DNA from: Candidatus Levybacteria bacterium RIFCSPHIGHO2_01_FULL_37_33 | Lineage (GTDB): Bacteria > Patescibacteriota > Microgenomatia > Levybacterales > UBA12049 | NCBI GenBank assembly: GCA_001782085.1 | Contig: MFNM01000014.1 | Span: forward strand, 1-53,883 | Length of the DNA stretch: 53,883 nucleotides | Direction: 5' to 3' | Shown here: positions 1 to 53,883 of the stretch, in pieces | How positions within the stretch are numbered: the first letter of the stretch is position 1 | Layout of the letters: every line of letters starts with the position of its first letter | Made by a program: the position numbers and the translations under genes | Notes under the pieces: generated by a model | Database searches by the model: none | What the model was told of the DNA's origin: nothing | The model's input: the letters and a program-made list of their open reading frames with translations, nothing else

Positions 1-7449: not shown

Positions 7450-9110
7450 TAAGGTATAGCTATGTTACTGGACATGCCCGGCAAACCTTGGTATTGCTGG
7501 AACCCTACTTTAAATCGACAGCCAGCGTTTCTTTGGTCACACAATGGATATGGCAGTATTACAGTTTCTCCGTTTGGGTCTGGATTTAGCGGCACTCCTT
7601 CGAGGGTGTGTTGTCCATCAAATGGAATCGGCAGGAAACAACGATCCTGCCCCGGACAAAGATTCCCAATTCTATACCGGTCATCCAGACTAAGGTGTAC
7701 ATGGGGGGTGCTACGGGTACCCAAGACCTTCCCGCGCAATACCCGATCACCTACACTGACGTTCCAAGCAGCAAAATGGCAGACATTCAAATTCAGCCCG
7801 TTATCCAAGGTGACTCGCAATCCGATACATCCTCCTTCAAGCTCTCCTCTGAAGCTTACCTTTCCATTAGCAGGCGCTAGAATTTCCTTATCACTCTCCT
7901 GGTCAGGTACCATATCCAGACCAAAAAGCTGATTACGGCAATGGTCCAAGGGCTTTGTAGCAACACCACATCCATTTTTACTTTGATCCCGGTTATCCAA
8001 ATAACCATTGAATACTGTCCACGCAACACCATTATTAAACGGAGAAAGCAAATCAAAATCCCTGTCAGGACCCTTTGGGCTGGAAAGATTTACCCGCCCG
8101 ATTTTATGTACATTATTCTCAGTGAACCAAACGTTACCGTCAGGACCTGATGCTATAAAAGTAGGATTACTTTCCCCTGTAGGAACTATAAATTCAGTAA
8201 TGGTTCCATTTGTTCTAATTTTACCGATCTTATTTGCCAAAGGATCTTGCTCCGTAAACCAAAGGCTACTATCAGGACCTAAGGTAATACCAAATGGACT
8301 GCTGTTACTTGTAGGAATTGGGAATTCTGTAACATTACCATTCGTAGTAATCCGTCCTATCTTGTTAAGGCCAGGATCCGTAAACCATAGATTACCATCT
8401 GGGCCTGATGTAATAATAAGAGGAGTGCTATCCACAGGAATCGCAAACTCTGTAATATATCCACTAGTAGTAATCCGACCGATCCTATTACCGTTTATAC
8501 CATTTAGTTCAGTAAACCATAGACTGCCATCAGGGCCTGATGTAATACCATAAGGATAACTAGTACTTACTGGAACTAAAAATTCAGTGATATTACCATT
8601 AGGAGTAATACGCCCTATCTTACCTGCGCTAGATTCTGTGAACCAAAGATTACCATCCGGTCCCGATGTAATAATATATGTATCGCTAGTATTGGTCGGA
8701 ATTACAAACTCGGTAATCTCACCACTTGTAGTAATTCGTCCGATCCTGTTTGCATACGCCTCTGTGAACCAAAGATTGCCATCCGGTCCCGATGTAATAC
8801 TAAAAGGGCCACTATCGTTAGTGGGAATTGGAAACTCAGTAATCTTGCCATCTGGAGTAATACGCCCTATCTTATTTGCATTATGACCCTGCTCCGTAAA
8901 CCAATAGTTTCCGTCCGGTCCTACCGTTATTCCAACAGGACTACTCTCAGTCGTCGGAATAGAAAACTCAGTGATGGTTATTTTTTCTTTTGCATTTACA
9001 GGAGCAAAGAAGATTAAAAATAACGCTACGCTAATAACAACAACCAGAGCTTTTGATATCAATGTAATTTTTGAATTAAAACATGTGTTCTTAATTTTTC
9101 TTCTTTTCAT
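7449..9110 (-). CDS. secreted 7-blade Vgb/NHL-like beta-propeller fused to a LytM/M23-like C-terminal domain
   Basis: Signal peptide ...FFAPVNA. Seven repeats of ITEFxIPTxxSxPxGITxGPDGNLWFTExxxNKIGRIT. The C-terminus LAPANGKV...VSVGDRVLRGKVLG...PHVHLSL resembles the M23 fold including HxH. Its stop shares one base with the start of the next gene (TAATG). Confidence 0.7.
   Translation of the reverse strand: MKRRKIKNTCFNSKITLISKALVVVISVALFLIFFAPVNAKEKITITEFSIPTTESSPVGITVGPDGNYWFTEQGHNANKIGRITPDGKITEFPIPTNDSGPFSITSGPDGNLWFTEAYANRIGRITTSGEITEFVIPTNTSDTYIITSGPDGNLWFTESSAGKIGRITPNGNITEFLVPVSTSYPYGITSGPDGSLWFTELNGINGNRIGRITTSGYITEFAIPVDSTPLIITSGPDGNLWFTDPGLNKIGRITTNGNVTEFPIPTSNSSPFGITLGPDSSLWFTEQDPLANKIGKIRTNGTITEFIVPTGESNPTFIASGPDGNVWFTENNVHKIGRVNLSSPKGPDRDFDLLSPFNNGVAWTVFNGYLDNRDQSKNGCGVATKPLDHCRNQLFGLDMVPDQESDKEILAPANGKVSFRGELEGGCIGLRVTLDNGLNLNVCHFAAWNVSVGDRVLRGKVLGTRSTPHVHLSLDDRYRIGNLCPGQDRCFLPIPFDGQHTLEGVPLNPDPNGETVILPYPLCDQRNAGCRFKVGFQQYQGLPGMSSNIAIP
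8091..8984 (-). repeat. seven tandem ~126-bp coding repeats (propeller blades)
   Basis: Periodicity is visible in the protein. It also shows in the antisense ORFs, which repeat LPSGPDVI. Confidence 0.8.
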
Positions 9111-9175
9111 ACAATCACATTCTTAATTTTTAAATAAACCGTAGAACATTCAATGAATTTATGTCAAGAGCCCGC

Positions 9176-10948
9176 CTAAAATTTATCCCATGCAAAATCG
9201 TACCAAAAATCTGTTGTTGCTGAGCCATTTGTGCCATGAGTAATAAAAGCTTTGCCTGTTGGTAATATATAAACTACGTTGCCTGTGCCATCCCAAAGTA
9301 CACTATACAAAGTATTACCGGTTGCCATAAAAATGAAGATATCTTCACTGTCTGATAAAGGTCTCATCCTGATCGTAGTTAAAACTCCTCCCAATGTATC
9401 AAGATTTGAAGGAGTAGCGTCAAAAGAATTGGACGAAGAAACATATTTTTTTAACTTTGGAGTTGAAGTATTATCGGAATAAACTACAACACCCTCGCTA
9501 CCTGAATCTTCAAAAGCAAAGTTATAGCTTCGTTGTATGCCTCCTTCAGTATTGTTAGTCAAAGTATTATTTGCAGGAGTTGACCACCCCGGAGTAGTAT
9601 TGGCAAGGAAACATCCAATCTTGTTATTGGCGTTTTTCTGACAAGATACAAATTCTTCTGCCCCTCTTCTGCCGTCAATGTCTACAGCGCCCAATCTTCC
9701 GCCCAAATTAGGAGCATTTGAAGTAGCACTCCAGCTCCCGCTTCCACTGCCATTGGCTGTCCATATCTTTAGATCTTGGGTACTATCAGTGCCACCACCG
9801 GGATAAACCATCGCTCCTTTTAAGGCATTTTGTAGGCTCCAGGCAAAATCAATATGTTCTTTGGTATTGGTTGGGGCAGCAGATGAGTGCTGGACGGCAG
9901 CAGACCAACTTGATCCATTAAAATAGGCAGTGTTTGTATCCGAAGTTTGATCGAAGGTAGCTATCATTACTTCATTGGTATTTGGTCGGGCTTTAGCCAC
10001 GATATATGTGGGTATTCCTCCTACATTTACTGCATTTGTCTGTGATCCCCAAGAAGCTCCATTCCAAATCCTGTATTTTGGAGTAGTGGTGTTATCAGAA
10101 TAAACTACCATAAAATTTCCGTTACTTAGATAGGTTCCATCAAAATTTCTGACATTCAGAAAAGAAGTTGAAGCCCAGCTGAAAAGCAATTGGACATTGC
10201 TCCAACCTGTGCTGTTAAAAACCTGGGCGTAAATAAAATGGCTTGAACCGTTATAATGCCTTGTGACTAATACTTTTTCATCTCTTGTTGATGAAGCAAA
10301 TACTCTGGCAACTCTTAAAGCCTTGTTGGTAGTTGAAACATCAACATCGGCAGTGGCTGTTGCTGCTCCCCAAGTGCCCGTATCAGGATCAAAAATTTTA
10401 TACTTGATGGCATCAGTTGTCGTCCCACCATCACCATAGACCAAAATGCCACCCCTACTAGGCGTTATCGGTTTTCGCCAGTCTGAGAGATAACTAATAA
10501 GTTGCACAGAATTTGCCCTGCTGGGGGTAAAATTCCAAGAAACAGTGGATGTTATTTTTTTTGTGTCTGGGTCAAGAGTGCCCGAGGTGACAATATTTCC
10601 TGCGGGAGGCACTGCATCTCTATATACAGATTCAACTTTAATCGCCCGCGTGTATTTGCCAACAGGATTAAATGTATTAGTATTATTTGTCCCGCTGAAA
10701 ATCCATACTCCTCCCGATTGAGCAACTCCTGTCCCCGCACTATTTACTAAATTAGCAAAATTCTGATTTTTAATTGACCTTACTGCTTCCATGCCTTCTG
10801 TGGCATATTGATTTGCAACAGTTTGTTCTTCTCCGAGGCGGTTTGAATCAAGCCCTTGTAAAATAACGGTAATAGAGCCGGTTGCAATAATCATAAAAAG
10901 TGCTGCGGCAAGAATTACTTCAATAACCGAAAAACCATTTTTTTTCAT
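9176..10948 (-). CDS. giant pseudopilin (590 aa): prepilin-type N-terminus plus large Trp/Gly/Ser/Thr-rich, probably beta-rich domain
   Basis: MKKNG/FSVIEVILAAALFMIIATG class III signal. Same operon position as 48328..50217. ATGA overlap with 10945..11463. Confidence 0.7.
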   Translation of the reverse strand: MKKNGFSVIEVILAAALFMIIATGSITVILQGLDSNRLGEEQTVANQYATEGMEAVRSIKNQNFANLVNSAGTGVAQSGGVWIFSGTNNTNTFNPVGKYTRAIKVESVYRDAVPPAGNIVTSGTLDPDTKKITSTVSWNFTPSRANSVQLISYLSDWRKPITPSRGGILVYGDGGTTTDAIKYKIFDPDTGTWGAATATADVDVSTTNKALRVARVFASSTRDEKVLVTRHYNGSSHFIYAQVFNSTGWSNVQLLFSWASTSFLNVRNFDGTYLSNGNFMVVYSDNTTTPKYRIWNGASWGSQTNAVNVGGIPTYIVAKARPNTNEVMIATFDQTSDTNTAYFNGSSWSAAVQHSSAAPTNTKEHIDFAWSLQNALKGAMVYPGGGTDSTQDLKIWTANGSGSGSWSATSNAPNLGGRLGAVDIDGRRGAEEFVSCQKNANNKIGCFLANTTPGWSTPANNTLTNNTEGGIQRSYNFAFEDSGSEGVVVYSDNTSTPKLKKYVSSSNSFDATPSNLDTLGGVLTTIRMRPLSDSEDIFIFMATGNTLYSVLWDGTGNVVYILPTGKAFITHGTNGSATTDFWYDFAWDKF

Positions 10949-11463
10949 CTGCTTGCTACCCCTTGTGAGTTCACTGTTATTGTCTTTATAGTATCCCCGC
11001 CACTAATTGTAATCGTTGCTGGTGTATTACTTGCAAGACCAGTGACACGAGTAAAATTCCAATCTAAAATTCCAGTACTGCTGGTAATACTCGTATTTGA
11101 ATTTACACTAAATTTCTCATCAAAAGCTTGAGTACGACTCGCAAATGAATTACCTAAATAAAGCGTTATCGTATTGCTTGAATAATTCATTCCCCAGTTA
11201 TCATTTTGCCTTCCCATCATTGCATAAATTTGTGCTTTTCGAAGCTGTCCTATAAGTTGGTCCTGGGTATTTGAAACTGCGTTTTGAGTTAAGAAACGGG
11301 AGAAAAAAATAACTGAAAAGGTACCTATCACTAATATTATAGATACAACAAGAAGAAGCTCGATTAAAGTAAATCCTTCGGATTTACGAATAATGAATAA
11401 TGAATTACGAATTATGGATTTTATTCTAAATTTTTTATTCCTGATTCTTAATTCCCGATTCAT
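10945..11463 (-). CDS. minor pseudopilin (GspH/FimT-like)
   Basis: Leader ...IIRKSEG followed by FTLIELLLVVSIILVIGTF, then LIGQLRKAQIYAMMG. Paralogous to 50220..50711. Confidence 0.75.
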   Translation of the reverse strand: MNRELRIRNKKFRIKSIIRNSLFIIRKSEGFTLIELLLVVSIILVIGTFSVIFFSRFLTQNAVSNTQDQLIGQLRKAQIYAMMGRQNDNWGMNYSSNTITLYLGNSFASRTQAFDEKFSVNSNTSITSSTGILDWNFTRVTGLASNTPATITISGGDTIKTITVNSQGVASR

Positions 11464-11475
11464 AATTCATAAGTC

Positions 11476-12561
11476 CTATCTTTTTATACTACCGGTAAAC
11501 TGATAGATTGGTCCGATAATCGAAATTGCAATAAACCCAACAATAAGACCTACTACGATAAGAATAACCGGTTCAATAATTGTCGAGAGATTTTTAGATG
11601 TATCATCGACTTCATCCTCAAAGTAATCTCCAAGATAGGTAAGCGTTTCATCAAGCTTCCCTGTTTTTTCTCCAACTCCAATCATTCTTACGGCAATAAG
11701 CGGCATAAATTTTTTGTTAGTTTTAGTCAGTATCTCTTCAATTGATTTTCCTTTTTCAACACCGCTTTTTATTTCCGAAAGATAGTTTTTGTATACACAA
11801 TTCGTTGTTGTCTCAAACTGCGCAGTCAAAGCAGTTGAAATATGCACTCCTACCGAAAGCATTGTCCCAATATTTCTAAACATTGAAGCCAGCTGAATAT
11901 TTTGCATAAATACCCCTAAAACCGGAAGGGAAAGTAAGAATGAATGCCAGTGTGGCTTGATTGCCCGTGTCGTTATTGCGAAGCGTATTAATACAAAAAG
12001 CAGAACTAAACCACCCAGTAAAAAAATACCATAGTCTCTCATAACTTTAGCAAACAACAAAAGAATCTTTGTTGAGAGCGGCAGTTCAACATCAAGTGAG
12101 GCAAAAAGGTCAATCAGCTTAGGCAGCACAAAAACACTCAGTCCAATTCCCACGATAAGAGCCACCCCCAGTACGATTGACGGGTATAATAAAGCACCTC
12201 TTACTTTACCGGTAAATTCGTGCTGTTTTTTTAAATGGAGGGAAAGATAATCAAGGTTTTTCTCAAGACTTCCCGATTCTTCCGCAACTTTAATGAGGCT
12301 TACGTAAAATGCATTAAAAACATGAGGGAATTGGGACAGCGCTTTATGTAAAGGCTGGCCATTGGCGATCTCTTGGTGAATCTTTAAGAGTAATTTTCTA
12401 AACGCAGGGTGTGATGTCTGCTTTTCTAAAATTAGAATCGATTCAGGGAGTGGAATGCCGCTTTTTAACATCAGAGATACATGTTTTGTAAGCGCCAATG
12501 TATCCACTAAGCTCACTTTCCCAAATAGTGATATTTCCGATGATAATCTAGGCAGTTTCAT
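11476..12561 (-). CDS. pilC: type IV filament platform protein PilC (GspF family)
   Basis: Two T2SSF-like halves and three TM segments. C-terminus LSTIIEPVILIVVGLIVGFIAISIIGPIY. ATGA overlap with pilB. Confidence 0.85.
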   Translation of the reverse strand: MKLPRLSSEISLFGKVSLVDTLALTKHVSLMLKSGIPLPESILILEKQTSHPAFRKLLLKIHQEIANGQPLHKALSQFPHVFNAFYVSLIKVAEESGSLEKNLDYLSLHLKKQHEFTGKVRGALLYPSIVLGVALIVGIGLSVFVLPKLIDLFASLDVELPLSTKILLLFAKVMRDYGIFLLGGLVLLFVLIRFAITTRAIKPHWHSFLLSLPVLGVFMQNIQLASMFRNIGTMLSVGVHISTALTAQFETTTNCVYKNYLSEIKSGVEKGKSIEEILTKTNKKFMPLIAVRMIGVGEKTGKLDETLTYLGDYFEDEVDDTSKNLSTIIEPVILIVVGLIVGFIAISIIGPIYQFTGSIKR

Positions 12562-14237
12562 TCTCTTGTTGCCCGAAGGACTTCTTCAATAGTAGTTAAA
12601 CCTTCCTGTACTTTGAAAAGTCCATCTTCCATCATAGTGGTCATACCTTCTAAAACAGCCTGTTGCATAATTTTTTGAGAGTCATTTTTTGCAACAATAA
12701 GATCCTTGATCTCCTCAGATAGAAGAAGAATTTCAAAAATACCAACTCTGCCGGAATATCCCGTACTTCTACAAACCGGACATCCTTTACCAATATATAT
12801 TCTTGCTTCTTTAGAACTTTTAAAGTATTTTTGCAAAAGTTTTTTATCAAAATGTTTTTCAAGATCAATTATTTTTTCCGTTTGGGATACTTTACACCTC
12901 TCGCAGATTTTCCGAACCAGTCTTTGAGCAATGACTATATTTACAGTGGACGCAACAAGAAATGGTTCAATATTCATATCCAGAAGTCTTGGTAGAGCTG
13001 TCGCAGCGTCATTCGTATGAAGCGTTGATAAGACTAAATGTCCGGTCATTGCTGAGTTCACTGCAATATCGGCTGTTTCATCATCACGGATCTCTCCTAC
13101 GTAAATAATATTGGGATCCTGACGCAGGATTGAGCGCAGCCCTTCTGCGAAGGTAAGATTCGTTTTTGGGTTAACCTGTATTTGGTTTAATCCCGTAATC
13201 TCATACTCAATTGGGTCCTCGATTGTTGCTATATTGCGCTCTTTGGTGTTTAAAATTTTAAGGATAGCATACATAGTTGTTGTTTTCCCGCAGCCCGTTG
13301 GACCTGTTGATAGAATCATTCCGTATGGCTTACTGCTTGCGTTCATGACTTTCTTCAAATCCGTATCGCGCATTCCCAAGTCAGCTAAGCCAAACTGCCT
13401 ATAACGTGCGGAAAGAAGTCTCATGACGCATTTTTCTCCATGGACAATCGGGACGATTGAAATTCTGATATCCAGATCTTCATTTTCAATTTTTGTTTGG
13501 ATTTTTCCATCCTGTGCGCTAAGGTGTTCGTCGGTGCGGAGTTTGGAGAGAAATTTTATGCGAGCGATTACCTGCTGGTCAATTTCCGGAGTAAAATGCA
13601 GCACTTCCTGCAGGATGCCGTCGATACGAAATCGCACAATCGATCCGTCTTTTTCCGGTTCTATGTGGATATCGGAAGCTCCGTTATCATATGCGTACTC
13701 TATCAGAATATCTACAATCCGTTCAATTGGAGCCTCTGATATGCCATCTTTCCCGATATTTTTTACCTGTTCTTTGAGCATTTCATCGTATGAGCGCTGA
13801 AGATTTTGTTTATAAATCTTTAGTGCCTTTTCAAAGTCCCGCTCACTCGTATAGAAGACAGACGCTTTTTTTTGTGCTTTTTGTTCGATGAATTGTTTAA
13901 CTTGTGAGCTTGCAGTTGGATTTACCATTGCGATCTTTATCTGCCTGTCATCTTCCTCAAATGCGATAACTCTATGTGCTCTCGCGTAGCTCTCGGGAAT
14001 CAAATAAATCAGATCTGAAGGAATTTTTATGGTTGAAAGTTCAATAAAAGAAACATTTAGTAACTCTGCTACGGTTTTACCCAAATCCAAATCTGAAATT
14101 AAATCATTTGTTATAAGACGTTCTTGAAAAGAAGTATTATTTTTTTTACTTTCTTCAAATGCCGCGGTTAGTTTCTTCTTTTCAATGATTCCGAGTTCTT
14201 CTATTGCGGCAAACAAAGCTTGGGCAAATGGTTCCAT
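12558..14237 (-). CDS. pilB: type IV filament assembly ATPase PilB (GspE family)
   Basis: Walker A GPTGCGKTT, LRQDPNIIYVGEIRD, TGHLVLSTLHTND, tetracysteine CERC...CPVC, and a GspE_N-like N-domain. Confidence 0.9.
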   Translation of the reverse strand: MEPFAQALFAAIEELGIIEKKKLTAAFEESKKNNTSFQERLITNDLISDLDLGKTVAELLNVSFIELSTIKIPSDLIYLIPESYARAHRVIAFEEDDRQIKIAMVNPTASSQVKQFIEQKAQKKASVFYTSERDFEKALKIYKQNLQRSYDEMLKEQVKNIGKDGISEAPIERIVDILIEYAYDNGASDIHIEPEKDGSIVRFRIDGILQEVLHFTPEIDQQVIARIKFLSKLRTDEHLSAQDGKIQTKIENEDLDIRISIVPIVHGEKCVMRLLSARYRQFGLADLGMRDTDLKKVMNASSKPYGMILSTGPTGCGKTTTMYAILKILNTKERNIATIEDPIEYEITGLNQIQVNPKTNLTFAEGLRSILRQDPNIIYVGEIRDDETADIAVNSAMTGHLVLSTLHTNDAATALPRLLDMNIEPFLVASTVNIVIAQRLVRKICERCKVSQTEKIIDLEKHFDKKLLQKYFKSSKEARIYIGKGCPVCRSTGYSGRVGIFEILLLSEEIKDLIVAKNDSQKIMQQAVLEGMTTMMEDGLFKVQEGLTTIEEVLRATRE

Positions 14238-14293
14238 ACGATCATTGTATCAAAAAATAAGAAGAACAATATAGTATTATAATGGAGATATTT

Positions 14294-14662
14294 TTATGAG
14301 GGGTATAGAAAGCTTTGCACCCTATCAACAATATTGGCGAGAGTCGAATCTGTCTTTACCATATAATCAGATGCTCCCAGTTCCATTGCCCGTTTTTTGT
14401 CTTCGGGCTGGCTTAAGTTGGAAACGATAATAACTTTTACTTTTATACCTTTTTCTTTGATTTTTTCAAGCACACTCCAACCATCAATTACCGGCATCAG
14501 AATATCCAGAATCACTAAATCATACCTGCCTTTTTCAAGTTCTTTTAAGCCTTCGTCTCCATTTAAGACAGCTTTTACTTCATACCCCGCCTTTTTCAGT
14601 TTTATTTCCATGGCTTTGGCCGCGGGCTTCTCGTCTTCGATAATAAGTATTTTTTTATTCAT
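14294..14662 (-). CDS. stand-alone receiver (CheY-like) response regulator
   Basis: 122 aa, receiver domain only: EDE, phospho-acceptor LDILMP, SNL, and K in YMVK. Confidence 0.85.
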   Translation of the reverse strand: MNKKILIIEDEKPAAKAMEIKLKKAGYEVKAVLNGDEGLKELEKGRYDLVILDILMPVIDGWSVLEKIKEKGIKVKVIIVSNLSQPEDKKRAMELGASDYMVKTDSTLANIVDRVQSFLYPS

Positions 14663-14766
14663 TTATTGTACATTTTACCACATTTCTTCTCATGTTTTTC
14701 CTTTGCTTTTTCACCTCGCTTTGACGGAAACGTCTCCCTCCAGAGGCGGGCAGGCAAAAGGCGAAC

Positions 14767-15132
14767 TTACTTGAAAACGCTGTTAATCTTTGCCAGGACA
14801 TCATTTATAGGCATTTGGCTTTTGATGATATAATCGGTGGCTCCAAGTGCCATACCCCTATCAATATCTTCCTTCTGCCCTAGATTTGAAGCAACAATAA
14901 CAGGAATATTTTTCCATTTATCGCTTTTTTTCAGTTCTTCGAGCACAACAAAACCGTCTTTTATCGGCATGATAAGGTCAAGCAGAATGACATCGGGAGT
15001 AAATGTTTCAAGGCTATCTATTGCCTCCTGACCATCTGAAACAATTTTGATTTCATAACCCGCCTTGTTGAGTTTGACTCGATACGCATTTGCCAAAAAT
15101 TTATCATCTTCGGCAACAAGAATTTTTGCCAT
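14767..15132 (-). CDS. stand-alone receiver (CheY-like) response regulator
   Basis: 121 aa: AEDD, LDLIMP, ASNL, YIIK. No output domain. Confidence 0.85.
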   Translation of the reverse strand: MAKILVAEDDKFLANAYRVKLNKAGYEIKIVSDGQEAIDSLETFTPDVILLDLIMPIKDGFVVLEELKKSDKWKNIPVIVASNLGQKEDIDRGMALGATDYIIKSQMPINDVLAKINSVFK

Positions 15133-15137
15133 ATTAT

Positions 15138-15542
15138 TTATGTCTGTGTCTTATTTTCTGCGATAAATTGCTTCATTATTGGAATGAGCTCATCCAACCG
15201 ATATTCCGCTTTTAAGAGATATTGTTTTGCACCAAGCGCCAGCATACTATTAACCTTATCTTCGCTGGCTGAATTACTCACAACAATGACAGGAATTTGT
15301 GCACATTCCCCGTTTTTTTTGAGTTGTCCCATAAATTCAAGCCCATCCATATCTTTCAACTGATAATCAAGCCAAATTGCATCTGGAAGTTTTGATAAGT
15401 TATTCAAACAATCAATAGCCTCCTTTCCACTACTGTAAGGAATTGCGGTTATGCCATTCAACTCTAATTTTTTAGAAATAGCTTCTAGCAGCAAAATCTC
15501 GTCTTCAACTACCATGACCGTAGGTTTTTGTTTGCTCATCAT
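15138..15542 (-). CDS. stand-alone receiver (CheY-like) response regulator
   Basis: 134 aa: VEDE, WLDYQLKDMDG, VSNS, YLLK. No output domain. Confidence 0.8.
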   Translation of the reverse strand: MMSKQKPTVMVVEDEILLLEAISKKLELNGITAIPYSSGKEAIDCLNNLSKLPDAIWLDYQLKDMDGLEFMGQLKKNGECAQIPVIVVSNSASEDKVNSMLALGAKQYLLKAEYRLDELIPIMKQFIAENKTQT

Positions 15543-15571
15543 TAATAATTTACAGTATTATTATACACATT

Positions 15572-22926: not shown

Positions 22927-25900
22927 TTAAAAACTCTTAAAGAACATTAGAGAATCCCTTGTAGCTTCCTCCCATTTGGGATTTAAATTATGCCCGGCAT
23001 TATCATAAAGATTAAACTTTGTATTTTTCGAAAGACTTTTAAGATCGTTAAATAGCTCAATAGACCATTGGTAAGGTACGGTTTTATCATTTGTACCATG
23101 AACTATCTGTACGGGGGTTTTTATATCCAAAAGATATGATAGAGGTGAGATGCTTTCCCAAAGCTTAGGGTTGTCTTCTGGTTTTCCCAGAATCTGAAAA
23201 GTTTTTGAGTACGGAAAAGGAGTGACTACTCTCTCCTCAAGTCTTGGAAGGTTTTGTCTTGAAAACCATTTTAGAGGATCTGTTACCGGCGCCCACAAAA
23301 CAGCAGCTTTAACACTTTTTGAAAGCTCTTCGTTTTTTCCTATTATCTCTAGAACTTTCAAAGTTACTTCTGCCCCCATTGAATGTCCCCATAAGTAGAC
23401 CGAACTGCTATCTGCCTCTTTGATACTAGAAATTGATGAGATTAAATTCATTACATCAATAGGATACGCAAAGCGCATCAAGGCCTTGTTGTCGATTTCG
23501 GACTTGCCATTGCCTCGGTAATCGGGTTTTAATACTAAATATCCATTTTGAGAAAAATAATCGGTAATGCTTTTATAGGAAGATACAGTATCATAGCCTT
23601 GAGGATTTATATATCCGTGGTTTACGATAATAACAGGAAAACCATTCGCAGGTTTAGGTGTGTTTGGAATATTTAAGAGCGTATAGACCTTAAGTCCGTC
23701 TGAGGAATAAGAAGCAGTGTAGGTTGTAAATGATTTATTAGTTTCTACTTTCTTTTCTATTCTGATTTCTCCTTTTTCATAGTCTCTGTGAGCAAGCGAT
23801 GGAATAGATAAGGGAAACAACTTAACTTGCTTTATTTTTTTCTCGTTTTCTTCAAGGTATAAATTTCTCTTTTCAAAAACTACAAAGTCGCCCTGTTTAA
23901 AAACCTGAATATAATTCTTATCTTTTTTCATTTTACTTACTGTTTCGATTTGCGCTTTTAAAGAAGGCTGCGCAAAAGAATCATTTAGAAGAAAAACAAT
24001 TATATCTGCTTTATTTATTCCAACCGGAATAGTGTATATTTTTTGACGGTGGGACAAATGGGAACCAAGATTGTTTGTTGAGGCTATACTAAACTGAGGC
24101 GGTATACGTTCAAGAAATTCATTAATAATTTTTCTTTCCGGGAGCTGGCGGGTGAACACACTAATGCTTGGATTTTTAGAGCCGGGCAATGGCCCAATAT
24201 AATAAGCGCCTAGGACAGCAGTTGTGAGTATATACCAAGTAAAGAGTTTAAGTGGTATTTTTGGAAACCATTTCTTTACGATTACAACTGCGTAAATTGC
24301 GGAAATAAAAATAAATGACGTAATAGTTGCCGTATATTGATAGTATATTTCTCTAAGCTGAACATTATTACTTAATAAATTTATAAAAAAATCCGGAATG
24401 GCAAAAACAAGAATCAAAGGGTAAAAGAGTGATAAAAATCCTAAAGGAGAAAAAATTCGTATTAAATAAATAAGCTGCTCTTTATGAAGTAATGTTCCGA
24501 TTACCTTACCAGGTGATAGAAATATATTTTTAATAATAACAAGAGGACTTTCTCCGAAGTCAGAATAATAAGAGAGAGCAAAATGCTGGGCTCCTGCAGC
24601 TTGCGGTATTGCTTTGGTAATTAAATAATAGAAGACACTCAGTGAAAAAACTGTTAATAAAATTCCTAGAAATCTTTTTTTATTGACAAAAAATAAATAG
24701 ATTCCAAACAAAGATGCGATGACCCAAACCTGCTCTTTAGTCAAAGCCGCTAACATTAGAAAAACCGAAAGCCAAAGATACCTTTTCTTAATAAGAAAAT
24801 AAAATGCGCCTAGCAGAAAAGTTGTTGCAAGCGTCACCGGATGAAAGTCATACAAGTTACTAAATTGAAGAGAGGGATTTAAGAGATAGGAAAATGAAAA
24901 AGCAAGAGAGATATTTTTATTTTTCAACACGTTCTTGGAAATCAAGTATACGAATAGCGCGCCAAATCCCAAAACTACCGATTGAAGAAGAAGCAGCATC
25001 TTAGGATGTGACCAGATTAAATAAAGAGGAGAAATCAGTATAAGGAGAAAATCCGCATGGAAGGAAAGACGCGAGATTATGTCGGTTCCGTTTGGGTCTG
25101 TTATTTTAAAAATCCGTCCGTGTATTGTATTCCATACCGCCTGATCCATATTTCCTAAATCAAATCTCCCTGTAAAAAAATTATCGTACCTTAAAAAACT
25201 GACTGTTAGGAAATACATTATGTAAACAGTAATCATCAAAAGCAATATAATTTCGTGTAAATGATTTCTAATATAATTTTCTATCTTCAGGAATTTATTG
25301 TCTTTTATATTTTTCCAAAAAGTTGCAAGCAAAATAAAAATCATTTCCGATAGAATAAGAACAATTCTTGCAAAGATAGCGGCAAATCCGGCAAGCTGAA
25401 GACCAAGTGTGCTTAAAAGACCTATCGATATTATCCCCTCCCTTACGCCAAGTCCCATAGGAGTGATAAAAGATAGATAGCCCAAGAGAAGAGAAAGCAC
25501 GAAAAAACCTATTAGAGGCAGAAAAAGATTTACAGGCAGGTATACGACTGATGCAATTGTTAAGAATGTTCCAAGACCAAAAAAGAATAAGGAAAAAACT
25601 GAGATTGACAATAAAACAAAATTGGTGTAAGGACTAAAGCCTGGGAGAAAATTTTTAAAAAACTTAAGCTTTGAGCTCTCAATATATTTTCTATTAAATA
25701 AGAATAGCAGGCTTATTAAAATAACAGAAAAAGTTATAAGGGGAACAACAAAAATTGAATAGGTATGTATGGAAAAAATATATGGCAGTATAAACTGAAT
25801 CGAAAAAAGAGAGAGTAGTAAGCTCGCCATAATAAATAATCCAATTTCTGCAAAAATTAAGGAAATTATTGTTTTGCTGTCAACGCCCTTTTTAGAAAAG

Positions 25901-26241
25901 GAAAATGTTCTGCCCAAAAAAGACCAGATATTTCCGGGAGCAAATCTTTTAAGCTCGGATAACCCCCATAAATAAGAAACTTCTTTAAATTCAATGTTGT
26001 GTCCTCTTTCCTCCAGAAGTTTTTTCCAGACAAATGCTCTTCCGAAATAAAATAAAATAAAACAGATTAGCCCTGCAAAAAAAGGAATTAGTTCGGGTGT
26101 TTTTATATAAGACTTAACAAGATCAAACTTTAAAAATGTAATTCTAAAAATAAAAAAAATTGCAATTGCGGAGATCGGCCAGCCTATCAAAAATTTTATA
26201 AAAGAAAATAGTTGCTCTTTTCTCTTCTGGTTTTTATTCAT
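22927..26241 (-). CDS. 1104-aa polytopic fusion: LPG-synthase-TM-like module, DUF2079-like module, C-terminal S9/alpha-beta hydrolase
   Basis: RFAPGNIWSFLGRTFSFSKKGV; FFTGRFDLGNMDQAVWNTIHGR (DUF2079-like). Candidate hydrolase triad: GHSMG, HGTNDKTVP, AGHNL. Overlaps the permease gene by 8 nt. Confidence 0.65.
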   Translation of the reverse strand: MNKNQKRKEQLFSFIKFLIGWPISAIAIFFIFRITFLKFDLVKSYIKTPELIPFFAGLICFILFYFGRAFVWKKLLEERGHNIEFKEVSYLWGLSELKRFAPGNIWSFLGRTFSFSKKGVDSKTIISLIFAEIGLFIMASLLLSLFSIQFILPYIFSIHTYSIFVVPLITFSVILISLLFLFNRKYIESSKLKFFKNFLPGFSPYTNFVLLSISVFSLFFFGLGTFLTIASVVYLPVNLFLPLIGFFVLSLLLGYLSFITPMGLGVREGIISIGLLSTLGLQLAGFAAIFARIVLILSEMIFILLATFWKNIKDNKFLKIENYIRNHLHEIILLLMITVYIMYFLTVSFLRYDNFFTGRFDLGNMDQAVWNTIHGRIFKITDPNGTDIISRLSFHADFLLILISPLYLIWSHPKMLLLLQSVVLGFGALFVYLISKNVLKNKNISLAFSFSYLLNPSLQFSNLYDFHPVTLATTFLLGAFYFLIKKRYLWLSVFLMLAALTKEQVWVIASLFGIYLFFVNKKRFLGILLTVFSLSVFYYLITKAIPQAAGAQHFALSYYSDFGESPLVIIKNIFLSPGKVIGTLLHKEQLIYLIRIFSPLGFLSLFYPLILVFAIPDFFINLLSNNVQLREIYYQYTATITSFIFISAIYAVVIVKKWFPKIPLKLFTWYILTTAVLGAYYIGPLPGSKNPSISVFTRQLPERKIINEFLERIPPQFSIASTNNLGSHLSHRQKIYTIPVGINKADIIVFLLNDSFAQPSLKAQIETVSKMKKDKNYIQVFKQGDFVVFEKRNLYLEENEKKIKQVKLFPLSIPSLAHRDYEKGEIRIEKKVETNKSFTTYTASYSSDGLKVYTLLNIPNTPKPANGFPVIIVNHGYINPQGYDTVSSYKSITDYFSQNGYLVLKPDYRGNGKSEIDNKALMRFAYPIDVMNLISSISSIKEADSSSVYLWGHSMGAEVTLKVLEIIGKNEELSKSVKAAVLWAPVTDPLKWFSRQNLPRLEERVVTPFPYSKTFQILGKPEDNPKLWESISPLSYLLDIKTPVQIVHGTNDKTVPYQWSIELFNDLKSLSKNTKFNLYDNAGHNLNPKWEEATRDSLMFFKSF

Positions 26242-27427
26242 ATCTTAAGGCTTCTATGGGAGAAAGTTTTGAAGCCCTTATCGCTGGAGCCATTCCAAAA
26301 ACAATTCCTACTACAACAGAAAAACCAAATGCTATAAAGACAGACCATAAAGTTACCTGAGAAACAAGAAATCGTGCAAGTACTATTGATCCGAAAAGTC
26401 CTAGGATAATTCCTATTATTCCTCCGGTTAAGGAAAGCATTATCGCCTCAAGCAAAAACTGTTTTAATATGTCCGATCGTTTTGCCCCCAACGCTTTTCT
26501 AAGCCCTATTTCCCTGGTTCGCTCTGTTACAGATACGAGCATTATGTTTGCAACTCCGATTCCCCCAACTAATAATGATATCGCAGCAATGCCTCCAAGA
26601 GCAATAGATAGAATGTTTGTAATGTTTGAAACAATAGAAAGCGTTGATTCTGCGGTTTGAATAGTAAAGTCATCTTCTGTTAAGTGCCCGAGTAAAATTT
26701 TTTTGGTTTGCTCTTTTACTCTTGAAACAGAAGAAGAAGAATTTACCGAGATAAATATAGTATTAACATGAGTTAACCCAAACTGTCTTTGAGCCGCAGA
26801 AAGCGGAATAATTACAACATTGTCCTGGTCTATTCCAAAGACGGCTCCCCTTTTATTAATCACACCTAGGACTGTATATATATTGTTGCCAATAAAAAAT
26901 CTTTTTCCGATAGGGTTTTGCGAGTAAAATAAATTATTCAGAACAGTTTGACCTATAACTGCGCTTCTTGCTCCGGACTGTTCCTGGCTTTTGGAAAAAA
27001 AGCTTCCCCGTTCTATTGTTGCATTCTGAACAATCTTTGGATAGTTTGAAGTTGTCCCAAAAATGGTAGTTCCCTTATTTTCCCTATTTTTATATTTAAC
27101 TGTTGTAATTTGCGAAACAACAGGTGCGACATTTGCCAGACTCTTAAGTTTTAGCTGTAAAGTTTTAGCATCGGCAACAACGAGCTTGTTAGATACAACT
27201 CCGCCCGGAGTCCTTGCTCCCCCTATTCTTCCCGGAATAACGAAAATAAGGTTTGAACCAAGCCCTGCTATCTGGTTTGTAATAAATGTCTGAAGTCCGG
27301 TTCCTATTGAGACTAATAAAATAATCGCAAAAACTCCAATAACAATACCAAGCATTGTTAAAAAACTTCTTAATCTGTTTGCATTTATTGCCCTGTACGA
27401 AAGTTTAAAAAGTTCGTTAAAGTCCAT
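26234..27427 (-). CDS. MacB/FtsX-family ABC transporter permease
   Basis: N-terminal TM segment, large extracytoplasmic domain, and a C-terminal FtsX module with REIGLRKALGA. Confidence 0.85.
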   Translation of the reverse strand: MDFNELFKLSYRAINANRLRSFLTMLGIVIGVFAIILLVSIGTGLQTFITNQIAGLGSNLIFVIPGRIGGARTPGGVVSNKLVVADAKTLQLKLKSLANVAPVVSQITTVKYKNRENKGTTIFGTTSNYPKIVQNATIERGSFFSKSQEQSGARSAVIGQTVLNNLFYSQNPIGKRFFIGNNIYTVLGVINKRGAVFGIDQDNVVIIPLSAAQRQFGLTHVNTIFISVNSSSSVSRVKEQTKKILLGHLTEDDFTIQTAESTLSIVSNITNILSIALGGIAAISLLVGGIGVANIMLVSVTERTREIGLRKALGAKRSDILKQFLLEAIMLSLTGGIIGIILGLFGSIVLARFLVSQVTLWSVFIAFGFSVVVGIVFGMAPAIRASKLSPIEALRYE

Positions 27428-27428
27428 A

Positions 27429-28103
27429 TCAATTTATTCTTCCGTCAGTAAGTTTTATAATTCTATCCGCCTGCTTAGCAATATCTTTCTCATGCGTTAT
27501 AAGAACAATGGTTTTCCCCTGTTTATGTAAGGTTTTTAATAAATTTATAACTTCTTGCCCCGATTTTGTATCCAAATTTCCGGTTGGTTCATCTGCTAAG
27601 ATAATATCTGGATTATTCATTAAAGCTCTGGCAATTGCTACTCTTTGCTGTTCCCCTCCTGAAAGCTGATTGGGTCTTTTGCTGATATGCTTCAAAAGCC
27701 CGATTTTTTCTAAAATGTTTCCTGCCTTTTCATCCCTTTCTTTCGGGTTTTCCCCCGCGTAAATTCCCGGAAGGACAACATTTTCAAGAATTGTTGCTCT
27801 TGGGAGAAGGTTAAATGACTGAAAAACGAATCCGATTTTTTTATTTCTAAGATATGACAATTCATCTTCTTTTAGACTTGATACATCAGTTTCTTCTAGG
27901 TAATAAGATCCAGCTGTCGGCGTGTCTAAAAGCCCTATGATATTCATCAGAGTTGATTTTCCAGAGCCGGATCTTCCTTGTATTGCAACAAATTCGCCAT
28001 TTTTTATTTTAAGAGTTATCCCCTTTAAAACTCTTACTGTTAGATCACCAAGGTTATAATCTTTCGTTACATTTGCAAGGCTTATGAGGTTTGTTTTTTT
28101 CAT
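27429..28103 (-). CDS. ABC transporter ATP-binding protein (MacB/LolD-like)
   Basis: Walker A GRSGSGKST, signature LSGGEQQRVAIARAL, Walker B ILADEPTGNLD. Confidence 0.9.
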   Translation of the reverse strand: MKKTNLISLANVTKDYNLGDLTVRVLKGITLKIKNGEFVAIQGRSGSGKSTLMNIIGLLDTPTAGSYYLEETDVSSLKEDELSYLRNKKIGFVFQSFNLLPRATILENVVLPGIYAGENPKERDEKAGNILEKIGLLKHISKRPNQLSGGEQQRVAIARALMNNPDIILADEPTGNLDTKSGQEVINLLKTLHKQGKTIVLITHEKDIAKQADRIIKLTDGRIN

Positions 28104-28119
28104 GAATCATTTATCCCTT

Positions 28120-28160
28120 CAAGGATACTCCTTGCATAAAGCTGACAAGGAGTATCCTTG
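28120..28160. repeat. REP doublet hairpin (REPIN-like), perfect 15-bp stem
   Basis: CAAGGATACTCCTTG - CATAAAGCTGA - CAAGGAGTATCCTTG. Sits in the gap between the adaptor and ATPase genes and abuts the adaptor stop codon. Confidence 0.9.
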
Positions 28161-29228
28161 TTAAAAACCTTGTGTTTTTTTGGGAACAAGAGTTGGTTCA
28201 ACAACTACATCATCATTTTGAAAAAGTCCGCTTATAACTTCTGTCCTCGTATCACTTCCAAGACCTGTTTTTATTTTCTTTTCTGTATATCCTCTCTTTG
28301 TTTTTACAAACACCTTGCTATCCTCTGTAATACTTGATACTGGAATCGTAAGAACATTTTTTTTCTCCGAAGTTATAATTTGGGCATTCCCATTTATGCC
28401 CACCCTGTATTTATTATCCGGATTACCCGCAAGATTTGCATATACTGTAAAAGCGGTTCCTCCTGTTGAAGTTGTATGGGAAACAAAGTCTATTTTATTT
28501 ATTGTTAAATTTGATGTTTCATCCGGATAGGGATCAAGCACAGCTTTTACTTTTTGTCCCTGCCTAACCTTTCCAATATCTGCCTGGTCAACGTCCATTT
28601 TAAAAGTAAGCGAACTTAAGTCTGTAACTGTAAAAATGGTGGCCGAATACACGTTTACCCCTGTGGTTTCTACGTCTTCTCTTGTGACAATTCCTGAGAT
28701 CGGAGTTGTTAAAACAGAGTCTTGTTTTGCTAAATCTGCAAGCTCTACGGATTTTATCGCCCTATCAAGATCAAACTGATTATCTTCAAGGACCCGTTTT
28801 ATATCAATGCTCAGAGACTCTGCGGCTGTTCTGTTTTGATTTTTTTCAAGAGTCTGGTCGAATGTCAATCTTTGTTTTGAATAATCTATTAGGGCAATTT
28901 CTAAATTTTTCTGGACTGTTCGCTCATCTAATATTCCAATTGTCTGATTGGCATAAACGTAGTCTCCTTTTTTTACTCCCAAATAAACCAACTTTCCCGA
29001 AACCCTAAAACTTAAATTTGCAGTGCTGTTGGAGTCAATACTGCCTGTTATAGAAATTGTTTGAGAAATATTTTCTTTTCTTACTTTTTCTGTGGCAATC
29101 GGAGCCTGTTTTCCGGGTTTTAAGATAAATAGGATTACTATAAGTGTTAGTAAAATAACAAAAGAAATAATCTTGTGGTTTTTTGCAAATTGGATTGCAA
29201 AATTAAACCAATCTCTGAATCTTTTCAT
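28161..29228 (-). CDS. HlyD/MacA-type periplasmic adaptor (membrane fusion) protein
   Basis: N-terminal anchor, lipoyl-like and coiled-coil hairpin regions, beta-barrel C-terminus. Operon context with MacB-like genes. Confidence 0.8.
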   Translation of the reverse strand: MKRFRDWFNFAIQFAKNHKIISFVILLTLIVILFILKPGKQAPIATEKVRKENISQTISITGSIDSNSTANLSFRVSGKLVYLGVKKGDYVYANQTIGILDERTVQKNLEIALIDYSKQRLTFDQTLEKNQNRTAAESLSIDIKRVLEDNQFDLDRAIKSVELADLAKQDSVLTTPISGIVTREDVETTGVNVYSATIFTVTDLSSLTFKMDVDQADIGKVRQGQKVKAVLDPYPDETSNLTINKIDFVSHTTSTGGTAFTVYANLAGNPDNKYRVGINGNAQIITSEKKNVLTIPVSSITEDSKVFVKTKRGYTEKKIKTGLGSDTRTEVISGLFQNDDVVVEPTLVPKKTQGF

Positions 29229-29241
29229 AATTTAAACAAGA

Positions 29242-29250
29242 ATTATACCA
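29242..29250 (-). promoter_or_regulatory. extended -10 (TGGTATAAT) upstream of the adaptor gene
   Basis: Minus strand reads TGGTATAAT, then 13 nt, then ATG (29228). The 27-bp repeat lies just upstream. Confidence 0.4.
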
Positions 29251-29258
29251 CAAGATTA

Positions 29259-29285
29259 AAAATAAAGCTATAGGATAGAAGAAGA
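29259..29285. repeat. 27-bp perfect direct repeat, copy 1
   Basis: AAAATAAAGCTATAGGATAGAAGAAGA, identical to 29897-29923. Similarity extends about 7 nt further (AAGAT..). Confidence 0.95.
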
Positions 29286-29464
29286 AGTTTAAAAAATACG
29301 CCTGTCTGTTTCATCGGTATGTGGTCTTAATAATGTAGCGCTTCCAGTATCGCTAACTCCCCCCGTACTTCTCACGCTTCCCGACGCTAACTCACCGGTT
29401 TTTCTACTTCTCTTCAGATGTTTTTTTGTATCTCCATAATTTTGAAAACCTGATTCCAGAGTAG

Positions 29465-29872
29465 TCATGGAGCGTTCAAATACGCTCCGATTGGAGTAAA
29501 TAAATCAGGCAGATAAATTCTGAATTCTTCACTAATCCCTTCAGCGAGCTGTCTTAAGAGAATAGCTTCTTCTGTTTCTTCCACTCCTTCTTCTTCATCG
29601 TATTTAGCATTGCCTCTAAAAGTAGCCAATGTGTTAAATTTCCACGTTCCAATTTCGATTCTGTTAGCGTACCACCGTCCTCTGTTTCTTTTTTCTACTA
29701 CACAAAGGATAGAGGTCATACCAGTAATTATTTTTTCTTGTACGGGTTGGGCTAGATCTAGGAAAATTTTTGTGGCTTGTGCCAAGCTTTCCACAGCATC
29801 ATGAACATATTGTGAGTTGTCAACGGGATGTCTCGGTTCATCTCCATTTGATATTCTTGATTTTTCTACCAT
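29465..29872 (-). CDS. hypothetical protein (135 aa), acidic C-terminal half
   Basis: Open frame with its own extended -10. No family recognised by eye. Confidence 0.5.
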   Translation of the reverse strand: MVEKSRISNGDEPRHPVDNSQYVHDAVESLAQATKIFLDLAQPVQEKIITGMTSILCVVEKRNRGRWYANRIEIGTWKFNTLATFRGNAKYDEEEGVEETEEAILLRQLAEGISEEFRIYLPDLFTPIGAYLNAP

Positions 29873-29879
29873 GTTGGAG

Positions 29880-29888
29880 ATTATATCA
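29880..29888 (-). promoter_or_regulatory. extended -10 (TGATATAAT) 7 nt before the ATG of the 135-aa ORF (leaderless-looking)
   Basis: Minus strand reads TGATATAAT-CTCCAAC-ATG. The 27-bp repeat copy 2 lies just upstream. Confidence 0.4.
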
Positions 29889-29896
29889 AAAGATCC

Positions 29897-29923
29897 AAAA
29901 TAAAGCTATAGGATAGAAGAAGA
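29897..29923. repeat. 27-bp perfect direct repeat, copy 2
   Basis: Identical to 29259-29285. Confidence 0.95.
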
Positions 29924-29966
29924 TCTTATAATTTTTTAAAGTGCGAGTAGTAGTTAAAACGTTAAC

Positions 29967-30218
29967 TTAAATGAGCGATCTTTTAAGAAGTGTTTTTATG
30001 CTTTTGAATCCCCAGCCACTCTTTAGATAAACTTCACGATGTTTTGCATCGATTCTATTTAAGAAAGCCTCATAGAAAATTAATTTGTATGGTCTTTTGA
30101 GTTTGGTTGATTTGGATAAACCATTGTTATGTTCAAGGATTCTTTTCTTTAAGTCTGTTGTGTAGCCTATGTATAAACTATTGTCTTTGAGGCTCTTTAA
30201 GATATAAACGTAGTACAT
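29967..30218 (-). CDS. stand-alone GIY-YIG nuclease-domain protein (UPF0213/YhbQ-like, 83 aa)
   Basis: YYVYILKS...LYIGYTTDLKKRILEHN...REVYLK (GIY...YIG...R...E pattern). Confidence 0.8.
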   Translation of the reverse strand: MYYVYILKSLKDNSLYIGYTTDLKKRILEHNNGLSKSTKLKRPYKLIFYEAFLNRIDAKHREVYLKSGWGFKSIKTLLKRSLI

Positions 30219-30238
30219 GAAAGGAAATTGTACATTGC

Positions 30239-30307
30239 GAGACGTACAAAATTAAGAATTTTTACGTCTCTGCAGCGTTTAAATTACGAAGTAATTTATT
30301 ACGCTGC
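30239..30307 (-). other. double-hairpin 3' trailer after tRNA-Arg(TCG)
   Basis: On the minus strand: GCAGCGT..AAATTAC-TTC-GTAATTT..ACGCTGC (30307-30272), then GAGACGTA..AAAATT-CTT-AATTTT..TACGTCTC (30270-30239). Same architecture as 2987-3052. Confidence 0.55.
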
Positions 30308-30378
30308 GCCTCTGAGAGGAATCGAACCCCCATCAACGGTTCCGAAGACCGTTGCTCTATCCGTTGAGCTACAGAGGC
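30307..30378 (-). tRNA. tRNA-Arg (anticodon TCG)
   Basis: Reverse complement folds as GCCTCTG-TA-GCTC-AACGGATA-GAGC-A-ACGGT-CTTCGGA-ACCGT-TGAT-GGGGG-TTCGATT-CCTCT-CAGAGGC-G. No CCA encoded. Confidence 0.85.
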
Positions 30379-30439
30379 AATCTTGTTATGACAAACCTCT
30401 TATAGTATACTAAATCAGCGCTTTTTTATAAAGCGGACG

Positions 30440-30498
30440 GGGCCGCTAGCTCAACTGGCAGAGCATCCCGACTCGTCGGGACGGTTCGGGTTTCAAAC
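30440..30498 (+). pseudogene. truncated tRNA-like element (acceptor 5' strand, D arm, anticodon arm, T stem 5' strand and T loop only)
   Basis: GGGCCGC-TA-GCTC-AACTGGCA-GAGC-A-TCCCG-ACTCGT-CGGGA-CGGTT-CGGGT-TTCAAAC. Non-canonical 6-nt anticodon loop. No complementary T-stem or acceptor 3' strand follows; the sequence runs straight into the ATG at 30501. Confidence 0.55.
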
Positions 30499-30500
30499 TC

Positions 30501-30752
30501 ATGTTTTATGCCTACATTTTACAGAGTCAAGCGAATGGAGTATATTACATAGGGCAAACACGTACTCTGGATGCTAGAATACATAAGCATAATTTTGGTC
30601 AAACTAAATCATATACACAGCTGGGACGGCCTTGGATTTTAGTTCATTCCGAAGAATATCAAACAAGAGCAGAAGCTTTAAAAAGAGAAAATTATCTTAA
30701 GCGCGTAAAGAATAAAAGATTTTTAGAAAAGATAATCAAACAGGGCCCGTAG
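30501..30752 (+). CDS. stand-alone GIY-YIG nuclease-domain protein (UPF0213/YhbQ-like, 83 aa)
   Basis: FYAYILQS...YYIGQTRTLDARIHKHN...RENYLK. The last 10 nt, including the TAG stop, overlap the acceptor stem of tRNA-Lys. Confidence 0.8.
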   Translation: MFYAYILQSQANGVYYIGQTRTLDARIHKHNFGQTKSYTQLGRPWILVHSEEYQTRAEALKRENYLKRVKNKRFLEKIIKQGP

Positions 30753-30815
30753 CTCAATTGGCAGAGCAATTCCCTCTTAAGGAATCGGTTGAGCGTTCGA
30801 CTCGCTCCGGGCTCA
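30743..30815 (+). tRNA. tRNA-Lys (anticodon CTT)
   Basis: GGGCCCG-TA-GCTC-AATTGGCA-GAGC-A-ATTCC-CTCTTAA-GGAAT-CGGTT-GAGCG-TTCGACT-CGCTC-CGGGCTC-A. Confidence 0.9.
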
Positions 30816-30872
30816 CTCGAAGCTAAAAGATTTTTGTTTGAAAATTAAATAGCAAAGAGACTTCTTAAACTT

Positions 30873-53883: not shown

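What the first reader, a model, noticed from the sequence alone, without database searches (positions are those of the whole stretch)
30440..30815. GIY-YIG gene wedged exactly between a truncated tRNA and an intact tRNA-Lys, within a divergent tRNA/GIY-YIG hotspot
Seen: a tRNA-like sequence has good acceptor 5' strand, D arm, anticodon stem and T loop, but an aberrant 6-nt anticodon loop. It stops after the T loop at 30498. Two nt later the ATG of an 83-aa GIY-YIG ORF begins. The ORF's last 10 nt, including the TAG stop, are the 5' acceptor strand of tRNA-Lys(CTT). On the other strand a second GIY-YIG gene (29967..30218) directly follows tRNA-Arg(TCG) and its hairpins. A plausible TTGTTA-17-TATACT promoter (30383-30411) faces the plus-strand set. 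Established: GIY-YIG modules are the catalytic domains of homing endonucleases and of small UPF0213/YhbQ-type proteins, and tRNA genes are classic insertion targets. Inference: the ORF or its ancestor inserted into a tRNA array and destroyed one tRNA. It is now expressed and processed as part of a tRNA precursor, where RNase P/Z cleavage would release a near-leaderless mRNA.
Basis: partly seen in the sequence, partly recalled or inferred. Interest (0 to 1): 0.65.

Follow-up and report, generated by a model that had tools for sequence, protein, structure and literature searches.

The report
Nuclease cassette that replaces a tRNA gene
A tiny nuclease gene, its GC-rich DNA hairpin and its own copy of tRNA-Lys sit inside the wrecked resident tRNA-Lys gene of a groundwater bacterium, and the same tRNA/nuclease/hairpin layout recurs in many bacterial phyla without, as far as I could find, having been described.

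Summary
The sequence-level observation is confirmed. 30440-30500 is a tRNA-like 5' fragment that no tRNA finder calls. The 83-aa GIY-YIG ORF starts at 30501, and its last 10 nt are the start of tRNA-Lys(CTT).

A related contig (L103, 82% identical flanking gene) has the empty site: the same promoter runs straight into one tRNA-Lys, with no GIY-YIG gene on either strand. The first 26 nt of that tRNA are identical to the window's fragment. The window's intact tRNA-Lys is a different allele, with compensated changes in the acceptor and T stems. So a resident tRNA-Lys was disrupted and the insert supplied a replacement.

The "aberrant anticodon loop" is a GC-rich hairpin (TCCCGA-CTCG-TCGGGA) that replaces the anticodon arm.

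In 79 related loci from many phyla, 59 have a same-strand tRNA within 100 nt and none has an opposite-strand one. Most also carry a hairpin-disrupted pseudo-copy of that tRNA.

The palindrome core matches the hairpins recognised by the Ssn family of single-domain GIY-YIG single-stranded-DNA nucleases (2025). That paper never mentions tRNA, and its published motif does not match here.

Verdict: a real, mobile, tRNA-embedded nuclease/hairpin/tRNA cassette, best filed as a new variant of a known kind. The mechanism is inferred, not shown.

The parts
30440..30465 (+). Pseudo-tRNA-Lys, 5' part: acceptor 5' strand, D arm and position 26. This is the remnant of the resident allele.
   Evidence: 26/26 identical to tRNA-Lys at the empty site in L103, against 23/26 to the window's own intact tRNA-Lys. 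Not called by ARAGORN or Rfam.
30466..30481 (.). GC-rich hairpin TCCCGA-CTCG-TCGGGA, sitting exactly where the 17-nt anticodon arm of the resident tRNA was.
   Evidence: Folds as 6 bp plus a tetraloop: DNA -5.6 kcal/mol, against -2.1 for the real anticodon arm. The same motif, T-CCCG..CGGG-A, lies beside the ORF in related loci at 14-fold enrichment. An identical 16-mer occurs in the L091 downstream unit. The core is as in the Ssn NTS hairpin (PMC11893778).
30482..30500 (+). Pseudo-tRNA-Lys variable region, T-stem 5' strand and T loop, decayed and truncated just before the ATG.
   Evidence: CGGTTCGGGTTTCAAACTC compared with the empty-site allele CGGTTCGGCGTTCGACTCG. The T-stem 3' strand and acceptor 3' strand are absent.
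30501..30752 (+). 83-aa single-domain GIY-YIG nuclease gene (subfamily A, tRNA-embedded clade).
   Evidence: Pfam PF01541, E 1.9e-17. Y5, Y16, R26, H30 and E63 are invariant in the alignment. dN/dS 0.32 against the 90%-identical L091 copy. PDB UPF0213 hits at E 8e-10. Absent from L103.
30743..30816 (+). Intact tRNA-Lys(CTT), the 'W' allele linked to the ORF. The ORF's last 10 nt, including the TAG stop, are its first 10 nt.
   Evidence: ARAGORN and Rfam, 65.2 bits. Differs from the empty-site allele by compensated changes in the acceptor stem (GGGCCCG/CGGGCTC vs GGGCCGC/GCGGCTC) and T stem (GAGCG/CGCTC vs CGGCG/CGCCG).
30383..30411 (+). Promoter-like TTGTTA-17-TATACT facing the pseudo-tRNA/ORF/tRNA-Lys unit. 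It overlaps a minus-strand match (30432-30404) that faces tRNA-Arg.
   Evidence: Pattern scan, 9/12 matches, not above chance on its own. The 32-mer around it is conserved in L091, L102, L103 and L104.
30306..30378 (-). tRNA-Arg(TCG).
   Evidence: ARAGORN and Rfam, 67.1 bits.
30225..30305 (-). Two AT-loop hairpins with ACGT-containing stems (GCAGCGT..ACGCTGC and GAGACGT..ACGTCTC) between tRNA-Arg and the minus-strand ORF.
   Evidence: Sequence. The same pair type follows tRNAs upstream of subfamily-B ORFs in L105, L107 and L109. It also occurs without an ORF at window 2990-3055 and in L103.
29967..30218 (-). Second 83-aa GIY-YIG gene (subfamily B, YazA-like), downstream of tRNA-Arg. It is an independent accessory insertion.
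   Evidence: Pfam E 8.7e-16. 47% identical to B. subtilis YazA. 910 homologues, 70-88% identical across several Patescibacteria lineages. Absent from L103 and L104, and replaced by a hydrolase gene in L102.

Best explanation
Window 30440-30816 is a small mobile cassette lodged in a tRNA-Lys gene. It has three parts: a GC-rich hairpin, an 83-aa nuclease made of a bare GIY-YIG catalytic domain, and a complete tRNA-Lys fused to the 3' end of the nuclease gene.

Shown. The resident tRNA-Lys was disabled: its anticodon arm is replaced by the hairpin and its 3' end is lost. The cassette's own tRNA-Lys allele now serves the cell, transcribed through the nuclease gene from the resident tRNA promoter region. 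The layout (intact tRNA, same-strand minimal GIY-YIG ORF, and a hairpin-disrupted pseudo-copy of the same tRNA) is shared by most sampled relatives in many phyla.

Inferred. By analogy with the Ssn family, the nuclease binds its hairpin when the DNA is single-stranded and nicks nearby. The break is repaired by recombination through the tRNA homology. That would copy the cassette into empty tRNA alleles, co-convert the neighbouring tRNA, keep pseudo and intact copies alike, and generate tandem arrays. The tRNA gene would supply conserved homology, a strong promoter and a place where loss of the cassette costs the cell an essential tRNA.
For: Insertion and tRNA replacement. The empty site in L103 (flanking gene 82% identical) has the same promoter running directly into one tRNA-Lys, with no GIY-YIG gene. 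The window fragment matches that allele 26/26 and is also E-type in the T-stem 5' strand. The intact tRNA is a different allele with compensated stem changes, so L103 cannot be a deletion product of the filled site.

The ORF and tRNA travel as a unit. The C-terminal Gly-Pro-stop is encoded by tRNA positions 2-10 in the window, in L091 (90% aa identity) and in L012 (60% aa identity).

Family-wide layout. 59 of 79 loci have a same-strand tRNA within 100 nt and 0 have an opposite-strand one; 95 of 98 tRNAs in the loci are co-oriented; 14 ORFs end inside the tRNA. Partial copies of the adjacent tRNA lie on the other side of the ORF. T-CCCG..CGGG-A hairpins are 14-fold denser at the ORF ends. ORF clades track tRNA isotype and orientation class.

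Instability. Tandem arrays occur in L020 (4 copies), L067 (3), L088 (2) and L071 (2). ORF-less hairpin-plus-fragment units occur in L052, L060, L064 and L091. 56 of 71 fragments match their own genome's tRNA best.

The nuclease is probably active. The catalytic Tyr/Tyr/Arg/His/Glu residues are invariant and dN/dS is 0.32.

Precedents. SsnA is a 94-aa single-domain GIY-YIG (Y6, Y17, E64) that binds the hairpin TTCCCGCG..GCGGGAA as ssDNA only and cuts a few nt upstream (PMC11893778). SegB is a GIY-YIG homing endonuclease in phage tRNA clusters that cuts within tRNA genes and drives recombination-dependent segmental amplification (PMC2330249, PMC13096335).
Against: No biochemical or expression data exist for this protein. 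The published degenerate Ssn-related motif does not match (0 hits in the window, 2 in 232 kb of related loci). The protein is about equally distant from SRM-flanked Ssn-like proteins (53-61 bits) and from housekeeping UPF0213/YazA (52-66 bits).

The hairpin sits at different tRNA positions in different clades (D loop, anticodon arm, T arm), so no single cleavage or insertion site is evident. In the 'tRNA upstream' class the intact tRNA keeps its native flanks, so it is unclear how a filled allele would escape cutting if the tRNA itself were the target.

Several clades show flanking synteny, which is compatible with long vertical inheritance. Only one empty/filled pair was found. A viral-contig scan found no relatives, so no vector is known. 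The 79 loci were selected through two peptide patterns, and many are MAGs with possible binning errors.
Confidence: 0.62

Rival explanations
1. Housekeeping reading. The small GIY-YIG protein is an ordinary cellular enzyme (UPF0213/YazA/YhbQ type, perhaps acting in RNA or DNA metabolism at highly transcribed tRNA genes) that is simply co-transcribed with tRNAs. The pseudo-tRNAs and hairpins are by-products of local recombination, and the gene is not mobile.
For: The best solved-structure matches are UPF0213 proteins. YazA sits in a trmNF-yazA-rsmI operon, and another homologue sits next to an RNA methyltransferase. TrmH fusions are noted in PMC1564403. Some clades show conserved flanking synteny. 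ORF clades stay with one tRNA isotype.
Against: Both GIY-YIG genes are present or absent independently among close relatives. The resident tRNA was replaced by a different allele. Tandem arrays and ORF-less hairpin units exist. A sequence-conserved hairpin always accompanies the ORF. The YazA-type operon context is not found here.
Confidence: 0.15
2. A homing-type ORF landed between two different tRNAs of an array and destroyed one of them. The fragment is plain wreckage, and the mRNA is released from the tRNA precursor by RNase P/Z at 30498/30501 and 30743.
For: The ORF is an insertion and a tRNA was destroyed. It is co-oriented with tRNA-Lys and overlaps it.
Against: The empty site holds one tRNA-Lys, not two tRNAs. 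The 'anticodon arm' is a conserved non-tRNA hairpin shared with distant relatives. The fragment has no acceptor stem, so RNase P/Z have no substrate there (sequence; established knowledge). Cleavage at 30743 would remove the stop codon.
Confidence: 0.08
3. RNA-level reading. The hairpin-bearing pseudo-tRNA works in the transcript, for example as a structured leader or trailer that stabilises the nuclease mRNA after the neighbouring tRNA is cut out, or as a binding site for autoregulation.
For: The hairpin always lies at the end of the ORF distal to the intact tRNA: 5' of the ORF when the tRNA is downstream, 3' when it is upstream. In the Gln clade the D-stem remnant TAGGA lies at Shine-Dalgarno distance from the ATG. 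The fragment is more conserved than the ORF in that clade.
Against: The window's fragment as RNA folds no better than shuffled sequence (z -1.14). The hairpin stems keep their sequence, not just their pairing. ORF-less hairpin units occur. The characterised relative SsnA does not bind RNA.
Confidence: 0.1

Closest known systems
Ssn family of single-domain GIY-YIG site-specific ssDNA endonucleases with their hairpin repeats (NTS/SRM), Chenal et al. 2025, PMC11893778
   Same: A bare GIY-YIG domain of 80-100 aa with catalytic Tyr, Tyr and Glu at the same positions (Y5/Y16/E63 here, Y6/Y17/E64 in SsnA). The gene is flanked by a GC-rich hairpin with the same palindrome core: TCCCGC..GCGGGA or CCCCGC..GCGGGG here, TTCCCGCG..GCGGGAA in Neisseria, and CCCCGCG..GCGGGG beside an Azospirillum homologue. 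Hairpin variants are clade-specific.
   Different: The published degenerate SRM, including its oriented CGTCAT / ATCCAG flanks, does not match here. The hairpin flanks here are tRNA sequence. Proteins here lack the C-terminal NPxWxDL tail seen in the SRM-flanked homologues. The cassette is embedded in a duplicated or replaced tRNA gene, which that paper never mentions (0 occurrences of 'tRNA'). No genome-wide hairpin expansion is visible in this 54-kb window.
Phage T4/T6 SegB, a free-standing GIY-YIG homing endonuclease in the tRNA gene cluster (PMC2330249, PMC13096335)
   Same: A GIY-YIG nuclease gene sitting among tRNA genes. There is preferential inheritance together with neighbouring tRNA markers, and recombination-dependent tandem amplification of tRNA-containing segments. 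Both resemble the allele replacement and the arrays seen here.
   Different: SegB recognises a 27-bp site that includes the conserved T-psi-C motif of tRNA genes, and its C-terminally truncated variant was not toxic on overexpression. It lives in phages, and no hairpin-disrupted pseudo-tRNA is described for it. The proteins here are 80-90 aa with no second domain, are chromosomal, and no relative was found in a viral-contig scan.
UPF0213 / YazA / YhbQ (prokaryotic Slx1-like minimal GIY-YIG; PDB 1YWL, 1ZG2; PMC1564403)
   Same: Same size and fold class. These are the best solved-structure matches (E 8e-10). The minus-strand ORF is 47% identical to B. subtilis YazA.
   Different: YazA-type genes sit in conserved operons with RNA methyltransferase genes and have no flanking hairpins or pseudo-tRNAs. 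The genes here vary in presence between close relatives.
Integrase-based genomic islands and prophages that insert into tRNA genes and carry a replacement tRNA end
   Same: The element disrupts a tRNA gene and restores function with its own copy of tRNA sequence, leaving a partial tRNA repeat at the other junction.
   Different: There is no recombinase here. The element is about 0.3-0.4 kb. It carries a whole tRNA (dn class) or most of one, rather than a short 3' segment, and the leftover copy is marked by a hairpin.
REP/BIME repeats with RAYT or IS200/IS605 TnpA
   Same: A small nuclease gene paired with hairpin repeats that are recognised as ssDNA. ORF-less hairpin units also occur.
   Different: The catalytic family differs (HUH Y1 versus GIY-YIG). 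Those elements are not tRNA-embedded.

Membership tests
GIY-YIG nuclease superfamily | Match to the GIY-YIG catalytic domain profile | tested here: met
   Pfam PF01541: E 1.9e-17 (plus ORF) and 8.7e-16 (minus ORF), both above the curated cut-off.
GIY-YIG nuclease superfamily | Catalytic Tyr (GIY), Tyr (YIG), Arg, His and metal-binding Glu present | tested here: met
   Y5, Y16, G18, R26, H30 and E63 are invariant in the 8-sequence alignment. The mapping to I-TevI and SsnA residues is by position and by the residues named in PMC11893778.
Ssn (CDD cd10448) site-specific ssDNA nucleases | Single-domain protein of roughly 90 aa with no DNA-binding extension | tested here: met
   83 aa, with the GIY-YIG profile covering residues 1-72.
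Ssn (CDD cd10448) site-specific ssDNA nucleases | Gene flanked by a hairpin-forming repeat matching the published SRM search sequence | tested here: not met
   The regex HGTCWY..RNCYNB gives 0 hits in the window and 2 in 232 kb of L012-L090, against 2-4 hits per locus beside the Azospirillum, Shinella and Aeromonas homologues. Only the palindrome core is shared.
Ssn (CDD cd10448) site-specific ssDNA nucleases | Closer in sequence to SRM-flanked Ssn proteins than to other minimal GIY-YIG families, or a CDD cd10448 assignment | tested here: inconclusive
   The HMM of tRNA-embedded ORFs scores SRM-flanked proteins at 53-61 bits and UPF0213-type proteins at 52-66 bits. CDD could not be run and no SsnA sequence was available.
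Ssn (CDD cd10448) site-specific ssDNA nucleases | Binds and cuts only ssDNA next to its hairpin | not testable with these tools
   Needs purified protein and oligonucleotide assays.
Free-standing GIY-YIG homing endonucleases (Seg type) | Presence/absence polymorphism between relatives, with co-conversion of flanking markers | tested here: met
   L103 lacks the ORF. The filled site carries a different tRNA-Lys allele next to the ORF. This rests on one pair only.
Free-standing GIY-YIG homing endonucleases (Seg type) | A sequence-specific DNA-binding domain joined to the catalytic domain | tested here: not met
   The protein ends about 10 residues after the catalytic domain.
Free-standing GIY-YIG homing endonucleases (Seg type) | Cleaves the ORF-less allele but not the ORF-containing one | not testable with these tools
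   Needs a cleavage assay on the E and W alleles.
tRNA (for 30440-30500) | Complete cloverleaf recognised by tRNA models | tested here: not met
   No call by ARAGORN or Rfam RF00005 at E<=10. The T-stem 3' strand and acceptor 3' strand are absent.
UPF0213 / YazA housekeeping genes | Conserved operon with RNA methyltransferase genes and stable presence | tested here: not met
   The window genes are flanked by tRNAs and vary between relatives. The YazA context is shown.
Integrase-mediated tRNA-targeting islands | A tyrosine or serine recombinase gene within the element | tested here: not met
   The inserted segment relative to L103 holds only the hairpin, the GIY-YIG ORF and a tRNA.

The most novel reading that the evidence does not exclude
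A natural 'cleave-and-rescue' or addiction module built on a tRNA. The minimal nuclease with its hairpin inactivates or converts the resident copy of an essential tRNA gene, while the cassette carries a linked allele with compensated stem changes that escapes. The host then depends on the cassette's tRNA, which can only be transcribed through the nuclease gene. If so, selfish tRNA-gene replacement would be a widespread force shaping tRNA alleles in Patescibacteria, Bacteroidota, Acidobacteriota and other phyla.
Probability: 0.2. Interest if true: 0.9.

Novelty: new variant of a known kind. Interest (0 to 1): 0.7.

Why it matters
If the reading holds, tRNA genes in many bacterial phyla are landing sites for one of the smallest autonomous-looking elements known. 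Each is roughly 0.3-0.4 kb and holds an 80-aa nuclease, a 16-20 nt hairpin, and tRNA sequence that repairs the damage the element does.

It would give the newly described hairpin-specific ssDNA nucleases (Ssn type) a concrete genomic role outside Neisseria. It would explain many stray tRNA fragments, and the over-long "GIY-YIG" gene calls that read through them in MAG annotations. It would also show that tRNA alleles can be replaced horizontally by a linked selfish gene.

Each clade pairs a nuclease with its own hairpin variant. That makes the family a ready catalogue of candidate ssDNA-cutting specificities to test.

Tried and rejected
1. The fragment as a complete or intron-containing tRNA: rejected. 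There is no ARAGORN or Rfam call, and the missing 3' strands (ACCCG, GCGGCCC) are not seen downstream of the ORF or after tRNA-Lys (by eye).
2. The fragment as a diverged copy of the window's own tRNA-Lys. This was my first guess (19-nt match). The empty-site allele replaced it with a 26/26 match.
3. The fragment as a tRNA-Thr(CGT) or tRNA-Arg derivative, judged from the loop sequence: dropped for the same reason.
4. The GC-rich hairpin as an intrinsic terminator: rejected. No T run follows it, and the scan does not list it.
5. The hairpin as a canonical Ssn-related motif: the published regex fails.
6. A conserved oriented flank ('CG' 5' of the hairpin): it turned out to be the tRNA D-stem end (AGAGCG), not an element feature.
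7. Phage carriage: the viral-contig scan found no relatives.
8. The first alignment (A1) was too diverse for the locus search.
9. Pairwise locus comparisons to show that similarity stops at the cassette borders gave mixed results, with synteny in some pairs and none in others.
10. Literature searches for a prior description of GIY-YIG with tRNA fragments or hairpins in bacteria found only mitochondrial or phage cases, plus the Ssn and SegB papers.
11. The Ssn paper has no supplements held as text, so SsnA itself could not be compared.
12. The second TCCCGA..TCGGGA hairpin, at 47739-47755, lies inside a 134-aa ORF and is probably coincidental.
Full report
**1. What is in the window**

ARAGORN and Rfam find four tRNAs. 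Two lie in the region of interest: tRNA-Arg(TCG) at 30306-30378 on the minus strand and tRNA-Lys(CTT) at 30743-30816 on the plus strand. Nothing is called at 30440-30500, even with Rfam at E<=10.

The sequence there reads GGGCCGC-TA-GCTC-AACTGGCA-GAGC-A, then TCCCGA-CTCG-TCGGGA, then CGGTT-CGGGT-TTCAAAC-TC, then ATG. This is a tRNA 5' portion. It has an acceptor strand, a D arm, a stem-loop in the anticodon position, a variable region, a T-stem 5' strand and a T loop. It lacks the 3' T-stem and acceptor strands.

The ORF 30501-30752 (83 aa) and the ORF 29967-30218 on the other strand (83 aa) are both bare GIY-YIG domains (Pfam E 1.9e-17 and 8.7e-16). The plus-strand ORF ends ...CAG GGC CCG TAG, and those last 10 nt are positions 1-10 of tRNA-Lys. 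The only weak item is the promoter, a 9/12 pattern match of a kind that is no more frequent here than in shuffled sequence. The surrounding 32-mer is, however, conserved in relatives.

The window matches CPR/Patescibacteria groundwater assemblies (GCA_001782555.1, GCA_001782155.1). The 10 contigs examined, of 23 that carry the identical protein, all show the same tRNA/ORF arrangement.

**2. The empty site**

I scanned metagenome contigs with the promoter 32-mer and recovered three contigs. L103 is a 95.8-kb contig whose flanking membrane-fusion-protein gene is 82% identical to the window's.

It has tRNA-Arg(TCG) with the same trailer hairpins and the same promoter, followed directly by a single tRNA-Lys(CTT). 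No GIY-YIG gene is present on either strand.

Aligning the tRNA-Lys sequences shows the following:
- The first 26 nt of the empty-site tRNA (the "E" allele) are identical to window 30440-30465.
- The window fragment also has the E-type T-stem start (CGG...).
- The window's intact tRNA-Lys (the "W" allele) differs from E by paired, compensating changes in the acceptor stem (GGGCCCG/CGGGCTC vs GGGCCGC/GCGGCTC) and in the T stem (GAGCG/CGCTC vs CGGCG/CGCCG).

A deletion between the fragment and the W tRNA would give a mismatched chimera, not E. So L103 is a true unoccupied site. Three things follow:
- The resident tRNA-Lys(E) was disrupted.
- Its 17-nt anticodon arm was replaced by a 16-nt hairpin, and its 3' end was lost.
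- A replacement tRNA-Lys(W) arrived together with the ORF.

The ORF-tRNA fusion (C-terminal Gly-Pro-stop encoded by tRNA positions 2-10) is kept in L091 (90% aa identity) and in L012 (60% aa identity, a Microgenomates MAG). The ORF and the tRNA have therefore travelled together for a long time.

L091 also carries an extra ORF-less unit after its tRNA-Lys: AGAGCA | TCCCGACTCGTCGGGA | CGGTTCGGCGTTCGACTCGCTCCGGGCTCA. Its hairpin is the same 16-mer as in the window. Its tRNA 3' part mixes E-type and W-type positions, which is a sign of recombination between the alleles.

**3. The arrangement is a family trait**

A scan of one genome per species with an alignment of the closest homologues gave 79 loci, 35-60% identical to the query. 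They come from Patescibacteria, Bacteroidota, Acidobacteriota, Nitrospirota, Omnitrophota, Verrucomicrobiota, Desulfobacterota and other phyla.
- 59 of the 79 loci have a tRNA on the same strand within 100 nt of the ORF. None has one on the opposite strand.
- 95 of the 98 tRNAs in the loci are co-oriented with the ORF.
- 14 ORFs end inside the downstream tRNA, most often with 10 or 15 nt of overlap.

By rough reckoning from the window itself, about 2% of positions lie within 100 nt of a tRNA. That would predict one or two such loci, not 59.

BLAST of each tRNA against its own locus shows partial copies of the same tRNA on the far side of the ORF.
- When the intact tRNA is downstream, as in the window, a 5' copy precedes the ORF.
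- When the intact tRNA is upstream, a 5'-truncated copy follows the ORF, and the ORF's stop codon lies in that copy's D arm.

In these pseudo-copies one arm or loop is replaced or interrupted by a GC-rich palindrome, T-CCCG-N-loop-N-CGGG-A or CCCCGCC..GGCGGGG.
- Anticodon arm replaced: Lys, Glu, Ala, and some Asp, Met and Val loci.
- D loop interrupted: Gln, Ser, Pro, Met.
- T arm or T loop affected: Bacteroidota Asp, and L025 Met.

These hairpins are 14 times denser within about 130 nt of the ORF ends than elsewhere in the loci.

A neighbour-joining tree of the ORFs groups them by tRNA isotype and by orientation class:
- Gln, tRNA downstream, in Patescibacteria.
- Asp, tRNA upstream, in Bacteroidota.
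- Ala, tRNA upstream, in Acidobacteriota.
- Glu, tRNA downstream, in Omnitrophota.
- Lys, tRNA downstream: the window plus L012.

Two sister pairs share a tRNA but differ in class (L047/L071 and L059/L069).

Tandem arrays of ORF-plus-fragment occur (L020 with four copies at a 401-nt period, L067, L071, L088, L093). Arrays of ORF-less hairpin-plus-fragment units also occur (L052, L060, L064).

56 of 71 fragments match their own genome's tRNA better than the same-anticodon tRNA of any other locus. This points to in-situ duplication or gene conversion. The fragments were found by similarity to their own tRNA, so this number is biased upward.

The protein family is large: 5,939 clusters at 50% identity with E<=0.001. 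Many database entries are 100-130 aa, which is consistent with gene callers starting upstream of the true ATG; in the window the frame is open from 30450, inside the pseudo-tRNA.

**4. What the hairpin probably is**

A 2025 paper (PMC11893778) describes the Ssn family. These are single-domain GIY-YIG proteins; N. meningitidis SsnA is 94 aa with catalytic Y6, Y17 and E64. SsnA binds a hairpin repeat (NTS, CGTCATTCCCGCGMAVGCGGGAATCYRG) only as single-stranded DNA, not as dsDNA or RNA. It cuts a few nucleotides upstream of the hairpin. In that study 71% of homologues had such a motif in their flanks.

The palindrome cores here (TCCCGC..GCGGGA and CCCCGC..GCGGGG) are the same as in Neisseria and as beside an Azospirillum homologue I examined. 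The catalytic residues sit at the same positions.

Membership is not established, for two reasons.
- The published degenerate motif, which includes oriented flanks, hits 2-4 times per locus beside the Azospirillum, Shinella and Aeromonas homologues. It hits 0 times in the window and only twice in 232 kb of the related loci.
- A profile of the tRNA-embedded ORFs scores SRM-flanked proteins (53-61 bits) and housekeeping UPF0213/YazA-type proteins (52-66 bits) about equally. The best solved-structure matches are UPF0213 proteins.

I therefore say it most likely works like an Ssn enzyme, but I file it only as a related branch of the minimal GIY-YIG proteins. The Ssn paper contains no occurrence of "tRNA". 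I found no other description of this tRNA-embedded layout.

The other close precedent is phage SegB. It is a GIY-YIG homing endonuclease in the T-even tRNA cluster. It recognises the T-psi-C motif of tRNA genes, is inherited together with neighbouring tRNA markers, and drives recombination-dependent tandem amplification. SegB has a larger recognition site (27 bp) and is phage-borne; a viral-contig scan found no relatives of the window ORF.

**5. How it most likely works**

Shown:
- Insertion into a resident tRNA gene.
- Replacement by a linked tRNA allele.
- A conserved hairpin in the disabled copy.
- Presence/absence polymorphism among relatives.
- Arrays, and similarity between pseudo and intact copies.
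- Intact catalytic residues and dN/dS of 0.32 against the 90% relative, based on only 14 substitutions.

Inferred:
- The nuclease binds the hairpin when the DNA is single-stranded (at replication, in the heavily transcribed tRNA unit, or on incoming transforming DNA) and nicks beside it.
- Repair through the tRNA homology copies the cassette into unoccupied alleles with co-conversion of the adjacent tRNA. The same process homogenises the copies and expands or contracts arrays.
- A donor unit of the form "ORF plus pseudo-tRNA(a-hairpin-b)" that recombines on either side of the hairpin would give both orientation classes.
- Replacing an arm of the old copy kills it as a tRNA and splits the direct repeat, which should slow loss of the ORF by recombination.
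- The unit is probably transcribed from the resident promoter as pseudo-tRNA / ORF / tRNA-Lys.
- RNase P cleavage at 30743 would remove the ORF's last three codons and its stop. Full-length translation would then compete with tRNA maturation.

Open problems:
- The hairpin's position in the tRNA differs between clades.
- It is unclear how an intact tRNA in a filled site would avoid being cut if the tRNA were the target.
- Several clades look vertically inherited.
- Only one filled/empty pair is in hand.

**6. The minus-strand gene and the "hotspot"**

The ORF 29967-30218 belongs to a different subfamily. It is 39% identical to the plus-strand ORF and 47% identical to B. subtilis YazA.

It has 910 detected homologues. 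Many are 70-88% identical across Levy-, Davies-, Moran- and Uhrbacteria. That is unusually conserved for such divergent lineages.

In four independent contexts it sits 78-108 nt downstream of a same-strand tRNA (Arg, Arg, Ser, and Arg in the window). In each case it is separated from the tRNA by two hairpins with ACGT-containing stems and AT-rich loops. It has no GC-rich hairpin and no pseudo-tRNA.

The same hairpin pair occurs without an ORF in three places: after the window's tRNA-Arg(TCT) at 2990-3055, at the L103 empty site, and after a tRNA-Ser in L107.

The ORF is absent from L103 and L104, and an alpha/beta-hydrolase gene occupies its place in L102. The 135-aa and 59-aa ORFs at 29289-29872 are also missing from L103. 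"Hotspot" is therefore a fair word. Two unrelated small GIY-YIG insertions and other cargo vary around this divergent tRNA pair.

**7. Verdict**

The odd loop is a nuclease-associated hairpin, and the proposed RNase P/Z release of the mRNA has no structural basis.

This is best described as a new variant of a known kind, namely Ssn-like hairpin/nuclease pairs and SegB-like tRNA-associated GIY-YIG elements. The new feature is the tRNA-embedded, tRNA-replacing layout.

Limits:
- No biochemistry and no expression data.
- MAG-derived loci with possible binning errors.
- Loci selected through two peptide patterns.
- The direction of the E-to-W replacement rests on a single relative.

Noticed in passing
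window 2990-3055 and 30225-30305; L103 5786-5859; L105 1117-1200; L107 1093-1200 and 1542-1640; L109 1123-1200: tRNA genes in these Patescibacteria are followed by a pair of hairpins with ACGT-containing stems and AT-rich loops (e.g. GAGACGT..ACGTCTC). The pair lies between the tRNA and every subfamily-B GIY-YIG ORF examined, but it also occurs with no ORF. It could be the cognate hairpin of that subfamily, or simply a tRNA trailer or processing signal.
   Followed up: partly
window 29289-29872 (-): The 135-aa ORF (no Pfam hit; the overlapping 59-aa ORF was not scanned) and the 59-aa ORF are absent from the syntenic relative L103. There the membrane-fusion-protein gene abuts the tRNA-Arg trailer region directly. 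This is another indel at the same spot.
   Followed up: partly
L102 150-740: In this relative an alpha/beta-hydrolase-like gene occupies the position that the minus-strand GIY-YIG ORF takes in the window, between tRNA-Arg and the conserved ..ctatcctatagc.. landmark.
   Followed up: no
window 47739-47755: A second perfect T-CCCGA-loop-TCGGG-A palindrome (TCCCGATTTAATCGGGA, close to the L012 hairpin) lies inside the 5' end of a 134-aa ORF on the minus strand. It is probably coincidental.
   Followed up: partly
L006 340-520 (minus-strand reading): A scaffold from the same population has a run of 10 N and extra tRNA 3'-end-like pieces (..GGGGTTCGATTCCCTTCAGGCGTA..) after tRNA-Arg. This is either a strain variant or a scaffolding artefact at the locus.
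   Followed up: no
L103 6019-6035 (the window's own tRNA-Lys has the same arm at about 30769-30785): The tRNA-Lys(CTT) anticodon arm, ATTCC-CTCTTAA-GGAAT, resembles the Neisseria dRS3 core ATTCCC-N8-GGGAAT. Some cassette hairpin loops keep pieces of the anticodon loop they replaced (L012 TTTTAA against CTCTTAA; Glu clade TTTC). This hints that the nuclease may pick tRNA arms that look like its hairpin. Unexplained.
   Followed up: no
L017, L019, L055 (about 1400-1460); L058 and L080 hairpins: Hairpins are nested inside hairpins, or inserted a second time into the same pseudo-tRNA D arm (e.g. GATCGTC|cctcggccgtagcccgtt..gggcgagg|CTAATGG). This suggests repeated insertion of palindromes into loops.
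   Followed up: no
L097 483-782 and L098 483-803 (plasmid-collection records): The housekeeping relative yazA sits in a trmNF (tRNA m6A37 methyltransferase) - yazA - rsmI operon. A Sphingomonas homologue overlaps an RNA methyltransferase gene. This is another, different link between minimal GIY-YIG proteins and RNA-modification genes.
   Followed up: no
L095 579-1087: An Azospirillum lipoferum GIY-YIG gene flanked by four canonical Ssn-related motifs is inserted between sufB and sufC.
   Followed up: no
L105 2361-2648: A second GIY-YIG gene (95 aa) lies about 0.9 kb downstream of the subfamily-B gene in a Levybacteria contig.
   Followed up: no
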